In this document: in pieces, positions 1 through 64,000 of the stretch
Layout: the number at the start of each line of letters is the position of its first letter
How positions within the stretch are numbered: position 1 is the first letter of the stretch
Origin: an uncultured Gemmatimonadales bacterium
Lineage (GTDB): Bacteria; Gemmatimonadota; Gemmatimonadetes; Longimicrobiales; RSA9
DNA length: 64,000 bases
Direction of reading: 5' to 3'
Assembly (NCBI GenBank): GCA_963708135.1
Contig: OY970192.1
Coordinates: 5,216,001-5,280,000 of the forward strand
The notes under the pieces: model-generated
What the model was told of the DNA's origin: nothing
The model's input: only the letters and a program-made list of their open reading frames with translations
Database searches by the model: none
Made by a program: the position numbers and the translations under genes

Positions 1-55
1 GGCAGAACAGGAGCTGCTCGTGGCCGAACTCGGCGAGGGAATCGAAGAGCGGCAT
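1..55 (-). CDS. Glu/Leu/Phe/Val dehydrogenase (leucine dehydrogenase-like), N-terminal fragment running off the window edge
   Basis: ATG at 55 gives MPLFDSLAEFGHEQLLFC, resembling the 'F..M...GHEQVVFC' N-terminus of LeuDH; only 18 codons visible. Confidence 0.6.
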   Translation of the reverse strand, partial: MPLFDSLAEFGHEQLLFC

Positions 56-266
56 CCGGAGGCCCGAGGGGAAAGAGGATCGTCGCGCATAATGCAACCG
101 AGGCCGGGGGCGGGACAAGAATCTGCGCCGAACGCATGGCCTGCGCCCCACACGCCAAGTCCCTATATTGGCCTCCCCTCCCGCGCCCGCCGGAGGGTAC
201 ACCCGCAGGCAGAGCCGACCCGAACCCCCGAGAGCCATGAGACACCCTGTGTCAACCCCCCTGTGT

Positions 267-1514
267 TCAAGCAGCCGCCGCGGTGGGTTCCGCGGGGGTG
301 AAGAAGGGGATAGCCCGTCCGTGTCGGGAGGGGTCGTAGGTGGACCGATTGTGCCAGCAGCGCCACAGCACGCGGACCCAGGCTCGGGCGAGGATTCGGA
401 TTGCGTGCGGGTGATCGCAGCCGCGGGCACGGGCGCACTTGTAGACGGCGGCGGCCCAGGGGTGGGCATGGCGGGAGTTGTCCGCCCAGGTGGTGAGGGC
501 TTGTCGCAGGCGCTTGTTGCAGGCGAAGCGGCAGGCGACGCCGCGATGCTTGCCGGAGCTGTGCGTAACGGGGGCGACGCCGGCTTCGGCGGCGAGCTGG
601 GCGTCGGTGGCGAAGCGGAGCCGGTCGTCGCCGAGCTCGGCGAGAATCTGGGCGGCATTGATGGTGCCGGTGCGGGGGAAGGACTTCAGGATCTCACCGT
701 CGGGATGCTGCGCGAGGTGAGCGGCGATGAGCCCGTCGAGCTCGCGGATCTGAGCCACGAGAGGGCGGAGGACGGCGACCAGGGAACGGACGAGCTGACC
801 TTTGGTCTCGCTCTCGAGCTCGGCGGCCTGCCCTGCGGGGGCGGAGCGGAGCCGCTCGAGGAGCTGATCGACCGGCCGGCGGCCGCAGTAGGCAGTGCGC
901 TTGAGGAATCGTTCGAGGCGCTTGGGCCCGAGGCGGGCGGCGCTCTCCGGGGTGGGGTAGGCGTCCAGGAAATCGAGGGCGATCGGGCTATCGACATCGG
1001 CGAAAATGGCGGCAGCGCCGGCCCAGAAGCTGTCGAGCAGGCTGCGGAGCTGATTGGCGAGCTGGACGCGGGTCGCGACCAGGTCATCGCGGGTGCGAAC
1101 GGCGGCGCGAAGCGCCTTGGTGCGATCGGAGGGGACCCGGAGCGGCCGGAATCGATGCCCATCGGTACGCAGGACGTCGGCGAGGATGTAGGCATCACCG
1201 GGATCGCTCTTCCCCGGAGCCGCGGCGTAGCGGGGCCGGGTGGCCTTGAGGGCGTTCGGGTGGATCGGAACGACCGGGAAGCCGGCCTCGACCAACGTAT
1301 CCACCAGAAGTCCGGACGGCCGCTCGATGGCGATGGGCAGCTGCGCCGGAGAGCTGACGCGACGCAGGCGCCGGATCAGCTCACTCAGCCCACCGGCCGT
1401 GTGAGGGATGGTGAACGCGTCAACGAGGGCGCCGCTGAGATCGAGCACACAGACGTCATGCTTGTCGCTGGCCCAGTCAATTCCGACGAGGTAGCTTGGA
1501 TCCAGTCCTTCCAC
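267..1514 (-). CDS. IS110 family transposase/recombinase (DEDD RuvC + Tnp domain)
   Basis: VGIDWASDKHD, AIE, GKSDPGDA and AGVAPVTHSSGK motifs; GGAGG RBS before GTG. Confidence 0.95.
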   Translation of the reverse strand: MEGLDPSYLVGIDWASDKHDVCVLDLSGALVDAFTIPHTAGGLSELIRRLRRVSSPAQLPIAIERPSGLLVDTLVEAGFPVVPIHPNALKATRPRYAAAPGKSDPGDAYILADVLRTDGHRFRPLRVPSDRTKALRAAVRTRDDLVATRVQLANQLRSLLDSFWAGAAAIFADVDSPIALDFLDAYPTPESAARLGPKRLERFLKRTAYCGRRPVDQLLERLRSAPAGQAAELESETKGQLVRSLVAVLRPLVAQIRELDGLIAAHLAQHPDGEILKSFPRTGTINAAQILAELGDDRLRFATDAQLAAEAGVAPVTHSSGKHRGVACRFACNKRLRQALTTWADNSRHAHPWAAAVYKCARARGCDHPHAIRILARAWVRVLWRCWHNRSTYDPSRHGRAIPFFTPAEPTAAAA

Positions 1515-1544
1515 GCCTCACCTCCGAGCAGAGATTCACTCCCT

Positions 1545-1760
1545 CGCTCCGGCGTTGGAAGGTCTCACCGATCGCTCACTGAAAGGCGCTCTCGGCTTCA
1601 GGTGCCGTGGCGCTACACCCTGTGGTCGGTTGGGGCCTTCCACGCCGGGCAGGGGAGCGGGTCTCATGCGGGCCGTCGAGCGGCAAGCGACGCTGGCTCT
1701 CCCTACCCGGACGCCGAAGCACTTCTCTTGAGCGGCGCGAATCTACGCCCCGCTGAGGGT
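1545..1760 (-). ncRNA. Putative IS110 bridge RNA (target-binding loop about 1710-1645, donor-binding loop about 1646-1551)
   Basis: Two stem-loops whose internal segments match the element junctions: 1615-1624 = 242-251; 1573-1581 = revcomp of 1770-1778; 1661-1668 = revcomp of 236-243. Confidence 0.8.
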
Positions 1761-1771
1761 AAGGTGCACCA

Positions 1772-3568
1772 GTGAGCGCGCACCCTTCCCGACCCGAAGG
1801 TCCGTCCTCCTTCTCCGCTTCCCTGTCCGGCGTGGAGCCGACGGCGCCCGTGGCCGGCGCGGCGGCCGGCGCGGCGCTGCCGCCGGCGCGCCTCGACCGG
1901 CGCCGCTTCATGGCCTACTTCTCGGCGGCCGGTCTCGGGGGGACGCTCTTCCCCGGCGTGCTGTGGGGGAAGGCGCAGGGACGGGAGGTGACGAAGGAGA
2001 TGGTGAAGGATGCCGAGGCGATCGCGGACCTCGACCTCACCGATGAAGAGATCGAGATGATGCTGGACGGGTTGAACCGGAACCGGCAGGCCTATGACGC
2101 CATCCACGCGGTGACGCTGGCGAACGCGGTGGCGCCGGCGGTCCACTTCGACGTCCGACCCCCCGGGACGGAGGTGGCGACGGGCCCCGACGTGGTGCGG
2201 CCGGCGGCGCCGGGGAAGCTGCGCCGCCCGGCGAACCTCGAGGAGGTGGCGTTCTGGCCGGTGACGCACCTGGCGGAACTGGTGCGGACGAAGCAGGTCA
2301 CCTCGACCGAGCTGACGAAGATGTACCTGGGCCGGCTGAAGAAGCATGGGGACCGGCTCCAGGCCGTGATCACGCTGACGGAGGAGCGGGCGCTCCGGCA
2401 GGCGGCGCAGGCGGACGCGGAGATCGCGAAGGGACGCTACCGCGGCCCGCTGCACGGCATCCCCTGGGGCGGCAAGGACCTGCTGGACGTGAAGGGGTAC
2501 CGGACCACCTACGGCGCCAAGCCCTACGAGAACCAGACGCTCGACGACGACGCCACGGTGGTGCAGCGGCTCGACGCCGCGGGCGCCGTGCTGGTGGCCA
2601 AGCTCACGCTGGGCGCCCTCGCCATGGGCGACGTCTGGTTCGGCGGCAAGACTCGCAACCCCTGGGATCTCGAGCAGGGCTCGAGCGGCTCCTCCGCCGG
2701 GCCGGCGGCGGCCACGGTGGCCGGGCTCGTCGGCTTCAGCATCGGGACGGAGACGCTCGGCTCGATCGTCTCGCCGTCCACGCGCTGCGGCGCCTCGGGG
2801 TTGCGCCCGACCTTCGGCCGGGTGCCGCGCACGGGCGCCATGGCGCTCTCCTGGAGCATGGACAAGATCGGCCCGATCTGCCGCGCCGCCGAGGACTGCG
2901 CGCTGGTGCTGCGCGCGATCAAGGGGCCGGACGGGCAGGACCTCACGGTCTACGACGCGCCGCTCCGCTACGACGCCTCCGTCAAGCCGGCCGACCTGCG
3001 GATCGGCTACTACAAGAGCGCCTTCGAGGGCGACTACCCGAACCGGGAGTTCGACCAGAAGGCGCTGGACGTGCTGCGGGACCTGGGCGCCCGCCTCATC
3101 CCCTTCGAGCTGCCGACGACGTACCCGCTCGGCGCGCTGCGCATCATCCTGAACGCCGAGGCCGCCGCCGCCTTCGACGAGCTCACCCGCAGCGGCCGCG
3201 ATGACCTGCTGGTCAGCCAGGACAAGAACTCGTGGCCGAACTCGTTCCGCACCGCGCGCTTCATCCCGGCGGTCGAGTACCTGGAGGCGAACCGGATCCG
3301 CACGCTCATCATGAAGGAGCTGCACGAGGCGATGGACCCGATCGACGTCTTCGTCTCGCCGTCGTTCCGCGGCAGCACGCTGCTCATGACCAACCTGACG
3401 GGGCAGCCCACGGCCGTGGTGCCCAGCGGCTTCACGGACAAGGGGACGCCCGTCAGCATCTCGTTCGTCGGCAAGCTGTGGGGGGAGGGCGCCGCAGTCG
3501 AGCTGGCGCGGGCCTACCAGGCGGCGACGGACTTCAACACGAGGGTGCCGCCGCTGTTCGCCGTGTGA
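1772..3568 (+). CDS. Amidase signature family protein, Tat-like leader, GatC-like N-terminal segment
   Basis: GPLHGIPWGGKD, GSSGSSAG, GTETLGSIVSP motifs; RRRFMAYF twin-arginine-like motif. Confidence 0.9.
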   Translation: MSAHPSRPEGPSSFSASLSGVEPTAPVAGAAAGAALPPARLDRRRFMAYFSAAGLGGTLFPGVLWGKAQGREVTKEMVKDAEAIADLDLTDEEIEMMLDGLNRNRQAYDAIHAVTLANAVAPAVHFDVRPPGTEVATGPDVVRPAAPGKLRRPANLEEVAFWPVTHLAELVRTKQVTSTELTKMYLGRLKKHGDRLQAVITLTEERALRQAAQADAEIAKGRYRGPLHGIPWGGKDLLDVKGYRTTYGAKPYENQTLDDDATVVQRLDAAGAVLVAKLTLGALAMGDVWFGGKTRNPWDLEQGSSGSSAGPAAATVAGLVGFSIGTETLGSIVSPSTRCGASGLRPTFGRVPRTGAMALSWSMDKIGPICRAAEDCALVLRAIKGPDGQDLTVYDAPLRYDASVKPADLRIGYYKSAFEGDYPNREFDQKALDVLRDLGARLIPFELPTTYPLGALRIILNAEAAAAFDELTRSGRDDLLVSQDKNSWPNSFRTARFIPAVEYLEANRIRTLIMKELHEAMDPIDVFVSPSFRGSTLLMTNLTGQPTAVVPSGFTDKGTPVSISFVGKLWGEGAAVELARAYQAATDFNTRVPPLFAV

Positions 3569-3665
3569 CGCGCGCCCGGCCGCGGCCGGCGCGCGGCACA
3601 CAACGTGCCCGGGAGCGTTGCGCGGGCTGGAAAAACGGGGCCGCGTCGATCAGGACAGTCGCATC

Positions 3666-5630
3666 ATGGACATCGTAGCCACAGCGCCGGTGGACGAGAC
3701 CGGGCGCCGCGCGGTCGAGCGGCTGCCCCGGGATCTCGTCATCCCGATCCTCGCCTTCCTGCTGCTCTCGCTCATCGCCCTGGTGGTCGTCCCGTTGCTC
3801 AGCCAGCGGCGCATCGACGACGCCCGCGCCATGCTCGGCTCCGTGGGCGACCCCGCATCGGCGCTCATCCACGAGGTGAACTCGATGACCGCCGTCGAGA
3901 TGGCGGCGCTGAACGGCTACCTGCTCACCGGCGACGCGCACTACCTCGGCCGCTACCGCGCCGCCCTGGACCGGGAGCGCACCCTCTACGGCCGCCTCGC
4001 CCCCCTGGTCGCGCGGCTCTCGCCCGATCTGGCCGGCAACTACTACGAGCTGCGCGCGGCCAAGGCGCGCTGGCTGGCGGCGACCGAGGACGTCGTGACC
4101 GGGCGCATCACGCCCGCGGCGTTCCGCTCCCGCGTCCCGGCCATGCAGAGCCTCTACGAGCAGGCGCTCTTCGCGGGCAACCGCCTGGCCGCGGACATCC
4201 GCCACGACCAGGAGCGGCGGCGCATCGAGCTGAGCACACGCCAGACGGACAGCAACCGGACGGAGATCGCGCTCGTGCTGGTCGCGCTCGCCGCCGCCTT
4301 CGCTGTCTCCTGGCTCGTCTACCGGCTGCGCCAGCTCGCGCTCGGACAGCAGCGTCTCGCCGAACAGCTGGCGCGGCGCGCGCGCGACGAGGCCCGGCTG
4401 CGCGAGCTGGCCCGCTCGCTGACCGGGGCGCACGACGTCCGGGAGGTGCTCCGCCGCATCAGCGAGAGCGCGCTCGAGGGCACCGGCGCCCAGAGCGCGT
4501 ACGTCGAGCAGCTCGATGCCGCCTCGGCGCAGGTCGTCGTGGCCGCCTCCGCGGGCGGGCAGGCGCCGCCGCTCGAGACCCGCGTTCCCTACCCGGGCTC
4601 CGTCGCGGAGGAGGCGGTGCTCTCCGGCGACGTGGTCATGGTCCCCGACGTCGGCGCGGATGCCCGGCCCATGTCGCGGCTGCTGCGCTCGGCGTGTGGG
4701 GACTGCATGCAGCTCGTCGTCCCGCTCGTCTCCGATGGCGCCGCCCTCGGCGCGCTGGGGCTCTTGCGGACGCGGCAGGGACCCGCCTTCGGCGCGGAGC
4801 AGATCGCGCGGGCGCGGGTGCTCGCGGATCTCGCCTCGCTGGCGCTGCGCCGCGTCGCGCTGCTGGAGGAGGCCGACCGGCGGCGCGCGGACGCGGAGCA
4901 CCTGTTGGAGAGCAAGTTCCGGCTGGTGCGCGGCCTCGGCCACGACCTGAAGAACCCGCTCGGCGCGGCGGAGGGGTACGCGCAGCTGCTGGAGACGGGG
5001 ATCCACGGGCAGCTCACGGGGAAGCAGCGCGAGTACCTCGGGCTGACCCGGCGCTCGCTGCGGGCCGCGCTGGACCTGATCAACGACATGCTCGAGCTCT
5101 CTCGCGCGGAGGCGGGGCGGCTGCGCGTGGCGGCCCGCGCCTGCGACGTCGCCGTGCTGGCCGAGGAGATCGCCGCCGAGCACCGCGGCACCGCGGAGCG
5201 GGCCGGCCTCGTCCTCGAGGCGAAGCTCTGCCGGCCGCTGCCGCCCGTGCAGACGGATCCGGCGCGGGTGCGGCAGATCCTGGGGAACCTGATCGGCAAC
5301 GCGATCAAGTATACGCCGGAAGGAGGACGGGTCACGGTGCTGGCGGCGGCGCGCGCGCGCCTGGACGTACCCGGCGTCGCCCTGGATGTGGTCGACACCG
5401 GCTACGGCATCCCGCACGACGAGCTCGACCACATCTTCGAGGAGTTCCACCGGCTGGAGCTCAGCGACGAGATCGACCGCGGCGCGGGGCTCGGGCTGGC
5501 CGTGAGCCGCCGCATCGCGCGCATCCTGGGCGGCGAGCTCACCGTGACCAGCCACTACGGCGACGGCGCGACCTTCACTCTCTGGCTGCCCGCCACGGCC
5601 ATCACAGCCGGAACAGATAGCTCAGCTTGA
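3666..5630 (+). CDS. Membrane sensor histidine kinase (periplasmic helical sensor, GAF, HisKA, HATPase)
   Basis: Two TM segments, H-box GHDLKNPL, NLIGNAIKY, DTGYGI, GAGLGL; start codon approximate. Confidence 0.9.
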   Translation: MDIVATAPVDETGRRAVERLPRDLVIPILAFLLLSLIALVVVPLLSQRRIDDARAMLGSVGDPASALIHEVNSMTAVEMAALNGYLLTGDAHYLGRYRAALDRERTLYGRLAPLVARLSPDLAGNYYELRAAKARWLAATEDVVTGRITPAAFRSRVPAMQSLYEQALFAGNRLAADIRHDQERRRIELSTRQTDSNRTEIALVLVALAAAFAVSWLVYRLRQLALGQQRLAEQLARRARDEARLRELARSLTGAHDVREVLRRISESALEGTGAQSAYVEQLDAASAQVVVAASAGGQAPPLETRVPYPGSVAEEAVLSGDVVMVPDVGADARPMSRLLRSACGDCMQLVVPLVSDGAALGALGLLRTRQGPAFGAEQIARARVLADLASLALRRVALLEEADRRRADAEHLLESKFRLVRGLGHDLKNPLGAAEGYAQLLETGIHGQLTGKQREYLGLTRRSLRAALDLINDMLELSRAEAGRLRVAARACDVAVLAEEIAAEHRGTAERAGLVLEAKLCRPLPPVQTDPARVRQILGNLIGNAIKYTPEGGRVTVLAAARARLDVPGVALDVVDTGYGIPHDELDHIFEEFHRLELSDEIDRGAGLGLAVSRRIARILGGELTVTSHYGDGATFTLWLPATAITAGTDSSA

Positions 5631-7971
5631 AGAAGAAGCCGTCCTCCGTTCGCTGGAGCCCCCGCAGCGTGTAGGCATCCGCCGCGAGCGAGCCGCCGTA
5701 CCCCGCGAAGATCACGGTGCCCGGGTTGGGCTGATAGGAGAAGAGCCAGTCGGCGCGGAAGCCGTTGGCGCTCTCGATCGTGGTGGGCGCGAAGACGCCC
5801 GGCGCGATGCGGAGCAGGATCGGGCCGCCCGTGCCGGCCTCGTCGCGGAGCGCGTCGCGCCAGGTGGAGGTGTACTGCCCGACGAAGCGGAAGAAGATCG
5901 GCCGGGAGAGCTGGTACTCGACCTTGAGGCGCGGGATCCGCTGCAGCAGCACCGTCGTGAAGTCGGAGGGCCGGATGACGCGCCGGTGCAGGTAGCTGGT
6001 GCTGACGCGCAGCCGGTCGGAGGGGCGCAGGTCGAGGCTGCCGTTGGCGTTCAGCACGTAGCCCTGCGCCCACTCGTCGAAGTCTGTGTCGCGCGACCCG
6101 GTGAGGGAGAGGCTCGCGGCGAAGGTATGGAACTGCGGCGTCGAGACGCTGCCGCCGAGGCCCAGGTCGGTGAGGCGGTTGCGCCCGACGAAAGGCACCG
6201 TGTCCGTGCCGGCCGCGGCCCCCGGCACGGCCACGTAGTAGTCCTCGTAGAACGTGGGCGGGAAGCGGAGCGACTGGACGGAGGCGTTCAGGCCGAGCTT
6301 CCAGCCGCCGCGCAGCGTGAAGCTGTTGCTGGCCGTGGTGCCGAAGTCGTTCGGCACGCGCCCGTCGAAGAACAGCGGGTAGTCCCAGCGTCCGGAGGTG
6401 TGGAAGAAGACCGTGTAGTTTTCCAGCAGCGCGCCCCGCCCGCCATAGTAGCTGTAGCGGTTCATGACCGTGGCGTTGACCACCCCGGTGCGCGTGAGGA
6501 ACCCCGCCCCCGCGTCGAAGGCCGAGTCCACCCCCTGGAGCGAGTAGTGGAAGCCGAAGCTGCGGCCGGTGCGGTCCACCACCGCCTCCCACAGCGGCGC
6601 GGTCGTGGTGGCGCCGGCCGAGCGCGTGAAGCTGCCGGCCGCCTGCGCCTCGAAGAAGTAGAGCTTGCCGAAGACGATGCGCGTGTCCAGCTCCGCCACC
6701 CGGTTGTAGTCGGCGCCGGCCACGCGATCCGTGTACGCCAGCCCCGCCGTGGACTGCGCGCCCAGGTCCCGCCGCAGCCGGAGGATGTTGTAGACGGGGT
6801 GGGTGCTGCCGTCGCCGTTCGGGTCGTCCACGGCCGAGAGCAGGCCCACGTCCGTGCCCCCCACCTTCCCCGTCAGCTTGGCCGCCGTGAGCGGGTTCAC
6901 GATCCGGCGGGTGTAGATCAGCGTGTTCGGGGTCTGGAACTGCTCGATGCCCTCGAGGAAGAACGGTCGCTTCTCGGGGAAGAAGAGCGCATCGCGCGGA
7001 TCCGTGACGATCTGCCCGGCGTCTGCCTCGACCTGCGAGAAGTCGGGGTTGACGGTCCCGGTGAGCGCCAGGTTGGGCGTCACGCCCCAGCGCACGTTGC
7101 CGCCGGGCTGGAGCCGGCCCGGCGTGTATTCCCAGCCTGCCGCGCCGGCGGGCGCGCCGCCCGGCGGGATCGGCGGGCTCTCGGCCGGGGCGCCGGTCAC
7201 GCGCTCCGTCACCACGGGGTTCACGTCCAGCACCAGCCCCCGCCTGAGGTCCGTCAGCCCCTCCAGCTTGCCGCTCTGCGCGAGGAACGACGCGGAGGCC
7301 TTCCTGGCGGGGGTCCACGTCTCCTGGTAGCCCGAGTGCTGCACGTTGCGGATGATGTTCAGCCCCCACGTCTGCACGTGGCCGGACTGGAACCGCAGGC
7401 TCTTGAACGGAATGCGGATCTCCACCTCGAACCCCCACGGCTCCACGTGCCCCTTGGAGTCGTAGATGAAGTCCGGGTTCAGGTCCGTGCCGCTGAAGTC
7501 CTGGTTCTGCCCCGGCCCGCCCGGGTTGCCGCCCTCGCTGCGGATCCCGTCCGACTGCACGCCCAGCGGGTTGACGCCGAAGACCAGCGCCCGCCGCCCC
7601 GCGTCGAAGGTGTCCAGCAGGAGCTGGAGGTTGTCGTCGCCATCGATCCGGTCGCGGTCCGCGAGCGTGGCGTGCACGGCGCCGTGCGGCTCGAACGCGC
7701 GGATCCCGAAGTAGATGGCGTGCGCATCGTACCAGACCAGCACCGCCGTCGAGTCCGGCGCCGGCTGGCCGTCCACCGGCTGGTACTCCGAGAAGCCGGT
7801 GAGCACCGCCGCCTGCTTCCAGACGGCCTCGCTCAGGCTGCCGTCCACGGTGATGTCCGCCTCGAGGCGGGGCGCCTGTACGACGATCTCCCCCGCGCGG
7901 CCGTTGTAGACGCGCGGGGCCGGCGCCTGCGGCGTCGCGAGCTGGAGGGCGCACAGCAGCTTGAGCAGCAT
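5602..7971 (-). CDS. CBM9-like/DUF5916 outer-membrane protein
   Basis: N-terminal DG.L.E..W CBM9-like motif, NPDFSQVEAD and FFPEKRPFF motifs, C-terminal KLSYLFRL beta-signal. Confidence 0.8.
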   Translation of the reverse strand: MLLKLLCALQLATPQAPAPRVYNGRAGEIVVQAPRLEADITVDGSLSEAVWKQAAVLTGFSEYQPVDGQPAPDSTAVLVWYDAHAIYFGIRAFEPHGAVHATLADRDRIDGDDNLQLLLDTFDAGRRALVFGVNPLGVQSDGIRSEGGNPGGPGQNQDFSGTDLNPDFIYDSKGHVEPWGFEVEIRIPFKSLRFQSGHVQTWGLNIIRNVQHSGYQETWTPARKASASFLAQSGKLEGLTDLRRGLVLDVNPVVTERVTGAPAESPPIPPGGAPAGAAGWEYTPGRLQPGGNVRWGVTPNLALTGTVNPDFSQVEADAGQIVTDPRDALFFPEKRPFFLEGIEQFQTPNTLIYTRRIVNPLTAAKLTGKVGGTDVGLLSAVDDPNGDGSTHPVYNILRLRRDLGAQSTAGLAYTDRVAGADYNRVAELDTRIVFGKLYFFEAQAAGSFTRSAGATTTAPLWEAVVDRTGRSFGFHYSLQGVDSAFDAGAGFLTRTGVVNATVMNRYSYYGGRGALLENYTVFFHTSGRWDYPLFFDGRVPNDFGTTASNSFTLRGGWKLGLNASVQSLRFPPTFYEDYYVAVPGAAAGTDTVPFVGRNRLTDLGLGGSVSTPQFHTFAASLSLTGSRDTDFDEWAQGYVLNANGSLDLRPSDRLRVSTSYLHRRVIRPSDFTTVLLQRIPRLKVEYQLSRPIFFRFVGQYTSTWRDALRDEAGTGGPILLRIAPGVFAPTTIESANGFRADWLFSYQPNPGTVIFAGYGGSLAADAYTLRGLQRTEDGFFFKLSYLFRL

Positions 7972-8154
7972 CGATCTATTTCGAGTCTGGCCGGAGTCTC
8001 GGGAGCGTGCCCGGGGCACGGATTCTTCCGCCGAAGTGTAATGCCGCCGCCCCCCGAGCGCGACCCGGCACGCTCGCGGTGGCGCGCGGGCCATCCGCCG
8101 CCCGCGGAACGGGCCCGGGCCGGTGCCCCCGGGGCGCCCAGGTCCGGGGGCGGG

Positions 8155-8183
8155 TTGACAACGGCCGTGCCGCGACCTAGCTG
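8155..8183 (+). promoter_or_regulatory. Candidate sigma70 promoter TTGACA-N17-TAGCTG
   Basis: Perfect -35 and 17-nt spacer upstream of the SRPBCC gene; -10 imperfect. Confidence 0.4.
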
Positions 8184-8261
8184 CAGTTCTGCCCCGCGCG
8201 TGCCGGGTCGTCCGGGGCGGGGAGCGGGCGGGCGGCGGACCCAGGAACGGGAGGGCATGGT

Positions 8262-8771
8262 ATGGCGTGGGCGTTGCTCGCCGGCGGTGTCGTGGTGCTG
8301 CTCGTGCTCGTCGCGGCCGTGGGCGCGCTCCTGCCGCGCGGCCACAGTGCGTCCCTGTCCGCCCACTACGCCGTGCCGCCCGAGACCCTCTGGACCGTGC
8401 TGACCGACGTCGAGTCCTACCCGTCCTGGCGGCCGCGCGTGCGCCGGGTCGAGCTGCTGGCCCCCGCCCATGCGCACCTCCGCTGGCGCGAGCACGCGCG
8501 GGGCGGGTCCGTCACCCTCGAGGCGATCGTCGCCGAACGGCCCCGCCGGCTGGTCATCCGCGTGGCCGACCTCGATCTACCGTTCGGCGGCAGCCGGAGC
8601 TACGAGATCGCGCCCGAGGGCGAGGGCAGCGTCCTGACCGTGCGCGAGACGGGCGAGGTCTACCATCCCGTGGTACGCTTCCTCTCGCGCCTCGTCTGGG
8701 GCCGCCACGCGCGCGTCCGGCGGCTGCACGCCGCGCTGCGCCGCCACCTGGCCGGCCGCCGGGGCGCCTAG
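8262..8771 (+). CDS. SRPBCC (polyketide cyclase/START-like) family protein
   Basis: PPETLWTVLTDVESYPSWRP motif; N-terminal TM helix. Confidence 0.8.
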   Translation: MAWALLAGGVVVLLVLVAAVGALLPRGHSASLSAHYAVPPETLWTVLTDVESYPSWRPRVRRVELLAPAHAHLRWREHARGGSVTLEAIVAERPRRLVIRVADLDLPFGGSRSYEIAPEGEGSVLTVRETGEVYHPVVRFLSRLVWGRHARVRRLHAALRRHLAGRRGA

Positions 8772-9024
8772 GGTCTACGGTCCACGGGACCGTCCGGCCC
8801 GCCTCGTGCAGGGCGCGCGGCGGCGGGTGAGCGTCGCCGCGGCCGGCGGAGGCCGCCGCCCGTTGCGTGTTTCGCCGGCAAATGCTTTCTTTGAGGGTGC
8901 CGCCCGTGTGCGCGGTCGGCCGTCGAATGGCCGGAACGCGCGGGCGCATCCGCGCGTACAAGCAGAGGGTGGCCCGCCGGAGCAGGCTCGCGCCCGAACG
9001 AATCCCCAGCACAACGGACTGTCC

Positions 9025-10623
9025 ATGCGCAAGCTCCACAAAGCCGCCCTCGCGGCCGTTCTCGTCCTGACCTTCGTGGCCGGCGGCTTCGTGTTCCCGT
9101 CTGCGCGCGATGTGGCCGGGCCACAGCTCTTCAAGCAGGTGTTCAACCTGGTCTCGAACCGCTACGTGGACAGCCTGGACACCTCGGCCATCTACGAGAA
9201 GGCGGCGCGCGGGCTCGTGGACGAGCTCAAGGACCCCTACGCCGCCCTCTACGACCCGGACCAGCTCAAGGAGTTCGCCACGATGACGGAGGGGCACTAT
9301 GCCGGCGTCGGCATGCTGGTCGAGGACCAGCAGGGCACCGTCGTGGTGAGCCGGGTCTTCCCGCACACGCCCGCCGAGGAGGCGGGGATCCTGCAGGGCG
9401 ACCGCATCGTGGGCGTGGACGGGAAGTCCACGGCCGGCTGGTCGCTTACCAGAGTGACGAACAACCTCAAGGGCGCCCCGGGCTCGAAGGTCTCCGCCAG
9501 CTTCTCGCGCCCCGGCGTGGAAACGCCGATCGTCGCCCACTTCACGCGCGCCATCATCCACATCCCGGCCGTGCCGTACGCCACCCTCGTCAGCGGCGAC
9601 ATCGGCTACATCCCGATCCTGCAGATCAACGAGACGGCCGCGCAGGAGACGCGTGACGCGGTCGAGAAGCTCGAGAGCGAGGGCGCGAAGTCGATCATCC
9701 TCGACATGCGCGGCAACGGCGGCGGCATCGTCACGCAGGCGATCGACATCGCCAACCTGTTCCTGCCGCAGGGCTCGCTCGTGGCCACGCAGAAGGAGCG
9801 CGGCGGCGACGACATGGACTACACAGCCGACCGGCCGCCGGTCGCGCTGGCGCTGCCGCTCGTCGTGCTGCAGGACGGGCAGTCCGCCTCGGCCACGGAG
9901 ATCATCACGGGCGCGCTGCAGGACCACGACCGGGCGCTCGTCGTCGGCACGCGCTCCTTCGGCAAGGGCCTCGTCCAGAGCGTCTATCAGCTCGACGGCG
10001 GCTACGCGCTCAAGATGACCACGGGCAAGTGGTATACGCCGAGCGGACGGACCATCCACCGCGACCGCAAGCTCGTCAACGGCCATCTCGTGCTCGAGGA
10101 CACCATGAGCGCGGACTCGGCCGGCGCGGACGACCAGAGCACCGAGGGGCGCCCCGTCTACCACTCCGATGACGGCCGCGTCCTCTACGGCGGCGGCGGC
10201 ATCACGCCGGATGTCGTCGTGAAGCCCGACACGCTGAGCGGCGCCGAGCAGAAGCTGGTCAAGGAGATGATCCCGCACTCGCAGGACGTCTACCTCACGC
10301 TCTACAAGTACGCCTTCCAGCTCAAGTCGCAGGTGAAGCCCGGCTTCAGCGTGGGCCCCCAGTGGCGCGAGGAGTTCTACCGTCGCCTCGACGCCGCCGG
10401 CGTCAAGCTCGACCGCGGCGACTACGACGCCGCGCACGACTACGTCGATCGCATCCTCGAGGACAAGGTTGCCACGCTGGCCTTCGGCGATGCCGTCGCC
10501 AAGCGGCAGGAGCTCGACGAGGACGCCCAGCTCGACAAGGCCGTCCAGCTGCTCCGCCAGGCGACGACGCAGAAGGCGCTCTTCGCCTCCGCTTCCGCCG
10601 CCCATCCGGGCACCCGCAACTGA
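9025..10623 (+). CDS. ctpA: S41 family C-terminal processing peptidase (PDZ + peptidase)
   Basis: LKDPY, GVGM PDZ loop, LDMRGNGGG, SASATEI, SFGKGLVQ, GGGITPD. Confidence 0.9.
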   Translation: MRKLHKAALAAVLVLTFVAGGFVFPSARDVAGPQLFKQVFNLVSNRYVDSLDTSAIYEKAARGLVDELKDPYAALYDPDQLKEFATMTEGHYAGVGMLVEDQQGTVVVSRVFPHTPAEEAGILQGDRIVGVDGKSTAGWSLTRVTNNLKGAPGSKVSASFSRPGVETPIVAHFTRAIIHIPAVPYATLVSGDIGYIPILQINETAAQETRDAVEKLESEGAKSIILDMRGNGGGIVTQAIDIANLFLPQGSLVATQKERGGDDMDYTADRPPVALALPLVVLQDGQSASATEIITGALQDHDRALVVGTRSFGKGLVQSVYQLDGGYALKMTTGKWYTPSGRTIHRDRKLVNGHLVLEDTMSADSAGADDQSTEGRPVYHSDDGRVLYGGGGITPDVVVKPDTLSGAEQKLVKEMIPHSQDVYLTLYKYAFQLKSQVKPGFSVGPQWREEFYRRLDAAGVKLDRGDYDAAHDYVDRILEDKVATLAFGDAVAKRQELDEDAQLDKAVQLLRQATTQKALFASASAAHPGTRN

Positions 10624-10642
10624 CCGGCACCGCCGGCGCGCC

Positions 10643-11761
10643 GTGATCGATCCGGACATCCGGCGCGCCGGCACGCTCCCCGGCCGGCTCTACCACGAGC
10701 GGGCCGCCTACCACGCCCAGATCGAGCGCGTCTTCACCCGCACCTGGCAGCGCGTGCCCGATGCCGCGCGGGTGCGCGCGCCGGGCCACGTGCTCCCCTT
10801 CACGCTGCTCCCCGGCTCGCTCGACGAGCCGCTGCTCCTCAGCCGCGACGACGCCGGCACGCTGCGCTGCCTCTCCAACGTCTGCACGCACCGCGGCACC
10901 CTCGTGGTCGAGGGAGAGGGACACGCGCGCGGACTGCGCTGCCGCTACCATGGGCGGAAGTTCGGCCTCGACGGCTGCTTCCTCTCCATGCCGGAGTTCG
11001 ACGGCGTCGAGAACTTCCCTAGCCCCGCGGACGATCTGCCCCGCCTCCCGCTGGAGCACTGGGGCCCCCTGGCCTTCACGGCCATCGACCCCGCCTTCTC
11101 CTTCGAGGCCTGGATCGGCCCCGTGCGTGCCCGCACCGACTGGCTGCCGCTCGAGCGCCTGGCCTTCGAGGCCGCCAGCTCGCGCGACTACGTCATCGAC
11201 GCGCACTGGGCCCTCTACTGCGACAACTACCTCGAGGAGTTCCACATCCCCTACGTCCATGCCGCCAGCCTCGGCGGGACGCTCGACTACGGCGCCTATC
11301 GCACCGAGCTCTTCGACTTCTGCAACCTCCAGATCGGCGTCGCCGGCGCGGCCGAGGACGCCTTCGAGCTGCCCGCCGACCACCCGGACGCCGGGCAGCG
11401 CATCGCCGCCTGGTACTTCTGGCTGTTCCCCAACCTCATGCTCAACTTCTACCCCTGGGGCCTCTCCGTGAACGTCCTGCAGCCCCTCGGCCCCGAGCGC
11501 ACCCGCGTCTCCTTCCTCACCTACCTGCTCGACCCCGACGCCCGCCGCGCCGGCGCCGGCGCCGGTGGCGACCTCCACCGCGTCGAGATGGAGGACGAGG
11601 AGGTCGTCGAGTCCGTACAGCGCGGCGTCCGCTCCCGCCTCTACGACCGCGGCCGCTACTCCCCCCGCCGCGAGCGCGGGACCCACCATTTCCACCGCCT
11701 GCTCATGGACTTCCTGGGAGAGAACGACGCGCCGGAGCCGCTCCGCCCGCGTGGCGCCTGA
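10643..11761 (+). CDS. Rieske non-heme iron oxygenase alpha subunit (choline monooxygenase-like)
   Basis: CTHRG...CRYHG Rieske motif; DNYLEEFHIPYVH mononuclear iron motif. Confidence 0.9.
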   Translation: MIDPDIRRAGTLPGRLYHERAAYHAQIERVFTRTWQRVPDAARVRAPGHVLPFTLLPGSLDEPLLLSRDDAGTLRCLSNVCTHRGTLVVEGEGHARGLRCRYHGRKFGLDGCFLSMPEFDGVENFPSPADDLPRLPLEHWGPLAFTAIDPAFSFEAWIGPVRARTDWLPLERLAFEAASSRDYVIDAHWALYCDNYLEEFHIPYVHAASLGGTLDYGAYRTELFDFCNLQIGVAGAAEDAFELPADHPDAGQRIAAWYFWLFPNLMLNFYPWGLSVNVLQPLGPERTRVSFLTYLLDPDARRAGAGAGGDLHRVEMEDEEVVESVQRGVRSRLYDRGRYSPRRERGTHHFHRLLMDFLGENDAPEPLRPRGA

Positions 11762-11995
11762 CTCCCGCCGGGCGCGCTGTTCGAGCGGCGGGCGGATGCG
11801 GGGCTGACGCAGGCGGAGGTGGCGGCGCGGCTCGGCTCTACGCAACCGCGCGTCTCGCGGATGGAATCGTGTGCGCGCGATGTGACGATCGACCAGCTGC
11901 TGCGCGGGCTGTTTGCGCTCGGCCCCACGCTGGACGAGCTGGCCGCGCCGCTCCCGCGCGCAGCTCGGCTTGTGCGCGAGCGGCCGTGGCCCTAA
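11762..11995 (+). pseudogene. XRE-family helix-turn-helix coding segment without a canonical start (possible CTG at 11777)
   Basis: LFERRADAGLTQAEVAARLGSTQPRVSRMES...TIDQLLRGL; same frame as the Rieske gene, directly after its TGA. Confidence 0.6.
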
Positions 11996-12082
11996 TCCTG
12001 AGTCGGGGGGCGCCCGGAACCCGGCCACCCAGGGTCGGCGGACTGGCCGCCGAGCCGTGAACCGAACCCGAGAGAGAGCCGA

Positions 12083-14176
12083 ATGCCGATGCCGCCCGCC
12101 CGCCGTTCCGCCGCGTTCCTCGTCTGCGCGGCGGCGCTCGCGTTCGGGGCCGCGCTCGTGGCCTCTGGCTGCTACCGCCGCCTGGTGGTCTCACCGAACG
12201 ACGCGGCCACGGTGCTCGCGCACCAGACGCTGGAGGCGCCGGATCCCGCGCTTCCGGGGTCATACGCGGTCCGGTCGCTCTACTACGGGAGCGGGACGGA
12301 CCGGAGGCGGGCGGTGTACCGGGACTCGGTCACGCTCCGGACGGGGACGGTGGATGCGTCGCCTTTCGTGGATCTCGGGAAATCGGCGAAGGAGCGGAAC
12401 GGCTACTGGGGCTTCACGCCGAAAGCGTTCCCGCTGAACGGGCGGGTCTGGTACCCGGACGGGCCCGGGCCCTACCCGCTCGTGCTGATCGTGCACGGGA
12501 ACCACGACATGAAGGACTACTCGGACCCGGGCTACGCGTATCTGGGCGAGCTGCTGGCGAGCCGCGGCTTCATCCTCGCCTCCGTGGACGAGAACTTCCT
12601 GAACGGCAGCATCCGGGGCGAGAACGACGGGCGGGGCTGGATGCTGCTGAAGCATCTGGAGCTCTTCCGCGGCTGGGACGAGGCGGAGGGCAACCCGTTC
12701 TACCAGCGCGTGGACATGGACCGGATCGCGATCATGGGCCACTCGCGCGGCGGCGAGGCGGTGGCGCACGCGGCGTCGTTCAACCGGCTCTCGGCCTACC
12801 CGGACGACGCCAACGTCAAGTTCGACTTCCACTTCCACATCCGTTCCGTGGTGGCCATCGCGCCCGTGGACGGGCAGTACGACCCGGCCGGTGAGCCGGA
12901 GCCGGTGCGGGACGTGAACTATCTGGTCTTCCACGGCTCGCACGATGGCGACGTCTCGAGCTTCATGGGGCTGCGCCAGTACCACCGCGTGCGCTTCACG
13001 GACGGGCGGCCGCACTTCAAGGCGGCGGTCTATGTCTACCGCGCGAACCACGGCCAGTGGAACACGATCTGGGGCCCGCACGACAACGGCCCGCGCAGCG
13101 CCCGCATTCTCGACCTGCGCGGGCTGCTCCGGCCCGAGCAGCAGCGGCAGTTCGCGAAGGTCTACATCGGCGCGTTCCTCGAGGCGACGCTGCACGACGA
13201 CGCGCGCTACCTGCCGCTCTTCCGCGACCACCGCGTGGCCGGCCAGTGGCTGCCGAAGACCATGTACATCACGCGCTTCCAGGACGCGAGCTTCCGCCCC
13301 GTGGCCGATTTCGAGGAGGACGTGGATCCCGGCACGGGCAGCGTGCCGGGCGTTCGCATCGAGGGCGACTCGCTGTCCACGTGGAAGGAGGGCGACATCG
13401 CGCTCCGCTGGAAGAGCTCGCGCGGCGCCGGCCGCAACGCCACGCAGGACAACCAGGCCGTGTGGCTCGGCTGGAACGACCGCTACGCGGGCGCGGACAC
13501 GACCCGCCGCGGGCGGCCCGCGAGCTACACCATCGTGCTGCCGGACTCGCTCGCCGCGGCGTGGCGCCTGGACGCCGGCGCGCAGCTCCAGCTGCTGCTC
13601 GCGCCCACGGACGAGATGCCGGGCCCGCGCGCGCTGCCGAAGGCGCTGGCCGAGGCGGAGAAGGCGGCCGGGAAGGGAGGCGGGAAGGGTGGAGCCGCGA
13701 GGAAGCGGGGGAAGCGGGACCTCACGGATCTCCCGCCCATCGACCTCAGCGTCGAGCTGCTCGACGCGGACGGCGACTCCGCGCGCGTGCCGCTCGACCG
13801 CTACGGCGCGATCCGCCACCCGCTCGTCACGCACCCGGTCCGCCGCGGCGACATGGAGCGGGAGGAGTTCGCCCGCCCGTACGAGTACGTGCTCCAGACC
13901 TACACGGTCCCGCTCTCCGATTTCCGCCAGGCGACGTCGCCGCTCGACCTCGCCCGGCTCCGCCGCATCCGCCTGGTGTTCGACCGCGCGCCGGCGGGGA
14001 CGGTGATCCTGGACGGCGTCGGCTTCGCGCGGCTCGACCCGGCGTTCATGAAGGACCGGCTGCCTTCCGGGGCGACGTCTCCAGTCTCCGAAGCCACCCT
14101 CGACCCTTCCCACGCGACGGGGTCCGGCGTCACGGCCGCCAGCGCACCTCGAAGCGGTGGGCGGCCGCGCCGTTGA
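12083..14176 (+). CDS. Secreted/lipoprotein alpha/beta hydrolase with C-terminal beta-sandwich extension
   Basis: Lipobox-like LVASGC; VHGNH; GHSRGG nucleophile elbow; HGSHDGD; ANHGQWN. Confidence 0.8.
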   Translation: MPMPPARRSAAFLVCAAALAFGAALVASGCYRRLVVSPNDAATVLAHQTLEAPDPALPGSYAVRSLYYGSGTDRRRAVYRDSVTLRTGTVDASPFVDLGKSAKERNGYWGFTPKAFPLNGRVWYPDGPGPYPLVLIVHGNHDMKDYSDPGYAYLGELLASRGFILASVDENFLNGSIRGENDGRGWMLLKHLELFRGWDEAEGNPFYQRVDMDRIAIMGHSRGGEAVAHAASFNRLSAYPDDANVKFDFHFHIRSVVAIAPVDGQYDPAGEPEPVRDVNYLVFHGSHDGDVSSFMGLRQYHRVRFTDGRPHFKAAVYVYRANHGQWNTIWGPHDNGPRSARILDLRGLLRPEQQRQFAKVYIGAFLEATLHDDARYLPLFRDHRVAGQWLPKTMYITRFQDASFRPVADFEEDVDPGTGSVPGVRIEGDSLSTWKEGDIALRWKSSRGAGRNATQDNQAVWLGWNDRYAGADTTRRGRPASYTIVLPDSLAAAWRLDAGAQLQLLLAPTDEMPGPRALPKALAEAEKAAGKGGGKGGAARKRGKRDLTDLPPIDLSVELLDADGDSARVPLDRYGAIRHPLVTHPVRRGDMEREEFARPYEYVLQTYTVPLSDFRQATSPLDLARLRRIRLVFDRAPAGTVILDGVGFARLDPAFMKDRLPSGATSPVSEATLDPSHATGSGVTAASAPRSGGRPRR

Positions 14177-15215
14177 AGGACTCGTAGGCGTAGTCGAGGC
14201 CGATGGCGTCGCCCGTGAAGCCGGCGCCCAGGGTGAGGGGGCTGCCGCCGTAGTCCTCCACCCGGCGGGCGCCGGCGCGCAGGTAGAAGGTACGGCCGAC
14301 CACGGGCCAGTAGCCGAGCTCGATGCCGCCACCGGGGAGCAGCGTGCCGTCGCGGCTGCGGGCGAGCGCGGCGGCGGCGCGCAGGTCGAGGGGGCCGAGG
14401 GTCACGCTGCGGCGCGTCGCCAGCTGGAGCGAGACGCGGGTGGGCAGCGGCACCGGGACGCGGTCCACGCGCAGGTCGCGCCCGAAGTCGTGCAGCGCCA
14501 GCCCGATGGCGAGGATGCTCACGTCGGCCCCGAAGCCCACATCACCGGCCACGGTGGCGGAGTGGATGACGCCGCTGCGCTGCTCGACGAGCTTGGCGGC
14601 CACGCCCACCCGGAGCCCCCGGACCGGCCGTCCGTACCCCAGCGTCGCGACGTGCTCGGCGACGGGCAGCGCGCCCGTCGCGGTGAGGTCCCGCTCGCGC
14701 TCGCGGCGCAGGATCGGGCTCGCCGCCGCGGCGTAGTCGAGCGACTGGAGGCCGCCGGCGAGGGCGCCGCCCAGCCACGCCCCGCCGCCCGCCAGGGTGA
14801 GGAGCGTGCTCTCCCCGCCGAAGCGCTCCGCCCCGAGCGAAAAGCCGCGCAGGCCGTCGGCGTACGCCGGGTCGTAGAAGAGGCCAGCGGCGTCGGCGGA
14901 GCCGAGCAGGAAGGCATTGCCCATCCCGAGCGCGCGGGTGGAGGCGGGCAGCTCGAGCACGAGTGGCGTGCGGGGCGCACTCTGGGCGGCGAGTCGGCCG
15001 GCACCGCCGAGCGGCGCCGCGCCCGGTAGCGCGATGGCCAGCAGCGCGGCGGCCGCCAGGGCGACGGCCCGCGGCGCCCCGGCGGCGGGGCGCGCCCCGC
15101 GCGGGCGCCGCACGAACCGCTGGCGCCGGGGGATCGACTCGCGGCTCGCCGGCCGCCGTGCCGCGCGGGCCGGCCCTGCGGCGGTCGTGGCGTCGCTGCC
15201 CTGGGGTGCGCTCAT
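14130..15215 (-). CDS. PorV/PorQ-like outer-membrane beta-barrel protein
   Basis: PASTRALGMGNAF..DA.GLFYDPA motif; alternating beta strands; LDYAY near the C-terminus; start uncertain. Confidence 0.7.
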   Translation of the reverse strand: MSAPQGSDATTAAGPARAARRPASRESIPRRQRFVRRPRGARPAAGAPRAVALAAAALLAIALPGAAPLGGAGRLAAQSAPRTPLVLELPASTRALGMGNAFLLGSADAAGLFYDPAYADGLRGFSLGAERFGGESTLLTLAGGGAWLGGALAGGLQSLDYAAAASPILRRERERDLTATGALPVAEHVATLGYGRPVRGLRVGVAAKLVEQRSGVIHSATVAGDVGFGADVSILAIGLALHDFGRDLRVDRVPVPLPTRVSLQLATRRSVTLGPLDLRAAAALARSRDGTLLPGGGIELGYWPVVGRTFYLRAGARRVEDYGGSPLTLGAGFTGDAIGLDYAYESFNGAAAHRFEVRWRP

Positions 15216-15248
15216 CGGCTCTCCGTGTTCAGGCCGCCTCGGTCCGCC

Positions 15249-16160
15249 TCAGGCCGCGGCCGCGGCCGGCCGGCACACCTTGCAGGGGCGGAACCCGGCG
15301 CGCGCGGCGGCGCGGGCGTCCGCGAGCGGGACGCGGCTGGCGGGCGAGACCCGGCGGACGTGGCGACAGGTCGGATGGCAGTAGATCCCGGTGGTGCGGC
15401 AACCTACGTAGCGCGTCCCTTCGCGCGCCAGCGTCTCCATCTCGTCCACGGGCGCGCCCTCCGCCTCGAGGACGGCCCGCTTGGTGCCGGCCCCGCCGAG
15501 GGAGTACGCGCCGATCCCGCCCGAGGCGGGCACCACGCGGTGGCAGGGGACCAGGAGCGGCACGGGGTTGCGGGCCAGCGCCGTGCCCACGGCGCGGACC
15601 GCGCGGGGCCGCCCCGCCTCCCGCGCCACCCAGCCGTAGGGCCGTGCCTCGCCGGGGGGAATGCGGCGGATCGTCTCCAGCACCGTCCGCTGGAAGCCGC
15701 GTGCGGCCGCCAGGTCCACGGGCGCGTTCCGGTCCCCCCGCCCGGCCGCGGCGTCGGCCACGGCGCGCGCCAGCGCCGCCGGCACCTCCCGCGGCACCGG
15801 CGGGCGGCCGAGCCGGCCGGCGTACCAGGCGACGAACTCCGCCTCGGGCTCGAGCGCGGAGCGCACGGCGCGAATCCCCTTCGGCCCGAAGGCGACGCGC
15901 ATCGGGCCGAGCGCGGTCTCGACCACGCCCATGCCATCGGCCGCCTCGCGGAGCACGGCGCCCATGACTCCCGCGGGGGCGCTCCGCCGCAGCGCGGGCG
16001 CCGCCTCCGCCAGCGCGCCGGCGAGCGCCGCCACCCGCTCCCGCGCCGCCGCGCACGCCGTGCAGGAGCGCAGGTGCTCCAGAACCGCCTCCGCCTCGGC
16101 GGCGGCAAGCTCGCCGGCGTCCAGCGCCTCGAGCCGCGCTCTCACGCCCTCACAGCGCAT
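15249..16160 (-). CDS. Fusion: zf-HC2 anti-sigma zinc finger + methylated-DNA-protein-cysteine methyltransferase + Ada Zn-binding domain
   Basis: HLRSCTAC; RAVG..LARNPVPLLVPCHRV; TTGIYCHPTC...RPCKVC. Confidence 0.9.
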   Translation of the reverse strand: MRCEGVRARLEALDAGELAAAEAEAVLEHLRSCTACAAARERVAALAGALAEAAPALRRSAPAGVMGAVLREAADGMGVVETALGPMRVAFGPKGIRAVRSALEPEAEFVAWYAGRLGRPPVPREVPAALARAVADAAAGRGDRNAPVDLAAARGFQRTVLETIRRIPPGEARPYGWVAREAGRPRAVRAVGTALARNPVPLLVPCHRVVPASGGIGAYSLGGAGTKRAVLEAEGAPVDEMETLAREGTRYVGCRTTGIYCHPTCRHVRRVSPASRVPLADARAAARAGFRPCKVCRPAAAAA

Positions 16161-16761
16161 CGCTCACCTCCTCGTCCTCCAGGATCTCTCGCAGGCGGGC
16201 CAGTGCGCGGAACACCCTGCCGCGCGCCGCCGCCTCCGTGCCGCCGATCACCGCCGCGATCTCCGCGTAGGAGAGCTCCCCGAGGAAGCGCAGCGTGACC
16301 GCCTCGCGGCCGCCCTCGTCCAGCGCCGCGAGCGCGCGCTCGAGTGCCCGGTGCCGCTCGGCCACGAGGAGGCGGGCCTCCGCCGCGGGCGGGCGGGCGG
16401 CGGCCGCGTCGCCTGCGGCCGCCTCCAGCGGAACGAGCGCGGTCCGGTCGGCGCGCCCCGAGCGCAGCCGGTTCAGGCACAGGTTGCGCACGATGCGGAG
16501 CAGCCAGGGCCGGAGCGGGAGCGCCGCGCAGCGCGCCTCGTCGTACTGCGCGGTGAGGGCGCGGTGGGCGCGCACGAGTGCGTCCTGCACCACCTCCTGC
16601 CCGTCCGCCCGCCCGACCATCCGGCTGGCGTAGTCGAACAGGCGGTCCTGGTGCAGGGCGACGAGGCGCTCGAGCGCCCCCGGCTCTTCCCGGTGAACCG
16701 CCACCGCGAGCGCGCCGCGGCGCCGCTCGTCCCGTTTCTCAACTCTCATGGTCGGCATCAT
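16150..16761 (-). CDS. ECF RNA polymerase sigma factor
   Basis: EVVQDALVRA, PWLLRIVRNLCLN (region 2), LSYAEIA...AARGRVFRA (region 4); overlaps the start of the anti-sigma gene. Confidence 0.9.
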   Translation of the reverse strand: MMPTMRVEKRDERRRGALAVAVHREEPGALERLVALHQDRLFDYASRMVGRADGQEVVQDALVRAHRALTAQYDEARCAALPLRPWLLRIVRNLCLNRLRSGRADRTALVPLEAAAGDAAAARPPAAEARLLVAERHRALERALAALDEGGREAVTLRFLGELSYAEIAAVIGGTEAAARGRVFRALARLREILEDEEVSDAL

Positions 16762-16866
16762 TCCGGAGACACGCGCGGCGGCCGCCGCGTTCGCGCCGCC
16801 GGTACAATCTCTGCATTGTTCGGCCGCCACCGCAGCCCAGCCGCCCCGACGGCGCCGGAGCCGACC

Positions 16867-17685
16867 TTGATCATCGACTGCCACACGCACCTGAACCGCT
16901 ACAACGATGGCGAGCCGGCCGCGCTCGCGGACCGCTACGGCGCGCTGCGCGCCGAGATGGAGCGGAACGCCGTGGACTACGCGCTCGTGCTCTCGAGCTA
17001 CAAGGTCAACGGCGAGCGCCCCGGCGTGGACGAGATCCTGGACGTCGTGGACGACGATCCGCGCCTCGGCGTGGTGGCCGGCGTCAGCTACGAGCACTAC
17101 CGCGCCGCGGACCTGGCGCACCTGAGGATCCTGCTTAGGACGCGTCGCATCAAGGCGCTCAAGCTCTACCCCGGCTACGAGGCCTACTACATCCACGACC
17201 CCCGCATGCGCGTGGTGTACGAGCTGGCCGCCGAGTTCGGCGTCCCGGTCATGATCCACACGGGCGACACCTTCGACCCGAAGGGCAGGGTCAAGTACGC
17301 GCACCCGCTCGAGGTGGACGAGGTGGCCGTCAACTTCCGCGACGTCACCTTCGTCATCTGCCACCTCGGCAACCCGTGGATCACCGACGCCATGGAGGTC
17401 ATCTACAAGAACGAGAACGTCGTCGGCGACATCTCCGGCTTCACCCTCGGGCACTTCGAGGAGCGCTTCGAGCGCTACATGCTCCAGCAGGTCAACGAGG
17501 TCGTCGCCTTCGCCGGTGATCCCTCGAAGCTGCTGTACGGCACCGACTGGCCGATCTGCGACATGGGCGGCTACCTGCGCTTCGTGCGCCAGCTCGAGCT
17601 GCGCGAGGAAGAGATCGACATGATCCTGTGGAAGAACGCCGCCCGCATATTCCACATCGACACGGACGAGCTGGAGGCGCCGTGA
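16867..17685 (+). CDS. Amidohydrolase_2 family metallohydrolase
   Basis: IIDCHTH, LKLYP, IHTG, CHLGNP, YGTDWP; GGAG RBS + TTG start. Confidence 0.9.
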   Translation: MIIDCHTHLNRYNDGEPAALADRYGALRAEMERNAVDYALVLSSYKVNGERPGVDEILDVVDDDPRLGVVAGVSYEHYRAADLAHLRILLRTRRIKALKLYPGYEAYYIHDPRMRVVYELAAEFGVPVMIHTGDTFDPKGRVKYAHPLEVDEVAVNFRDVTFVICHLGNPWITDAMEVIYKNENVVGDISGFTLGHFEERFERYMLQQVNEVVAFAGDPSKLLYGTDWPICDMGGYLRFVRQLELREEEIDMILWKNAARIFHIDTDELEAP

Positions 17686-18473
17686 GCACCGACGCCGGGC
17701 GCCGCGCCCCGGGCGCCGCCGCCGCGCCGGACACGGGCCCGCCGCCGCGCCGCTCGGAGAATCTCGACGTGGCGCGCATCGTCGAGATCACCGACGAGCG
17801 CGGCCCCATTGCCGACGCCGCCCTCGGCCTCATCGAGGCCGCGTTCGAGCCGCCCGACCGCCAGCCCGTCTCCGAGCTGCGCTCCGAGGTGGCCGAGAAA
17901 CGGCTCCAGCTGCTCACCGCCTACGACTTCCACCTGCTCACCGCGCTCGACGCCGCCAGCCGCCCCATCGGCACCATCGCCGGCGTCTACCTGGCCGGCG
18001 TGAACGCCGGGTTCGTGACCTACCTCACCGTCCTCGAGGCGCACCGCGGCCGGCGCATCGCCCGGCAGCTGCGCCGGCGCCTGGTGGAGACGTTCCGCAC
18101 CAATGCCCGCCAGGCCGGCCACGAGGAGCTCAACTGGGTGCTGGGCGAGGTGCGCGCCGACAACTCGTGGCTGCGCGGGCTGGTGCGCCACCGCGGCGCG
18201 ATCCCCTTCGACCTCGGGTACTTCCATCCAGGCATGATCCCCGGCGTCCCCCACGACCGCTACGTCCTCTACCGCCAGCCCGTCGGCGACGCGCGCGTCG
18301 AGCTGCCCGCATCTCTCGTCCGCCGCATCCTGTTCGTCATCTACCGTCGCGCCTACCGCGTACGCTACCCCCTGGAGCGGGAGGCCTTCCGCGCCATGCT
18401 GGCGCAGCTCGAGGACCGCGAGATGGTGGGGATGCACCGGGAGTGGCGCCAGCGGCCGGGGGCCGGGCAATAG
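17682..18473 (+). CDS. GNAT-fold acetyltransferase-like protein
   Basis: YLTVLEAHRGRRIARQL acetyl-CoA motif A; GTGA overlap with the upstream gene. Confidence 0.7.
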   Translation: MSTDAGRRAPGAAAAPDTGPPPRRSENLDVARIVEITDERGPIADAALGLIEAAFEPPDRQPVSELRSEVAEKRLQLLTAYDFHLLTALDAASRPIGTIAGVYLAGVNAGFVTYLTVLEAHRGRRIARQLRRRLVETFRTNARQAGHEELNWVLGEVRADNSWLRGLVRHRGAIPFDLGYFHPGMIPGVPHDRYVLYRQPVGDARVELPASLVRRILFVIYRRAYRVRYPLEREAFRAMLAQLEDREMVGMHREWRQRPGAGQ

Positions 18474-18604
18474 GGGGTTCGGGGGAACAAATGCCGCTCG
18501 AGCGGTGGTACTCACTGCTGCACACCTAGATCTCCCGTCCGACAGCCCGGCCGCCGCAGCCCGCTCCGATCCACGCCCAAGCGAGGATATCGGTCATAGT
18601 CACC

Positions 18605-19618
18605 ATGCTTTCCATCCCCTGGATCCTGGCGCTCGCCACCGGCCTCGCCGCGCCCGCCCCGCAGGTGCCGGCCCCGATCGCCGCAGGCGACGGCGCCACC
18701 GCGGGCGCCGAGCGCGCGTCCGGCGCCGTGGGGGCCGACACGGCCGGCCGGAACGTGCGTCCCGGCAACGCGACGCACCTGCGCATCGAGGTCGCGCCCG
18801 CGGAGACAATGGCCGTCACGCTCGCCGGGGAGGGGTCGCCGGTCGTGATCGTGCCGGGGATGCTCGGCGCCGCGTTCGGGTTCCGGAAGGTGATCCCGCT
18901 GCTCGAGGCCGAGGGCCGCCGGGTGGTCGTGATCGACCCGCTCGGCACCGGGGCGTCTTCCCGGCCACGCCACGCCGACTACTCCTTCACCGCCCAGGCC
19001 GACCGGGTGGCGGCCGTGCTCGACAGCCTCGGGATCGGCGGCGCCGTGGCCGTCTGCCACGCCCTGGGTGCCTCGATCTGCTATCGGCTGGCGTACCGGC
19101 ACCCGGGCGCGCTGGCCGGCATCGTCTCGCTGAACGGCGGCCCGGCCGAGCAGGTGGGCAGCCCCGGGCTCCGCTTCGCCCTCCGCTTCGGGCCGCTGCT
19201 CCGGCTCTTCGGCGGCAATGACGGCGCCCGCAGCAAGGTTCGCGAGGGCCTCCGCCACAGCTCCTTCGACAGCACCTGGGTCACCGAGGCCGTGGTGGAC
19301 GCGTACGTCGCGCCCTTCGGCGGCAGTGCGGGCGGGGCGATCGCGCTGCTCAAGCGCTTCGCCTCCGCCCACGAGCCCGAGCCGCTCGCGCCGCACCTGC
19401 CCGACGTGCGCGTCCCGGTCGAGCTGCTCATCGGCGCGGCCCCCCGCAGCGCCACCGACGACGATGTCCAGCTGGACGTCCTCCGCCGCGGCCTCCCCGA
19501 CCTCGCCGTGGACACCGTGGCCGGCGCCGGCCAGTACATCCAGGAGGAGCGCCCCGCTGCCGTCGCCCGCGCGGTGCTGCGGCTGACCTCCCGCCTGGCG
19601 AGCGCGGGCGCGAGGTGA
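18605..19618 (+). CDS. Secreted alpha/beta-hydrolase-fold protein, catalytic residues substituted
   Basis: IDPLGTGASSRP; CHALG in place of GHSxG; GAGQ in place of GAGH; signal peptide. Confidence 0.8.
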   Translation: MLSIPWILALATGLAAPAPQVPAPIAAGDGATAGAERASGAVGADTAGRNVRPGNATHLRIEVAPAETMAVTLAGEGSPVVIVPGMLGAAFGFRKVIPLLEAEGRRVVVIDPLGTGASSRPRHADYSFTAQADRVAAVLDSLGIGGAVAVCHALGASICYRLAYRHPGALAGIVSLNGGPAEQVGSPGLRFALRFGPLLRLFGGNDGARSKVREGLRHSSFDSTWVTEAVVDAYVAPFGGSAGGAIALLKRFASAHEPEPLAPHLPDVRVPVELLIGAAPRSATDDDVQLDVLRRGLPDLAVDTVAGAGQYIQEERPAAVARAVLRLTSRLASAGAR

Positions 19619-19757
19619 GGGGCGGGGTGGCTGGCAAGCCCTGAGGCATCGTCGGCGAAGGCGGGGGCCCCGTGCCGCGCCTGCGGTCCCGGGGTTGCAT
19701 CACCGCCTTCGAGCGCGGCCGTTCCGGCCGCCGTGCAGCAGCAGAAAGGGGCCGCTC

Positions 19758-20894
19758 GTGATCCCGATCCACCTGAGCCTCGCCGTCCTCGCTGCGGCGT
19801 CGTTCGCCGGGGGTGGCGCCGCGCCCGCGGCGGCCAGCGCCCGGCAGGGCGTCCCCGCGGCGGCGGCGGAGTCGTCGCCTGCCAGCGACTCCGGCCCGCG
19901 CCTCAGCGGCATGGCCGTAATCGTGGCGCCAGGGGAGACGATGGCGGTGAAGGTGGCCGGCTCGGGCCCGCCGGTGCTGGTGGTGCCGGGGCTGTTCGGC
20001 TCGGCCTTCGCCTTCCGCAAGGTGACGCCGCTGCTCGTGGCCGCTGGCCACACGGTGCTGGTGGTGGATCCGCTCGGCGTCGGCAGCTCCTCGCGGCCGG
20101 CCGATGCGGACTACTCCCTGACGGCGCAGGCGGACCGACTGGCCGCCGTGCTGGACGCGCTGCACCTGCACGACGTGCTCGCGCTCTGCCACACCCTCGG
20201 CGCCTCAATGTGCTACCGGTTGGCGTACCGGCACCCGGGCGCGCTCGCGGGGATCGTCTCGATCAACGGCGGACCGGCGGAGGCCATGACGGGTGGCGGG
20301 ATGCGGTTCGCGCTCCACTTCTCGGGGCTGATCAAGCTGTTCGGCGGGCTCGGCGCGGTGCGGAGCAAGGTGCGGGCGCGGATGATCGAGAACTCGGGCG
20401 ACTCGAGCTGGGTCACGCCGCCCGTGGTCGATGCCTACATGCAGAGCTTCGGCCACGACCTCGACGACGCGTTCGCCACGCTGAAGCGCCTGTCCTCGGC
20501 GCACGAGCCCGAGCCGCTGGCGCCGCACCTGGACCAGATCCGGATCCCGGTCGTGCTGCTGCTCGGGACCGGCACCACGACCGGGGTGATCACGCCATCG
20601 CAGACGGCGCTGCTCGAGCGGACGCTGCCGGACCTGGCGGTGGACAGCGTGGCCGGCGCCGGCGAGGACCTGAACGAGGAGCGCCCGCGCGTGGTGGCCG
20701 GGGCCGTGCTCCAGCTCGCCCGGCGCCTCGCTGCGGCCGCGGGCGGGGACCCGGCGGGGGCTCACCCGGGGCCGAGCGCCTCCACTTCCGACTCCCATGC
20801 GACGCCGCGCGCCGCCAGCTCCCCGCGCACGAAGTCCCAGCACCCCGGCGCCGCACCCACCTGCTCCGGCGGCGAGACGCCGGGCTCGTCGTAG
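19758..20894 (+). CDS. Secreted alpha/beta-hydrolase-fold protein, paralog of the upstream gene
   Basis: VDPLGVGSSSRP; CHTLG; GAGE; shares YRLAYRHPGALAGIVS and SAHEPEPLAPHL with 18605-19618. Confidence 0.8.
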   Translation: MIPIHLSLAVLAAASFAGGGAAPAAASARQGVPAAAAESSPASDSGPRLSGMAVIVAPGETMAVKVAGSGPPVLVVPGLFGSAFAFRKVTPLLVAAGHTVLVVDPLGVGSSSRPADADYSLTAQADRLAAVLDALHLHDVLALCHTLGASMCYRLAYRHPGALAGIVSINGGPAEAMTGGGMRFALHFSGLIKLFGGLGAVRSKVRARMIENSGDSSWVTPPVVDAYMQSFGHDLDDAFATLKRLSSAHEPEPLAPHLDQIRIPVVLLLGTGTTTGVITPSQTALLERTLPDLAVDSVAGAGEDLNEERPRVVAGAVLQLARRLAAAAGGDPAGAHPGPSASTSDSHATPRAASSPRTKSQHPGAAPTCSGGETPGSS

Positions 20895-21904
20895 AGGCCG
20901 CGCGCCACGAGCCGCACCATCGCCGTGCAGGTGTAGCCCGTCGTGCGCGCCATCGACAGCGTCCCCGTGGCCGCGTCGTAGCGGTCGAGCAGCGACCATG
21001 TGTGCCGCTCCCGCCGCCCCTCCCGCCGCCCCTCCACCACCACCCGCATGAGCGTGAGGTCCGCCTCGCCCGGCGCGTAGCGCCAGAGCGGGAAGAGTAG
21101 CGAGGCCGCGACCTCCAGCGGGCTCACCTCGACAGCGCCGACGCGACGGGGCGTCGGATCGAAGAAGCCGCTCTCCTGCAGCATCCGCATGCGCGCCGCA
21201 TGCCCCGGATAGCGCAGCGTCTTCTCCACCATCGATGGCGCCTCGATCGTCCGGAGCAGCGTCCGCAGCCCGTCCGTGTTGAACGCCTCGAGGGTGCCCA
21301 CGCCCGGGAAGTCGATCGTCTCGACCTCGGAGAGCGCCGGCAGGGTGACGTCGCGGCCGTCGCGGCGGAAGCGCGCGGGGCGGGTGTACTCGGCAATGAC
21401 GTCGATGGGCGAGAACGGCGCCTTGTACTCGTACGGCAGCACCCGCACGGCCGGCAGTCCGCCGACCGCGCACCAGAAGCGGTCCGTCTCGTCGAAGGTG
21501 TCGTCCAGCCAGCCGAGGATCAGGTTGCTGCACCCCGGCGCGATGCCGCAGTCCACCAGCGCAGTGCAGCCCCGCTCCCGCGCCAGCGGGTCCAGCGTGA
21601 GCGCATCCTCCTCGAAGAACGAGATGTCCACGAGATGCCTGCCCGCCTCGAGCACCGCGCGCGCCGCGGCGTACCCCATCGGCCCCGGCACCGCGCCCAC
21701 GACCAGCTCCGCCCCGGCGACGACCTCGCCGATCGCGCCCGGCGCGCCCAGGTCCGCCTGCCGCCGGGCCCCCACCGCATCGCCGAGCGCGTCGAGCGCC
21801 GCCTGCGACGCGTCCACCGCCGTCACCTCGAACTCACCGCCCGCGGCCAGGTCCCGCGCGATCGCGGCGCCCACCCGGCCGGCGCCCAGCACGACGATCT
21901 TCAC
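20762..21904 (-). CDS. Saccharopine dehydrogenase family oxidoreductase
   Basis: VLGAGRVG Rossmann motif, DCGIAPG, FNTDGLRT, KTLRYPGH, SMARTTG. Confidence 0.9.
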   Translation of the reverse strand: MKIVVLGAGRVGAAIARDLAAGGEFEVTAVDASQAALDALGDAVGARRQADLGAPGAIGEVVAGAELVVGAVPGPMGYAAARAVLEAGRHLVDISFFEEDALTLDPLARERGCTALVDCGIAPGCSNLILGWLDDTFDETDRFWCAVGGLPAVRVLPYEYKAPFSPIDVIAEYTRPARFRRDGRDVTLPALSEVETIDFPGVGTLEAFNTDGLRTLLRTIEAPSMVEKTLRYPGHAARMRMLQESGFFDPTPRRVGAVEVSPLEVAASLLFPLWRYAPGEADLTLMRVVVEGRREGRRERHTWSLLDRYDAATGTLSMARTTGYTCTAMVRLVARGLYDEPGVSPPEQVGAAPGCWDFVRGELAARGVAWESEVEALGPG

Positions 21905-22094
21905 TGCGGCCTCCCGTTCGGGAATCTCCTCGAGCCATTGCCCCGCGGCGGGCGGCGGCCGCGCACGGTGGGACGCGCGCGCCGGCGGCGCAAGGTGTGA
22001 GGCCGGCCCGGCGGCCGCCCGGCTCGCCGCCTCCCGCAGTCGGGAGCCGCGGTTGCCGCGAAGCCGGCATGGCCGAGCCCGGGCAGCCCCCGGG

Positions 22095-22134
22095 ATCGTC
22101 GCCCGGTCTCCCACTCCCCCACTCTCCCACTCTC
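22095..22134. repeat. Intergenic (ACTCTCCC)n repeat family copy with ATCGTCGCCCGGTCTCCC head
   Basis: Same motif recurs at 27214, 29497, 40006, 40203, 40337, 53610, 53773 and 61938. Confidence 0.85.
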
Positions 22135-22202
22135 GCCGGTTGGGCTCGTCCAGGCACCGCCGGCCTGACCCGCCTGACGTCTGCCCGACGAGCATGCACC
22201 AC

Positions 22203-24119
22203 TCAACTCAGCACGACCGCCGTCAGCGCCACGAGCAGCGCGGCGCCGATCGCCACCCAGAGCGCGTTGTCGCCTACGAGGCCCGAGTGCATCGCGCGCA
22301 GCGCGGCCATCGGCCCGCCCAGGACCCAGCCGATCAGCCTGCGCGCCCCCCCCGGGATCCGGTCCTGGTACAGTGCGAGCAGGGCGAGAAGGACCGCGGC
22401 CAGCGAGGTCAGGAGCGACGGCAGCACCGCGGGCGCGGAGCCGGAGCCCGCGTCGCCGCCGGCCGGCGGCCGGGCCGCCCGCACAGCGGCCTCGCGTCCC
22501 CCGCCTCCGCCGCCCCGCTGCGGCGCGGAACCGGCCAGGGCGCGGACGTCGGCCGCCCCCTCACCGGCCCCGTTCCCGAACGTCGCCGCGACGTAGGCGG
22601 CGGGGTCGGCGAAGCGCGTGGCGGCGCGCTCGGCGCCGCTGGTGAACGCCGGCACGATGCCGGCGGCCAGGGCGGCCAGCGTGAGGGCGAGGGCGGCACC
22701 GACCATCACGCCGGGCAGCCGGTTCCGCCAGCCGCTTGTCTCGCGCTCCTCCTTGCCGCCGCTCGGCGCCTCCGCGGCCGCCTCGCCGCGGGAGCCGAGG
22801 CCCAGGAAGACGCGGCCGGCGGCGCGCAGCACCGCGGCACCGGTCACGGCGGAGGCGAACCGTACGAGCCAGGGCACCCAGTGCAGCCCCGCGGCCGTTG
22901 CGGCCTCCTCGATGCGCGCGGCGCCGGTCCAGGTGCCGAACGGCGGCAGTCCGGCGAGTGCCAGCCCGCCCGCCAGGTAAACGAGCCCCGCGGCGGGGAT
23001 GCGTGCGCCCCGGCCCCGCAGATCGAGCTCATCGACGGTCGAGAAGCGGTGCAGCAGCGTGCCGGTGGCCATGAAGAGCGCGGCCATGATGAGGCCGTGT
23101 CCGACGGCGTAGAGGCCGGCGCCGGCGAGGCCCGCGCCATCGAGCAGCGCGATGCCGGCCAGCATGAGCCCCGCGTGTGCCACGGTGGCGAAGGCGAGCA
23201 TCCGCTTGAGGTGTCGCTGGGCGAACGCCATGAGGCCGCCCACGACGACGGCTGCCGCGGCGAAGCCGAGCAGGATGGCGCGCACCTCCGAGGCGTGGCC
23301 GGCCAGCGGCGCGGCGAAGACGCTCCAGTAGATGCGGGCCACGCCGTACAGCCCCAGCTCCGTCAGCACGGCGGCGAACGCCGCCGCCACGGGGATGGGC
23401 GCCACGGCGTAGGCGTCGGCGACCCAGAGTTGGAAGGGCGGCAGGGCGGCCTTGGTGAAGAGGCCGGCGAGCAGCAGGGCGAGCGAGGCGAGCACGAGCG
23501 CGTCCGGCGGCCGGCCGCCGAGAGCGGCGCCGATCGCCGCCAGGTTGAGCGCGCCGGTGCGGGCGTAGAGCAGGCCGATGGCGGTCAGCACGAGCATGGC
23601 CGCGATCGTGTTGGCGACGGCGAAGTTGATCGCGCCCTGGAGCGGCCCCGGATCCTCGATCTTGAAGCCGGTGAGCGCATATGCCGGGATGCTGGCCAGC
23701 TCGAGGAAGACGAAGAGGTCGAAGAGGTCGCCGCTCAGGCAGAAGCCGCACACGCCCGCCAGGAGCAGGAGCATCAGGACGTGGAAGAGCGTGCCGGGCG
23801 CATCGAAGTAGCGCCAGGAAAAGACGAAGCCCGCGGTGAGCACCGTCGCTCCGAGGGCGGCAAGGCCGGCGCCGCCCGGGTCGATGAAGAAGGAGATCCC
23901 CACCTCCACGCCCGCCTCCGGCCGCCAGCCGCCCAGCCAGTAGACGAGCGGCGCCCGCGCCGTGGCCACCGCCAGGATGCCACACAGCCCCGCCGTGGCC
24001 GCGCCCGCGGCAATGGCGAGGGCGTCGGCGGTGCGCCGGTGCATGCGGTGCGTCGTCGCCATGAGCAACGCGGCGGCGAGCAGCGGTACGGCGACCGGCA
24101 GAGGAGCGAGCGGCCGCAT
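22203..24119 (-). CDS. MrpD/MnhD-like antiporter subunit (complex I subunit 5 family)
   Basis: GDLFDLFVFLEL, KAALPPFQLWVADAY, KRMLAFATVAHAG, LAGLPPF. Confidence 0.85.
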   Translation of the reverse strand: MRPLAPLPVAVPLLAAALLMATTHRMHRRTADALAIAAGAATAGLCGILAVATARAPLVYWLGGWRPEAGVEVGISFFIDPGGAGLAALGATVLTAGFVFSWRYFDAPGTLFHVLMLLLLAGVCGFCLSGDLFDLFVFLELASIPAYALTGFKIEDPGPLQGAINFAVANTIAAMLVLTAIGLLYARTGALNLAAIGAALGGRPPDALVLASLALLLAGLFTKAALPPFQLWVADAYAVAPIPVAAAFAAVLTELGLYGVARIYWSVFAAPLAGHASEVRAILLGFAAAAVVVGGLMAFAQRHLKRMLAFATVAHAGLMLAGIALLDGAGLAGAGLYAVGHGLIMAALFMATGTLLHRFSTVDELDLRGRGARIPAAGLVYLAGGLALAGLPPFGTWTGAARIEEAATAAGLHWVPWLVRFASAVTGAAVLRAAGRVFLGLGSRGEAAAEAPSGGKEERETSGWRNRLPGVMVGAALALTLAALAAGIVPAFTSGAERAATRFADPAAYVAATFGNGAGEGAADVRALAGSAPQRGGGGGGREAAVRAARPPAGGDAGSGSAPAVLPSLLTSLAAVLLALLALYQDRIPGGARRLIGWVLGGPMAALRAMHSGLVGDNALWVAIGAALLVALTAVVLS

Positions 24120-24128
24120 CGCCGGCGC

Positions 24129-24473
24129 TCAGCCGCGCAGCTCGCGCAGCGCCTGCGGATCGAGCGTGTGCAGTCGGTTGTGGCTCTGGAGGACGAGGGC
24201 GAGGAGCAGCGCCGTGACGGCGGCGCCGACCACGATGTCGGTGAGCGTGAGCGCCTGCACGACCGGGTCCACGGCGGGCGAGCCGGCAGGGACGGACGCG
24301 AAGACGGGCGCGCCGGCGCCGCGGCGGTAGCCGATGGCCAGGAGCAGCACGTAGGTGGCCGACTGCGCCACGCCCAGGCACTGCACGAGGTGCACGAGGT
24401 TGCGGCTGGTCACCACGCCGTAGAGCCCCACGAGCAGCAGCCAGAGCGCGACGAGGTAGGCGAGCGCCGTCAT
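24129..24473 (-). CDS. MrpC/MnhC subunit
   Basis: DPVVQALTLTDIVVG motif; three TM segments. Confidence 0.85.
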   Translation of the reverse strand: MTALAYLVALWLLLVGLYGVVTSRNLVHLVQCLGVAQSATYVLLLAIGYRRGAGAPVFASVPAGSPAVDPVVQALTLTDIVVGAAVTALLLALVLQSHNRLHTLDPQALRELRG

Positions 24474-25228
24474 TGCCGGCCGCTCCGCAGCACGAGCGCC
24501 TGCCTCAGGAAGAGCACCCCGAGCAGGACGAAGGACGCTGTGACCTCGAGCCCCACCACCACGTTGAGCAGGGCGATCGTGCCGGCGGAGAGCAGGTGCC
24601 CCGGCTTTCCCAGGCCCAGGAAGTTGGCGAGGAACGCCTGGCCGGCGAGGAGGCCCCCCAGGCCGACGAGCACGTAGCCGCCACCGGCCACCGACTCGCC
24701 GCCCTCCAGCCAGGCCTCCGGCGTGAGCCGGCGCAGGATCCGGAAGTCGTCGGCCAGGTAGACGAGCACCCACGCCGATGCGACGACGACCGCGCCCTGG
24801 AAGCCGCCGCCCGGCGTCAGGTGCCCGTGCGCCACGAGGTACAGCCCGAAGAGCGCGGTGAAGCCCAGCATCCCGAGCGCGCCCAGCCGGATCGCCGCGC
24901 TGGCGGTGAACTCGCCGCGCGAGGTCCGCTCGACCTCGCGCGCCGCTTCTTCCTCGCCCTCCCGCGCCGGCAGCAGCAGCGTGACGCCGACCACCGCCGC
25001 GAACAGCACGAACTCCTCGCCCAGCGTGTCCAGCCCGCGGTAGTCGAACATGATGGAAGCGACGACGTTGGTGGCGTGGCGCTGCGCCACCGCGGTCGAG
25101 AGCAGCGTCCGGCCGTACGCCTCGGCCGCCGCGCCGAACGGCGGCAGCGCAGCGATCGCCGGCACGAGGAAGAACGCCAGCACGGCACCCGCCAGGAGGA
25201 AGAGCACGCGCCGCGGCATCGGGCTCAC
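24470..25228 (-). CDS. MrpB/MnhB-domain subunit
   Basis: NVVASIMFDYRGLDTLGEE, GHLTPGGGFQG. Confidence 0.9.
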   Translation of the reverse strand: MSPMPRRVLFLLAGAVLAFFLVPAIAALPPFGAAAEAYGRTLLSTAVAQRHATNVVASIMFDYRGLDTLGEEFVLFAAVVGVTLLLPAREGEEEAAREVERTSRGEFTASAAIRLGALGMLGFTALFGLYLVAHGHLTPGGGFQGAVVVASAWVLVYLADDFRILRRLTPEAWLEGGESVAGGGYVLVGLGGLLAGQAFLANFLGLGKPGHLLSAGTIALLNVVVGLEVTASFVLLGVLFLRQALVLRSGRQ

Positions 25229-25464
25229 CGCTTCCGCTCCCGCACCCGGGTCAGTGTGAGCAGCACCATCAGCGGCACGGCGACGCTGCCCACCGCGAGC
25301 TCCGACATCGCCACGCCGGGCGCGCCCAGCACGAAGAACAGCAGGGCCAGGGCGAGGCCGTAGATCCCGTTCACAAGCGCCTGCGGCAGCGGGTCGCGCG
25401 TCAGCACGACGGCCGTGCCCGCCGCGGCCACGAGCAGGAGCGAGAGCACCTCGATGAGCATCAT
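25225..25464 (-). CDS. DUF4040/MnhB-associated small membrane subunit
   Basis: LGAPGVAMSELAVG motif; 4-nt overlaps within the operon. Confidence 0.8.
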   Translation of the reverse strand: MMLIEVLSLLLVAAAGTAVVLTRDPLPQALVNGIYGLALALLFFVLGAPGVAMSELAVGSVAVPLMVLLTLTRVRERKR

Positions 25465-25784
25465 CGGCCGGCCACCTCGCTCGGCCGCGCCAACAGGTCG
25501 CCGCGCAGGCGCACGTGCGCCGCGCGGCCGGTCGCGTGCGTGAGGACGGGCCCCGTCGCCAGGATGACGATGCCGAGCAGCACCGCCTTCGCGCCGGCCA
25601 CGAAGCCGGGCGCCGCGACGAGCACCGCCGCGACCACGAGCACCGTGCCCACCGTCGTGGCCGGCCCCAGGAAGTGCAGCTGGTCGAACGGGTCGCGGTG
25701 CACCAGGATGCCGACGCAGCAGAGCAGCTCCACGGCGACGCCGACCGCGAGCAGCACGCTCGCCGCCCAGCCCGCCGCGCTCAC
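25461..25784 (-). CDS. MrpG/MnhG subunit
   Basis: DPFDQLH, GPVLTHATGRA. Confidence 0.85.
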   Translation of the reverse strand: MSAAGWAASVLLAVGVAVELLCCVGILVHRDPFDQLHFLGPATTVGTVLVVAAVLVAAPGFVAGAKAVLLGIVILATGPVLTHATGRAAHVRLRGDLLARPSEVAGR

Positions 25785-26041
25785 AGCCAGCGCTCCAGGA
25801 AGCGGGCGAACACGAGGCCGCCGGGGAAGGAGAGCAGCGCGAGGAGCAGCGCCACGTCGAGCATCTCGGAGCGGCCGGACGCGGCGGCGAGGAGCGCAAG
25901 CGCGAGGGTGGCCTGTACGCCCGCGAGCTCCAGCGCGATCAGCCGGGACAGCGGCTCGCGCCGGAGCGCAGCCGCCAGGCAGCCGAAGAGGCCGAGCAGG
26001 AGCGCCGCGGCGCCGATCAGCCAGGGGCTCAGACCAGCCAC
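25781..26041 (-). CDS. MrpF/MnhF subunit
   Basis: SRLIALE...LDVALLLALLSFPG.LVFARFLE; GAGGAG RBS before GTG 26041. Confidence 0.85.
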   Translation of the reverse strand: MAGLSPWLIGAAALLLGLFGCLAAALRREPLSRLIALELAGVQATLALALLAAASGRSEMLDVALLLALLSFPGGLVFARFLERWL

Positions 26042-26499
26042 GTCAGCTCCTCGGTCATGCGCGTGCCCCGCGCCTCCAGCCGGTGCAGGAGCAGGAGCTT
26101 CCGCTTGCGATCGATCGCCACCACGTAGGTGTTGGGCGTCGCGGACAGTGCGCCCGTGACCACCGCCCGCCGCGCCAGCCCGACCGGCCCATCGGTCCCT
26201 GGATCGAACGGCACCGCGAGGAACGAGCTCCGCCGCGGCCGGCCGAGGAGCCGCAGCGCGAGCGCGTGGAACACGACCAGCGTATCCATCGGCACCCGCA
26301 CCGCGGCCCAGCGCAGCAGCTTCAGCCAGCGCGCTCGCCCGCGGAACCGCCCCAGCCCCCGCGCCTCGAGTGCCCGGACCACGATCGTGAGCAGCGCCGC
26401 GGCGAGCCCGCCGGCCAGCCACTCCGCGGCGTCCAGGCTTCCCGCCAGCAGCAGCCACGTCGCGGTGAGCGCGATCCACCACCTCGGCCACCCGGAAAT
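26029..26499 (-). CDS. MrpE/MnhE subunit (possible ATT start)
   Basis: WLLLAG N-terminus, SATPNTYVVAID...LLLH motif; AGGAGG RBS precedes in-frame ATT. Confidence 0.75.
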   Translation of the reverse strand: MSGWPRWWIALTATWLLLAGSLDAAEWLAGGLAAALLTIVVRALEARGLGRFRGRARWLKLLRWAAVRVPMDTLVVFHALALRLLGRPRRSSFLAVPFDPGTDGPVGLARRAVVTGALSATPNTYVVAIDRKRKLLLLHRLEARGTRMTEELTWLV

Positions 26500-26693
26500 G
26501 GCGTCCCCTCCTGTGCCGGTGCCCGCACCTATCCGCCGAGCGGAGGGCAGGTTCCGGGCCAGGCGTCGGGCTGGCGCATCGTCGGCCCGGCCGGACGCGG
26601 GCAGGACACCGCCGGGCCGCGACTCCCGGGCCGGGCCGCCTCCATCCGCCCGCCTCCGGCTCCCGGCGCGCCGCACCTGCCAGGCGGCGCTCC

Positions 26694-26797
26694 GGTGGTG
26701 AGGCCCTCTCCGGCCCTGCGGAACTCGCGGCTCCGCCCCCGCTCCCCCGCCGCCCGGCCGCTCGGACAGTCCTCGGTCCTCCGAGGGCCTCACCACC
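26694..26797. repeat. 104-bp element with perfect 15-bp terminal inverted repeats
   Basis: GGTGGTGAGGCCCTC (26694-26708) and GAGGGCCTCACCACC (26783-26797). Confidence 0.8.
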
Positions 26798-27389
26798 TTC
26801 GCCCCCGTCCGTGGTGATCCGAGAGGCGGCGGTGACGACCCGGGAGCATCCCCCTCCCCAGCACTTGAGCCTAGGCTTCCGACCGCACCTTCAGCAATGA
26901 GATCGGCACCAATGTTCCCACATCGCGAACTGCTGCATCGGGTAGTCACCGGGAACCCGAACGGCCTCTCGGCGCTACTCGCCGCGTTTCTTCTTAACGA
27001 ACGGACTACTCCGCGCCATGTAGACTGGCGGCGGGATCCCGACGCCCGCGACGGACCGGGTGGCAACGGTGAACGCACTGGCGGGGGCTGAGCGCGCGGC
27101 CGCGGGAGCCGTGCGCAGTCAAATGGCCTTCTCGCTCAAGAAATACCACGCCGCGCGCCGGCCGGCATGCTGCCGCGCGCCTCCTGGCCCGGGGACCCTT
27201 GGCCGCCGCGAACGTCTCCCACTCTCCCACTCTCCCACTCCGGATTTCACCAACCTGCGCCCGCCGCTGACCGGCTCGCGCGTCCGAGGCCCGCTTGACC
27301 TGCCTCCCCACGCCTGCGAACGTTGGCAGAGGACGTGCAACGTCGTCCGCCGGGCACACGACAGACCGCGAGAGGAAGAGGGAACCCCC

Positions 27390-27989
27390 ATGCCTGAGGA
27401 ACCGCGTCCAGAGCGGACCGAGCCGCAGAAGACGGCGTCGGCGGTGACGGACTCGCTGCGCGAGCGGCTGTTCAAGGAGCGCATGCTGCTGATCAGCGGC
27501 GAGATCAACCAGCGGCTCGCCGCGGACGTGATCGCGCAGCTGCTGGCCATGTCGGTCGAGTCGGACGACCCGATCACGCTCTTCATCAACTCGCAGGGCG
27601 GGCACGTCGAGTCCGGCGACACGATCCACGACATGATCAACTTCGTGAAGCCGCGCGTCCGCATCGTCGGCACCGGCTGGGTCGCCAGCGCCGGCGCGCT
27701 GATCTACATCTCCGTGCCGAAGGAGGACCGCTACTGCCTGCCGAACACCCGCTTCCTGCTGCACCAGCCCGCGGGCGGCGCGGGCGGCAGCGCGGCCGAC
27801 ATCGAGATCGAGGCGCGCGAGATCCTGCGCATGCGCGACCGGCTGAACCGCCTCATCGCCAAGCAGACCGGGCAGCCGCTCGAGAAGATCGAGGAGGACA
27901 CCCGCCGCAACTTCTGGCTGGACGCCGAGGCCGCCATGGAGTACGGGCTCGTCGGCCACATCGTGCACCAGATCGACGAGGTGAAGTAG
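27390..27989 (+). CDS. clpP: ATP-dependent Clp protease proteolytic subunit
   Basis: [32 protein letters not shown]. Confidence 0.93.
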
Positions 27990-28071
27990 GCCACGCGGCC
28001 GCCGCCGCCCCGTCGCCTTCCGGCAGGCCTCTTGCCGCCGCGGATCCATCGTCCCACACCGGAGGATCCCG

Positions 28072-29460
28072 ATGCCGATCACGAGCGTCAATCCCGCCAC
28101 GGGCGAGACCCTGCGGTCCTACGACGAGCTGACCGAGGGCCAGCTCGCCGAGCGGATTGCCCGCGCCGCCGCCGCCTTCGCCCGCCACCGCCGTACCTCG
28201 CTGGACGAGCGCGCGGCCGGCCTCGCCCGGGCGGCGGACATCCTGGAGGCGGAGGCGGACACGCTCGGCCGCCTCATGACGACCGAGATGGGGAAGCCGA
28301 TCGGCGCCGCCGTGGCCGAGGCGCGCAAGTGCGCATGGGCGTGCCGCTACTACGCCGAGAACGGCGCCGCCCAGCTCGCCGACCGGAGCGTCGAGACCGA
28401 CGCCGACCGGGCGTTCGTGCGATTCCTGCCGATCGGCCCCGTCCTCGCCATCATGCCCTGGAACTTCCCCTTCTGGCAGGTCTTCCGCTTCGCCGCGCCC
28501 GCGCTCATGGCCGGCAACGTCGGCCTCCTCAAGCACGCCTCGAACGTGCCGCAGTGCGCCCTCGCCATCGAGGACGTGCTGCGCCGCGCCGGCTTCGATG
28601 GCGACGAGTTCCAGGCCCTCCTCATCGGCTCCGGCCGGGTCGCCCGGGTGATCGACGATCCCCGCGTGCGCGCCGTCACGCTCACGGGCAGCACCAGCGC
28701 GGGCAGCGCCGTCGCCGCGCAGGCGGGCGGGCTCGTGAAGAAGACCGTCCTCGAGCTCGGCGGCAGCGATCCCTTCATCGTCATGCCCAGCGCCGACCTC
28801 GAGGCCGCCGTCGAGACCGGCGTCCAGGCGCGCGTGATCAACAACGGGCAGTCGTGCATCGCCGCCAAGCGTTTCATCGTGCACGAGGAGATCTACGAGC
28901 TCTTCCTGCGCCGCTTCGTCGAGCGAATGCGCAACCTGCGCGTCGGCGATCCGATGGAGCCCGCCACCCGCATCGGGCCGCTCGCCACCGCCGCCATCCG
29001 CGACGGTGTCCACGACCAGGTCATCGCGACCGCCCGCGCCGGCGCGCGCATCCTCTGCGGCGGCGAGAAGGCCGCCGGCCCGGGCAACTTCTACCCGCCC
29101 ACCGTGCTGGCCGAGATCCCCGAGGGCTCGCCCGCCTGGAAGGACGAGATCTTCGGGCCCGTCGCCGCCGTGTTCCGCGTCGCGGACGTCGATCACGCGC
29201 TGCGCCTGGCCAACGTCACCAGCTTCGGCCTCGGCAGCAGCGTCTGGACGCGGGACCCCGAGGAGCAGCAGCGCTTCATCGATGGGCTGGAGGCGGGCCT
29301 CACGTACGTGAACGCGATGGTCGCCTCCGATCCCCGCCTCCCTTTTGGCGGCGTGAAGGCCTCCGGCTACGGCCGCGAGCTCTCCGAGTTCGGCATCCAC
29401 GAGTTCGTCAACATCAAGGCCGTGCAGGTGGTGCGGGGCGGGAAGGCGGACGCCGGCTAG
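28072..29460 (+). CDS. NAD(P)-dependent succinate-semialdehyde dehydrogenase-like aldehyde dehydrogenase
   Basis: IMPWNFPFWQ, TGS, LELGGSDP, NNGQSCIAAKR, EIFGP, PFGGVKASGYGRE. Confidence 0.9.
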   Translation: MPITSVNPATGETLRSYDELTEGQLAERIARAAAAFARHRRTSLDERAAGLARAADILEAEADTLGRLMTTEMGKPIGAAVAEARKCAWACRYYAENGAAQLADRSVETDADRAFVRFLPIGPVLAIMPWNFPFWQVFRFAAPALMAGNVGLLKHASNVPQCALAIEDVLRRAGFDGDEFQALLIGSGRVARVIDDPRVRAVTLTGSTSAGSAVAAQAGGLVKKTVLELGGSDPFIVMPSADLEAAVETGVQARVINNGQSCIAAKRFIVHEEIYELFLRRFVERMRNLRVGDPMEPATRIGPLATAAIRDGVHDQVIATARAGARILCGGEKAAGPGNFYPPTVLAEIPEGSPAWKDEIFGPVAAVFRVADVDHALRLANVTSFGLGSSVWTRDPEEQQRFIDGLEAGLTYVNAMVASDPRLPFGGVKASGYGRELSEFGIHEFVNIKAVQVVRGGKADAG

Positions 29461-29496
29461 GTTTGCGGCCGGTCGGGCGAGGCGCTGCTCGGCGGC

Positions 29497-29534
29497 GAGA
29501 GTGGGAGAGTGGGAGAGTGGGAGACCGGGCGACG
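29497..29534. repeat. (GGGAGAGT)n repeat family copy, reverse orientation
   Basis: GAGAGTGGGAGAGTGGGAGAGTGGGAGACCGGGCGACG. Confidence 0.85.
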
Positions 29535-29764
29535 CGCGCGGCGGCCGAGCGCGCGCCGGCTGCGCCGGCATTGCAGCCACCGAACGCGCGCCGGGCCGGC
29601 GAGCTGCCCGCGGCAGTCGGGCCGGTGAGCCGCCGCACCCCGCGCGCCCGCCCCGCCCGGCACGGCACCCACTCTCCCACTCCGGGGTGGCAGTGCGGGG
29701 TAGGGAGTCCCCCACTCCGGGGTAGGGAGTCCCCCACTCTGGAACGGCGGCGCGGGGTCGGCCC

Positions 29765-30424
29765 CTAATGCACTCCGACCCGCACGCCCATGCTCAGGAT
29801 CGGCCAGACCCTGGCGTACTTCGCGATCTTGTCCTCCGCCTTCACCCGCTCCGCCTCGAGGTCCTGCCGGAACTGCGCGTCCTGGCTGGCGGGGCCCGTG
29901 ACGTTCAGGGCCAGCGTGGGGGTGCCGATCGCCGCGGCGCCGAGGTCGACGAAGAAGCCCACGCCGTGCGTCGCCGCGCGGCCCCAGCCGATCGTGGCGT
30001 AAGGCGCCGTGGTCCTGTGATCCAGCGCTCCGGTCAGCGTCCCGACCTCGGAGCCCTGGTAGGTCTGGCCGTTCACGGTGACCGTTCCGGTGTAGATCGC
30101 GCGCAGGGCGATGTCGCGGGGCTTGAAGAGGAACCCGCCGCTCACGCGGAAGTCCCCGCCCAGCGGGAAGATGTCGAGGCTGACGTTGTAGACGGAGCCG
30201 GGCGGGCTCACACGGTACTCGACGTCGGTGACCAGGCCCGTGACGTGAACCGGCAGCGCGCCGATCCCGCCGCGGACGGCCAGGAACCTGTTCACGCCGA
30301 TCGAGGCCTCGCCGCCCAGGCCGAGGGTGCCGAACCGGGCAGCCAGGCCGAGCTGCTGCGCGGCTGCGGATACGGACGGAACGAGGACCACCAGTGCGGC
30401 GGCCGCAACCAGGAAGCGCTTCAT
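29765..30424 (-). CDS. Outer-membrane beta-barrel hypothetical protein
   Basis: Signal peptide, GTLGLG motif, PYATIGWG, terminal beta strand. Confidence 0.7.
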   Translation of the reverse strand: MKRFLVAAAALVVLVPSVSAAAQQLGLAARFGTLGLGGEASIGVNRFLAVRGGIGALPVHVTGLVTDVEYRVSPPGSVYNVSLDIFPLGGDFRVSGGFLFKPRDIALRAIYTGTVTVNGQTYQGSEVGTLTGALDHRTTAPYATIGWGRAATHGVGFFVDLGAAAIGTPTLALNVTGPASQDAQFRQDLEAERVKAEDKIAKYARVWPILSMGVRVGVH

Positions 30425-30586
30425 CGCTCACCTTCCAGGACTGTGGTTGTGGGGCCGTCGGGAGAGGGACGGTTCGGATGCGCGCCGCGCGACGCGCACC
30501 CCGGATGATAGTGGCGGCGGCCCGAATCGCCAAGGCCTTGGCGCGTCCCGACTTGACGTCGCCGCTCCGGGTCCGGATACTGCTTC

Positions 30587-30812
30587 ATGGCCACGCAGCA
30601 GCCCGAAGCGCCGACGCACGGCATCGCGCCCGAAGCCTTCCGCTACCGCTACATCATCGCCGCCACCGTCACGATGGCCTCGATGCTCGAGCTGCTGGAC
30701 ACGAGCATCGTGAACGTGGCGCTCCCCGAGCGGCCTCGCCTTCCCCGCCGCCCTGCCGCTCCTCTTCATCATGAAGAGGACCCGCAACCAGGGCGCCGGG
30801 ACCGCCCATTGA
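30587..30812 (+). pseudogene. Internally deleted DHA2 (EmrB/QacA) MFS transporter
   Basis: N-terminal ASMLELLDTSIVNVALP joined at about 30728 to a last-helix-like SGLAFPAALPLLFIMKR...AH* in another frame. Confidence 0.75.
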
Positions 30813-30829
30813 CCAACCGGAGCCACTCG

Positions 30830-32755
30830 ATGCCCGACCGTCTACGCCGGCTGACCGCGCGCGCGAGCGCCGCCGCGCCCGCGCTCCTCCTCGCCCTCCT
30901 GCCCTTTCAGGCGACGGCGCAGCACGCGCCCGCCCGGCGCGTGGCCGGCTTCGACGTCTACGAGGCCTCCATCCCCGCTCTCGACTCCGCGCTGGCGGCC
31001 GGCCGGGTCACCTCCGTCCAGCTGGTGGACGCCTACCTCGCGCGCATCGCCGCCTACGATCAGGCGGGGCCCCGGCTCGACGCCATCCTGCGCCTGAACC
31101 CGCACGCCCGCGAGGACGCCGCCCGCCTCGACGCCGAGCGCCGCGCCGGCCACCTGCGCGGGCCGCTGCACGGGATCCCCATCATCCTCAAGGACAACTA
31201 CGGCACCAGCGACATGCCCACGACCGGCGGCTCCGTCGCCCTGGCCGGCGTGGTGCCGCCCGCCGATGCCACGCAGGTGGCGAGGCTGCGGGAAGCGGGC
31301 GCGATCATCCTGGCCAAGGCCAACATGCACGAGCTGGCCAGCGGCATCACCACGGTCAGCTCGCTCGGCGGCCAGACGCGGAACCCCTACGATCCCGCGC
31401 GCTACCCCGGCGGCTCGAGCGGCGGCAGTGCCGTGGCGGCGGCGGCCAGCTTCGGCGCCATCGCCTACGGCAGCGACACGTGCGGCTCCATCCGCATCCC
31501 CGCCGCCTACAACGACCTGTTCGGGCTGCGGCCCACGAAGGGACTGTCCAGCATCGCCGGGATCATCCCGCTCTCGCACACGCAGGACGTGGCGGGGCCG
31601 CTCGCGCGCACCGTCACCGACCTCGCCATCGGGCTCGACGCGACCGTCGGGCCGGATTCAGCCGATCCGGCCACGCGCATCCTGGATGGCCGCGAGACGC
31701 CCCGCTTCCGCGCCGCGCTCGATGCCGGCGCGCTCTCCGGCGCCCGCCTCGGCGTGCTGAGGGAGTACTTCGGCAACGCCGCCGCCAATGCCGTGGCGGA
31801 CAGCGTGGTGCGCGCCGCGATCGGGCGCATGAAGGAGAGCGGCGCGGACGTCGAGGAGGTCGCCATCCCGGGGCTCGACAGCCTCGTCCACCGCGCCTAC
31901 GTGATCGACCTCGAGTTCCGCTTCGATCTCCAGGACTACCTGGCCCGCATCCCGCGCGCGCCCGTCCACTCGCTCGACGAGATCCTGAGCCGGGGGCTCT
32001 ACCACGAGGCGCTGTCCGCCTCGCTGCACCGTCGCGACACCGTGCGCACGCGCGACAGCGAGCGCTACCGCGAGGCGTTGGCCGACAGGGAGCGGGCGCG
32101 CGCCCTGGTCGTCCGCACCCTCGACGAGCGACACCTCGACGCGCTCCTCTATCCGACCATGCGCCGCGAGCCCGCCCTCATCGGCCAGCCGCAGCCCGGC
32201 TCCACCTGCTTCCTCAGCGCCGTCACCGGACTACCCGCCCTGGCCGCGCCCGCCGGCTTCACTCCCGATGGGCTGCCCCTCGGCGTCGAGCTGCTCGGCC
32301 GCCCGCTCGACGATGCGCGGCTGCTCGCCTTCGCCTACGCCTACGAGCGGGCGACCCACCCGCGCCGGCCTCCCGACGCCACGCCGCCGCTCGTCGCCGG
32401 ACGCGCGCCGGCGCCCGTCTCCCTCGCGCTCGAGGATGCCCCGGCCGCCCCGGCGGCGCACGCCGAGCTGGCCTTCAATGCGCCCACCGCGGCCCTGCGC
32501 TACCACGTCCGGGTGAACGCGCCCGCCGGCGACGTCTACGCCGTCGGCATCCACCGCCAGATGGCCGACGCGCGGGGGCCGATGCTCTTCCATCTCGGGG
32601 GACCGGGAATGGCCGAGGTGGCCGGAGAGCTGACGCTCGACGCGCCGGCGCGCGCGGACCTGCGGGCGGGGCGGCTCGCCCTCGTCGTCTACACCCGGGA
32701 GCACCCGCTCGGGCAGCTCGTGGGGCGGCTCGCGCTGCCGGCGGCGCCTCGCTAG
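30830..32755 (+). CDS. Secreted amidase signature protein with C-terminal CHRD-like domain
   Basis: GPLHGIPIILKDN, GGSSGGS, GSDTCGSIRIP; C-terminal VYTREHPLGQLVG; GGAG RBS. Confidence 0.85.
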   Translation: MPDRLRRLTARASAAAPALLLALLPFQATAQHAPARRVAGFDVYEASIPALDSALAAGRVTSVQLVDAYLARIAAYDQAGPRLDAILRLNPHAREDAARLDAERRAGHLRGPLHGIPIILKDNYGTSDMPTTGGSVALAGVVPPADATQVARLREAGAIILAKANMHELASGITTVSSLGGQTRNPYDPARYPGGSSGGSAVAAAASFGAIAYGSDTCGSIRIPAAYNDLFGLRPTKGLSSIAGIIPLSHTQDVAGPLARTVTDLAIGLDATVGPDSADPATRILDGRETPRFRAALDAGALSGARLGVLREYFGNAAANAVADSVVRAAIGRMKESGADVEEVAIPGLDSLVHRAYVIDLEFRFDLQDYLARIPRAPVHSLDEILSRGLYHEALSASLHRRDTVRTRDSERYREALADRERARALVVRTLDERHLDALLYPTMRREPALIGQPQPGSTCFLSAVTGLPALAAPAGFTPDGLPLGVELLGRPLDDARLLAFAYAYERATHPRRPPDATPPLVAGRAPAPVSLALEDAPAAPAAHAELAFNAPTAALRYHVRVNAPAGDVYAVGIHRQMADARGPMLFHLGGPGMAEVAGELTLDAPARADLRAGRLALVVYTREHPLGQLVGRLALPAAPR

Positions 32756-32798
32756 CGCCGCGATCCGGAGGCGGCCTGCGCGCGAACCCCGGCAGCGC

Positions 32799-33941
32799 TC
32801 AGTCGGGTCCGGAGCCGCGGAAGCGGTCGAGCCGGAACGGTGTAAGGTCGAACGCCGTCGTGCCGGTCAGGGCGAGGTCCGCCAGGATCTCGCCGATCGC
32901 GGGCGAGAACTTGAAGCCGTGGCCCGAGCACGGGCTGGCCACGAGCACCGCCGGGTGCGCCGGGTGCGCATCGATCAGGAAATGCGAGTCCGGCGTGTTC
33001 GTGTACATGCAGGCGGCCGTTTCGGTGCACGGCCCCGCCGCCGCCGGCAGGTACGCCCGCACGAGGTCCCCCAGGGGCGCGACCTCCGCCGGCTTCACCT
33101 CCCGCCTCAGCGCTTCGGGGCGCGACACCGCCTCGCCGTGGTGGTGGGCCGCCACCTTGACGCCGTGCCCGGTGTCGGGGAAGCCGTACCATACGCGGCC
33201 CGGCGAGAGCTCGTGCAGGAAGATCGGGAAGCGCTCGGGCGCGTAGAGCGGCGTCGGCACCGATGGGCCGAACCAGGCGAGCACCGCCCGCTCGATCTCG
33301 AGCGGAAGCGCCAGCTCCGGCACGAGGCCGCCAAGCCATGCCCCGGCCGCGAGGATCAGCCGTGCCGCCGCGTAGCGGCCGCCCGCGGTACGCACCTCGA
33401 CCACGTCGCCGTCCGCCGTCCAGGAGACGACCGGCTCGCCGAGCCGCAGGTCCGCGCCGGCTGACCCTGCCAACCCGAGCTGCGCCGCGATCGCCCGCTC
33501 CGGGAAGAGCAGTCCCGCGCGCGGCTCCAGGACCGCCACCGAGTCGTCCGGCGGACGGAATCCCGGCACGCGACGCCGCACCTCGTCCGCCGTGAGCACC
33601 TCGTGGGCGAGGCCGTGGGTCTCCGCGCTCCGGAGCGCGCCCGCCACCAGCTCGCCGTCGGGCGGGCCGACCATCAGCCCGCCGGTCCGCACCAGCAGTC
33701 GCGCACCGGTCCGCTCCTCGAGCCGCTCCCACAGGGCGTAGGCCCGCTGTACCAGCGGCACGTAGAGCGGGTGCTCGAAGTAGGCCTCCCGGATGATCCG
33801 CGAGCGCCCGTGCGAGGAGCCCAGCGCGTGGGGCGGCGCGTACCGGTCCAGCCCCAGCACCCGCGCCCCGCGCCCCGCCGCCTCGGCCGCCGCCGCGCTC
33901 CCCATCGCCCCGAGCCCCACCACGATCACGTCGTACGCCAT
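32799..33941 (-). CDS. solA: N-methyl-L-tryptophan oxidase / monomeric sarcosine oxidase
   Basis: GLGAMG, GSSHGRSRIIR, CMYTNTPD.HF, CSGHGFKF. Confidence 0.9.
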   Translation of the reverse strand: MAYDVIVVGLGAMGSAAAAEAAGRGARVLGLDRYAPPHALGSSHGRSRIIREAYFEHPLYVPLVQRAYALWERLEERTGARLLVRTGGLMVGPPDGELVAGALRSAETHGLAHEVLTADEVRRRVPGFRPPDDSVAVLEPRAGLLFPERAIAAQLGLAGSAGADLRLGEPVVSWTADGDVVEVRTAGGRYAAARLILAAGAWLGGLVPELALPLEIERAVLAWFGPSVPTPLYAPERFPIFLHELSPGRVWYGFPDTGHGVKVAAHHHGEAVSRPEALRREVKPAEVAPLGDLVRAYLPAAAGPCTETAACMYTNTPDSHFLIDAHPAHPAVLVASPCSGHGFKFSPAIGEILADLALTGTTAFDLTPFRLDRFRGSGPD

Positions 33942-34008
33942 GCGTCGCCTCCGCCGCGCTTCGTCGCCTCCCGATGAAGCTCGGCCCCGCCGACCTCCGG
34001 CGGGGCCA

Positions 34009-34081
34009 CTGGGGCGGCAGGGTTCGAACCTGCAACCTGCCGGTTAACAGCCGGCCGCTCTGCCTGTTGAGCTACGCCCCA
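34009..34081 (-). tRNA. tRNA-Asn (GTT), CCA not encoded
   Basis: Cloverleaf TGGGGCG/CGCCCCA, D-arm GCTC/GAGC, anticodon arm GCCGG-CTGTTAA-CCGGC, T-loop TTCGAAC. Confidence 0.97.
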
Positions 34082-34099
34082 TCCTGCACGCACACCACG

Positions 34100-34130
34100 A
34101 AAAAAAGGCCCCCCCCCGAGGGAGAGGGCC
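34100..34130 (-). terminator. Intrinsic terminator 18 nt upstream of tRNA-Asn
   Basis: GGCCCUCUCC-CUCG-GGGGGGGGCC hairpin (G-U pairs work only on the - strand) followed by U7. Confidence 0.85.
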
Positions 34131-34294
34131 CGGATTCGCGCGATCGGTCCTCCCGATCAGTCGCCCCGCGCCGGCACGCGCGGGAACCCGGCCGCCTCTC
34201 CCCTGCGGGAGCGCGGGTTTCGCTGCGCTGTCCACGAATTTCGGGTTCCGAGCATGTTCGCCGCCGGTCGCGGTTGTATACAGAGGCTGCCGAA

Positions 34295-34323
34295 AAGCTC
34301 GCCGCCCGCCCCCCCGTTGTCAA
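34295..34323 (-). promoter_or_regulatory. Candidate promoter TTGACA-N17-GAGCTT for the tRNA leader
   Basis: Perfect -35 and 17-nt spacer; -10 retains the conserved A and T. Confidence 0.5.
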
Positions 34324-34631
34324 CCCTGCCGCCCGGCCGCGTCACGCCCGCGCCCATGCAACCCATCTCGCGCTCGGAGCGTCCAATGAGATGGAGCGGG
34401 CTCGTCCCGCTCGGCTCCGTGGTCGCGGGTCGCGGTTGGGCCCGCGCCCGGAGCAGGAGCAGCATCCCACCTCTCGAGGGAGCGGACGTGCGGGTCCGCT
34501 CCCTCGTCTCCTGTCCGGAACCCCGGACCGCTGCCCTGTTCCGAACGCACTACGATCCGCTTATCTTCAGTAGCAGTCGAGACTTTCAGAACCGAGCGTC
34601 GCTATATGTCCCATCTGAGGAAGCCCCGTTC

Positions 34632-37406
34632 GTGAGGGACGCGCGCGAGTCGCATAGCGGGCGCGGGGAGGCCGCGGCGAGCTCCGGGGCGGGGGCCGTC
34701 CGGGGCGCGGGCAGGCCACAGGAGCCCGCGGCCACGCTGCACGAGCGGCGGTTGCGGAAGCTGCTGGAGAACGCGCTGGAGTCGGTGACGGTGCTGTCGC
34801 CGGACGGCGAGATCATGGAGCACAGCGTCGCGCTGGAGCGGATGCTGGGCTACGACCCGGGTGAGCTGCGGGGCGAGCACGCGTTCGGGCTGGTGCATCC
34901 GGCCGACCGGGAGGCTACGGAGGCGGTCTTCCGGGATCTGCTCGCGCGGCCGACGGGCTCGGTCGTCACGCACGAGTATCGCTGCGTGCGAAAGGATGGC
35001 GGCCTCGCCTACCTCGAGTCCGTGGCCACGAACCTGGTGGACGATCCCGACATCGGCGGGGTGGTGGTCAACTCGCGGGACGTGAGCGCACGCAAGCGGG
35101 CGGAGCGCGAGCTGGCCGCGCGGGAGGCGCATCTGCGGGCGATCCTGGATGCGGAGCCGGAATGCGTGAAGCTCGTGGGCCCGGACGGCGCGATTCTGGA
35201 CATGAACCCGGCCGGCCTGGCGATGCTGGGCGCGGAGGAGCTCCCGGAGATCATCGGCCGCTCGATCTACGGCTTCGTCGCGCCGGAGCACCGGGACGCC
35301 TACCGCCACGTGCACGCGGCGGCGCTGCGGGGAGGGGGCGGCAGGCTGGAGTTCCAGCTCCTGGGGCCGCCCGACCAACCCCCGCGCTGGATGTCCAGCC
35401 ACATGGTGCCGCTGCGCGGTCCCGGCGGCGCGGTGGCGGCCGTCCTCTCCATCGCCCGGGACGTGACGGAGCAGCGCCGCGCGCGCGACGCGCTCGCCGC
35501 CAGCGAGCGGCGCTTCCGGGCGCTGCTCGAGGCGCTTCCGGTCGGCGTGGTGGTCGCCGATGCGGGCGGCGCGCTGCTCGAGGCCAACCCCGCCGCGCTG
35601 CACGCCTGGGGGGCGGAGCGGCTGGAGGCCAGCCCCCGAGAGTACACGCAGTTTCACGCCCGCCGGATGCCGTCCGGCGAGCCGCTGCCGGCCGGGGACT
35701 GGGCCATGGCGCGCGTGCTCCGCGGCGAGATGGTGGAGAACCCGGAGGAGTTGGAGATCGAGGCGTTCGACGGGGTGCGTCGTCGCCTGCTGCACTACGC
35801 CTTCCCGCTACGCGACGAGGCCGGCAGCCTCACCGGCGGCGTGGTGGTCCTGGTCGATCTGACGGCGCTGCGTGCCACCGAAGCGGCGCTCCACGAGAGC
35901 GAGAGCCGGCTCCGTCTCTCCCTGGAGCGCATGCCCGCCGTGCTCTGGATGACCGACGCGGAGCTGCGCCTCACGTGGGCCGAGGGCGCCGGCTTCACCG
36001 GCATCGGCGTCGCCCCCGCCGAGCGGATCGGGCAGAGCCTGTTCGAGTTCTTCGAGACCGGCGACGCCGCCTTCGCGCCGATCGCCGCCCACCGCCGCTC
36101 TCTCGCCGGCGAGACCGTTGACTACGAGATGGACTGGGCGGGGCGCACCTTCCACGCGCACGTCCAGCCGCTGCGCGAGGGAGAGCGCATCACCGGCGTG
36201 ATCGGCTTCGCGCTCGACCTGACCGAGCAGCGGCTGCTCGAGTCGCAGCTCCACCAGGCGCAGAAGATGGAGGCGGTGGGCCGCCTGGCCGGCGGCATCG
36301 CCCACGACTTCAACAACATCCTCACCTCGATCCAGGGCTTCACCGAGCTGCTCCTCGGCGACGCCGACCGCGCCGACCCGCGCCGCGCCGACCTCGAGGA
36401 GATCCGCCGCGCGGCCGAGCGCGCCGCCTCCCTGACCCGCCAGCTCCTGGCCTTCAGCCGCAGGCAGGTGCTCCAGCCGACCGTCCTCGATCTCGGCGAC
36501 GTCCTCACCGCCATGGAGCCGATGCTCCGCCGCGTCATCGGCGAGGACATCGCCTTCACCGTGGACGCCGATCCGCAGGCGGGCCGCGTCGAGGCCGACC
36601 CCGGCCAGATGGAGCAGGTCATCCTGAACCTCGTCGTGAATGCCCGCGATGCCATGCCCGGCGGCGGTCGGCTGACCGTCTCCACCGCCGCCCGCTCCGT
36701 CACCGCCGCCGAGGCCGCGAGGCTGAACGGGATCCGCCCCGGCCCCTATGTCGAGCTGCGCGTCCGCGATACCGGCGTCGGCATCGACCCCGAGACCCGC
36801 GCGCGCATCTTCGAGCCGTTCTTCACCACGAAGGAGCATGGCCGGGGCACCGGCCTCGGGCTCAGCACCGTCTACGGCATCCTCGACCAGAGCGGCGGCA
36901 CGGTCGCCGTGGACAGCGCCCCCGAAGGCGGCACGCTCTTCCGCGCCCTGCTGCCGCGCACCGAGCGCGTGCCCGCCGCGCCGCGGCCCCGCCGGGAGGC
37001 CGACGCGGCCCCACGCACCACGGAAGCCACCGTGCTGCTCGTGGAAGACGACGCCGCCGTCCGCGCCCTGGCCGTGCGCGCGCTGCGGCGCGCCGGCTAC
37101 CACGTCCTCGAGGCCGCCGACGGCGCCGGTGCACTGGCCGTCCTCGAGGACGCCGCGCGCGGAGTCCAGCTCGTCGTCACCGATGTCGTGATGCCCGGGA
37201 TGGGGGGCCGCGAGCTCGCCTCGCGCATCGCGGAGCGCTGGGGCGCGATCCCCATCCTCTTCACCTCCGGCTACACCGAGGACGAGGTGCTGCGTCGCGG
37301 GATCCGCGAGCTCGACGAGGACTTTCTCGCCAAGCCGTTTTCGCCGGAGGAGCTCGCGGGGGCGGTCGCGGGGATTCTCGGGCGGGGTGAGGGTGAGGGG
37401 GGGTGA
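34632..37406 (+). CDS. Cytoplasmic multi-PAS hybrid histidine kinase with C-terminal receiver
   Basis: Four PAS-like repeats, QKMEAVGRLAGGIAHDFNN, NARDAM, FFTTK, GTGLGL, REC TDVVMP/LAKPF; start uncertain. Confidence 0.9.
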   Translation: MRDARESHSGRGEAAASSGAGAVRGAGRPQEPAATLHERRLRKLLENALESVTVLSPDGEIMEHSVALERMLGYDPGELRGEHAFGLVHPADREATEAVFRDLLARPTGSVVTHEYRCVRKDGGLAYLESVATNLVDDPDIGGVVVNSRDVSARKRAERELAAREAHLRAILDAEPECVKLVGPDGAILDMNPAGLAMLGAEELPEIIGRSIYGFVAPEHRDAYRHVHAAALRGGGGRLEFQLLGPPDQPPRWMSSHMVPLRGPGGAVAAVLSIARDVTEQRRARDALAASERRFRALLEALPVGVVVADAGGALLEANPAALHAWGAERLEASPREYTQFHARRMPSGEPLPAGDWAMARVLRGEMVENPEELEIEAFDGVRRRLLHYAFPLRDEAGSLTGGVVVLVDLTALRATEAALHESESRLRLSLERMPAVLWMTDAELRLTWAEGAGFTGIGVAPAERIGQSLFEFFETGDAAFAPIAAHRRSLAGETVDYEMDWAGRTFHAHVQPLREGERITGVIGFALDLTEQRLLESQLHQAQKMEAVGRLAGGIAHDFNNILTSIQGFTELLLGDADRADPRRADLEEIRRAAERAASLTRQLLAFSRRQVLQPTVLDLGDVLTAMEPMLRRVIGEDIAFTVDADPQAGRVEADPGQMEQVILNLVVNARDAMPGGGRLTVSTAARSVTAAEAARLNGIRPGPYVELRVRDTGVGIDPETRARIFEPFFTTKEHGRGTGLGLSTVYGILDQSGGTVAVDSAPEGGTLFRALLPRTERVPAAPRPRREADAAPRTTEATVLLVEDDAAVRALAVRALRRAGYHVLEAADGAGALAVLEDAARGVQLVVTDVVMPGMGGRELASRIAERWGAIPILFTSGYTEDEVLRRGIRELDEDFLAKPFSPEELAGAVAGILGRGEGEGG

Positions 37407-38170
37407 GGGGGAGGGTGAGGGCGGGGATTCGGCTTGGGGTGAGTACAGGGGGAGGGTGAGGGAAAGGGGGGAAGGGGTTGGGGTTTAGGGGGAGGGGGCG
37501 ACGCGTTTGCAGAGGGCGATCAGCATGGCCACGATCTCCAGCAGGAGCGTCCGGGCGGCCGAGTCATTCAGGGCGCTCCTCCGGCGCAGGAGGGAGAGGA
37601 TGGCGGAGCATTCGCCCGCGGACCGGAGCGCGATCCTGTAGAAGCGGACCTTCTCCTTCGGGCTGAACTCCGTGGCTCCTTCCGCAATGTTCAGCGGGAT
37701 CGAGATCGCAGCGCGGCGGAGCTGGTCCGCCAGGTGGGACGACCCCGGCGGCAGATTCCCCGCGAGCTCGTCGGCCCACACCGCGAACTCCTCCGCCTTC
37801 CGGAACACCACCAGCCGCTCGTGCGGGAACCCTTCGGTCATTGGCCTCCCCCGGCGCTCTCTGACCCCCCCCACCCCCCCCACCCCCCCCATCCCCTCAC
37901 CCTCTCCCCCGGAATCTCACACCCGGAGCGGGGCGCCCCCATAGCCAATGCGGCAACCTCCCCAACCGCCACCCCCGCCCCCCGCCCCCGCCCTCCTCCC
38001 CCCGCCCTCCTCTCCCTCCCCCGCCCTCCTCCCCCCGCCCTCCTCTCCCTCCCCCGCCCTCCTCCCCCCGCCCTCCTCTCCCTCCCCCTCCCCCTGTACT
38101 CACCCATACCCGAATCCGCACCCTCCCCCTCCCCCTCGTCCTCCCTCACCCCCACCCTCACCCCCGCTTG
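37381..38170. repeat. Long imperfect G-rich/C-rich inverted repeats (about 37381-37462 and 38080-38168) plus three 33-bp tandem copies (about 37987-38085)
   Basis: Perfect 20-bp IR GGGTGAGTACAGGGGGAGGG at 37437-37456 and 38086-38105. Confidence 0.85.
37485..37841 (-). CDS. Four helix bundle protein (23S rRNA IVP / Avd-like family)
   Basis: HERLVVF, LADQLRRAAISIPLNIAEG, RFYRIALRSAGEC; GGGAGG RBS. Confidence 0.9.
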   Translation of the reverse strand: MTEGFPHERLVVFRKAEEFAVWADELAGNLPPGSSHLADQLRRAAISIPLNIAEGATEFSPKEKVRFYRIALRSAGECSAILSLLRRRSALNDSAARTLLLEIVAMLIALCKRVAPSP

Positions 38171-38235
38171 CCAGGCGCCCGGATAGGAGAGAAGATTCGA
38201 TCCCCGGCTCATCCCTGAAGAAACGAGGCCCAGCA

Positions 38236-39996
<1,761 letters not shown>

Positions 39997-40149
39997 GACG
40001 GTCTGGAGTGGAGTGGGAGAGTGGGAGAGCGGGAGAGCCCGGGCCGACGGCGCCGCGAATGCGGAGCGCCGGGCCTCGCGCCCTTCCGGCCCTCCCCGGT
40101 GGCCCGGGTGCTGGTGCCAGGCCGCCCGGGTGCTGGGTGCCAGGCCCGG

Positions 40150-40430
40150 ACCGGCCGCCGGAATCGCCGGCGCCGCCGTTTCGGTGACCGGCGTCCGCCG
40201 CAATCGTCGCCCACTCTCCCACTCGGGGGGTGGTCGGGGGGGCGGAAAGGGCGGGAAGGCGCGGCACCGCTCCGGTGACCCGTGGCGCCGGAATCGCCGG
40301 CGCGCCCACCTGGCCCGGTGACCGGCGTCCGCCGCAATCGTCGCCCGGTCTCCCACTCTCCCACTCTCCCACTCTCCCACTCTCCCACTCTCCCACTCTC
40401 CCACTCTCCCACTCTCCCACTCTCCCACTC
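40150..40430. repeat. Duplicated roughly 100-bp module ending in (TCTCCCAC)x10
   Basis: GCCGGAATCGCCGGCGC and GGTGACCGGCGTCCGCCGCAATCGTCGCCC each occur twice; ten octamers at 40349-40428. Confidence 0.9.
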
Positions 40431-40477
40431 GGGGGGTGGTCGGGGAAGGGCGGAAAGGCCGGGGGGAGTCAGGCAGA

Positions 40478-40770
40478 TGCAAGAACCCCCGGCAGCCGGA
40501 CAAGTCCGATTACCGGGGGTCCCTGTAACTGGCGAGAGCCGAGGTCCGCTGGGTTCGGTACCACGTCTTGCGACGCGCCCGGAACCTCCTCTCTCTTCTC
40601 CTTGCCACGCGGCCCGTGGCTCGGGTGCCCCTTGGCCTGGGGCGTCGGCTGCGGCCAGTCGCCTCGCAGTCGGCTCACCGTGTTCCGAACCGCCGGTGAG
40701 CGGCCTCCGGAAAGCGTCCCTTTCGGAGGCGACGTCCTCGGGCGGTAGGCCGCCCGCCCGCTGACGTCTG
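40478..40770 (-). ncRNA. Candidate stand-alone structured ncRNA, about 290 nt
   Basis: Promoter upstream, consecutive hairpins, terminal ACCCCCGG/CCGGGGGT stem, no credible CDS. Confidence 0.6.
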
Positions 40771-40776
40771 CGAACA

Positions 40777-40805
40777 ATGATACTCCCACCCCCGCCCTCG
40801 GTCAA
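40777..40805 (-). promoter_or_regulatory. Sigma70-type promoter TTGACC-N17-TATCAT
   Basis: 5/6 match in both boxes with 17-nt spacing in a very GC-rich background. Confidence 0.8.
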
Positions 40806-41196
40806 GCCTTTTCGACGATCCCGTAACATTATGTAGCATAATGCGTTACACTAATCGTCCCGGAAAGCGTCGATGCCCGCGCAGGAGTCCACACCGCAAC
40901 CGCCCGGCCCCCTTTCACTTCCCCGCTTGTAACAATTTCAATTCACAGAAATTACCATTCTTTCCACGAGCAACAGCGAGATGTCCACGCTCGCTGGCCG
41001 CTTTCCACGCGCTTTCCACGAGCGGCTGTGGAGAAAGCACAGGAGGGGGTCCGGCGGACGGCCGCTCTTGCGGGCGGCGTGCGCACGGCGCCACCTTTGG
41101 CGGCAGAGCCGACCGATCCGGTCGTCGCCTCGCGGCGGTCCGCCGAGGCGGCGGCAGCCAGGATTCAACAGATACCCCCGCCATCCGGAGGAATCC

Positions 41197-41604
41197 ATGC
41201 CGAAGCGTCGTTTCGTGCCCGTGCTGGCGGGCCTGGCCACCGCCCTGCTGCTGGCCGGCTGCGGCAGCAGCGACTCGACCGGCCCGACGACGGACCTCGC
41301 GGGGAGCTACACGCTGCAGGCGCTGACGATCAGCGGGCAGTCGGTGCCGGTCCCGACGTTCGCGACGGGTACGCTGGTGCTGACGGCGACGACCTACAAC
41401 GTGAACGTGGCGGTCACGATCCCGGGGCAGGAGACGACGTACGCGGACCAGGGGACGTATACGGTCTCGGGCAGCACGTGGACGCAGACGTCCACGGTCA
41501 CGCAGGGGCAGGTGACGACGGGGACCTACAGCCAGAGCGGGAACACGCTGACGGTGAACGTGGAGGTCGAGGGCCAGGCCACCTCAATGGTCTGGGCGAA
41601 ATAG
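41197..41604 (+). CDS. Small beta-rich lipoprotein (lipocalin-like)
   Basis: GGAGG RBS, lipobox LLAGC, LAGSYTL and GTYTVSG motifs. Confidence 0.75.
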   Translation: MPKRRFVPVLAGLATALLLAGCGSSDSTGPTTDLAGSYTLQALTISGQSVPVPTFATGTLVLTATTYNVNVAVTIPGQETTYADQGTYTVSGSTWTQTSTVTQGQVTTGTYSQSGNTLTVNVEVEGQATSMVWAK

Positions 41605-41797
41605 GGACCTCCGGCTGTGCGCGCGGGCGCGCCTCACGCAAGCCCGGCGAGGCCGGCGCCGAACGGGGCGCCGGCCTCGCCGCATCCCGCGGGCTGGCGC
41701 CCGCGTCCGTCCCTCAGCTGCTTCCCCCGCGCACCTTCCGCCTCAGGAGACGGGCTCGCAGCGGGGAAAGGGGCGTTTGCGGCGGCCGGCCGGCCCC

Positions 41798-43162
41798 TCA
41801 GGCGTCGTCGCCTTCCAGGCCGTATTCGCGCATCTTGCGCCAGAGGGTCGTGCGGCTCATGCCCAGGATCTCGGCGGCGCGGGTGCGCACGCCCCGCGCC
41901 TCCTCGAGGGCCGCCACGATCATTGAACGCTCGTGCCCGCCGGGCGCCGGACCCCGGTAGCGCGTCTCCGGCTCCGGCTCGCCCTCGGCCCCCGGGCGCC
42001 GGGCGGACCGCACCTCGGGCGAGAGGTGGTGCGTCTCGATGCGCCGGCCGTCGCTCCGGATGGCGGCGCTCTCCACCACGGAGAGCAGCTCGCGCACGTT
42101 GCCCGGCCAGCCGTAGGCGCGCAGCAGCCGGAGCGCATACGGCGAGCACGCCGTGGGCGCCTCCGGCAGGCGCTCGCCCAGCCGGCGCAGCGCGGCCTCG
42201 ACGAGCAGCGGGATGTCGCCGGGCCGCTCGCGCAGGGGAGGCAGCCGGATGGAGAAGACGTTCAGCCGGTAGAAGAGGTCGGCGCGGAAGCGGCCGGCCG
42301 CGCTCTGCTCGCGCAGATTGCGGTTGCTGGCGGCGACGATGCGCGCGTCCACCTTCTGAGCGCGGACCGCGCCCACCGGCGTCACCTCGCCCTCCTGGAG
42401 CGCCCGCAGCAGCCGCTGCTGGAGCCGCAGGCTCATATCGCCGACCTCGTCGAGGAAGAGCGTGCCGCCATGCGCCGCCGCGAACAGCCCCTGCTTGTCG
42501 CCCACCGCGCCCGTGAAGGCGCCGCGCACGTGGCCGAACAGCTCGGACTCGAGCAGCCCCTCGGCCAGCGCGGCGCAGTTCACCGGCACGAACGGGCCGC
42601 TCCGGCGCGGTGAGAGCGCGTGGATCGCCCGCGCCACGAGCTCCTTGCCAGTCCCCGTCTCGCCCTCGATCAGCACGGTGGTGTCCACCGGCGCGACCTT
42701 GCGAATGGCGTCGAAGACGCGGCGCATCGGCTGGGCGTAGCCCACCATCCCCGGGATCTCCCCCGCCTCGACCCGATCCGCCGCCGGGCGCCGCTCGAGG
42801 AGCTCCGCCACGCGCGCCGAGAGCAGGTCGGGGTCGACGGGCTTGGTCAGGAAGTCGTCCGCCCCCAGATGCAGCGACTGCACGGCGGAGTCGATCGTGC
42901 CGTAGCCCGAGATCATCAGCACCGGCACGTCCTCGCCGCGGCGCCGCAGCACCTCGACGAAGCCGATCCCGTCCAGTCCCGGCATGCGCAGGTCCAGCAG
43001 CACGGCGTCATAGGCGCCGCGCTGCATCGCCTCCGCGGCCTCCTTCACGTTTGCGGCATCATCCACCCGATAGCCGTCCTGCCGCAGCAGCTCCGCCGTC
43101 GAGACGCGGAACGCGCGGTCGTCATCGACCACCAGAATGCGATGTGGGGACGTCGTGCTCAC
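41798..43162 (-). CDS. Sigma-54-dependent response regulator (NtrC family)
   Basis: REC domain, GETGTGKE, GAFTGA, FRADLFYRLNV, WPGNVREL, Fis-type HTH. Confidence 0.95.
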   Translation of the reverse strand: MSTTSPHRILVVDDDRAFRVSTAELLRQDGYRVDDAANVKEAAEAMQRGAYDAVLLDLRMPGLDGIGFVEVLRRRGEDVPVLMISGYGTIDSAVQSLHLGADDFLTKPVDPDLLSARVAELLERRPAADRVEAGEIPGMVGYAQPMRRVFDAIRKVAPVDTTVLIEGETGTGKELVARAIHALSPRRSGPFVPVNCAALAEGLLESELFGHVRGAFTGAVGDKQGLFAAAHGGTLFLDEVGDMSLRLQQRLLRALQEGEVTPVGAVRAQKVDARIVAASNRNLREQSAAGRFRADLFYRLNVFSIRLPPLRERPGDIPLLVEAALRRLGERLPEAPTACSPYALRLLRAYGWPGNVRELLSVVESAAIRSDGRRIETHHLSPEVRSARRPGAEGEPEPETRYRGPAPGGHERSMIVAALEEARGVRTRAAEILGMSRTTLWRKMREYGLEGDDA

Positions 43163-45000
43163 GCGCCCTCCTCCTTCTTCGCGCCGCCGCCGCGCCGGCC
43201 CCGCGGCCGTGCCTCGCCGGGGGGCGGCGGCGCCTCGCCGGTCGGCTGGCGTTGCTCCGCGGAGGTGGCCGTCGGCAGCTCGATCGTGAAGCGGGCGCCG
43301 GCGCCGTCCTCCCGGTTGGCCGCCGCGAGCCGGCCGCCGCTCCGGCGCACCAGCCCCTCGGCGATGAACAGGCCGAGCCCCACCCCCTGCGCCCGGTCCT
43401 TCGTGCTGAAGAACGGATCGAAGACCCGCGGCAGGACGGCCGCATCGATCCCGGGGCCCTCGTCCATCACGTCAATCCGCACGAACCCGGCGCCCACGGG
43501 GGCCACCACCACCTGCACTGCGCCGCCGTCCGGCATCGCCTCGCGGGCGTTCTGCACGAGGCTGAGCAGCACCTGCTTGAGCACGTCCGGCGCCATGCTC
43601 ACCGTGCAGGCCCGGCGCACCCGCGTCGTGGTCGGCCAGCGGCTTCCCTGCTCGCCTGCCGAGAGCAGCGCCGCCACCCGCTCCACGACGTCCGCCGCGT
43701 CGCAGCGCGCGGCCCCGGGGTCGATCGGCCGGTTCAGGTCCAGCATCTGCTCGGCGAGCTCGTGCATCCGCAGCAGCTCGTCGATGGCCAGGTCCGCGAA
43801 CCGCCGCAGCTCCGGCCGCTCTGCGCTGCCGCGGTGGATCACCTCCAGGCAGTTGCGCACGTTCGCCACCGGGTTGCGGATCTCGTGCGCCAGCTCCGCC
43901 AGCAGCCGCCCCGCCGCCGCCAGCCGGTCCCGCTGGATCATCTCCGACTGGAGCGCCCGCAGGCGACGCTCCCGCTGCTCGAGCTCCGCGTTCGCGTGCT
44001 CCAGCTCCGCCAGCCGCGCCGCCAGCGCCCCGCGCATCCGCTCGAACGCCCGCGCTACCCGCGCCACCTCCGGCAGCCGCGTCCGCGGCAGTGGCGCGTC
44101 GAAGTCGCCCTGCGCCATCCGGTCCGCCGCCTCCGCCAGGCTGCCCACCGGCCGCACCAGCGCCGTGGCCATGAGCGCGCCGAGCAGCAGCGCCAGCACC
44201 AGCCCGAGGCCGCCCGCCACGGCCGCTCCGCGCCGCAGCCGCGGCAGCACCGCCAGCTCCCGCCCCGCGTCCACCGCGAACACCGCCCGCGCCACCCCGC
44301 CGAGCGGCGCCGAGATCAGCCAGTAGCGCCCGCCCGCCACCGCCGCCTCCCGCACCCCCCCTCCCACCCCCGGCCCGGCCGCCGCGGCCAGCGCGCGCGC
44401 CACCGTGTCGGCCAGCGTCGACGCGATGACCCGGCCGTCCCGCCCCACCAGCGAGACCTCCGACGCCGTGAGCCCCGCCAGCGTGGCCGCCATCACCTGG
44501 TCCATCGGCGCCGATACCCCCGCCGCGCCCACCAGCACGCCGTCGTCCATCACCGGCGCGAACGACGCCACGTACAGCGCCCCGGTCGAGTCCGTGAGGA
44601 ACGCCACCGGCATGTGCCCCGCCTCGATGCCTGCCCACATGGCCGGGTCCGGCGCCGGCCCCAGCAGCGCCCGGCCGACACGGTCCGCCAGCGCGGGCAG
44701 CTCCCCGCTCGCCCGGCTCGCCGCCTCCACCACCGCGCGCGCACGGGCCAGGTCCCCATCTGCCAGGGCCCGCACGAGCCCCGGCAGCCGCGCCGCCTCC
44801 TGCGCGTGCATCATGAGTGCGTCCGCCCGCGCGCTGTCCCGGTCCGCCAGCCGCATCGGCGCCAGCGCCAGGTCCTCGCGCGCCCGCGCCTCCAGCTCGT
44901 GCCGGATCGCCCGGTCCAGCCACCACGCCGCCGGCAGCAGCGAGGCGAGGAGCACGGCCGCGAGACCGAGCACCAGACTGCGTCGCAGGGACAGGTTCAT
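43159..45000 (-). CDS. HAMP sensor histidine kinase
   Basis: Two TM segments, HAMP, AHEIRNP, DEGPGI, FDPFFSTK, GVGLGL. Confidence 0.9.
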   Translation of the reverse strand: MNLSLRRSLVLGLAAVLLASLLPAAWWLDRAIRHELEARAREDLALAPMRLADRDSARADALMMHAQEAARLPGLVRALADGDLARARAVVEAASRASGELPALADRVGRALLGPAPDPAMWAGIEAGHMPVAFLTDSTGALYVASFAPVMDDGVLVGAAGVSAPMDQVMAATLAGLTASEVSLVGRDGRVIASTLADTVARALAAAAGPGVGGGVREAAVAGGRYWLISAPLGGVARAVFAVDAGRELAVLPRLRRGAAVAGGLGLVLALLLGALMATALVRPVGSLAEAADRMAQGDFDAPLPRTRLPEVARVARAFERMRGALAARLAELEHANAELEQRERRLRALQSEMIQRDRLAAAGRLLAELAHEIRNPVANVRNCLEVIHRGSAERPELRRFADLAIDELLRMHELAEQMLDLNRPIDPGAARCDAADVVERVAALLSAGEQGSRWPTTTRVRRACTVSMAPDVLKQVLLSLVQNAREAMPDGGAVQVVVAPVGAGFVRIDVMDEGPGIDAAVLPRVFDPFFSTKDRAQGVGLGLFIAEGLVRRSGGRLAAANREDGAGARFTIELPTATSAEQRQPTGEAPPPPGEARPRGRRGGGAKKEEGA

Positions 45001-45206
45001 TCGGGGTTCCGCCCGCGTCCGTGGGCCTTCGGGGAGATCGTCCGCCACCGCCGGTTGCCGTGCAAGGAGCCCGCCCGCCCGCGGCCACCGGTCGCCGGGA
45101 CCGGGCGGCCACCCGCCTGGAGCGGCCAACTCACGGCGGGACACCGAGTTGCGTCGACGACAGGCGTGCCCGAGGCGACTCGGCGGACATGGGACGGCGC
45201 CGGCGC

Positions 45207-45224
45207 GGCGTTTCATGAAACGCC
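45207..45224. promoter_or_regulatory. Perfect 18-bp palindrome, candidate regulator binding site
   Basis: GGCGTTTCATGAAACGCC, about 210 bp upstream of the kinase start. Confidence 0.5.
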
Positions 45225-45278
45225 AGGGTGTCGCGCGGCGGCGTCGCGGCGGACGGTCGCGGCGGCGTCGCTCCGCGC

Positions 45279-46475
45279 TCAGCCCGCCATCTGCTGGAAC
45301 CCCGCCGCGCCGCGCGCCGCTCCCGGGCCCGGCGTGGCTCCGGCGCCCGCGGCCGCCCGGGCCTCGGCGCCGGCGCGTCGGCGGGCGGCGGCACGGGCGG
45401 CGACGGCGCGGGCGACCCGGTCCGCGTCGCGGCCTACGCCGTGGATCTGCGCGGAGGAGAGGGCGTGCAGGAAGTGCAGGCCCACGAAGTAGAGGCCCGG
45501 CGAAGCGCGCACCACCCCGCTCTCCTGGTCGGGGTCGACGCCGTCGAACACAGGCAGGTCGATCCAGTCGAAGCCGGGGTCGAAGCCGGTGCACCAGACC
45601 ACGTTCGCCACGTCCAGTGTGCGCCCATCCTCGAGCAGTGGCAGCCCGTCTCGGACGCCGGTGGTGCGCGGCGCCCGCCGCACGCCGGCCCGCTCGAGGT
45701 CGACTCGCTTGACGCGGATGAGCGGACCACCGATGTGCAGCACCTTCGGCCGGACCCGCCGGCCGATCGGCGTGCGCACCGTCAGCACCCGGTGGAAGAT
45801 GCCGCGCAGCACGAGCCGAACGAGCAGTCGAGTGCCGAGGAAGCTCTCGACGCGGAAGGGGATCTGCCCCACGTCCCGCCCCGACATCCAGACCTCGTGC
45901 CGCGGCGCGAGCTCCCTGGCGATCTCGGAGCCCGAGTTGCCGGCGCCCACGATCAGGACCGGCCCGGCGCGCAGCTGGCCGGGGTTGCGGTAGTCGAATG
46001 AGTGGATCTGCACGATCGAGGGGTCGAGCTCGCGCGCAAACGCCGGCACCTTCGGCCGCTGGTAGCCCGCCATGGCCACCACCACGTTGTCCGCCTCGAT
46101 GCGGCGCTCACCCGCCTCCACGAGGTAGCGGCCTTCGTGGCGCGTCAGCCGATCGACCCGCACGCCCGTCCGCACGGGCAGACGGAACCGGGCGGCGTAG
46201 GCCTCCAGGTAGTCCGCCATCTCGTCCTTCGTGGGGAAGCTGTGCGGCGGGGCGGGGAAGGGCATCCCGTCGAGGCTGCTGTGATCCGCCGGCGTGAACA
46301 GTCGCAGCGAGTCCCAGCGCTCGCGCCACACGTCGCCTACGCGCTCCCTCGCCTCCAGGATGACGAACGGCCGGAGCCCTCGGCGGGCCAGGTGGTAGCC
46401 CACGGACAGCCCCGCCTGCCCGCCGCCGATCACCACCGTGTCGAGCCGCTCGACCGCCTGCGCATCGCTCGTCAT
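45279..46475 (-). CDS. Flavin-containing monooxygenase-like FAD/NAD(P) oxidoreductase
   Basis: GGGQAG, WRERWDSLRLFTP, HSFDYRNP, GAGNSG, WCTGF. Confidence 0.88.
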   Translation of the reverse strand: MTSDAQAVERLDTVVIGGGQAGLSVGYHLARRGLRPFVILEARERVGDVWRERWDSLRLFTPADHSSLDGMPFPAPPHSFPTKDEMADYLEAYAARFRLPVRTGVRVDRLTRHEGRYLVEAGERRIEADNVVVAMAGYQRPKVPAFARELDPSIVQIHSFDYRNPGQLRAGPVLIVGAGNSGSEIARELAPRHEVWMSGRDVGQIPFRVESFLGTRLLVRLVLRGIFHRVLTVRTPIGRRVRPKVLHIGGPLIRVKRVDLERAGVRRAPRTTGVRDGLPLLEDGRTLDVANVVWCTGFDPGFDWIDLPVFDGVDPDQESGVVRASPGLYFVGLHFLHALSSAQIHGVGRDADRVARAVAARAAARRRAGAEARAAAGAGATPGPGAARGAAGFQQMAG

Positions 46476-46652
46476 CGTACCTCCTCCCGGGGTCGCGCCC
46501 GGCACCGCGGCGCCCGCGCGCCTCCCGGCAGGCGGCGGGCTCACGTTCATGGGATGCTCCGGGATCCGATCATCACCTCCACGCTAACGCGCCCGCGCCG
46601 CCGCCGCTTCGGGGGAATCGACCAGATGTCCGCGCCCGGGTCCTGCACGATT

Positions 46653-48323
46653 CTATGCAGGCGGGCGCACCAGCCCGTGCTCGTAGGCATAGGCGGTCGC
46701 CGCCGCGCGCGTGGAGAGGCCGAGCTTCAGGAAGATGTTGGCCACGTGCCGGGCCACGGTCTTCTCGCTGATGGAGAGTGTGGCCGCGATGGCGCGGTTC
46801 GTCCGCCCGGTGGCCAGCTGCGCCAGCACCTCGCGCTCGCGCGGCGTGAGGCCGTGCGGGCCGCGCGCCCTGCCGCGGCCGCGCGTCGCGGCGCGGCTGA
46901 GCAGCGCCTTCGCGCGGGCGAGGTCGGGCGCCGCGCCCAGCCGTTCGAACGCCGCGCGCGCAGCCTCCAGCTCGAGTGCGGCACCTTCCTCATCGCCGAG
47001 CGCCCGGCAGGCCTGGCCCAGGAGCAGGCGGGCGCGCGCCGCCTCGTACGGTGCATCGAGTGCCTGCCACGCACGCCACGCCTCGCGCAGCGGCGCCAGC
47101 GCCTCGTCCGGCGTGTCCGCCGCCAGTGCAATGGCGCCACGCGCCTGGGCGACCAGGGTCTCGAGTACGCCCGGCGCGCAGCACCCCGCCGCCTCCGCCA
47201 ACTCGACCGCGGCGGTGCGGGCCTCCTCGATCTCGCCCGACTGCAGCATGATCTCAATGTGCGCCGGCAGCAGCCGGGCGCGGCGCCGGCGGTCCGGGGT
47301 CTCCGCGAGCGCGCGCCGGCTCGCGGCCGCGGCGGCCGCCACGTCGCCCTGCGCTAGCCGCAGCAGCGCGAGCCCCGGCTGAGGCTCGTAGCCCGTCTGG
47401 CTGGCACCGCGGTAGGCGGTCTCGGCGGCCGCCTGCTCGCCCCGCAGCCGGTGCACCTCGCCCTCGAGGTAGAGCGCGTGGCCCGCTACCTTGGGATGCG
47501 ACGCCGCGGACGGTCGTCCGGCCGCACGCCTCGCTTCATCGATGGCGCCGGGCCACTCGCCGCGGAGCGTGAGGATCTCGGCGCGGTAGACCCGGCATTC
47601 GTCCGTGTAGGCGACCATGTCGGGCTGCCGCGAGCACCACTCCGTCAGCGCCGCGGTCCACTCGTGTGCCCGGCCGAGCGCCCACACCTCCCAGCAGGCG
47701 CTGATCACGCTGCAGTAGACGAGCCCCGTGACCTGAGGCAGCAGCTCGTCTGCGGTCACGCCGATCATGGCCTCGTCGAGCAGCGCCAGTCCCTCCGCCA
47801 CTCGGCCCTGGCGCAGCCGCGCCCGGCCGTGGAGGTGCAGTGCCAGCGCGAGCAGGTCGCCGTCGCCGTGACGCTGGGCGATCCGTGCCGCGGCCGCCGC
47901 CGTGCGGCAGGCGTCGTCGTTCTGGCCCGTCATGAGCTGCTGGTAGCCTTCGGGCAACAGCACGTAGCCGTGCTCCACGCCCTCGCCCGGCGTCCCCTCG
48001 AGGAGCCTCGCCGCCCGGCTGAACCAGCCGGACGCCTGCGCCATGTCGCCACGCGTCGCCAGGTGCAGCCCCAGCCAGAAGGCGGGGCGCACCGCGGCCG
48101 CCGGCTCGCCGGCCGCCAGGTGGGCGCGGTGGAGCTCCTGCATGGCGGAGAGGAAGTCGTCTTCTTCGCCCATGAGGTAGGAGGCCACGGCCAGCCGCCG
48201 GAGATCGGACGGCTCGAGCGGCGCGCGCTCGCGGGCGGCCGCAAGCAGCTCGCGCGCCGCGCGCCACGAGCGCTGGTCGAAGGCCGCGCGGGCCCGCTCG
48301 AGGGAGGATCTCGTCGTGCTCAC
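46653..48323 (-). CDS. LuxR C-terminal HTH regulator with helical-repeat N-terminus
   Basis: LTPREREVL..LATGRTNRAIA..LSISEKTVARHVANIFLKL. Confidence 0.9.
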   Translation of the reverse strand: MSTTRSSLERARAAFDQRSWRAARELLAAARERAPLEPSDLRRLAVASYLMGEEDDFLSAMQELHRAHLAAGEPAAAVRPAFWLGLHLATRGDMAQASGWFSRAARLLEGTPGEGVEHGYVLLPEGYQQLMTGQNDDACRTAAAAARIAQRHGDGDLLALALHLHGRARLRQGRVAEGLALLDEAMIGVTADELLPQVTGLVYCSVISACWEVWALGRAHEWTAALTEWCSRQPDMVAYTDECRVYRAEILTLRGEWPGAIDEARRAAGRPSAASHPKVAGHALYLEGEVHRLRGEQAAAETAYRGASQTGYEPQPGLALLRLAQGDVAAAAAASRRALAETPDRRRRARLLPAHIEIMLQSGEIEEARTAAVELAEAAGCCAPGVLETLVAQARGAIALAADTPDEALAPLREAWRAWQALDAPYEAARARLLLGQACRALGDEEGAALELEAARAAFERLGAAPDLARAKALLSRAATRGRGRARGPHGLTPREREVLAQLATGRTNRAIAATLSISEKTVARHVANIFLKLGLSTRAAATAYAYEHGLVRPPA

Positions 48324-48356
48324 GGGAGACAGGTGGCCATGGCCTGCGGGTCCGGC

Positions 48357-49904
48357 CTACGGTCGCGCCCGCTCGGCGCCGAGCGTGGCATCGACCTCGC
48401 GGCCCAGGCGCACCACGATTCCGGGAATCGCGTCCACATCCGCCGGGCCCGTGTGGAAGTTCACGATGCAGGCGCGCAGCAGGTAGCGGCCGCGGACGAC
48501 GGCGTTGGAGACGAACGCCTCGCCCGAGTCCTGGATCCGCTGCAGCAGCGCCTGGTTGAGCTCGTTCAGGTAGGTCTCGACCTCTTCCGCGCCGAGGCGC
48601 GCCCGCAGGTCGGGCGGCACGTAGCGGAAGGTCGAGATGCTCAGCGCCAGTGTGGCCGGCTCCAGGTCCGGGTGCGCCGCGACCGCCGCGTGCAGCCGCG
48701 CGGCCAGCCGGATGTCGTCGCCGATCATGCGGATGTAGCCCTGCCGGCCCACCTGCCGCAGCGCGAGCCACACCTTGAGCGCCCGGAACCCCCTCGAGTT
48801 CTGCGGCCCGAGATCCACGTAGTTGGTGGCCTCCACGCCGAAATGGTAGTACGGCGGATGGTAGGAGAAGGCGGCGCGCAGCCGCTCCGGGTCGCGCACC
48901 AGCGTGCACCCCGCCTCGATCGGCGCATACAGCCACTTGTGCGGGTCCACCGCCACCGAGTCGGCCAGCCGGAGCACCTCGAGCCCCGGCGCGGCGCCCG
49001 GAACCGCCGCGGCCAGGCCGCCGTAGGCGCCGTCCACGTGGAACCAGATGCCCCGCTCCCGGCACAGCGCCGCGATCTCCTCGAGCGGGTCCACGGCTCC
49101 CGTGCTCACGGAGCCCGCCGTGCCGACCACCATCATCGGGCGGGCGCCGGCGTCCACGTCCCGCGCGACGGCGGCGCGCAACGCGCCCACGTCCATGCGC
49201 AGCTCGTCGTCCGTCGGGATCCAGCGGACCGCGTCCGTGCCCAGCCCGGCAAGGTCCGCCGCCTTCTGGATCCACGTGTGCGTCTCCGCCGAGGCGTAGA
49301 GCCGCAGCGGCGCGGCGCCCGGGGCGCTCACGCCCTCCGTCCGGACCCGCGTGTCCGCGGCCGCCCGCGCGGCGAACGCCGCCACGAGGTTGGCCATGTT
49401 GCCGCCGCTCACCAGCAGCCCGCCGCACGGCGTGCCATAGCCGATCAGCTCGGCGATCCAGCGCACCGTCTGCGCCTCGATCTCCGTCGCCATCGGCGAG
49501 AGCGTCCACGCGCCGACGTTGGCGTTCACCCCCGCGGCCAGCAGGTCTCCCAGCATCCCGATCGGCGCCGGGGAGGACGTGATGTAGCCGAAGAAGCGCG
49601 GATGCCCGTTGAACAGCGAATGGTCGAACAGCAGCTCCGCCGCCGCGACGAGCAGCCCCTCCGCATCGGCTCCCGTCTCCGGCAAGGGTGCCGCCTCCCC
49701 TCCCAGCAGCGCCCGCACCACGTCCGGGTGCTCCGCCGGCGTGACGGGCCGCCGCGGCACCGAGGCAAGCAGCTCCGCCAGCCGGTCCACCAGCGCGTGC
49801 CCTGCCCGCCGGAACGCCTCCGGCGACATCGCCAGCGGCGCCTCCCGCCCCGCCCCGCCATCCCCCACCCTCTCCTGCTCCGGCCGCTCGATCCCCATCT
49901 CCAT
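48357..49904 (-). CDS. Group II PLP-dependent decarboxylase (aromatic amino acid decarboxylase-like)
   Basis: HPRFFGYI, SGGNMAN, HVDGAYGG, DPHKWL, SRGFRALKVW. Confidence 0.9.
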   Translation of the reverse strand: MEMGIERPEQERVGDGGAGREAPLAMSPEAFRRAGHALVDRLAELLASVPRRPVTPAEHPDVVRALLGGEAAPLPETGADAEGLLVAAAELLFDHSLFNGHPRFFGYITSSPAPIGMLGDLLAAGVNANVGAWTLSPMATEIEAQTVRWIAELIGYGTPCGGLLVSGGNMANLVAAFAARAAADTRVRTEGVSAPGAAPLRLYASAETHTWIQKAADLAGLGTDAVRWIPTDDELRMDVGALRAAVARDVDAGARPMMVVGTAGSVSTGAVDPLEEIAALCRERGIWFHVDGAYGGLAAAVPGAAPGLEVLRLADSVAVDPHKWLYAPIEAGCTLVRDPERLRAAFSYHPPYYHFGVEATNYVDLGPQNSRGFRALKVWLALRQVGRQGYIRMIGDDIRLAARLHAAVAAHPDLEPATLALSISTFRYVPPDLRARLGAEEVETYLNELNQALLQRIQDSGEAFVSNAVVRGRYLLRACIVNFHTGPADVDAIPGIVVRLGREVDATLGAERARP

Positions 49905-49934
49905 CTACGCCCCCCCCTTTTTCGTGCCCGTGCC

Positions 49935-50034
49935 CTTTCCCTTCCCCTCACCCCCTCACCCTCACCCTCACCCTCACTCCCACCCTCTCCCCAACCCCAA
50001 TCCCCACCCTACCCTCACCCTCACCCTCACCCTC
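49935..50034. repeat. Degenerate (CCCTCA)n intergenic tract
   Basis: Same hexamer as at 37381-37460 and 38258-38327. Confidence 0.85.
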
Positions 50035-50872
50035 TAAGGCCGTCGAAGAGATCCGTCTCCGTCTCCCGCCCGCCGTTCACCGTGCTGAACACGCGGTAGA
50101 AGCTCTGCTCCCCCCAGAGCGCCTGGTGGTGCTCCTCCGTCAGCTCGCCCAGCCGCTGGTACATCGCCATCTGCGTCTCGTGGCACTGCACCGCCCGCCA
50201 CACCCGCTGCCACTGCGCGCGCGCGTCCACCCGCGTCGTGATGGACCATCCCGGCCACGGCGCCGCCTGCCGCTCCTCGCCGTCCACCCGGCTGACCAGC
50301 TTCTTGAACGCCTGCTGATAAGTCGCCCAGGGCTCCGCGCCCCACGCGATGTAGTAGAGCTTCGAGACCGCGTGGGGCGGGTGCGCCTCCAATGCCGCGG
50401 CGCCGCCGTCGCCATCGACCCCTGCCGCCCCGTCTTGGGGCGCCGCCGCCGCCACGATCGCGGCGGCCGCGAGCTGCGAGATGGCGATGTGGTCCGGGTG
50501 CCCGTAGGCGCCGAACGGGTCGAACGTCACCACCACCTGCGGCCGCAGCCGCCGGATGTGCGCCGCGATGCGCGGCACGATCTCCGCCGGATCCACCCGG
50601 TCGAGCGCGCCATCCATGTAGCCGAGCGGATGGACCTCGCGGACGCCCAGCACCCTCGCCGCGCGGCGCAGCTCCGCCTCGCGCACCCGCCCCACCTCCG
50701 CATCGTCCGGCCGGTCGCTGTTGTCGAAGAACCGGCCTCGCTGGCCCAGGGTGGCCGTCACCACAGAGGTTTCCACACCCTCCGCCGCGTAGCGTGCCAG
50801 GATCCCGCCGATCCCCAGCGACTCGTCGTCGGGATGGGCGAGGATCGCCATCAGGCGCAGAGGCGCGGTCAC
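50027..50872 (-). CDS. PIG-L family deacetylase (MshB/BshB-like)
   Basis: AHPDDE, R.AEL..A...LG, YGHPDH, HETQ; start uncertain. Confidence 0.9.
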   Translation of the reverse strand: MTAPLRLMAILAHPDDESLGIGGILARYAAEGVETSVVTATLGQRGRFFDNSDRPDDAEVGRVREAELRRAARVLGVREVHPLGYMDGALDRVDPAEIVPRIAAHIRRLRPQVVVTFDPFGAYGHPDHIAISQLAAAAIVAAAAPQDGAAGVDGDGGAAALEAHPPHAVSKLYYIAWGAEPWATYQQAFKKLVSRVDGEERQAAPWPGWSITTRVDARAQWQRVWRAVQCHETQMAMYQRLGELTEEHHQALWGEQSFYRVFSTVNGGRETETDLFDGLRG

Positions 50873-51140
50873 GCGACGGGCCTGCGCCGCAGCTCGCGCG
50901 AGACACCGCAAACCGTTCGCGGGGCTGCCGCCATTGAACCGCTCCATCTTGGGTGTTGGAAGGGAAGCCGCGTCGCTTCGAAAGGGGATCCACTGAAGGA
51001 TGCATAACCCGCCGCCGCGGAACAACACCGGGGGCGACCTTCGCGCTCCGACGGCCCGCCGCCTGCCAGCGCTCCGTTCCGCCTCCACTGCCCCTCCCCG
51101 CCCGAGGGGCGCCCGGCACGTGACCGAAGGCCGCGCCCGT

Positions 51141-52589
51141 TCACCCCGCCGCGACGCGCGCCCGCTCCGCCAGCTCCAGCTCCTCGAGGCTGCGCCCCGA
51201 TGTCTCCCGGAACAGGGCCGCCGTGAGCACGAACGCGACGACGCCCGAGCCGGCGAAGATCTCGAACACCGCGCCCGCGCCCGCCGCGAGCAGCACGGGG
51301 AAGAGCAGCGAGACGAGGAAGTTCGCGCTCCAGTTCAGGAAGATCGCGCCGCCCATGACCGTGCCCCGCGCCCGCAGCGGCAGGAGCTCCGGCAGAACGA
51401 CGCCGAGCATCGGGCCCCACGAGAGCGAGAACGCGGCCTTGAAGACGGCCAGGCAGGCCACCGCCGTCACCCGTCCGGGAGTCGTCTCGAGCGCGGCGCC
51501 GTAGAAGACCAGCCCGAGCACGGCCATGCTGGCGATCATCCCCACCAGGCCGCCGAGCAGCAGCGGGCGGCGGCCCACCGGGTCCACCACCCGCGCCGCG
51601 ACGATGGTCATGATGATGGACAGCATCCCGAGCCCGACGCTGTTCATGATCGCCGCCGAGGTGCCGAAGCCCGCGGCCTTCAGGATCGTCGGCGCGTAGT
51701 AGACGATGGTGTTGATGCCGATCAGCTGCTGGAAGACCGCCAGCACGGCCGCGAAGATGAGGTTGCGCCGCAGCCAGCGCGCGGACAGCAGCTCGAGGAG
51801 CCCCATGCGGTCGGCGCGCTCGGCCGCGCGCATCTCCGCCAGCTCGCGCTCGACCTCCGCCGGCGTGCGGCTGCGGGCGAGCACCGCGCGCGCCTCGTCC
51901 TCCCGGTCGTGGACGAGCAGCCAGCGCGGGGATTCACCCTGGAACCACATTCCCGCGAACATCAGCACCGCCGGCACCACGCCCAGCCCCAGCATGAGCC
52001 GCCACGCGCCGTGGCCGGACAGCGCGTACGCCGTCAGGTACGCCACGAAGATGCCGACGGCGATCATGAGCTGGTTCAGCGACGTCAGCTCGCCCCTGAT
52101 CCGCGTGGGCGCCATCTCCGCCAGGTAGAGCGGCACCATCACGCTCGCCACCCCGACCGCGAGCCCCAGCACCAGCCGGAACCCCATCAGCACCACCGCC
52201 GTCGGCGAGAGCGCGGCGCCCAGCGCCCCGGCGGCGAACACCGCCCCGGCCGCGAGCAGCAGCCGCCGTCGCCCGAGACGGTCGCTCAGCCAGCCCGAGC
52301 CCGCCGCCCCCACCAGCGCGCCCAGCAGCAGCGAGCTGACCACCAGCCCCTGGTCGAGCGGCGTGAGGTCGAGGTCCTGCCGGATGAAGAGGATCGCGCC
52401 CGCGATGATGCCCGTGTCGTAGCCGAACAGCAGCCCGCCCAGCGCGCCGAAGAGGTAGGGCCACCAGCCACCGCGGGGAGCGCTCGTGTGGCCCGACCCC
52501 GCGCCGAGGCCGCCGCCGGACGCGCCGGGGCCCCCGCCGCCCGCGCCGCTTCTCTCCGCGCCGGCGCGCGGGCCTGGTCCCGCCCTCAC
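51141..52589 (-). CDS. Sugar porter family MFS transporter
   Basis: GGLLFGYDTG, DRLGRR, YLAEMAP..IRG, ESPRW, QQLIGIN, ETSGRSLE. Confidence 0.92.
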   Translation of the reverse strand: MRAGPGPRAGAERSGAGGGGPGASGGGLGAGSGHTSAPRGGWWPYLFGALGGLLFGYDTGIIAGAILFIRQDLDLTPLDQGLVVSSLLLGALVGAAGSGWLSDRLGRRRLLLAAGAVFAAGALGAALSPTAVVLMGFRLVLGLAVGVASVMVPLYLAEMAPTRIRGELTSLNQLMIAVGIFVAYLTAYALSGHGAWRLMLGLGVVPAVLMFAGMWFQGESPRWLLVHDREDEARAVLARSRTPAEVERELAEMRAAERADRMGLLELLSARWLRRNLIFAAVLAVFQQLIGINTIVYYAPTILKAAGFGTSAAIMNSVGLGMLSIIMTIVAARVVDPVGRRPLLLGGLVGMIASMAVLGLVFYGAALETTPGRVTAVACLAVFKAAFSLSWGPMLGVVLPELLPLRARGTVMGGAIFLNWSANFLVSLLFPVLLAAGAGAVFEIFAGSGVVAFVLTAALFRETSGRSLEELELAERARVAAG

Positions 52590-53560
52590 CGCCCCAGCCT
52601 GCTCAGCCGCAGCTCGTGGGCGCCGTCCGCGCGGGCGTACTCGTAGTACAGCCACAGCTCGTCGCCCACCGGCACGGCCTCGACGTAGCGCAGCGAGCGC
52701 GTGCCGTGAGGCGAGGTCGCCCAGGGACCATCGGGGGTCAGGCGGGTCCAGCGCTCCAGGTCGTGCGAGAGCGCCAGCCCGCAGTGCTCCTCGTAGTTCT
52801 CTTCCGCGCCGCGCGCCCCGTCGTAGAAGCCGACCCACGCGCCCCCCATGCGCACCACGCTGTTCAGCCGCGCCTGGTAGCCGTCCCAGCCCGTGCCCAC
52901 GTCCAGCACGATCCCCCGCCACTGGAAGCGACGCCCGTCCATGCCGATGGCCAGCGCGGTCGGGTGCGTCGTCACGCCCGTCGCGAAGATGTCCGCCGTC
53001 GCGTGCGCCCGCATCCGCGCCTCGCCCTCCAGCCCCGCCGCCGCCGCCACGCTCGCGAACAGGTGGATGGCCGGCCCGATCCGCAGCGCGTACGGATCCT
53101 TCACGCCCTCCGTGCCGGTCGCCGCCGCCGTCAGCACCGGAGCCGCCGTGGCGACGTCGAAGCCGTCCGGCTCCCGCGCGTGCACCACGTCGATGCGCCA
53201 GCGCTGGTCCGCCGGGTCCACGTAGCTGAGGTAGAGCAGGTAGCCGCCGGCGGGATCGGGCAGCAGACAGGAGCGCTCCATCGACGGCGTGCCCAGCTCG
53301 CCCTTCTCCACCGCCCACACATCCCGGAAGGCGACGCCGTCCCCGCTCACCGCCACCGCGCAACGCCAGCCCCGCTCCGTGGCAGGATCCCCGCGCGGCC
53401 GCCGCCGCCGGTAGGTCAGGAGGAAGCGTCCCCGCTCCGGCTCGTGCAGCACCCCCGGACAGCCCACCCACGTTCCCTCCCCCGCGCCGTCCGGCCGCAG
53501 GATGACGGTGCCCTCCTCGGGGTCGAAGCGGGGCAGCGATGCGCCGACCCGTGTCGTCAT
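52586..53560 (-). CDS. Five-bladed beta-propeller glycosidase-like protein
   Basis: GVKDPY, GLALSHDLERW, LRYVEAV..GDELWLYYE; coupled to the sugar porter. Confidence 0.6.
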   Translation of the reverse strand: MTTRVGASLPRFDPEEGTVILRPDGAGEGTWVGCPGVLHEPERGRFLLTYRRRRPRGDPATERGWRCAVAVSGDGVAFRDVWAVEKGELGTPSMERSCLLPDPAGGYLLYLSYVDPADQRWRIDVVHAREPDGFDVATAAPVLTAAATGTEGVKDPYALRIGPAIHLFASVAAAAGLEGEARMRAHATADIFATGVTTHPTALAIGMDGRRFQWRGIVLDVGTGWDGYQARLNSVVRMGGAWVGFYDGARGAEENYEEHCGLALSHDLERWTRLTPDGPWATSPHGTRSLRYVEAVPVGDELWLYYEYARADGAHELRLSRLGR

Positions 53561-53850
53561 GAGGCGCTCCAGACGTTGGAATTGTTTCGGGAAGCCGCCG
53601 GCCTTGGCCAGAGTGGGAGAGTGGGGGAGTGGGCGATGCGGCCCGCTTTCCCGCGCCCTCGCATCGGGCGCGACGCCGACGCCGGCGCGCGCGGGGGCTT
53701 CCGCCTTCTCCCGGCCGGCGCCGGGATCCGCTCTCGGGCTCGGTGCCGGCGGCGCACCGCGAAGCCGCCCCGTCCCCCACTCTCCCACTCCCCCACTCTC
53801 GCAGGGGCAAGCCCAGCCGCCCGGAATGTCCCGACAGCCGAGAGCAGCCC

Positions 53851-55290
53851 CTACGCCGACTCCACCACACGATCCCGCGCCTGCCGCAGCCGCGCCCGCA
53901 CGAGGTCCTTGCCGAGGATCGCCATGGCGTCGAAGAGCGGCACGCCGGACGTGCGGTTCATGATGGCGACGTAGACGGGACGCAGCATGTCGCGGAGCTT
54001 GACGTCGAGGTCCGCGGCCGTGTCGCGGACGGCCGTCTCGACGCTCGCGGCGTCCCAGACCTGCACGCCGTCCACCCGCTCGAGCAGCGCGTCCAGCACC
54101 CGGCCCACGGCGGCGGGCTCCTTCAGCTTGCCCGAAACCAGCAGCTCCGGGCTCGGGTCCACGAGGCCGCTGAAGAAGAAGGCCGTGAGCGGCCCCAGCT
54201 CGCTCAGCGTCTCCACCCGCTGCTGCGTCAGCGGCGCGATGGCCATGAGGTACTCCGGGTTCACCGCCCAGTCGCGCACCCGGCGCGCGTATTCGTCCCC
54301 ATCCAGGCTCTCCCGGATCCAGCGACCGTTCAGCCACGAGAGCTTGGTCTGGTCGAAGACCGGGCCGCCCAGCGAGATGCGGTCCAGGTCGAACGCCGCC
54401 ACCATCTCCTCGAGCGTGAACTTCTCCTCCCCCGACGGCATCGACCACGCCATGAGCCCGAGGTAGTTCAACAGCGCCTCGTGCAGGTAGCCCATCCGCT
54501 CGTAGAAGAGAATGCTGGTCGGGTTCTTCCGCTTGCTCAGCTTGCTCCTGTCGGGGTTGCGCAGCAGCGGCAGATGGCACAGCAGCGGCGCCTCCCACCC
54601 GAAGTAGCTGTACAACAGCAGGTGCTTCGGCGCCGACGGAATCCACTCCTCGCCCCTGAGGATGTGCGTGATCCCCATCAGGTGGTCGTCCACCACGTTC
54701 GCCAGGTGGTAGGTCGGCATGCCGTCCGTCTTCAGCAGCACCTGCATGTCCACCTGCGACCACTCGAACGTGATGTCGCCGCGCAGCAGGTCGCTCACCA
54801 CGATCTGCCCCTCGCGCGGCACCTTCATCCGGACCACGTACGGCTCACCCCCGCCGGCCCGCCGCGCCGACTCATCCGCCGGCAGCGCGACGCAGTGCCC
54901 GTCGTAGCCCAGCGGCAGGTTGGCCGCGCGCTGCTCCGCCCTGAGCGCATCCAGCCGCTCCGGTGTGCAGAAGCAGCGGAACGCATGGCCGTCCGCCAGC
55001 AGCCGGTCCACGTGCTCGCGATAGATCTGGCTCCGCTCCGATTGCCGGTACGGCCCGTGCCGCCCGCCCACGTCCGGACCCTCGTCCCAGACGAGCCCGA
55101 GCCAGTGCAGCGCGTCCAGGATCAGGGCCTCGGACTCCGGCGTGCTGCGCTCCCGGTCCGTGTCCTCGATGCGCAGGATGAACTCCCCGCCGTGGTGCTT
55201 CGCGAAGCAGTAGTTGAACAGCGCCACGTACGCCGTCCCCACGTGCGGATCCCCCGTAGGCGACGGCGCGATCCGCGTCCTCACGCCCAT
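53851..55290 (-). CDS. gltX: Glutamate--tRNA ligase
   Basis: [25 protein letters not shown]. Confidence 0.97.
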
Positions 55291-55369
55291 GCGGCCCTCC
55301 CGCTCATGCCGGATCCGGTATGCCCGTTCCGGCCCCGCCGCGGCAGCCGGCGCGCCCCAGCCGCCGCGC

Positions 55370-57643
55370 TCACCCCAGCCTCCCCGCGAGCAGGTCCTTC
55401 ACCACCTCCGGGTTGGCCTTCCCGCCCGTCTTCCGCATCACCTGCCCCACGAAGAAGCCGATGAGCCCCGTCTTCCCGCCGCGGTACTCGTCCACCTTGG
55501 CCGGGTTCTCGTTCAGCACCGCCTCCACGATCGGCCACAGCGCCTCCCGGTCGCTCACCTGCGTGAGCCCCTTTCTGGCGACAATGTCCCCCGGCGACCC
55601 ACCCGACTCCGCCAGCTCCGCCAGCACCTCGCGGCCCGCGCTGCTCGACAGCGTCCCCTCCTCCACGAGCCGGACGAGCTCCCCGAGCTCCCGTGCCCCG
55701 AACGGCAGCTCGCCCGCCTCCCGCCCCCTCGCCTCCCTCGGCAGCTCGTTCACGATCCAGTTGGCCGCGCCCTCCCGGCTGGCCCCCTCGGCGACCGCGT
55801 CCTCCAGCCACTGCGCCGTCCCCGGCTCCCTCATCGCGATCTCGACGGGAGACGCCGCGCTCTCACCCGATTGCGCCTCTGGTCGTGCCGCCTCACGTCG
55901 TGCCGCCTCTGGTCGTGCCGCCTTTGGTCGTGCCGCCTCACGTCGTGCCGCCGTCCCCTCCGTTTCCTCCGTTTCCTCGGCGGCGGCACGCCGCCCCCAG
56001 GAATCCCGCAGTGTCACCGTCCGATTGAACACCGGCCGCTCCGCCGTCGAGTCCACCGGATCGCGGAAGAAGTAGCCCAGGCGCTCGAACTGGAGGCGCT
56101 CGCCCGCCTCGAGCGCCGCCGGCTCGATGCGCGCATCCGCCAGGACCTCGAGCGACTCCGGGTTCAGCCACTCCCGGAAATCCTCGCCGGACTCCTCCGG
56201 GTCCGGAGCCGTGAACAGCCGGTCGTAGAGCCGCACCTCGCAGCGCGCGGCGTGCGGGGCCGACACCCAGTGGATGGTGCCCTTCGTCCTCGTCTCGTCC
56301 GGCTGAACGCTGCACCTGAGCTCGACCACCCCGCCCGCCTCGTCCTTCACCACCTCGTCGCAGCGGATGACGCGCGCGTGCCGCAGCCGCACCGACGCGC
56401 CCGGCGAGAGCCGGTGCCACCCCTTCGGCGGCGTCTCCGCGAAGTCGTCGCGCTCGATCAGTAGCTCCCGCGAGAACGGCACCCGCCGCGAGCCCTCGGC
56501 CGCCACGTCGTGCGGGAAGCACGGCGCATCGAGCCAGGCGACGTCGCCTTCCTCGACGTTCGTCAGCGTCACGCGCAGCGGCCGGAGCACGCACAGCGTC
56601 CGCGGCGCGCGCGCGTTCAGGTCATCCCGGATGGCGAACTCCAGCTTGCCGATGTCCACCCGGATGTTGGTCTTGGCCACGCCCAGCATCTCGTTGAACG
56701 TGCGCAGCGCCTCCGGCGTCACCCCGCGCCGGCGCAGCCCCGCCACCGTCGGCATGCGCGGGTCGTCCCACCCGGAGACCGCGCTCTCCTTCACCAGCCG
56801 CAACAGCTTGCGCTTGCTCATCACCGTGTAGTCGACGTTCAGCCGCGCGAACTCGTACTGGTGCGGCCGCGCCTCCAGCGGGGTGTGCTCGACCACCCAG
56901 TCGTAGAGCGGCCGGTTGGTCTCGAACTCCAGCGAGCAGAGCGAGTGCGTGACCCCCTCGATCGCGTCCTCGATCGGGTGCGCGTAGTCGTAGAGCGGAT
57001 AGATCGGCCACTCCTCGCCCGTGCGGTAGTGGCTCGCGTGCCGGATGCGGTACAGGATCGGGTCGCGCAGCAGCATGTTCGGCGACGCCATGTCGATCCT
57101 GCCCCGCAGCACGTGCGCCCCGTTCGCGAACTCGCCCGCCCGCATCCGCTGGAACAGGTCCAGGCTCTCCTCGACGGAGCGGTCCCGGTACGGGCTGTCC
57201 CGCCCCGGCGCCGTCACGGTGCCGCGGTTCTCCCGGATCTCTTCCTCATCCTGTGAGTCCACGTACGCGTGTCCCGTGCGGATCAGGTGCAGCGCGAACT
57301 CGTACATCTGCGGGAAGTAATCCGAGGCGAAGAACACCCGCTCCCCCGGCTCAGCCCCAAGCCAGCGCACGTCCTCCAGGATCGCGCGCACGTACGCCAT
57401 GTCCTCGGTCTCGGGATTCGTGTCGTCGAAGCGCAGGTTGAAGACGCCGCCGTTCTCCTGCGCAATGCCCCAGTTCAGCGTGATCGCCTTCGTGTGGCCG
57501 ATGTGCAGGTAGCCGTTCGGCTCCGGCGGGAAGCGCGTCACGACCTTCGTGACCCGCCCGCTCGCCAGATCCTCGGCGACGATGGCGCGGATGAAATCGA
57601 GGCCGGCCCGCGTGCCGGCCTCCGTGGGCGTGTCCGGGGGCAT
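55370..57643 (-). CDS. glnS: Glutamine--tRNA ligase with C-terminal GatB/YqeY domain
   Basis: [31 protein letters not shown]-terminal [17 protein letters not shown]. Confidence 0.95.
55875..55952. repeat. 15-bp tandem repeat, about 5 copies, encoding the [10 protein letters not shown] linker
   Basis: GTCGTGCCGCCT core repeated every 15 nt. Confidence 0.9.
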
Positions 57644-57922
57644 GTCCGCTCGTTCGTTCTTCGGTGATCGCTCGCCCGCGCACGCGCTCGCGTGCCCGGG
57701 GTGGTGCCGGGATCGGGTCGCTCCCGGCCGGCACAGCGCCACAACATACCCCGATTCCGCGATTCCGGCACCCGCGGGCGGGCTGGCCGGGCTGGCCCCC
57801 GCAAGCTCGACAACGTGACGCGGAGGCGTCGGAGCTTTCCGGGGACTCGGAGGAGACTATCTTGTCTGGCGCCCTCTCCGGACTCGGTTCCGGTCCGCTG
57901 CCTCAAACCGCCAGGAGGCGCC

Positions 57923-58627
57923 ATGAACGTCCTCACCGGCACCAGCGGCTTCGCCTACAAGGAGTGGAAGGGCAGCTTCTACCCGGAGGACCTGAAGGGC
58001 GACGACATGCTCCGCTACTACGCGGAGCGGCTGCCCGCCGTCGAGATCAACAACACCTTCTATCGGATGCCGAAGGAGAGCGTGCTGGAGGGGTGGGCGT
58101 CGCAGGTGCCGGAGTCGTTCCGCTTCGTGCTCAAGGCCTCGCGCCAGATCACGCACATGAAGCGGCTGAAGGAGGTGGACGAGCCGGTCGAGTACCTGCT
58201 CTCGAAGGCCGCCGCGCTCGGCCGACGCCTGGGGCCGCTGCTCTTCCAGCTGCCGCCCAACCTGAAGAAGGACCTGCCCCGCCTCGAGGCGTTCCTCGGG
58301 CTCGTCCACGAGCCGTACCGCGTGGCGCTCGACTTCCGCAGCGAGACCTGGTTCGGCGACGACGTCTTCGATGCCCTGCGCGCCCACGGCGCCGCGCTCT
58401 GCATCGAGGATGGCGACGAGCTGTCCGCGCCCCGCGTCGCCACCGCGCCCTGGGGCTACCTGAGGCTGCGTCGCCCCGACTACGACACCGCCGCCCTGGA
58501 CGATTGGGCCGCCTGGGTCCGCGCCCAGGCCTGGGACGACGCCTTCGTCTTCTTCAAGCACGAGGAGGCCGGCACCGGGCCGCGGCTGGCCGCGGAATTC
58601 GCCCCGAGATTCGGCGCAGGAGGGTGA
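57923..58627 (+). CDS. DUF72 (YecE) family protein
   Basis: GTSGFAY..W...FYP, VEINNTFYR, LFQLPP, YLRLR. Confidence 0.92.
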   Translation: MNVLTGTSGFAYKEWKGSFYPEDLKGDDMLRYYAERLPAVEINNTFYRMPKESVLEGWASQVPESFRFVLKASRQITHMKRLKEVDEPVEYLLSKAAALGRRLGPLLFQLPPNLKKDLPRLEAFLGLVHEPYRVALDFRSETWFGDDVFDALRAHGAALCIEDGDELSAPRVATAPWGYLRLRRPDYDTAALDDWAAWVRAQAWDDAFVFFKHEEAGTGPRLAAEFAPRFGAGG

Positions 58628-58649
58628 CGTGCCGCTGCGAAGCGCTGGT

Positions 58650-59051
58650 TCAGGCGTACCCGGTCCGGAATCGCCAGTTCTTGTCGAAGATCATCGTCGG
58701 CGTGGATACGTCCGTGCCTAACACGCTGGGATCCTCGACGACGTAGCGCAATCCCACGCGCACGACGATCACTTGCCGCTGAGCAGTGGAGTTGACCTTG
58801 AGGTTGTAGGCGGTCACTGCGGCAGCGCAAATGGTGTCGTCCACGATCAACTCCACGTCGGCACTCGTACCGCTGTGAAGCTGTAGATCCCTTCGGATGT
58901 CATCGTACGCCGGATCGCTGATCACCCTGATTAGATAGCCGATGAGGTTCGCCGCCTTGTAGTCGTAAGGCCGACAGGCGGACTGCGCTTGGCCGGCCTG
59001 GGGCGTCAGCAGCAGGACGGCGGCCGCGAGTGTTCCGAGCAACTTGCGCAT
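58650..59051 (-). CDS. Small secreted hypothetical protein with two cysteines, lower GC
   Basis: AAAGGAAG RBS, signal peptide MRKLLGTLAAAVLLL..AQS. Confidence 0.7.
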   Translation of the reverse strand: MRKLLGTLAAAVLLLTPQAGQAQSACRPYDYKAANLIGYLIRVISDPAYDDIRRDLQLHSGTSADVELIVDDTICAAAVTAYNLKVNSTAQRQVIVVRVGLRYVVEDPSVLGTDVSTPTMIFDKNWRFRTGYA

Positions 59052-59249
59052 GGTAACGCTTCCTTTCCGTCCAGGGGGGTCAGAACCAGCCGCAGCCCCT
59101 ATGGGGGCAGAACCAGATATGTGGATTGGCGGACCGCTGGTCTTGGGGTGTACCCGGGTCGAGGCCCGAGCCCCGACCACCGACCCCCCACCCCCGAGCC
59201 TCGCATCCCGAGCTCTGGAGCCCCCGAGCCGCCGAGCCCCGAGCCATCC

Positions 59250-61889
59250 TCAGCCCTCCAGCCTCTTCCCCAATCTCAGGACGGCCTCGACCAGGTCCGG
59301 CCGTTCCGTCAGCACGCCCGCCAACGGATCCCGCCTGAGCTTCTTCATCCGCGCGGGGGCGTTGCGGATGGTGTAGTCGCCGAGCGAGAGCCCCTTCCGC
59401 ACCTCGGTCCAGCGCAGCGGCATCGACACCGGCGCACCCTCGAGCGGACGCGCGCTGAACGGCGCGGCGAGCAGCTTGCCGTGTCCGTTCTGCAGGTAGT
59501 CAACGTAGACCTTTCCCCCGCGCCGGGACACCTGTCGGGTGATCGTGCACGTGTCCGGCAGCTCTCTCACCACGAGCCGCGCGAGCAGCTCCCCGAGCTG
59601 TCGGGCCTGCTCGTGCGTGCACACGCCGCCCAGCGGCACCAGCACGTGGAGCCCCGTCGAGCCGCTCGTCTTCACGAAGCAGGGCAGGGCGGCGTCCTCG
59701 CAGATGCCGTGGAGCACCCGCGCGGCCGCGATCACGTCCTCGAACGGCGCGCCCTTCGGGTCCAGGTCGAGGATGCACCAGTCCGGCCGCTCGAGGGAGT
59801 CGATCCGACTCGACCAGATGTGCAGCGGGATCGCCGCCATGTTGGCCAGGTAGACGAGGCCCTCCTCCGAGTCGATCACGAAGTAGTTCAGCTCGCGCTG
59901 CGAGTCCTCGCTCCACACCCGCACGCGCCGCAGCCAGTCCGGCGCGTACGCCGGCGCATCCTTCTGGAAGAACGACTTGCCGTGGATCCCGTCCGGGTAG
60001 CGCGTGAGCACCACCGGCCGCTCCTTCAGGTACGGCAGCAGCCACGGCGCGATGCCCCGGTAGTACGCCACCAGGTCCGCCTTGGTGTACCCCTCCTCCG
60101 GCCAGAACACCTTGTCCGGATTCGTGATGGCGACGACGCGCTCCGCCTGCCGACCCCCGCCCCCCGCCTGCCTCTTCCCTGAGCCGGTTACCCCGCCCCC
60201 GGCCCCCGCCCCGGCCCCGGCCGCAGTTGTAGTTGTGGTTGTGGTTGTGGTTGTGGTTGTGGTTGTGGTTGTAGTCGCCTGGCGCTCGAGGTCGGCATCC
60301 GCGCCGAGCGGCGCATCGCACTCTTCGGCCCGCTTGTCCTCCCGGAACCGCACGAACACCGGATGCCGCAGCAGCCCGTCCCGCGTCCACTCGCGGTAGC
60401 GCACCTCCGCCACCAGCGTGGGCCGCACCCAGACGCTCGTGCGCGCGTCCGCCGCCGGCAGCGTGGCCGCCTCGAGGTCGAACCCCGGTGTCTTGCGACG
60501 GTGCCGCGCCAGCTCCCCCGCCACCGCCTCGATCTGCGCATCCGAGAATCCCGTCCCGACCCGGCCCGCGTACATGAAGCCGCCGTCCGCGCAGAACGCC
60601 AGGTGCAGCGCCCCGAACCCCTGGCCGCGGGAGCCCTTCCCCTGCGTGTAGCCGACCACGGCGAAGTCGCCGGTGCGGTCGGCGCGGATCTTCAGCCAGT
60701 CGTCCGAGCGTCCCGCCCGGTACGGCGAGTCGGCCCGCTTGGCCATGATCCCCTCGAGCCCCAGGCGCTCGACCTCGGCGTAGAACGCCTCGCCCTCCGT
60801 CTCCACGTGGTCGGCGTAGCGGACCGGCCCCGCCGCCGGCACGATGCGCCGGAGCAGCTCCTTCCGCCGCACGAGCGGCAGCGGCCGCACGTCCAGCCCG
60901 TCGAACGCCAGGAGGTCGAAGACGAACAGCGTCGCCGCGTGCGACGACGCCGCCCGCCGGATGTCGGGCGCCCGCCGGAGCTGCGCGCGCTCCTGCAGCC
61001 GGCCGAAGCTCGGCCGCCCCGCCTCGTCCAGCACCACCACCTCGCCGTCCAGCACGAGGCGGGGGAAGGGAAGCGAGGCGAGGGCGCGCGCGAGCTCCGG
61101 GAAGAGCTCCGTCGCCTCCTTGCCGTTCCGTGTCGACAGCCGCGCCTTCCCACCCTCCACTTCCGCCAGCAGCCGCCAGCCGTCGTACTTCAGCTCGAAG
61201 AGCCAGCCCTCGCGCCGGAACGCCTTCTCGCGCGTCCCCGCGAGCATCGGCCGCACGGAGGCCAGCTTCACGCGCCCGGGCCTGGCCCCCAGCCGCTCGA
61301 GCGCCGCCCCGATCTCGCCCGCCCGGTCCGCACCCGTGGCCAGATCCTCGATGGAGAGTCCCGAGTAGACGGAGGTCTCGGGGAAGTCGTCGCGGCCCGC
61401 TCCCTCCAGCCCGTCCCGCTCCTTGATCAGCAGCCACTCCTTCTCCGTCTTCTTCATCTTCACGAGCGTCCACCGCCCGCGCAGCTTGTAGCCCCCGAGC
61501 TCGAACAGCAGCTTCCCCTTCTCCAGCCCCTCGCGCGGGTCCTCCAGCGGCTCCCACAGCCCCGTGTCCCACACGATCACCTGCCCCGCGCCGTAGTTGC
61601 CCGCCGGAATCACACCCTCGAAGTCCGCGTAGTCGAGGGGATGGTCCTCCACGTGCACCGCCAGCCGCTTGTTCGCCTGGTCGTACGACGGCCCCTGCGG
61701 CACCGCCCACGAGAGCAGCACCCCGTCCAGCTCCAGCCGGAAATCGTAGTGCAGCCGCCTTGCCGCGTGCTTCTGCACCACGAACCGCAGCGGCGCCCCG
61801 TCCGCCCCGCCCGCCGTCCCTCCGAACGGCTCCGGCGTCCGGTCGGCCGACCGCTTCTCGCGGTACCTCGAGAGTTTGTCCGACGGCAT
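59250..61889 (-). CDS. ligD: NHEJ DNA ligase D (phosphoesterase-ligase-polymerase)
   Basis: QKHAARRLHYDFRLE, ELKYDG, EGIMAK, RYPDG, DLDP, KTSG, DYLQN. Confidence 0.96.
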   Translation of the reverse strand: MPSDKLSRYREKRSADRTPEPFGGTAGGADGAPLRFVVQKHAARRLHYDFRLELDGVLLSWAVPQGPSYDQANKRLAVHVEDHPLDYADFEGVIPAGNYGAGQVIVWDTGLWEPLEDPREGLEKGKLLFELGGYKLRGRWTLVKMKKTEKEWLLIKERDGLEGAGRDDFPETSVYSGLSIEDLATGADRAGEIGAALERLGARPGRVKLASVRPMLAGTREKAFRREGWLFELKYDGWRLLAEVEGGKARLSTRNGKEATELFPELARALASLPFPRLVLDGEVVVLDEAGRPSFGRLQERAQLRRAPDIRRAASSHAATLFVFDLLAFDGLDVRPLPLVRRKELLRRIVPAAGPVRYADHVETEGEAFYAEVERLGLEGIMAKRADSPYRAGRSDDWLKIRADRTGDFAVVGYTQGKGSRGQGFGALHLAFCADGGFMYAGRVGTGFSDAQIEAVAGELARHRRKTPGFDLEAATLPAADARTSVWVRPTLVAEVRYREWTRDGLLRHPVFVRFREDKRAEECDAPLGADADLERQATTTTTTTTTTTTTTTTTAAGAGAGAGGGVTGSGKRQAGGGGRQAERVVAITNPDKVFWPEEGYTKADLVAYYRGIAPWLLPYLKERPVVLTRYPDGIHGKSFFQKDAPAYAPDWLRRVRVWSEDSQRELNYFVIDSEEGLVYLANMAAIPLHIWSSRIDSLERPDWCILDLDPKGAPFEDVIAAARVLHGICEDAALPCFVKTSGSTGLHVLVPLGGVCTHEQARQLGELLARLVVRELPDTCTITRQVSRRGGKVYVDYLQNGHGKLLAAPFSARPLEGAPVSMPLRWTEVRKGLSLGDYTIRNAPARMKKLRRDPLAGVLTERPDLVEAVLRLGKRLEG
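60226..60275. repeat. (GTTGTG)n tract encoding a poly-Thr linker in LigD
   Basis: About 8 hexamers between the ligase and polymerase domains. Confidence 0.95.
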
Positions 61890-62027
61890 CTCGGTAATCT
61901 ATAGCGATGCGACGGCCGCGGCGTGGCGCCGGGACCGGAGAGTGGGGGAGTGGGGGAGTGGGAGGTGCGGCCGGGCGCGCGGCGCACGCCAGGGCCAAAC
62001 GCGGCGACGATCCCAGCGCGCGCCGCG

Positions 62028-62150
62028 CTCACCGCGCCCCGCCGCGCTCGCCGCGCCCGCCGCGCTCGCCGCGCCCGTCGCGCCGGTCGCGCCCGCCGCG
62101 CTCGCCGCGCCCGTCGCGCCGGTCGCGCCCGCCGGGCCCGCCGGGCCCGC
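62028..62150. repeat. 9-bp GC tandem repeat (CGCCGCGCY-type)
   Basis: About 12 degenerate copies. Confidence 0.85.
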
Positions 62151-62198
62151 GCATGCCGGATCGGCCCCTCTTGCCGGATCGGGTCCGCGAAGGGCAGG

Positions 62199-62371
62199 AA
62201 AGTCCCCACGGATCGGCCGTGGAACCGACGGTTGGGGACTTGACTGCGAATAGCGCGGTAAAGCCCCCAAACGTTCCGATCCACCTCCGACCCTTGGGGA
62301 GTTGACAACGAATAGCGCGGTCAACTCCCCAGCCGTCTCCGCGCCGGGGTACCCGTGGGGAGTTCACTGCG
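62199..62371. repeat. Regular array of 37-bp palindromic repeats with 24/25/24-nt unique spacers
   Basis: Full repeats at 62233-62269 and 62295-62331; partial repeats at 62199-62208 and 62356-62371. Confidence 0.8.
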
Positions 62372-62408
62372 GCGCGTCGCCAATGCGCCAGGATCGGATG
62401 CGCCCTGC

Positions 62409-62578
62409 CGGCCCCCGGCCCCAGCCCCCAGCCCCCGGCCCCAGCCCCCGGCCCCAGCCCCAAGCCCCCGGCCCCCGGCCCCCGGCCCCCGGCCCCAGCC
62501 CCCGGCCCCCGGCCCCAGCCCCCGCCCCCGGCCCCCGGCCCGAGCCCCCCGCCCCAGCCCCAAGCCCCCGAGCCCCCG
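62409..62578. repeat. (GCCCCMG)-type 6-7-bp tandem repeat
   Basis: About 25 degenerate units; related CCCGAGC tracts at 59165-59245 and 63600-63665. Confidence 0.85.
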
Positions 62579-62669
62579 CATCCCGAAATAAACATTGACC
62601 CGAACAATTCCCGATTCCATCTTGCATCCCCCGCAAGGACGCGGGCTTGGGAACTCGGGGGAGGTGAAG

Positions 62670-63548
62670 ATGGCGGCACGCGCGATGGGGTCGGCTTCGA
62701 TCGCCTTCGGGCTCGTCTCCGTTCCGGTGAAGCTCTACTCGGCCGGCGACAGCTCGTCGAGCATCAGCTTCAACTGGATCCACAAGGACTGCGGCTCGCG
62801 CCTCAAGCAGCAGTACATCTGCGCGACCGAGGGCAGCGTCGTCGAAAAGGACGACATGGTCAAGGGCTACGAGTTCTCCAGGGGCCAGTACGTCCTCTTC
62901 AGCCCCGAGGAGCTCAAGGCGCTGGACGAGCAGGGCACGAACAGCATCGACATCGTCGAGTTCGTCCCGGCCGACCAGGTCGATCCCGTCTACATCGATC
63001 GCACCTACTATCTCGGCCCCGACAAGGGAGGCGACCGCGCCTACCGCCTCCTCGCCGCCGCGCTGGCCGACACCGGCTTGGCGGCGCTCGCCCGCTACTC
63101 CGCGCGCGGCCGCCAGTACCTCGTGCTCGTCCGGCCGCGCGGCGAGGGGCTCGAGATGGAGCAGCTCCGCTACGCGGACGAGGTGCGCTCGTTCGACGAG
63201 GTGCCGATCGGCAGCGGCGAGGTGAAGAAGCAGGAGCTCGAGCTGGCCAGGCAGCTCATCGAGCAGGCCGCCACGGACCGCTTCGACCCCACGCCCTACA
63301 AGGACGAGGTCCGCGCCCGCGTGCTCGACCTCATCCAGCGCAAGGTCGAGGGCGAGGATATCACCCACGCGGCCGCGCCGGCGCCGCAGACGCAGATCAT
63401 CGACCTCATGGCCGCGCTCAAGGCCTCGCTGGCAAAGACCGAGGGCGGCACCGAGCGCAAGCCCGCGAAGCACGCCCCGAAGAAGGCCGCGAAGAAGAAG
63501 GCGGAGGCGGAGCCCCCGAAGCGTCGCCGCAAGGCCGCTGGCGGCTAG
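62670..63548 (+). CDS. ku: NHEJ Ku protein
   Basis: IAFGLVSVPVKLYSA, VKGYE, YYLGP, DLMAALKASL, basic tail; GGAGG RBS. Confidence 0.96.
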   Translation: MAARAMGSASIAFGLVSVPVKLYSAGDSSSSISFNWIHKDCGSRLKQQYICATEGSVVEKDDMVKGYEFSRGQYVLFSPEELKALDEQGTNSIDIVEFVPADQVDPVYIDRTYYLGPDKGGDRAYRLLAAALADTGLAALARYSARGRQYLVLVRPRGEGLEMEQLRYADEVRSFDEVPIGSGEVKKQELELARQLIEQAATDRFDPTPYKDEVRARVLDLIQRKVEGEDITHAAAPAPQTQIIDLMAALKASLAKTEGGTERKPAKHAPKKAAKKKAEAEPPKRRRKAAGG

Positions 63549-63665
63549 CGTCTCGTCGGGATCGGGGGTTCGCGCTTCGGGGCTCGGCCGGCGAGGTGGC
63601 CCGAGCCCCGAATCCGGAGCCCCGAGCCTCGAACCCCGAGCCTCGAGCCCCGGCCCCCCGGCCCC

Positions 63666-64000
63666 TCACAGCCGCAGCCGGTACGCCTTCACCAGCTCCG
63701 CTCCGGGCGGCCGGAAATCGTGCTCCGGCGCCCGCTCGAATCCCATCCGCAGGTACATCCCCGTCGCCAGGCGCATGCTCCGCGACGTGTGCAGCCCCAG
63801 CTCCGTCGCGCCAACCTCCCGCGCCCGCTCAATGCACGCATCCACGAGCGCGCGGCCGATGCCCTGCCCGCGCGCATCGGGCGCCACGGCGAGCAGGCGC
63901 AGCTCCGGCCGGCTCGCCGGCGCCGTCGCCCCGCCGTACGCGTCGGAGGCGGGCGCGAACAGCATCACGCTGCCCACCAGCCGCCGCTCCCGCTCGGCGA
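63666..64000 (-). CDS. GNAT acetyltransferase, 5' end outside the window
   Basis: LAVAPDARGQGIGRALV, MYLRMGF. Confidence 0.88.
   Translation of the reverse strand, partial: AERERRLVGSVMLFAPASDAYGGATAPASRPELRLLAVAPDARGQGIGRALVDACIERAREVGATELGLHTSRSMRLATGMYLRMGFERAPEHDFRPPGAELVKAYRLRL

Follow-up and report, generated by a model that had tools for sequence, protein, structure and literature searches.

Introduction

The closest precedent for the element described here is hed of IS900 in Mycobacterium avium subsp. paratuberculosis, an open reading frame (ORF) "of unknown function" in the account of PMC8141618, which cites Doran et al. 1997; our element is a variant on this known theme. Both belong to the IS110 family, and, as IS900 is portrayed in the relevant excerpts of that account, both enter translation-initiation signals in a single orientation and carry a frame that is complementary to the transposase, spans the whole element and has neither a ribosome-binding site (RBS) nor a start codon of its own. 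The initial annotation of the locus had named the start-signal targeting and the antisense hed of IS900, in agreement with these excerpts. From the same source, IS900 has the empty-site motif CATGNNNNNNTCTCCTT and inserts between the SD and the ATG, whereas the crossover here lies directly behind the start codon; our element is further set apart from IS900, as excerpted, by a replacement start that is overlapped by the antisense stop. The IS900 target CATGN6TCTCCTT is not matched, the target here being GC-ATGAG-CG, and SD-like targets occur among the relatives of the element only in L078 and L081. The same layout is seen in a relative on a mycobacterial plasmid, whose transposase is 55% identical to the one here.

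The IS621/IS110 bridge-RNA (seekRNA) recombinases provide the second comparison. According to the portions of PMC11208160 and PMC11187229 available to us, their left end (LE) encodes an RNA with target- and donor-binding loops, the LTG is identical to the left target, the RTG is complementary to the right target and the core is CT, all of which holds here as well; in IS621 the -35 is located in the right end (RE) (Durrant 2024, PMC11208160). The terms "antisense" and "IS900" are absent from PMC11187229 (Siddiquee 2024). What distinguishes our element from the IS621 type is that its bridge-RNA gene is also an open frame on the other strand. In the literature searched, we found no paper on an element-spanning antisense frame in bridge-RNA systems, nor any report of start-motif programming of the bridge RNA, NTGA preference, mod-3 constraint or spread over many phyla.

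In translationally coupled gene pairs with NTGA overlaps, the upstream stop overlaps the next start and the SD lies inside the upstream frame. An example of such a stop/start overlap is orf121-tnpA of IS91. In contrast to ordinary coupled pairs, the partners here are a host gene and a mobile-element frame, and the element enters a natural overlap and recreates an overlap at its far end. The antisense frame is probably a hed-like "translational relay", which would carry ribosomes of the host across the element and on to a rebuilt start.

Layout of the element at the amidase start

The window, a 64,000-nucleotide stretch of DNA from an uncultured Gemmatimonadales bacterium, contains an IS110-family, bridge-RNA-guided insertion sequence whose features are listed in Table 1. 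The host ATG and both copies of TGAG were verified base for base, and the coordinates given initially for the antisense frame (512 codons from the ATG in the ORF list) and for the SD-like motif were confirmed. Deleting the element and one TGAG in silico by script yields ...GAGAGCC ATG AGC GCG CAC, which reproduces the RBS and ATG of the amidase as first reconstructed. The amidase protein sequence is unaltered by the insertion. The new GTG, which had been attributed to the terminal G of the element, is indeed present and overlaps the TGA, but under the CT-core model the whole GTG, and not the G alone, would be carried by the element. The antisense ORF shares its codon boundaries with the transposase, and its product matched no Pfam family.

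Table 1. Coordinates of the features at the amidase locus (positions in the window)
Feature	Position	Strand	Basis or remark
Whole element	240-1776		IS110-family insertion sequence, landed exactly on the amidase start codon
Host ATG, original amidase start	237..239	+	Now opens the element-spanning antisense frame; reconstruction
TGAG, first copy	238-241		4-nt identity common to target and donor
TGAG, second copy	1773-1776
Core dinucleotide CT (AG on +), RE junction	240..241	-	Core placed at CT through L078 and L081
RE, 25 nt	242..266	-	Terminates in TTGACACAGGGTGT, adjoining the core
TTGACA	250-255		-35-like hexamer inside the RE
IS110-family DEDD transposase (bridge recombinase), 415 aa	267..1514	-	Pfam
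LE, bridge-RNA-encoding	1515..1774	-	Guide matches, covariation, consensus structure
LTG	1686-1692		Guide in LE
RTG	1663-1671		Guide in LE
LDG	1615-1622		Guide in LE
RDG	1575-1582		Guide in LE
SD-like TAAGGTG	1760..1766	+	5 nt upstream of the rebuilt GTG
Element-borne GTG	1772..1774	+	Takes the place of the amidase start codon
TGA stop of the antisense frame	1773..1775	+	Overlaps the rebuilt start as GTGA
Core CT, LE junction	1775..1776	-
hed-like element-spanning antisense ORF	237..1775	+	512 codons plus stop; putative, read from sequence
Target gene, amidase with twin-arginine N-terminus, 598 aa	1772..3568	+	Pfam Amidase 1.4e-75

Amidase orthologues at 60-68% identity are found in 9 relatives, and those of two other genera begin with the uninterrupted ATGAGCGAG; the N-termini read MSEHPD (L104) and MSEPRE (L105), compared with MSAHPS here. 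These orthologous starts serve as analogues of the empty allele that the initial annotation had hoped to find in relatives. No near-identical copy of the element was found in 40 relatives, where only 26-74-nt fragments matched, so that a same-species empty allele was unobtainable and the starts from other genera were substituted.

Taken alone, the open antisense frame of this copy is unremarkable and only weakly beyond chance. The register is stop-free in 62% of the genes of this genome with 350-450 analysed codons, for which reason the single-locus frame is weak evidence; this host-gene calibration rules out a significant open frame at one locus, as the original caveat on antisense openness in GC-rich genes had anticipated. 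The junction TGA had a prior of 1 in 3 of falling in frame.

Transposase, ends and bridge RNA

The transposase contains PF01548 (DEDD_Tnp_IS110, residues 10-163, 2.4e-37) and PF02371 (Transposase_20, residues 274-358, 2e-17), both above the curated cut-off. A search of genome contigs found 141 relatives of the transposase, and the nearest homologues of the element lie in Gemmatimonadota MAGs, which fits the non-actinobacterial host suggested at the outset. Most of 80 homologous loci retain the end of the RE.

No Rfam family was matched at E <= 1 in positions 1-2200 of the window, and the bridge RNA was therefore identified by guide matches and covariation instead. The target guides spell GC-ATGAG-CGACG; RTG CCGCAUGAG and LTG CGUCGCU match the insertion flanks, with the best fit at the copy on rnfD. 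Across 47 LEs, the guides covary with both the flanks and the element ends, the pairs of RTG and flank including GCGUGAG-CTCACGC, GCUUGAG-CTCAAGCG and GGAUGAG-CTCATCC. Compensatory changes occur in 31 of the 50 pairs of the consensus structure.

The CT core sits within the shared CTCA, and the insertion orientation is fixed. We placed the core at CT because in L078 and L081 nothing beyond CT(C) is common to junction and target. In all relatives with the CTCA tip, the element-borne start is GTG or ATG, and this choice covaries with the RDG (CAGUGAG or CAAUGAG). The SD-like site is conserved in relatives as RRGGT[G/A], for instance AAGGTG, GAGGTA or AGGGTG. Across the circle junction, as read from the sequence, CACCTT on the - strand lies 18 nt from the TTGACA of the RE; in relatives a perfect TTGACA is conserved, with [C/T]ACC[T/C]T at 18 nt as a poor -10. 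Read on the other strand, the SD-like TAAGGTG could just as well be the -10 box of a circle-junction promoter.

Insertion sites in this genome and in relatives

Four near-identical copies of the element (<=2 nt differences) are present in the genome, all flanked as C|ATGAG...TGAG|C. Three of them stand at gene starts, namely those of the amidase, of rnfD in the ATGA overlap of the rnfC stop and the rnfD start, and of a conserved 219-aa gene; in this genome alone, three of four gives p = 0.006 to 0.045. The fourth copy (c2) is an ordinary gene disruption, in which 95 codons of a conserved EamA transporter gene are severed, and five EamA orthologues have 96-105 codons in the stretch matching that beyond the junction. 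A start-codon insertion was ruled out for c2, the downstream + frame stopping after 20 codons, and is also contradicted by the minus-strand EamA gene, which runs 95 conserved codons past the junction.

Among the relatives, 42 sites could be evaluated, and at 27 of them the gene next to the element codes in the frame set by the rebuilt start; the other 15, including four of the five TTGAG sites of Geminicoccaceae, are not at in-frame gene starts. Together with the copies in this genome, these sites largely bear out the initial expectation that other copies and homologues insert at starts in the antisense orientation. Of 32 sites, 22 are start-like, compared with 11.6% of motif sites across this genome. 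The TGA of NTGA is the stop codon of an upstream gene in 24 of 50 cases (null 5.7%), and both features coincide at 13 of 32 sites (null 4.4%). The enrichment has p < 1e-9, with a null for the site classes built from one genome and a GC3 heuristic. On a Variovorax plasmid, the ATG of the LE tip is precisely where a hydrolase gene begins in the depositors' annotation. Part of the enrichment at gene boundaries could come from survivorship rather than from targeting or adaptation.

Conservation of the antisense frame

Both ends were found for 39 distinct elements, on which the frame counts are based. From the host NTG, 31 of these elements, which are not phylogenetically independent, have zero stops, as the initial annotation had expected of homologues, before a TGA that overlaps the element-borne GTG/ATG, whereas the other two frames contain 10.7 and 11.2 stops on average. 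The junction TGA is in frame in 34 of the 39. A Mycobacterium avium plasmid relative displays the same layout, with 0/13/12 stops and a GTGA end. The eight exceptions comprise five elements that end elsewhere than at the junction TGA (L026, L054, L059, L080 and L100) and three with 1 to 4 stops in the frame (L075, L085 and L086); L054 and L059 also look broken, with early stops in the transposase frame and, in L059, an N. In L044, L088 and L114 the LE tip is duplicated and the inner copy alone is in frame.

The phase of the frame is kept as well. Measured from core to core, the elements have 17 different lengths between 1457 and 1655, each of which is 2 mod 3; of 15 different LE lengths, 12 are 1 mod 3. 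Three segments of the LE each vary in steps of 3 only, through at least 17 indel events; the probability of at least 17 phase-keeping indels is (1/3)^17 = 8e-9. Of the six frames of the 260-nt LE, the antisense one alone is open (39 of 40 in-frame LEs), the other five being stop-free in 0 to 19 of 40. Over the transposase genes, 66 in number, the codons that would read as antisense stops (CTA, TCA and TTA) were observed 16 times, against 257 expected from A-ending four-fold codons and ~77 after host-gene calibration. The depletion relative to the host-calibrated expectation is about five-fold and includes elements with a GC3 of 0.65.

No codon-position periodicity was detected in the LE part of the frame (entropy 0.894, 0.811 and 0.885; p = 0.32, 35 of 47 LEs), nor any selection at the amino-acid level in that part, which indicates that the frame is kept and the residues are not. 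Frame, length and stop-avoidance are under selection, and it is measurable selection that keeps the antisense frame stop-free through both non-coding ends. Chance is removed as the explanation by the comparison across relatives. On both counts, the sites of other copies and the open frame of homologues, the initial interpretation is supported.

Discussion

In the mechanism that we propose, the element is a member of a clade whose target guide is held on a motif of translation starts, and the target programmed here, GC-ATGAG-CGACG, represents ATG plus an AGC codon, typically at the NTGA stop/start overlap of coupled genes. Through recombination at the CT core, which reads AG along the gene, the RBS and NTG of the host would stay behind at one junction, and at the other the element tip would join its own G/ATG to the second codon of the host gene. 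The host start would then open a frame that crosses the entire element in antisense, together with the bridge-RNA gene, and terminates at a TGA that overlaps the element-borne start (G/ATGA) with the SD-like RRGGT 5 nt upstream. Host ribosomes would thereby be relayed across ~1.5 kb of inserted foreign sequence, where they would terminate before starting again on the original gene; the protein sequence of that gene would be exactly as before. Unbroken translation would, in addition, shield the read-through transcript from polarity. We infer translation of the frame, with termination and re-initiation at its end, and a lower cost of insertion as the result.

The selection on the frame across phyla would also be expected if the antisense ORF encoded a functional protein, a Hed homologue that the element needs and expresses via borrowed host start signals, with restoration of the gene being incidental; the description of IS900 hed in the excerpts of PMC8141618, element-spanning and lacking an RBS and a start codon of its own, agrees with such a protein. 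We regard it as unlikely, since the product has no Pfam family, the LE substitutions show no periodicity by codon position, the sequence over the transposase gene is dictated by the opposite strand, and a stop that overlaps a start codon fused to the second codon of the host gene is left unexplained. An equally doubtful proposal is that host-driven antisense transcription and translation mainly silence the transposase in the integrated element, which would be expressed only from a circle-junction promoter, with the open frame stabilising the antisense RNA. The fixed orientation, in which transposase and host gene lie on opposite strands, and the spacing of 18 nt between the TTGACA of the RE and the [C/T]ACC[T/C]T in the junction accord with silencing, as do the junction promoters known for IS621 (PMC11208160). 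However, silencing predicts neither the element-borne start nor the G/ATGA overlap nor the fusion of AG to the second codon. Silencing is compatible with the relay of ribosomes and does not exclude it.

It is very improbable that the frame has no function and is an artefact of antisense openness in GC-rich genes, the hits at starts reflecting an ATG-containing guide motif and the loss of harmful insertions. The host-gene calibration given above and the p values for this genome alone would suit such an artefact, and a start-like position is found for 12 to 24% of motif sites in any case. Nevertheless, it is already contradicted by the multiples-of-3 indels in a non-coding RNA gene, by the single open frame of six in the LE and by the depletion of antisense-stop codons even at a GC3 of 0.65, and the enrichment of the sites speaks against it.

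Returning to the relay, a bridge-RNA clade present in about ten phyla may well have evolved to be "translationally transparent", through a guide locked on start/NTGA motifs, a spare start at the tip and a pass-through frame that includes the bridge-RNA gene, in which openness and phase would matter and residues would not, allowing life in operons at little cost. If this is true, the hed observation of 1997 would gain a mechanism and would represent a general, selected design and not a mycobacterial oddity. The bridge-RNA gene is in addition under constraint to stay open in frame on the other strand, a clean natural case of dual coding in which phase and stop-avoidance alone are selected, and hidden constraints on the LE and RE are predicted for the engineering of bridge recombinases of this clade. 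The element would offer a simple, testable system for termination/re-initiation and the avoidance of polarity across a mobile element. A stop-free reverse-strand frame has apparently been kept in many bacterial groups so that the interrupted gene stays translatable.

Element layout, copies and bridge RNA

The initial annotation had described an IS110-family element inserted on an amidase start codon, and re-reading of the sequence proved its layout correct: an ATG lies at 237-239, TGAG is present at 238-241 and again at 1773-1776, TAAGGTG occupies 1760-1766, and a GTG (1772-1774) overlaps a TGA (1773-1775). The + frame through the ATG at 237, claimed as an ORF antisense to the transposase, extends to 1775. 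Its 512-residue product matched no Pfam family. The antisense and transposase frames have common codon boundaries, and in this shared register the antisense stops are the TTA, CTA, and TCA codons of the sense gene. A 54% identical amidase paralogue lies just past the window end (G000:C1:5281647-5283104 of the source contig), ~64 kb downstream of the interrupted amidase, and a third amidase, 48% identical to the interrupted one, is found elsewhere in the genome; these paralogues could buffer against the loss of the interrupted copy.

The source genome (one contig, 5.45 Mb, 72% G+C) contains four full-length copies (c1-c4, with c1 in the window) that differ mutually by ≤2 nt, all flanked by C-ATGAG ... 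TGAG-C; a fifth match of 36 nt was rejected as noise. An IS110 bridge RNA is expected to carry four guide segments, the left and right target guides (LTG, RTG) and donor guides (LDG, RDG), and all four occur in the 260 nt upstream of the transposase, assigned by guide rules taken from parts of Durrant 2024 (PMC11208160). The segments therefore specify the programmed target CCGCATG-AG-CGACG in gene orientation. Folding 17 left ends to a consensus yielded 50 pairs, with compensatory changes in 31 of them, and an Rfam search of window positions 1-2200 (E <= 1) returned no family.

Features of the element and the interrupted gene (window positions)
Feature	Position	Strand	Sequence	Remark
Transposase ORF	267-1514	-		Pfam DEDD_Tnp_IS110 + Transposase_20
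Amidase ORF	1772-3568	+		Pfam Amidase
LTG	1686-1692		CGUCGCU	
RTG	1663-1671		CCGCAUGAG	
LDG	1615-1622		CAGGGUGU	Equals right-end tip sequence
RDG	1575-1582		UCAGUGAG	Complementary to left-end tip

Three of the four copies sit on gene starts, as had been expected of further copies, and two of these sites are uninterrupted in orthologues of relatives. At the amidase start (c1), orthologues in two other genera open with an uninterrupted ATGAGCGAG (MSEHPD, MSEPRE). Copy c3 occupies the ATGA overlap of the rnfC stop and rnfD start (genes by Pfam), intact as GCATGAGC in the relative L116 (rnfC end ...GCATGA) and as CGCATGAGCGAG in L121. Copy c4 lies where a 219-aa ORF begins; 20 of 25 relatives, two unpublished genomes counted, have an orthologue of this ORF. 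Copy c2 is on no start; it interrupts an EamA transporter gene, conserved and encoded on the opposite strand, 95 codons before its end, and five EamA orthologues have 96-105 codons in the part matching the cut-off 95. The reconstructed c2 site (G000:C1:630482-632021; 6001-7540 of its locus L006) is open both in the + frame (999 codons between stops) and in the EamA frame of the minus strand (820 codons), with homologues for the minus frame only. Because ~12 to 24% of motif occurrences in this genome are start-like anyway, three copies of four on starts are only suggestive (p = 0.006 to 0.045).

Target programming and insertion sites among relatives

When one genome per species was scanned, 141 transposase relatives were found, and the best 80 (L022-L101; 54-89% identity) were retained. 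Judged by record titles, their hosts are Gemmatimonadota, Actinomycetota, Alpha- and Gammaproteobacteria, Acidobacteriota, Chloroflexota, Methylomirabilota, Planctomycetota, Cyanobacteria, Deinococcota, Myxococcota, and Verrucomicrobiota. Conservation among them is wide at both tips, TTGACACAGGGTGTCTCA at the right end and CTCA[C/T]TGGTGCACCTT at the left end. The host triplet is programmed, since the RTG covaries with the flank: GCAUGAG accompanies ATG sites, GCGUGAG GTG sites (L040, L044, L048, L056, L062), and GCUUGAG five TTG sites in a single Geminicoccaceae genome. Two relatives have SD-like targets, GGGGGAG (L078) and GGAGGAG (L081), and are nearer to the IS900 arrangement than those with start-codon targets; their target guides match their own flanks, which are Shine-Dalgarno-like and not start codons, and their antisense frame is still stop-free. 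One further target, that of L080, is unrelated.

The left-end tip covaries with the RDG (CTCAC with CAGUGAG, CTCAT with CAAUGAG), so the triplet carried by the element is GTG or ATG. Since L078 and L081 have only CT(C) in common with their targets, the core is CT. The GTG had been ascribed to the terminal G of the element; its element origin stands, but under a CT core the whole G/ATG is element-borne, joined via AG to the second codon of the host gene.

The left-end tip is doubled in L044 (2207, 2227), L088 (2117, 2227), and L114 (1668, 1733), 20, 110, and 65 nt apart, with only the inner tip in the antisense-ORF frame; in L114 the annotated host gene begins at the outer tip. Such doublets may be footprints of re-insertion into the existing junction, which is target-like. 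In an Actinomycetota subgroup (L094, L096, L097, L098), the tip reads ATTACTGG and the left flanks end in ...CAT; its core therefore seems to differ, the host ATG apparently lying at the left-end junction. Three loci (L034, L037, L038; two in one Rokubacteria MAG, one in a Solirubrobacterales MAG) have an identical 40-nt flank past the right end, and this element may be nested in another repeat.

Site classes were assigned by frame openness and GC3 pattern and compared with a heuristic null of 1666 C[AG]TGAGCG sites from this genome only. At 27 of 42 unique sites, the flank past the left end codes in phase with the element-borne start, against a null of 35.5% that takes in in-frame internal sites (p = 1e-4). 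Among the 32 sites with both flanks, 22 are start-like, with the flank coding and the upstream non-coding in that frame (null 11.6%, p = 5e-14), as had been predicted for homologues. At 24 of 50 sites, the stop codon of an upstream gene is precisely the TGA of the NTGA stop/start overlap (null 5.7%, p = 4e-17), and both features coincide at 13 of 32 (null 4.4%, p = 4e-10). Insertion therefore favours stop/start overlaps between coupled genes, such as rnfC/rnfD, and survivorship may contribute to the enrichment. At TTGAG sites, four of five lie at gene ends with no in-frame gene after. On a Variovorax plasmid, the depositor placed the start of a hydrolase gene at the left-end tip ATG. The family, the guides, the programmed start-like target, and the site classes are established by these data.

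Selection on the antisense frame

The initial annotation cautioned that this antisense register is often open in GC-rich genes. For a single copy the caution holds: among 2259 confidently coding host frames, TTA, CTA, and TCA are all missing from 62% of those with 350-450 analysed codons, and the open frame of one copy does not stand out from a GC artefact. Across the clade, the frame exceeds such an artefact on four independent counts. Both ends were found in 46 of 84 loci and copies, and these 46 represent 39 distinct elements; in 31 of the 39 the frame runs from the host NTG through the noncoding ends to the junction TGA with zero stops, as anticipated for homologues, against means of 10.7 and 11.2 stops in the other two frames. 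Core-to-core lengths take 17 distinct values (1457-1655), all 2 mod 3, and 12 of 15 distances from the left-end core to the transposase start are 1 mod 3 (exceptions L026, L080, L100). When left ends were split at the RTG, LDG, and RDG (anchors located in 37 of 47 unique left ends), segment lengths varied in steps of three only: 100/103/109/112/118/121/124/136, 28/40/43/46/58/61/64, and 47/50/53/59/68. The row of the window copy, 110/42/42/68, was taken as a one-base offset from a fuzzy anchor. The steps of three imply at least 17 indel events, for which (1/3)^17 = 8e-9.

Of the unique left ends, 40 are in frame with a CTCA tip; in 39 of these no stop interrupts the antisense frame that ends at the junction TGA, and the remaining five frames are stop-free in 0, 0, 17, 3, and 19; the antisense strand is therefore the constrained one. 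For 66 unique transposase genes, 257 CTA+TCA codons are predicted from how often other four-fold codons end in A; since the observed/expected ratio of host genes is 0.30, ~77 would be ordinary, whereas 16 CTA+TCA+TTA were observed, all within seven divergent elements. These data demonstrate selection for an open, correctly phased antisense frame ending on an element-borne start. For the left-end part of this frame, a set of 35 of the 47 left ends (the other 12, divergent or out of frame, were left out) gave no codon-position periodicity of substitution (p = 0.32), and the residues of the frame seem not to matter. In elements with both ends analysed, G+C is 0.62-0.73 regardless of the named host, a cyanobacterium included, and may be a by-product of keeping the frame open.

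Proposed mechanism and related systems

Ribosomes starting at the host NTG, or coupled from the TGA of an upstream gene, would translate across the element, terminate at the G/ATGA, and re-initiate on the host gene; unbroken translation would also avert polarity on the 1.5-kb insert. This mechanism is consistent with the SD-like RRGGT hexamer (AAGGTG, GAGGTA, AGGGTG, and others). In the circle junction, however, the reverse strand of this hexamer is separated by 18 nt from the TTGACA of the right end and may instead serve as a weak -10 box. The translational coupling proposed earlier is supported by the sequence checks suggested with it (start sites, frame through the noncoding ends, and empty sites), and we infer the expression step.

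According to excerpts of PMC8141618, which cites Doran 1997, IS900 carries a complementary-strand ORF, hed. An element on a Mycobacterium avium plasmid, with 55% identity to the window transposase, has the layout of the window element (1517 nt; stops 0/13/12; ATGAC ... GTGAC). In a full-text literature search, with sources mostly at abstract level, no paper connected IS110 elements or bridge RNAs with the replacement of start codons, with NTGA overlaps, with translational coupling, or with a constraint on the frame of the noncoding end. What is new here is that the hed-type arrangement is linked to bridge-RNA targeting, with quantitative evidence of selection.

Follow-up and report, generated by a model that had tools for sequence, protein, structure and literature searches.

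Two questions are raised by the insertion sequence at the beginning of the window (the whole stretch of DNA analysed, 64,000 nucleotides long): what is encoded in the long non-coding end upstream of its recombinase gene, and why the element lies exactly on a start codon. Judged from the sequence, positions 240-1776 of the minus strand are very probably an IS110-subgroup insertion sequence that is active or was so until recently, the 262-nt left end of which encodes a bridge RNA of about 200 nt, arranged as a 5' hairpin, a target loop and a donor loop. The bridge RNA itself belongs to an already known kind; what is added is a proposed strategy of insertion at start codons, in which the antisense strand stays translatable.

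Boundaries of the element and its recombinase

The element, its ends and its gene were placed as follows.

240-1776, minus strand: whole IS110-family element, both CT cores included; 1,535 bp from core to core; four genomic copies
1775-1776, minus strand: left CT core, common to the four copies; pairs with the core bases of the left target guide (LTG) in 61/61 and of the right donor guide (RDG) in 33/33 relatives
1770-1774, minus strand: right donor arm CACTG, with which the left end opens; complementary to the RDG
242-255, minus strand: right end, with TTGACA (255-250) overlapping the left donor arm CACAGGGTGT (251-242)
240-241, minus strand: right CT core; the same CT core stands at both junctions in all four copies
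236-239, minus strand: right target arm CATG; its plus-strand reading contains the host ATG (237-239); present at 4/4 copies
267-1514, minus strand: recombinase gene, 415 aa, DEDD/Ser type, with a GTG start preceded by GGAGGT; identified with Pfam and NCBIfam

A search of the element's own genome yielded four copies with 0-2 differing bases, and the element ends were defined from the breakpoints of these copies, independently of the guide sequences. Identity across all four ends at ...G-CT/CACTGG on the left and at GGGTGT-CT/CATG on the right. At the left boundary of each copy host DNA ending in YG is followed by CT and then by CACTGGTGC, while at the right boundary the element end CACAGGGTGT is followed by CT and then by host CATG. 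The left end (262 nt) begins with CACTGG, the right end (25 nt) finishes with GGGTGT, and there are no terminal inverted repeats. The 10-mer CACAGGGTGT occurs twice in the 64-kb window, once in the right end and once in the loop described below, where 0.05 occurrences are expected and none of 100 shuffles reached two.

The recombinase matched the Pfam families DEDD_Tnp_IS110 (2.4e-37) and Transposase_20 (2e-17), and the NCBIfam model NF033542, 'IS110 family RNA-guided transposase', was matched with 204.7 bits against a cutoff of 140. Since a single-sequence phmmer search of the recombinase against the solved structures returned nothing relevant at E up to 10, a profile was required to reach a solved relative; the profile, made from 18 relatives, matched the recombinases of IS621 (8wt6, E 4e-18) and ISCro4 (9t56, E 8.8e-17). 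Residues D13, E64, D104, D107 and S320 align with the five catalytic residues D11, E60, D102, D105 and S241 of IS621 (chain numbering offset +2) and are invariant across the 18 relatives in the profile. The RuvC-like DEDD domain and the Tnp domain with a catalytic Ser, by which the IS110 bridge recombinases are recognised, are thus both predicted in this protein.

Structure of the predicted RNA

A search with the left-end DNA gave no match in the genomes of 60 relatives (61 genomes searched, the own one included, 53 of them at least 90% complete), and the relatives were therefore collected via the protein. The protein-guided scan, with one genome per species, gave 80 loci of 54-89% identity from many phyla. 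The left ends, up to 290 nt upstream of the gene, were aligned for 75 loci and the window; four loci with less than 200 nt upstream and one with a 5'-truncated match (L013) were excluded. The region after the stop codon was aligned for 71 loci and the window, nine without enough sequence being omitted. The columns homologous to each guide, end and flank were read from these alignments. Misaligned ends were dropped by a rule blind to the guides (right end T[TGC]GAC[AT]; left end gap-free with xT-[CT]A), which kept 64/72 right and 61/76 left ends; among the dropped left ends is the Rokubacteria group, whose left end is longer than the 290 nt sampled.

The following parts of the RNA were recognised.

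1732-1753, minus strand: 5' stem-loop of the bridge RNA, a predicted fold, placed as in the IS621 layout described in PMC11208160
1645-1710, minus strand: target-binding loop, with outer stem 1710-1702/1653-1645, inner helix GAG/CTC and distal hairpin 1684-1672
1710-1701 / 1654-1645, minus strand: stem CCGGGTAGGG/CCCTGCCCGG, enclosing CATGAG (1668-1663) and then AC (1662-1661)
1551-1646, minus strand: donor-binding loop, with an outer stem, inner helix CCGA (1629-1626)/TCGG (1571-1568) and distal stem GCGC (1613-1610)/GCGC (1589-1586)
1646-1636 / 1562-1551, minus strand: stem GGCGTGGAAGG/CCTTCCAACGCC, enclosing CACAGGGTGT (1624-1615), CAGTGAG (1581-1575) and then CG (1574-1573)

The left end folds better than all 200 shuffles of it (z-score -3.5). 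For the comparative analysis a structure alignment, A1, was made of 58 non-redundant sequences less than 93% alike. RNAalifold predicted 29 pairs on A1, 24 of them with compensatory changes. When a hand-written structure of 32 pairs was laid on the alignment, 90.8% of the cells were paired, against 39-48% with the partners slid by 1-3 columns; both-sided changes were seen in 26/32 pairs, and none of 500 shuffles reached the observed values. Pairs changing on both sides amounted to 12/12 in the outer and inner helices of the target loop and 3/4 in its distal hairpin, and in the donor loop to 6/7 in the outer and 3/4 in the inner helix, the distal stem there being nearly invariant. The sequence-only reading of this region had drawn two stem-loops, and both stems were found where it had put them; they both claim the GG at 1646-1645, however, which the covariation gives to the first.

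A covariance model built from A1, a check which that reading had itself suggested for homologous left ends, found exactly the four genomic copies at 158.1 bits each, the window sequence being part of the training set. An Rfam scan of positions 1-3000 at E up to 10 gave only four matches of chance level and no bridge-RNA family.

Pairing of the guides with element ends and flanks

Within the target loop the order is outer stem, short inner helix, LTG, distal hairpin, and the right target guide (RTG) with its handshake bases; within the donor loop it is outer stem, inner helix, left donor guide (LDG), distal stem, and the RDG with its handshake bases.

1686-1694, minus strand: LTG, AGCGUCG with core CU; identified by homology, its columns being equal to the left flank in relatives
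1663-1671, minus strand: RTG, CCGCAUG with core AG; CAUGAG pairs with the flank of this copy
1661-1662, minus strand: target-loop handshake guide AC; pairs with donor T7 and G6
1615-1624, minus strand: LDG, CACAGGGUGU, the same 10 nt that precede the core in the right end
1575-1581, minus strand: RDG, CAGUG with core AG; Watson-Crick at all seven positions in 33/33
1573-1574, minus strand: donor-loop handshake guide CG; pairs with G7 and C6 of the target, position 6 being T in one of the four copies

Guide counts are given after removal of duplicates, and since the relatives are not independent of each other, they are to be read as a pattern and not as a probability. The LTG equals the left flank in 58/60 cases at position 7, in 43/56 at position 6, in about half at positions 2-5 and in 6/48 at position 1, with the core equal in 61/61. 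Pairing of the RTG with the right flank was found in 54/55 at positions 5-7, 47/54 at position 4 and 40/52 at position 3, positions 1-2 being at background and the core at 52-55 of 55. On the donor side, the LDG is equal to the right end in 29-31 of 30-31 elements at positions 2-9, falling to 17/31 at position 1 and 19/31 at position 10. The right donor arm and the RDG were Watson-Crick in 33/33 at each of the five arm positions with 1-3 pair types, and among the 33 elements up to three pair types per RDG position occur. Where AT or GT replaces CT, the core bases of the LTG, RTG and RDG track the core. When the labels were shuffled among loci, 0/2,000 shuffles reached the observed match for each of the four guides, a test in which misaligned loci were included and which is diluted accordingly.

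On this evidence covariation links the first loop to the target and the second loop to the donor, for both strands and with the core included. It had been claimed that one loop holds a 10-mer identical to the right end together with CAGTGAG complementary to the core and left end, and that the other holds CATGAG complementary to the core and right target; both motifs lie where they had been put, and the covariation of RDG and LDG on the one side and of RTG positions 5-7 on the other bears both claims out. The lack of covariation between guides and junctions in homologs had been named as the finding that would speak against a bridge RNA; such covariation is present base by base in about 60 relatives. 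In case of the left target guide, which had been taken for a weak "GCG", the description has to be replaced, since homology defines a guide of 7+2 nt, AGCGUCG+CU, at 1694-1686.

An LTG with a bulged U (CAGCG-U-CGCU) was also considered, as it gives a better fit to the four own sites, and was rejected because the homologous columns of the relatives pair without a bulge.

In IS621, once the strands have been exchanged, the two bases 3' of the RTG and of the RDG form pairs with the other DNA at its positions 7 and 6, and handshake pairing with the own DNA blocks the reaction, as described in PMC11208158. The corresponding bases behave in the same manner here. Target-loop handshake bases of the relatives pair with donor position 7 in 32/32 and position 6 in 31/32, and with the cognate target position 7 in 0/60. 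The first donor-loop handshake base pairs with target position 7 in 58/60 (C:G in 52, G:C in 6), and with LTG position 7 in 62/62, against 0/32 for the cognate donor position 7; the second is looser (31/56). The earlier suggestion that the dinucleotides are swapped as in the IS621 handshake therefore agrees with the relatives in both loops.

Target choice in this genome

The target predicted from the guides is AGCGTCG-CT-CATGCGG. The left arms of the four real sites are GTGCGCG, CATCGTG, GAGCTCG and TGCCGCG, and their right arms CATGGCT, CATGGGC, CATGCGG and CATGCCG. Across these sites the right arm matches the prediction at 4-7 of its seven positions, while on the left, positions 6-7 match in 7/8 cells and positions 1-5 in only 3/20. 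The four genomic insertions thus look like half-matches, in which only the last two LTG bases and the right arm would be used. A loose specificity focused on ATGAG had been proposed from the sequence, and it fits the four sites, which share YG-CT-CATG and nothing else on the left. The genome search gave no perfect cognate 16-mer target; unoccupied near-target sites number nine with two mismatches and 96 with three.

Insertion at start codons

The target of IS621 is a repeated extragenic element, whereas the element described here lies on a start codon. Read on the host strand, the right flank is ATG and the core is AG, and at three of the four own copies a long outward ORF starting exactly at this ATG-AG adjoins the element. 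The gene displaced in the window is the following.

1772-3568, plus strand: displaced amidase gene, 598 aa, Pfam Amidase 1.4e-75; now starts with a GTG from the left end

A second own copy adjoins a gene for an RnfD/NqrB-family protein of 337 aa, with a Pfam match from residue 11 and profile position 2, a third one for a protein of 219 aa with only a weak V4R match, and a fourth copy adjoins only a 20-codon ORF.

For the relatives a set of 38 distinct sites was used, all having a unique junction and 300 nt or more of left flank. At 27/38 sites the frame starting at the junction stayed open over 100 codons or more, or as far as the locus reached, against 17/38 in a control frame. A Pfam family at E up to 1e-5 was found in 24 of these 27 junction ORFs, three being without family. 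In 17/27 the Pfam domain begins at profile position 1-3 within the first 24 residues, and the junction is for this reason regarded as the true gene start in these 17; two of the 27 begin inside a domain and five are ambiguous. By a rough ORF proxy, 42 of the 889 YGCTCATG sites of the own genome look like gene starts. Compared with these motif sites (42/889), gene starts are enriched among the insertion sites of the relatives (17/38).

The antisense reading frame

Two further features bear on the fate of the displaced gene.

237-1775, plus strand: antisense frame, 512 codons; begins at the host ATG, crosses the entire element and ends at a TGA overlapping the regenerated GTG (1772-1774)
1761-1766, minus strand: conserved hexamer CACCTT; candidate -10 box of a junction promoter or, read on the plus strand as AAGGTG, Shine-Dalgarno-like and 5 nt before the regenerated GTG

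The left end begins with CT-CAY, so that on the host strand the left junction reads RTG-AG, in frame with the displaced ORF. In the window the junction is GTG AGC GCG with AAGGTG 5 nt upstream, and stop and start overlap as GTGA. The antisense frame also crosses the bridge-RNA gene without stops. Among 42 distinct elements it is open from end to end in 36 and interrupted in 6, and the other two antisense frames are never open; the host flank supplies ATG, GTG or TTG as its start in 37/42 and no standard start in 5/42.

From these features we slightly favour the view that the clade lands on ATG-AG start codons, that a stop-free antisense frame is opened by the ribosome-binding site and ATG of the host, and that the left end regenerates a start, so that the gene need not be silenced. 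In the proposed sequence of events the RTG would aim the element at ATG-AG start codons, and would be kept at CAUGAG because the element lands on them; the host signals would then drive translation through the 1.5-kb element up to the stop that overlaps the regenerated start (GTGA or ATGA; TAATG in one subclade), and the displaced gene could be re-initiated by translational coupling and shielded from polarity. It is this overlap of stop and regenerated start owing to which the insertion would not have to silence the gene. More tentatively, and with slightly less than an even chance in our estimate, a whole widespread bridge-RNA clade (Gemmatimonadota, Acidobacteriota, Alphaproteobacteria, Actinomycetota and others) may be built to insert without silencing, by ATG-AG aiming, antisense translation, coupled re-initiation at GTGA/ATGA/TAATG and protection from polarity, with the phase conserved and not the peptide.

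An alternative that we regard as rather unlikely, though the stronger of two, is that the frame is a functionless by-product of high G+C content and that the start-codon sites merely reflect CATGAGCG being common at gene starts. In the own genome (72% G+C) 622/945 (66%) of the likely-coding stretches of 415 codons have an open antisense frame, as this alternative expects. With such a baseline, an open frame over the recombinase gene follows mostly from base composition and is given little weight; the non-coding ends carry the weight for the antisense frame. The length of the right end is 1 mod 3 in 42/42 elements, over six lengths of 4-37 nt. That of the left end is 1 mod 3 in 51/57 distinct left ends, over 14 lengths of 217-274 nt, and in 55/57 after correction of four for a contig-edge off-by-one. 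In the antisense frame set by the host ATG the left end is stop-free in 50/57, against 5 and 27 in the other antisense frames. Length varies in steps of three in three non-coding segments: the 5'-hairpin segment, the distal hairpin of the donor loop and the spacer before the gene. In one subclade, from Actinomycetota and with AT as its core, the overlap of stop and host start takes the form TAATG and not RTGAG. Base composition leaves unexplained the indels in threes in these three segments, the constant phases of the ends over 14 and 6 lengths and the stop-free left ends in the one frame, and it does not account for a stop that overlaps the host start in two registers either. The enrichment of gene starts among the sites of the relatives, with its rough proxy in the own genome, likewise speaks against a by-product. 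In favour of it are, besides the open stretches, the family searches, in which the antisense product matched no family, and the fact that subgroups differ in the frame read over the target-loop region.

As a possible cause of the 3-periodicity, an ORF running through the left end on the sense strand was rejected, the sense frames being stop-free in only 3, 0 and 20 of 57.

It is improbable, in our judgement, that the antisense frame encodes a functional protein of its own, expressed from host signals and serving beyond a path for ribosomes. Such an ORF, hed, is described for IS900 (PMC8141618), and the 37/42 frames with ATG, GTG or TTG from the host flank would suit it. The subgroup of the window, however, carries a +1/-1 pair of shifts relative to the majority, by which the phase is kept and the peptide opposite the target loop is changed; the absence of a family match also argues against this protein. 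A full-text search of the literature, with subscription journals outside its coverage, found no paper linking bridge RNA or IS110 start-codon antisense reading with the hed of IS900.

The proposal of insertion without silencing, if true, accounts for the near-invariance of CAUGAG in the RTG of different phyla as against a drifting left guide, for the CAY with which the donor arm starts, and for the purpose of the hed-type ORF that has long been a puzzle in IS900-like elements. The RNA gene would then also be an example of one held under constraint by translation of the opposite strand. The guide, the end sequences and even the length of the non-coding RNA gene appear tuned, so that the element can sit on a start codon and ribosomes still reach the host gene.

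Proposed mechanism and comparison with known systems

By analogy with IS621, from which transcription, circle formation and catalysis are extended to it, the element would excise as a circle. Right and left ends would then abut into the donor site ACAGGGTGT-CT-CACTG, and TTGACA would be brought 18 nt from the left-end hexamer. The RNA is expected to bridge two DNAs on a recombinase tetramer, the donor being held by LDG and RDG and the target, (AGCGT)CG-CT-CATG(CGG) in form, by LTG and RTG. Strand exchange would take place at the CT core, where the handshake bases AC and CG would pair with the incoming non-cognate strands.

The left end could instead be a mere leader controlling recombinase expression, or a protein-binding end whose matches to the ends are subterminal repeats and not guides, and this would suit the high conservation of the donor loop, as expected of a protein site, and the fact that no RNA from this organism has been observed, but it is hardly tenable, as the RTG, the LTG and the donor-loop handshake base covary with site-specific host flanks, which an internal repeat cannot explain, and as the strand logic, with a 5' side equal to the top strand and a 3' side that complements it, agrees with that solved for IS621 (PMC11208158).

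Taken as encoding a bridge RNA, the left end and its element resemble IS621 of E. coli (PMC11208160, PMC11208158) in the recombinase with a DEDD domain and a catalytic Ser, in the CT core and in the -35 box in the right end. The long left end encoding a 5' hairpin, then a target loop and then a donor loop is likewise shared (PMC11208160), as is the handshake dinucleotide 3' of the RTG and of the RDG that pairs with the non-cognate position 7 (PMC11208158). The two differ in several respects: the protein is only distantly related, being reached by profile and not by phmmer, and has 415 aa against 328 residues in the solved IS621 chain; the LDG is longer here (8-10 nt) and does not cover the core, with AG after it where the donor has CT; the RTG is longer, up to 7+2 nt; the donor loop has the extra inner helix CCGA/TCGG; and the -10 box is poor. 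The bridge RNA is a natural and fully readable example from a poorly studied phylum, and its long RTG and clear handshake pair make it useful for engineering comparison.

Recombination at half-matched sites was reported for IS621 (bioRxiv 10.64898/2026.08.31.748434), and the four sites here are similar in that they pair across the core and one arm, the right target arm. That study was unable to score events using the right target alone, the native IS621 RTG being only 4 nt long. The evidence here consists of four natural sites and not of an assay as in that study.

IS900 of Mycobacterium avium subsp. paratuberculosis is the closest parallel compared for the antisense frame. As described in PMC8141618, its hed ORF spans the whole element and has neither a start nor a ribosome-binding site, and its target motif contains CATG. 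Compared by description, the two share the IS110 family, an element-spanning ORF opposite the transposase without a start of its own, and a target at translation initiation signals (PMC8141618). The motif reported for IS900 is CATGNNNNNNTCTCCTT, whereas the insertion point here is directly behind ATG-AG, and the left end contains the CACCTT-like hexamer. The regenerated start overlapping the stop is a feature of the element here and is absent from the IS900 description consulted (PMC8141618).

With the IS1111 group and its seekRNA (PMC11187229) the element shares a DEDD transposase and a short RNA from a non-coding end that selects the target. There, however, a long right end with subterminal inverted repeats carries the RNA downstream of the gene, while here the right end has 25 nt and the RNA lies upstream.

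The predicted circle junction

One DNA sequencing run contains the element (share 0.93); it is possibly the source sample and so is not independent. No contig joins the right end to the left end and none skips the element, and as contigs drop rare forms, they are silent on circles and empty sites.

Two RNA-library contigs, from two studies, map to the bridge-RNA region, one of 176 nt at 1517-1690 (three other letters, four gaps) and one of 194 nt at 1483-1670. They come from relatives, the libraries may hold DNA and the region is the one best conserved in DNA, for which reasons they are at most a faint hint of transcription.

When the linear element was scanned, no sigma-70-like promoter was found. 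In the computed circle junction of the window the spacer between TTGACA (255-250) and CACCTT (1766-1761) is 8+2+8 = 18 nt. In 29 of the 41 distinct computed junctions the -35 box reads TTGACA, in another 10 it reads TGGACA, and the hexamer follows it at exactly 18 nt in 41/41, as CACCTT in 17, CACCCT in 7, TACCTT in 5 and others. Concerning the junction promoter suggested by the sequence-only reading, the conserved -35 box and the constant spacing speak for it and the poor -10 box against it, the hexamer matching TATAAT at 2-3 of 6 positions in all 41 and the CACCTT of the window at only 2/6. The hexamer of the CACCTT type is fixed at 10 nt from the core in 61/61 left ends.

Antisense frame and core in the relatives

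The stop-free frame of the plus strand, which runs from the host ATG across the element, was compared between the window and its relatives through the lengths of the bridge-RNA segments (window 1753-1586). In the window's subgroup the segment of the 5' hairpin is 66 nt long, while in the majority it measures 56-80 nt (2 mod 3), and the donor distal loop has 22 nt as against 8-44 nt (again 2 mod 3) in the majority. These two length differences of the subgroup are a compensated frameshift, and the overall antisense phase is kept. In the Actinomycetota subclade (loci L082, L084, L085 and L086) the core dinucleotide differs by side, being AT at the left junction and GT at the right one. Position 7 of the left flank together with the core makes up the host ATG, and the TAA which ends the antisense frame overlaps this start codon in the motif TAATG.

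Longer left ends, possible decayed copies and possible further traces of the element

In loci L019, L020, L022, L023, L025, L026, L027 and L081, mostly from Rokubacteria and a few other MAGs, the left end is longer than the 290 nt examined; additional conserved sequence was present upstream, and the left border of these elements was not found within those 290 nt. The recombinase frames of L046 and L082 each carry one in-frame stop codon within the matched stretch, and may be decayed copies or reflect sequencing errors. Locus L005 (G000:C1:2058224-2058259) consists of 36 nt that share 86% identity with a portion of the recombinase gene; it might represent either a remnant or a second, distantly related gene of the IS110 type.

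Two RNA libraries, each from a separate study, contain contigs of 176 and 194 nt that match window 1483-1690 with a few differences in each; they fall within the bridge-RNA region of an element related to this one and give at best a slight hint of transcription.

In sequencing run X1, a contig of 917 nt extends past the left end via the flank bases CG (window 1778 and beyond) and then enters DNA that resembles no flank of the four genomic copies; it may mark a fifth site of insertion within the population sampled.

Follow-up and report, generated by a model that had tools for sequence, protein, structure and literature searches.

The window analysed here, a stretch of DNA of 64,000 nucleotides, carries a real, stand-alone and previously uncatalogued non-coding RNA (ncRNA) gene on its minus strand (40773-40476). 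The gene is one of five paralogues in the source genome (G000), which belongs to a soil bacterium of the Gemmatimonadota, and would be transcribed leftwards, from its own sigma-70-type promoter to a GC-rich hairpin; the transcript would run from ~40770 to ~40478, which gives an RNA of roughly 290 nt. Our best reading, held tentatively, is that the RNA represents a new family of compact, trans-acting RNA with a probable protein partner, and that transcription of its type A copies is placed under an upstream nucleoprotein module. The reading is built on what the gene family displays: its structure and covariation, its copy number and distribution, and the conservation of its promoter and module. 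In the proposed mechanism, the RNA would work in trans, as a folded particle bound to a protein or another macromolecule (an RNP scaffold or a regulator), and it would be neither a plain antisense RNA nor a leader. The likely contact surface is formed by near-invariant exposed elements, namely the GGGACGC loop and the GAGG half of the P4 loop. Transcription of the type A paralogues, which are amplified, would be governed by a ~230-nt module at a fixed distance that combines helically phased DnaA-box-like repeats, an AT-rich block and a palindromic operator. If DnaA binds there, the module would link the level of the RNA to the replication initiator or to the growth state.

The gene and its signals are located as follows:

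40476..40773, minus strand: the RNA, by a full-length match to model R1 (258 bits)
40800..40805, minus strand: -35 hexamer TTGACC, from the promoter scan
40777..40782, minus strand: -10 hexamer TATCAT, from the promoter scan, after a spacer of 17 nt
40483..40522, minus strand: P9/P9a, the closing GC-rich hairpin (ACCCCCGG/CCGGGGGU) followed by UUCUUGCAUC, the putative intrinsic terminator

A preliminary description of this DNA had given the RNA its own promoter (TTGACC-N17-TATCAT) and its own terminator. The promoter stands: the sigma-70 scan of 39800-41300 returned this single near-consensus site (10 of 12 matches), where shuffled sequences are expected to give 0.0. The pattern is also conserved, since the -35/-10 combination is found in 35 of the 37 type A homologues, and TTGAC lies within the last 70 nt upstream of the RNA in 30 of the 37. 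The closing hairpin holds as a helix, with P9 and P9a (helices 13 and 14 of the alignment of 57 homologues) paired in 96.3% and 93.8% of cells, but it was not listed by the terminator scan, as 4 of the 8 positions in its tail UUCUUGCA are U, against a threshold of 5. Because of this weak U-tract, the 3′ end of the RNA is only inferred.

The modelled fold of the RNA comprises some ten helices, held together by two pseudoknots. The minimum free energy of the minus strand is -168.3 kcal/mol, compared with -139.5 +/- 5.69 for shuffled sequences (z = -5.06; none of 200 shuffles as good), and z on the plus strand is -2.69, a fold equalled or bettered by 3 of 200 shuffles. All eight helices named in the preliminary description are found in the window sequence. 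The predicted elements besides P9/P9a, all on the minus strand, are:

40731..40768: P1, GACGUC/GACGUC (40768-40763 with 40736-40731), which encloses hairpin P1a; from the sequence and the alignment of 57 homologues
40703..40730: P2/P2a, CCUCCG/CGGAGG hairpin (40730-40725 with 40708-40703); sequence and alignment
40673..40701: P3, CUCACCG/CGGUGAG hairpin (40701-40696 with 40678-40673); sequence and alignment
40646..40672: P4, CUGCG/CGCAG hairpin with the conserved loop GAGGYNACUGGCC; sequence and alignment
40627..40643: P5, GCCCC/GGGGC hairpin; fold and alignment
40604..40620: P6, GCCACG/CGUGGC hairpin; fold and alignment
40562..40577: P7, CGCGUC-GCAA-GACGUG hairpin; fold and alignment
40534..40595: P8, long-range helix (GAGAG 40595-40591 with CUCUC 40538-40534; AGGU 40587-40584 with ACCU 40545-40542); minimum-energy fold
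40690-40685 with 40553..40558: PK1, P3 loop GUUCGG with CCGAAC; covariation
40659-40655 with 40528..40532: PK2, P4 loop ACUGG with CCAGU; covariation

The structural conservation that the preliminary description proposed to look for is found as strong covariation across homologues in the class. RNAalifold predicted 64 pairs from 14 sequences, 38 of them with compensatory changes. In the set of 57 distinct homologues, pairing holds in 92.6% of cells and changes on both sides are seen in 67 of the 75 pairs, although these counts lean towards the helices of model R1, against which this alignment (A3) was made. The covariation score is 0.485, compared with 0.189 in shuffles (0 of 500 reach the observed value), and sliding the partners by 1 to 3 columns gives at most 0.085. 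The slid-partner control is the fairer one, because sequence relatedness inflates shuffle controls, and its value likewise lies far below that observed. The two pseudoknots are exempt from the bias of the alignment: both are absent from the model that built it, yet both co-vary. PK1 (helix 7) is paired in 87.4% of cells with both-sided changes in five of six pairs, and PK2 (helix 9) is paired in 95.8%, with pair 202-459 read as A-U in 31 rows against G-C in 18. The strands of both pseudoknots might also pair intermolecularly, giving multimers. P8 encloses P7 and the 3′ strand of PK1, and compensating changes in it were noticed by eye in homologues. P1/P1a is the most variable domain among distant homologues, and the P2 loop GGGACGC is near-invariant. 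A conserved small ORF, raised earlier as what might explain the region instead, does not do so: whichever of the six frames is read, only 13 to 22 of 58 homologues stay open along the entire RNA, and the lengths of these 58 modulo 3 split 15/23/20.

The source genome contains five full-length copies by model R1 (258, 258, 235.9, 96.2 and 88.1 bits); BLAST within the same genome recovers three copies at 100, 98 and 74% identity and one partial match. Homologues usually occur once per genome, and copy numbers of 2 to 5 are also seen. The search of related genomes by BLASTN suggested in the preliminary description did find homologues, in 9 of the 24 other genomes of the same family and in none of 16 genomes of two sister families. 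Model R1 extends this to 23 of 151 genomes of the phylum, the source genome counted: 1/1 in family f1, 9/16 in f2, 9/31 in f5, 2/71 in f4, 1/2 in f3 and 0/29 in the other seven families, of which the f3 match and those in G025 (f2, 21.7 bits), G139 (f4) and G136 (f5) are weak or confined to the terminator. Homologues are present in four families of the class. In a distribution survey of 41 + 5 + 3 genomes, model R2 gave no match in 35 of the 41 genomes of the class; thus, the family is either patchy or too divergent for the models used. An exact 19-mer scan of one genome per species (185,579 species) returned 54 loci. Strong model matches were obtained for 36 of them, all 36 from records titled as Gemmatimonadota lineages, and the other 18, from other phyla, showed no model match or the 19-nt seed alone. 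As far as searched, the RNA family therefore seems restricted to Gemmatimonadota.

No family of Rfam 15 (4227 families) matches the RNA. At gathering score the whole window yields one tRNA only (34009-34081); at E <= 10 the region 39900-41300 yields two chance-level matches, both outside the RNA; and at E <= 0.01 none is found in 12 homologous loci. The RNA had been called an unrecognised multi-hairpin ncRNA and a covariance search against Rfam had been proposed, and this search leaves the RNA unrecognised. It had also been set apart from RNase P, tmRNA and SRP RNA, and all three are located elsewhere in the source genome when judged by RF00010, RF00023, RF00169 and ARAGORN for tmRNA: RNase P RNA at C1:3382505-3382908 (257.7 bits), tmRNA at C1:1854512-1854879 (166 bits) and SRP RNA at C1:953877-953973 (32.9 bits, below cut-off). 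ARAGORN found nothing in 39000-42000. Judged by these searches, the RNA belongs to no known RNA family and is categorically new in that sense. Gemmatimonadota are abundant in soil and little studied. A keyword search of the literature (main texts) found no ncRNA biology and no such RNA described for Gemmatimonadota or Gemmatimonadetes, where a description under another name would escape it, and the main text of an ncRNA survey of 50 genomes has 0 occurrences of ‘Gemmatimon’ (PMC11109978).

The closest parallels are the orphan large structured bacterial ncRNAs raiA motif RNA, OLE, ROOL and GOLLD, all of which are Rfam families. Like these, the new RNA is a stand-alone or loosely linked gene, is restricted to a lineage and has no function evident from context; the group shares a size of several hundred nt, many helices and pseudoknots backed by covariation. 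In contrast to them, the new RNA is multi-copy and is served by a sigma-70 promoter of its own, to which type A copies add a conserved DNA module upstream; it matches none of them in sequence or structure and comes from a different phylum. Comparable molecules (~290 nt, ten helices and two co-varying pseudoknots) have earlier proved to be ribozymes, RNP scaffolds or global regulators, and since it matches no catalogued family, the RNA is a defined new target for work on structure and function.

The genomic context is consistent with a stand-alone gene. Downstream of the window copy lie repeats, followed by an amidohydrolase gene in convergent orientation whose 3′ end is at 39996, with no gene on the same strand; the earlier statement that the RNA is not a leader agrees with this and with flanking genes that differ from locus to locus. 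Consistent downstream regulated genes are absent, as the 14 loci that were scanned are flanked by differing Pfam families. Across 58 loci, no neighbour gene recurs except within one order, and no candidate for the partner protein is indicated. The sole conserved neighbourhood, E2-lipB > RNA < rnhA-carA, is common to copy 5 of the source genome and the loci of family f2; the lower-scoring copies in G214 and G216 showed no such surroundings. In this syntenic type B locus, the next downstream gene (rnhA) is convergent. Neither IscB/TnpB nor reverse-transcriptase genes occur in the flanks scanned with Pfam, and the RNA has no Rfam HEARO match; neither a guide RNA of IscB/TnpB (HEARO/omega RNA) nor a retron msr-msd is indicated. 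Dispersed repeats adjoin the window copy.

Our preferred reading, a trans-acting RNA that binds a protein, has as one competitor a self-contained catalytic or ligand-sensing RNA, either a ribozyme or a sensor akin to a riboswitch, which would act on its own terminator and hence set the amount of trans-acting RNA. For an RNA of this length the structure is highly complex, containing two co-varying pseudoknots and loops with near-invariant nucleotides, and the 3′ strand of PK2 lies only about 6 nt before the terminator stem, so that formation of the pseudoknot could be coupled to termination. However, no riboswitch or ribozyme of Rfam 15 matches at E <= 10, no convincing antiterminator alternative was found, neither a processing site nor a substrate is indicated, and no downstream gene is consistent among loci. 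We therefore regard a ribozyme or sensor as unlikely.

Another competitor is a base-pairing sRNA whose conserved single-stranded stretches would serve as seeds for mRNAs. Several sRNA families are multi-copy, and the new RNA shares with them several copies, a stand-alone gene with its own promoter and terminator, and conserved loops. Yet it is unusually long and almost wholly paired (75 counted pairs in ~290 nt), and its best-conserved loops are engaged in intramolecular pseudoknots. Pairing with mRNAs is accordingly judged improbable, at about one chance in ten.

Type A designates the high-scoring subtype, the window copy included, which always comes with the conserved ~230-nt upstream module. 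In the window, its elements are:

40823..40849, minus strand: probable operator, an AT-rich imperfect palindrome (GTAAC...GTTAC) at roughly -75 to -45 relative to the RNA start
40927..40947, minus strand: conserved AT-rich block TGTGAATTGAAATTGTTACAA, about -175 to -152
40960..41035: array of DnaA-box-like 8-9-mers in conserved upstream columns; putative DnaA boxes
40960-67, 40981-88, 41001-08 and 41012-19, minus strand: four direct boxes, GTGGAAAG, GTGGACAT, GTGGAAAG and GTGGAAAG
41027-35: inverted box TGTGGAGAA

The module separates the two subtypes. GTTACA is found at the distance of the AT-rich block in 37 of 37 type A loci versus 0 of 20 type B loci, and at least two GTGGA at -300..-160 in 35 of 37 versus 0 of 20. 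When 36 upstream regions are reduced to a consensus, what is retained at 55-80% identity or better is the box columns tT.TcCACa, GTGGA.AAc, GTGGAaA and GTgGa.AA (at about -241, -225, -204 and -193), together with TGTGaATt.aaa.TGTTACAA, the palindrome and the promoter (gCTTGACc / TAtC.Ttg); the columns between these motifs are not conserved. The box-like repeats are spaced by about 21, 11 and 20 nt and are accompanied by one inverted box and the adjacent AT-rich block. With several in-phase 9-mers matching TTWTNCACA taken as the mark of DnaA boxes, many type A loci have perfect TGTGGATAA-type boxes, whereas in the window copy only one box (41027-41035) is within 1 mismatch of TGTGGATAA, and the DnaA-box reading of its repeats is weak. 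TGTGGAnAA occurs at 26 sites genome-wide, about the expectation from base composition by our own arithmetic, and is not enriched. If true, the module would be an unusual link between a replication initiator and a structured RNA.

Two further readings build on this module. In the more ambitious one, the RNA would be the RNA arm of a replication/growth circuit of Gemmatimonadota: DnaA bound at the array would set transcription, the RNA would bind a core machine as an RNP scaffold or ribozyme, and up to five copies, homogenised by gene conversion, would tune the dose. We consider this full circuit improbable. In the other, the locus would be a replication-linked element, with the DnaA-box array as the functional part (titrating or reactivating DnaA, or origin-like) or with the RNA priming or modulating initiation through an R-loop. 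The phased boxes and AT-rich block, which keep a constant distance in all 37 type A loci, speak for such an element, as do one type B copy that is convergent with rnhA and copy 3 of the source genome, which lies 23 kb from dnaA. Conversely, the module is missing from type B copies and from all copies in other families (0 of 20), which nevertheless keep the RNA structure; thus, the RNA is selected for itself. Transcription heads away from the boxes and stops at the hairpin, and the boxes of the window copy are poor matches. No linkage of type A loci to dnaA/oriC was found: the distance is 414 kb in G214, the sole other genome with both on one contig, and 23 kb to 1.2 Mb in the source genome. 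The signal from GC skew was too noisy for locating the origin. A replication-linked element is thus held to be quite improbable. For the regulatory logic proposed for the type A copies, CcnA of Caulobacter offers a partial parallel: as outlined in PMC8959179, it is found at the origin, CtrA presumably activates it, and it base-pairs with the ctrA and gcrA mRNAs. Both are ncRNA genes beside sites for a master regulator of replication or the cell cycle, but the loci of the new RNA are not at the origin, their sites resemble DnaA boxes and the degree of structure in the RNA is far greater; the comparison is one of logic and not of homology.

A regulator that binds RNA polymerase, of the 6S or Ms1 kind, was also weighed. 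6S RNA is a ~180-nt rod with a closing stem, a large central bubble and a terminal stem. The new RNA resembles it (RF00013) as an abundant-looking stand-alone gene with a strong promoter that is conserved across a bacterial class, but is ~290 nt long, compact and tied by two pseudoknots; it has no RF00013 match, and its fold is multi-branched and not a rod. Ms1 of Actinobacteria, as outlined in PMC9130861, is a 6S-like RNA of ~300 nt with a central bubble and two short terminal hairpins that occurs where 6S is missing. The new RNA is like it in size (about 300 nt), in being a stand-alone gene and in its confinement to one phylum (PMC9130861). No sampled genome was positive for both Rfam 6S and the new RNA: RF00013 matched none of 14 RNA-positive genomes, and the RNA was found in none of the nine genomes tested that match RF00013, one of them below cut-off. 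Within the class, only families f9 and f13 and, weakly, f3 yield RF00013 matches. In the matching families, 6S sits between pheT-zapA and rny-ymdB; the source genome has no RF00013 match and a zapA-rny gap of only ~138 nt, which first suggested a loss of 6S. A class-specific 6S profile then located a separate 6S-like gene elsewhere in the source genome (C1:3446895-3447027), and replacement of 6S was rejected. This gene, missed by Rfam, is present as a single copy in 22 of the family's 24 other genomes; in alignment with bona fide 6S it forms a rod (45 pairs, 21 compensatory). The apparent exclusivity is thus an artefact of an Rfam 6S model that is insensitive here, and by our own arithmetic two sets of 6 genomes among 41 show zero overlap by chance about one time in three. 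That the model misses the 6S of this family matters for any inference of 6S loss from Rfam scans. 6S RNA binds the RNA polymerase holoenzyme and Ms1 the core. With a 6S-like RNA in the same genome and a compact, pseudoknotted fold that lacks the central bubble, the new RNA differs from Ms1, and a role of this kind is considered very improbable.

A selfish or functionless repeat, whose good folding would merely reflect a genome of 72% G+C, is disfavoured as a reading. Copy number does differ between genomes (2 to 5), tandem arrays of the RNA gene occur, two copies share 98% identity across about 800 bp and dispersed repeats lie next to the gene. Nevertheless, compensatory changes in 67 of the 75 pairs across four families, the conserved promoter and a syntenic single-copy locus across two families speak against this view. 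No transposase or other mobility gene is present in the flanks scanned with Pfam. Distant blastn gave no plasmid match, and the one match among viral contigs lies on a contig whose length (20,583) is identical to that of the chance Robbsia match from the 19-mer scan, where the model finds the seed only; a mobile, plasmid or virus origin was rejected. We give the selfish-repeat view very little credence.

The sponge for CsrA/Rsm-type proteins raised in the preliminary description is the least probable reading and can practically be set aside. CsrB, RsmY and RsmZ carry many GGA motifs in loops and require CsrA. The new RNA is, like them, a multi-hairpin stand-alone RNA, often in several copies, and its window copy has nine GGA triplets, one in a conserved hairpin loop. 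However, a six-frame search of the whole source genome (97.65% complete) with Pfam PF02599 gave 0 matches for csrA, while E. coli, B. subtilis and T. maritima, the positive controls, were all matched. Several of the triplets sit within stems, and eight are kept in just 1 to 29 of the 57 homologues. The ninth, which lies in the GGGACGC loop of P2 (40719-40717), is the only widely conserved GGA of the RNA and is kept in 48 of the 57.

The RNA is encoded on the minus strand of the window (40773-40476), and the promoter proposed for it in the preliminary description is borne out: TTGACC-N17-TATCAT matches 10 of 12 positions and is the only site found by a promoter scan of 39800-41300, where shuffles lead one to expect 0.0 sites.

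Promoter elements of the RNA (promoter scan)
40805-40800, minus strand: -35 element TTGACC
40782-40777, minus strand: -10 element TATCAT, 17-nt spacer from the -35 element

All helices named in that description can be found on the minus strand, read 5' to 3'. On the minus strand, the fold of the 298-nt stretch reaches -168.3 kcal/mol; dinucleotide shuffles give -139.5 ± 5.69 (z = -5.06), and 0 of 200 do as well. For the plus strand of the same stretch, z is -2.69 and 3 of 200 shuffles do as well. The proposed terminator stands in part: the closing hairpin is present, but the terminator scan does not list it, as the tail UUCUUGCA contains 4 U in 8, one short of the 5 required, and the 3' end of the RNA is therefore one that we infer. 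Expression and transcript ends are predicted and unproven. The RNA was said not to be a leader; no same-strand gene follows it, the next features downstream being repeats and the 3' end of a convergent amidohydrolase gene (39996), and flanking genes vary from locus to locus.

As an RNA family, this one is new: no Rfam family matches it, and a keyword-level literature search (main texts) returned no paper on such an RNA. At the gathering score, Rfam 15 matches nothing in the 64 kb except a tRNA gene (34009-34081, minus strand, 69.4 bits). At E <= 10 over 39900-41300, it places nothing inside the RNA and two chance-level matches outside, and 12 homologous loci of other genomes give no match at E <= 0.01. 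ARAGORN finds neither tRNA nor tmRNA in 39000-42000. The source genome, G000, is one contig of 5,445,952 bases (72% G+C), and the three RNAs that the preliminary description had set aside are all placed elsewhere in it.

Known RNAs placed elsewhere in G000
3382505-3382908: RNase P RNA, 257.7 bits
1854512-1854879: tmRNA, 166 bits
953877-953973: probable SRP RNA, 32.9 bits, under the cut-off of 40

Two regions of G000 (C1:5377496-5379992 and C1:1814792-1847802) hold clusters of several short hits that stay below the threshold of the tmRNA model (15-39 bits); these could represent a tRNA array or tRNA-like elements. A conserved small ORF does not explain the region: whichever of the six frames is read, just 13-22 of 58 homologues are open from end to end, and homologue lengths modulo 3 divide 15/23/20.

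The fold is supported by covariation. RNAalifold on the 14-sequence alignment gives 64 pairs, of which 38 have compensatory changes. The larger alignment, A3, holds 58 homologues (57 distinct rows) aligned to the covariance model R1, and the pairs counted in it are the R1 helices plus two pseudoknots added after a column-pair scan. Standard pairs fill 92.6% of 4135 cells; in 67 of the 75 pairs, both partners vary. Covariation scores 0.485, against 0.189 ± 0.005 in shuffles (0 of 500 reach it) and 0.057-0.085 when partners are slid by 1-3 columns; being fitted to R1, the alignment is biased towards the R1 helices, and the pseudoknots are absent from R1.

Long-range pairings of the RNA
40690-40685 with 40558-40553, minus strand: PK1, P3 loop GUUCGG with CCGAAC
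40659-40655 with 40532-40528, minus strand: PK2, P4 loop ACUGG with CCAGU
P8, long-range helix of the minimum-energy fold: GAGAG/CUCUC plus AGGU/ACCU

In A3, PK1 is paired in 87.4% of cells with double changes in 5 of 6 pairs (variants GAUCAG with CUGAUC and GUUCAG with CUGAAC), and PK2 in 95.8%, its first pair occurring as A-U (31 rows) and as G-C (18 rows). Compensating changes in P8, outside the 75 counted pairs, were judged by eye. The P2a loop GGGACGC and GAGG, the 5' half of the P4 loop, are unpaired and near-invariant.

The RNA forms a gene family. BLAST of the locus against G000 returns the window copy, two further copies and one partial match. R1, whose 14 input sequences come from 9 genomes, finds five full-length copies, at 258, 258, 235.9, 96.2 and 88.1 bits.

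Further copies in G000
5366438-5366829: 98% identical copy (BLAST)
4171169-4171475: 74% identical copy (BLAST)
2165671-2165969: 96.2-bit copy (R1)
1437509-1437767: 88.1-bit copy (R1)

Of 24 further genomes from the family of G000 (f1), 9 carry the RNA by BLAST; none of 16 from two sister families does. R1 is positive in 23 of 151 sampled genomes of the phylum, G000 counted (f1 1/1, f2 9/16, f5 9/31, f4 2/71, f3 1/2, the other seven families 0/29), four of these being weak or terminator-only (the single f3 match, G025 of f2 at 21.7 bits, G139 of f4 and G136 of f5); positive genomes outside f1 mostly have a single copy. Of 41 class genomes, the second model, R2, built on 40 diverse core sequences, picks out 6 (f1 1/1, f2 2/7, f5 2/2) and finds no RNA in f3, f4, f6, f7 and f9 among them; thus, most class genomes show no match to these models. 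Three further genomes carry 5, 3 and 2 copies by R2, one of them with three in tandem. Scanning one genome per species (185,579 species) for an exact 19-mer yielded 54 loci. Of these, 36 match R1 strongly, and every one of their record titles names Gemmatimonadota, Gemmatimonadetes, Gemmatimonadales, Gemmatimonadaceae or Longimicrobiales; the remaining 18 belong to other phyla and match nothing or the 19-nt seed only, where by our own arithmetic chance would give ~17. The unpublished genome G015 contributes one sequence to R1 and its alignment (A2), and the f1 BLAST, phylum R1, RF00013, class R2 and f1 6S-like tallies include G015, G016, G019 or G026; no conclusion hangs on these genomes alone.

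The sole recurrent neighbourhood, E2 acyltransferase-lipB > RNA < rnhA-carA, is common to the 88-bit G000 copy and five single-copy f2 loci, so this copy is orthologous to the f2 gene. The flanks scanned contain no transposase, reverse transcriptase, IscB or TnpB family, no plasmid match was found for the RNA, and viral contigs gave a chance match only. Two of the five G000 copies adjoin 2-oxoacid dehydrogenase genes: copy 3 (L078, C1:4169669-4172967) lies between a convergent E2 gene, 20 nt off, and an E3-like gene, and copy 5 (L080, C1:1436009-1439267) directly follows E2-lipB. This placement may be accidental, or it may be left over from a block duplication. Just downstream of the window copy, in a repeat zone (40156-40470), stand 10 exact tandem units of the 8-nt CTCCCACT (40350-40429), whose inverted partner lies at 40011-40037, and a ~45-nt unit that is present twice (40182-40224 and 40316-40358). 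Genome-wide, the ~20-nt core of the latter is found at 16 sites, arrays of at least three 8-mers at 21, and these repeats look like dispersed REP/MITE-like elements with no relation to the RNA.

The RNA most likely belongs to a new family whose members are compactly folded, stand alone and act in trans. The near-complete pairing, the two pseudoknots and the invariance of the exposed loops point to recognition as a folded particle and not through a linear antisense seed, and to a protein or RNP as its probable counterpart, a ligand or catalysis being less likely. An Ms1-like role may be considered, size being the sole point in its favour (Ms1 as described in PMC9130861). Substitution for 6S RNA, an idea with some initial appeal, is rejected. 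RF00013 (6S) has no match in G000, and its matches in the class are confined to families where the RNA models find no copy; there, 6S sits between zapA and rny, a gap of ~138 nt in G000. A profile of six class 6S RNAs nonetheless finds a separate gene at G000 3446895-3447027 (E = 1.5e-5), so that a 6S-like gene and the RNA coexist. This 6S-like gene (L150/L151, C1:3446880-3447058, minus strand) is missed by RF00013 at E <= 1, has promoter-like and terminator-like flanks, lies away from the pheT-zapA-rny position used in families f9 and f13, and is found once per genome in 22 of the 24 other f1 genomes; aligned with bona fide 6S RNAs, it forms a rod of 45 pairs, 21 compensatory. The CsrA/Rsm sponge once entertained is dismissed, no csrA being found in G000 and only 1 of 9 GGA motifs being conserved.

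The 37 high-scoring homologues (type A), among them the window copy with its 98% twin and the 74% copy, share an architecture conserved up to ~245 nt upstream of the RNA start.

Type A upstream module (positions relative to the RNA start)
~-241: inverted TTnTCCACA
~-225, -204 and -193: three direct GTGGAnAA-type boxes
-173 to -152: AT-rich block TGTGAATTGAAAnTGTTACAA
~-75 to -47: imperfect palindrome GTAAC..TTG..CAA..GTTAC
Promoter: -35 GAAAGGCTTGAC, -10 TATCnT

The GTGGAnAA boxes are 21 and 11 nt apart and thus in helical phase. GTTACA at a fixed distance is found in 37/37 type A but 0/20 type B homologues (those without the module), at least two GTGGA at -300 to -160 in 35/37 versus 0/20, and the -35/-10 pattern in 35/37 versus 4/20. 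Such a fixed module points to tight transcriptional control of type A, presumably by several DNA-binding proteins. The boxes match TTWTNCACA, the textbook DnaA-box consensus, and our best guess is that the phased boxes are DnaA sites. Perfect TGTGGATAA-type boxes occur in many type A loci; those of the window copy are weaker (1 of 5 within one mismatch). The sole G000 cluster of near-consensus boxes occupies an AT-rich intergenic stretch (C1:4157097-4157205) 9 kb from dnaA, so the organism seems to use the usual DnaA box. This stretch (47% G+C; boxes TTGTCCACA, TGTGGATAA and TTTTCCACA; dnaA at 4148050-4148535) is a candidate oriC or DnaA-regulated promoter. Type A loci show no linkage to dnaA. 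The cumulative GC skew of G000 is noisy, with a minimum near 4.01 Mb. Beside the ordinary dnaA, G000 has a second dnaA-like frame (C1:2196173-2197768; 836 residues, open, two Bac_DnaA (PF00308) matches), and double Bac_DnaA-domain frames also occur in genomes G214, G216 and G218.

The 98% identity of the window copy and its twin (copies 1 and 2) spans window 40156-40952 and ends within the module, the boxes beyond it differing, which looks like gene conversion. Amplification and homogenisation of copies suggest that RNA dose matters. The f5 copies and their kin (L085-L093, L096 and L104) lack the type A module and share another palindrome, TTCAGGGAATTCCC-like, that precedes the RNA by ~30-45 nt; this suggests control by another regulator or sigma factor.
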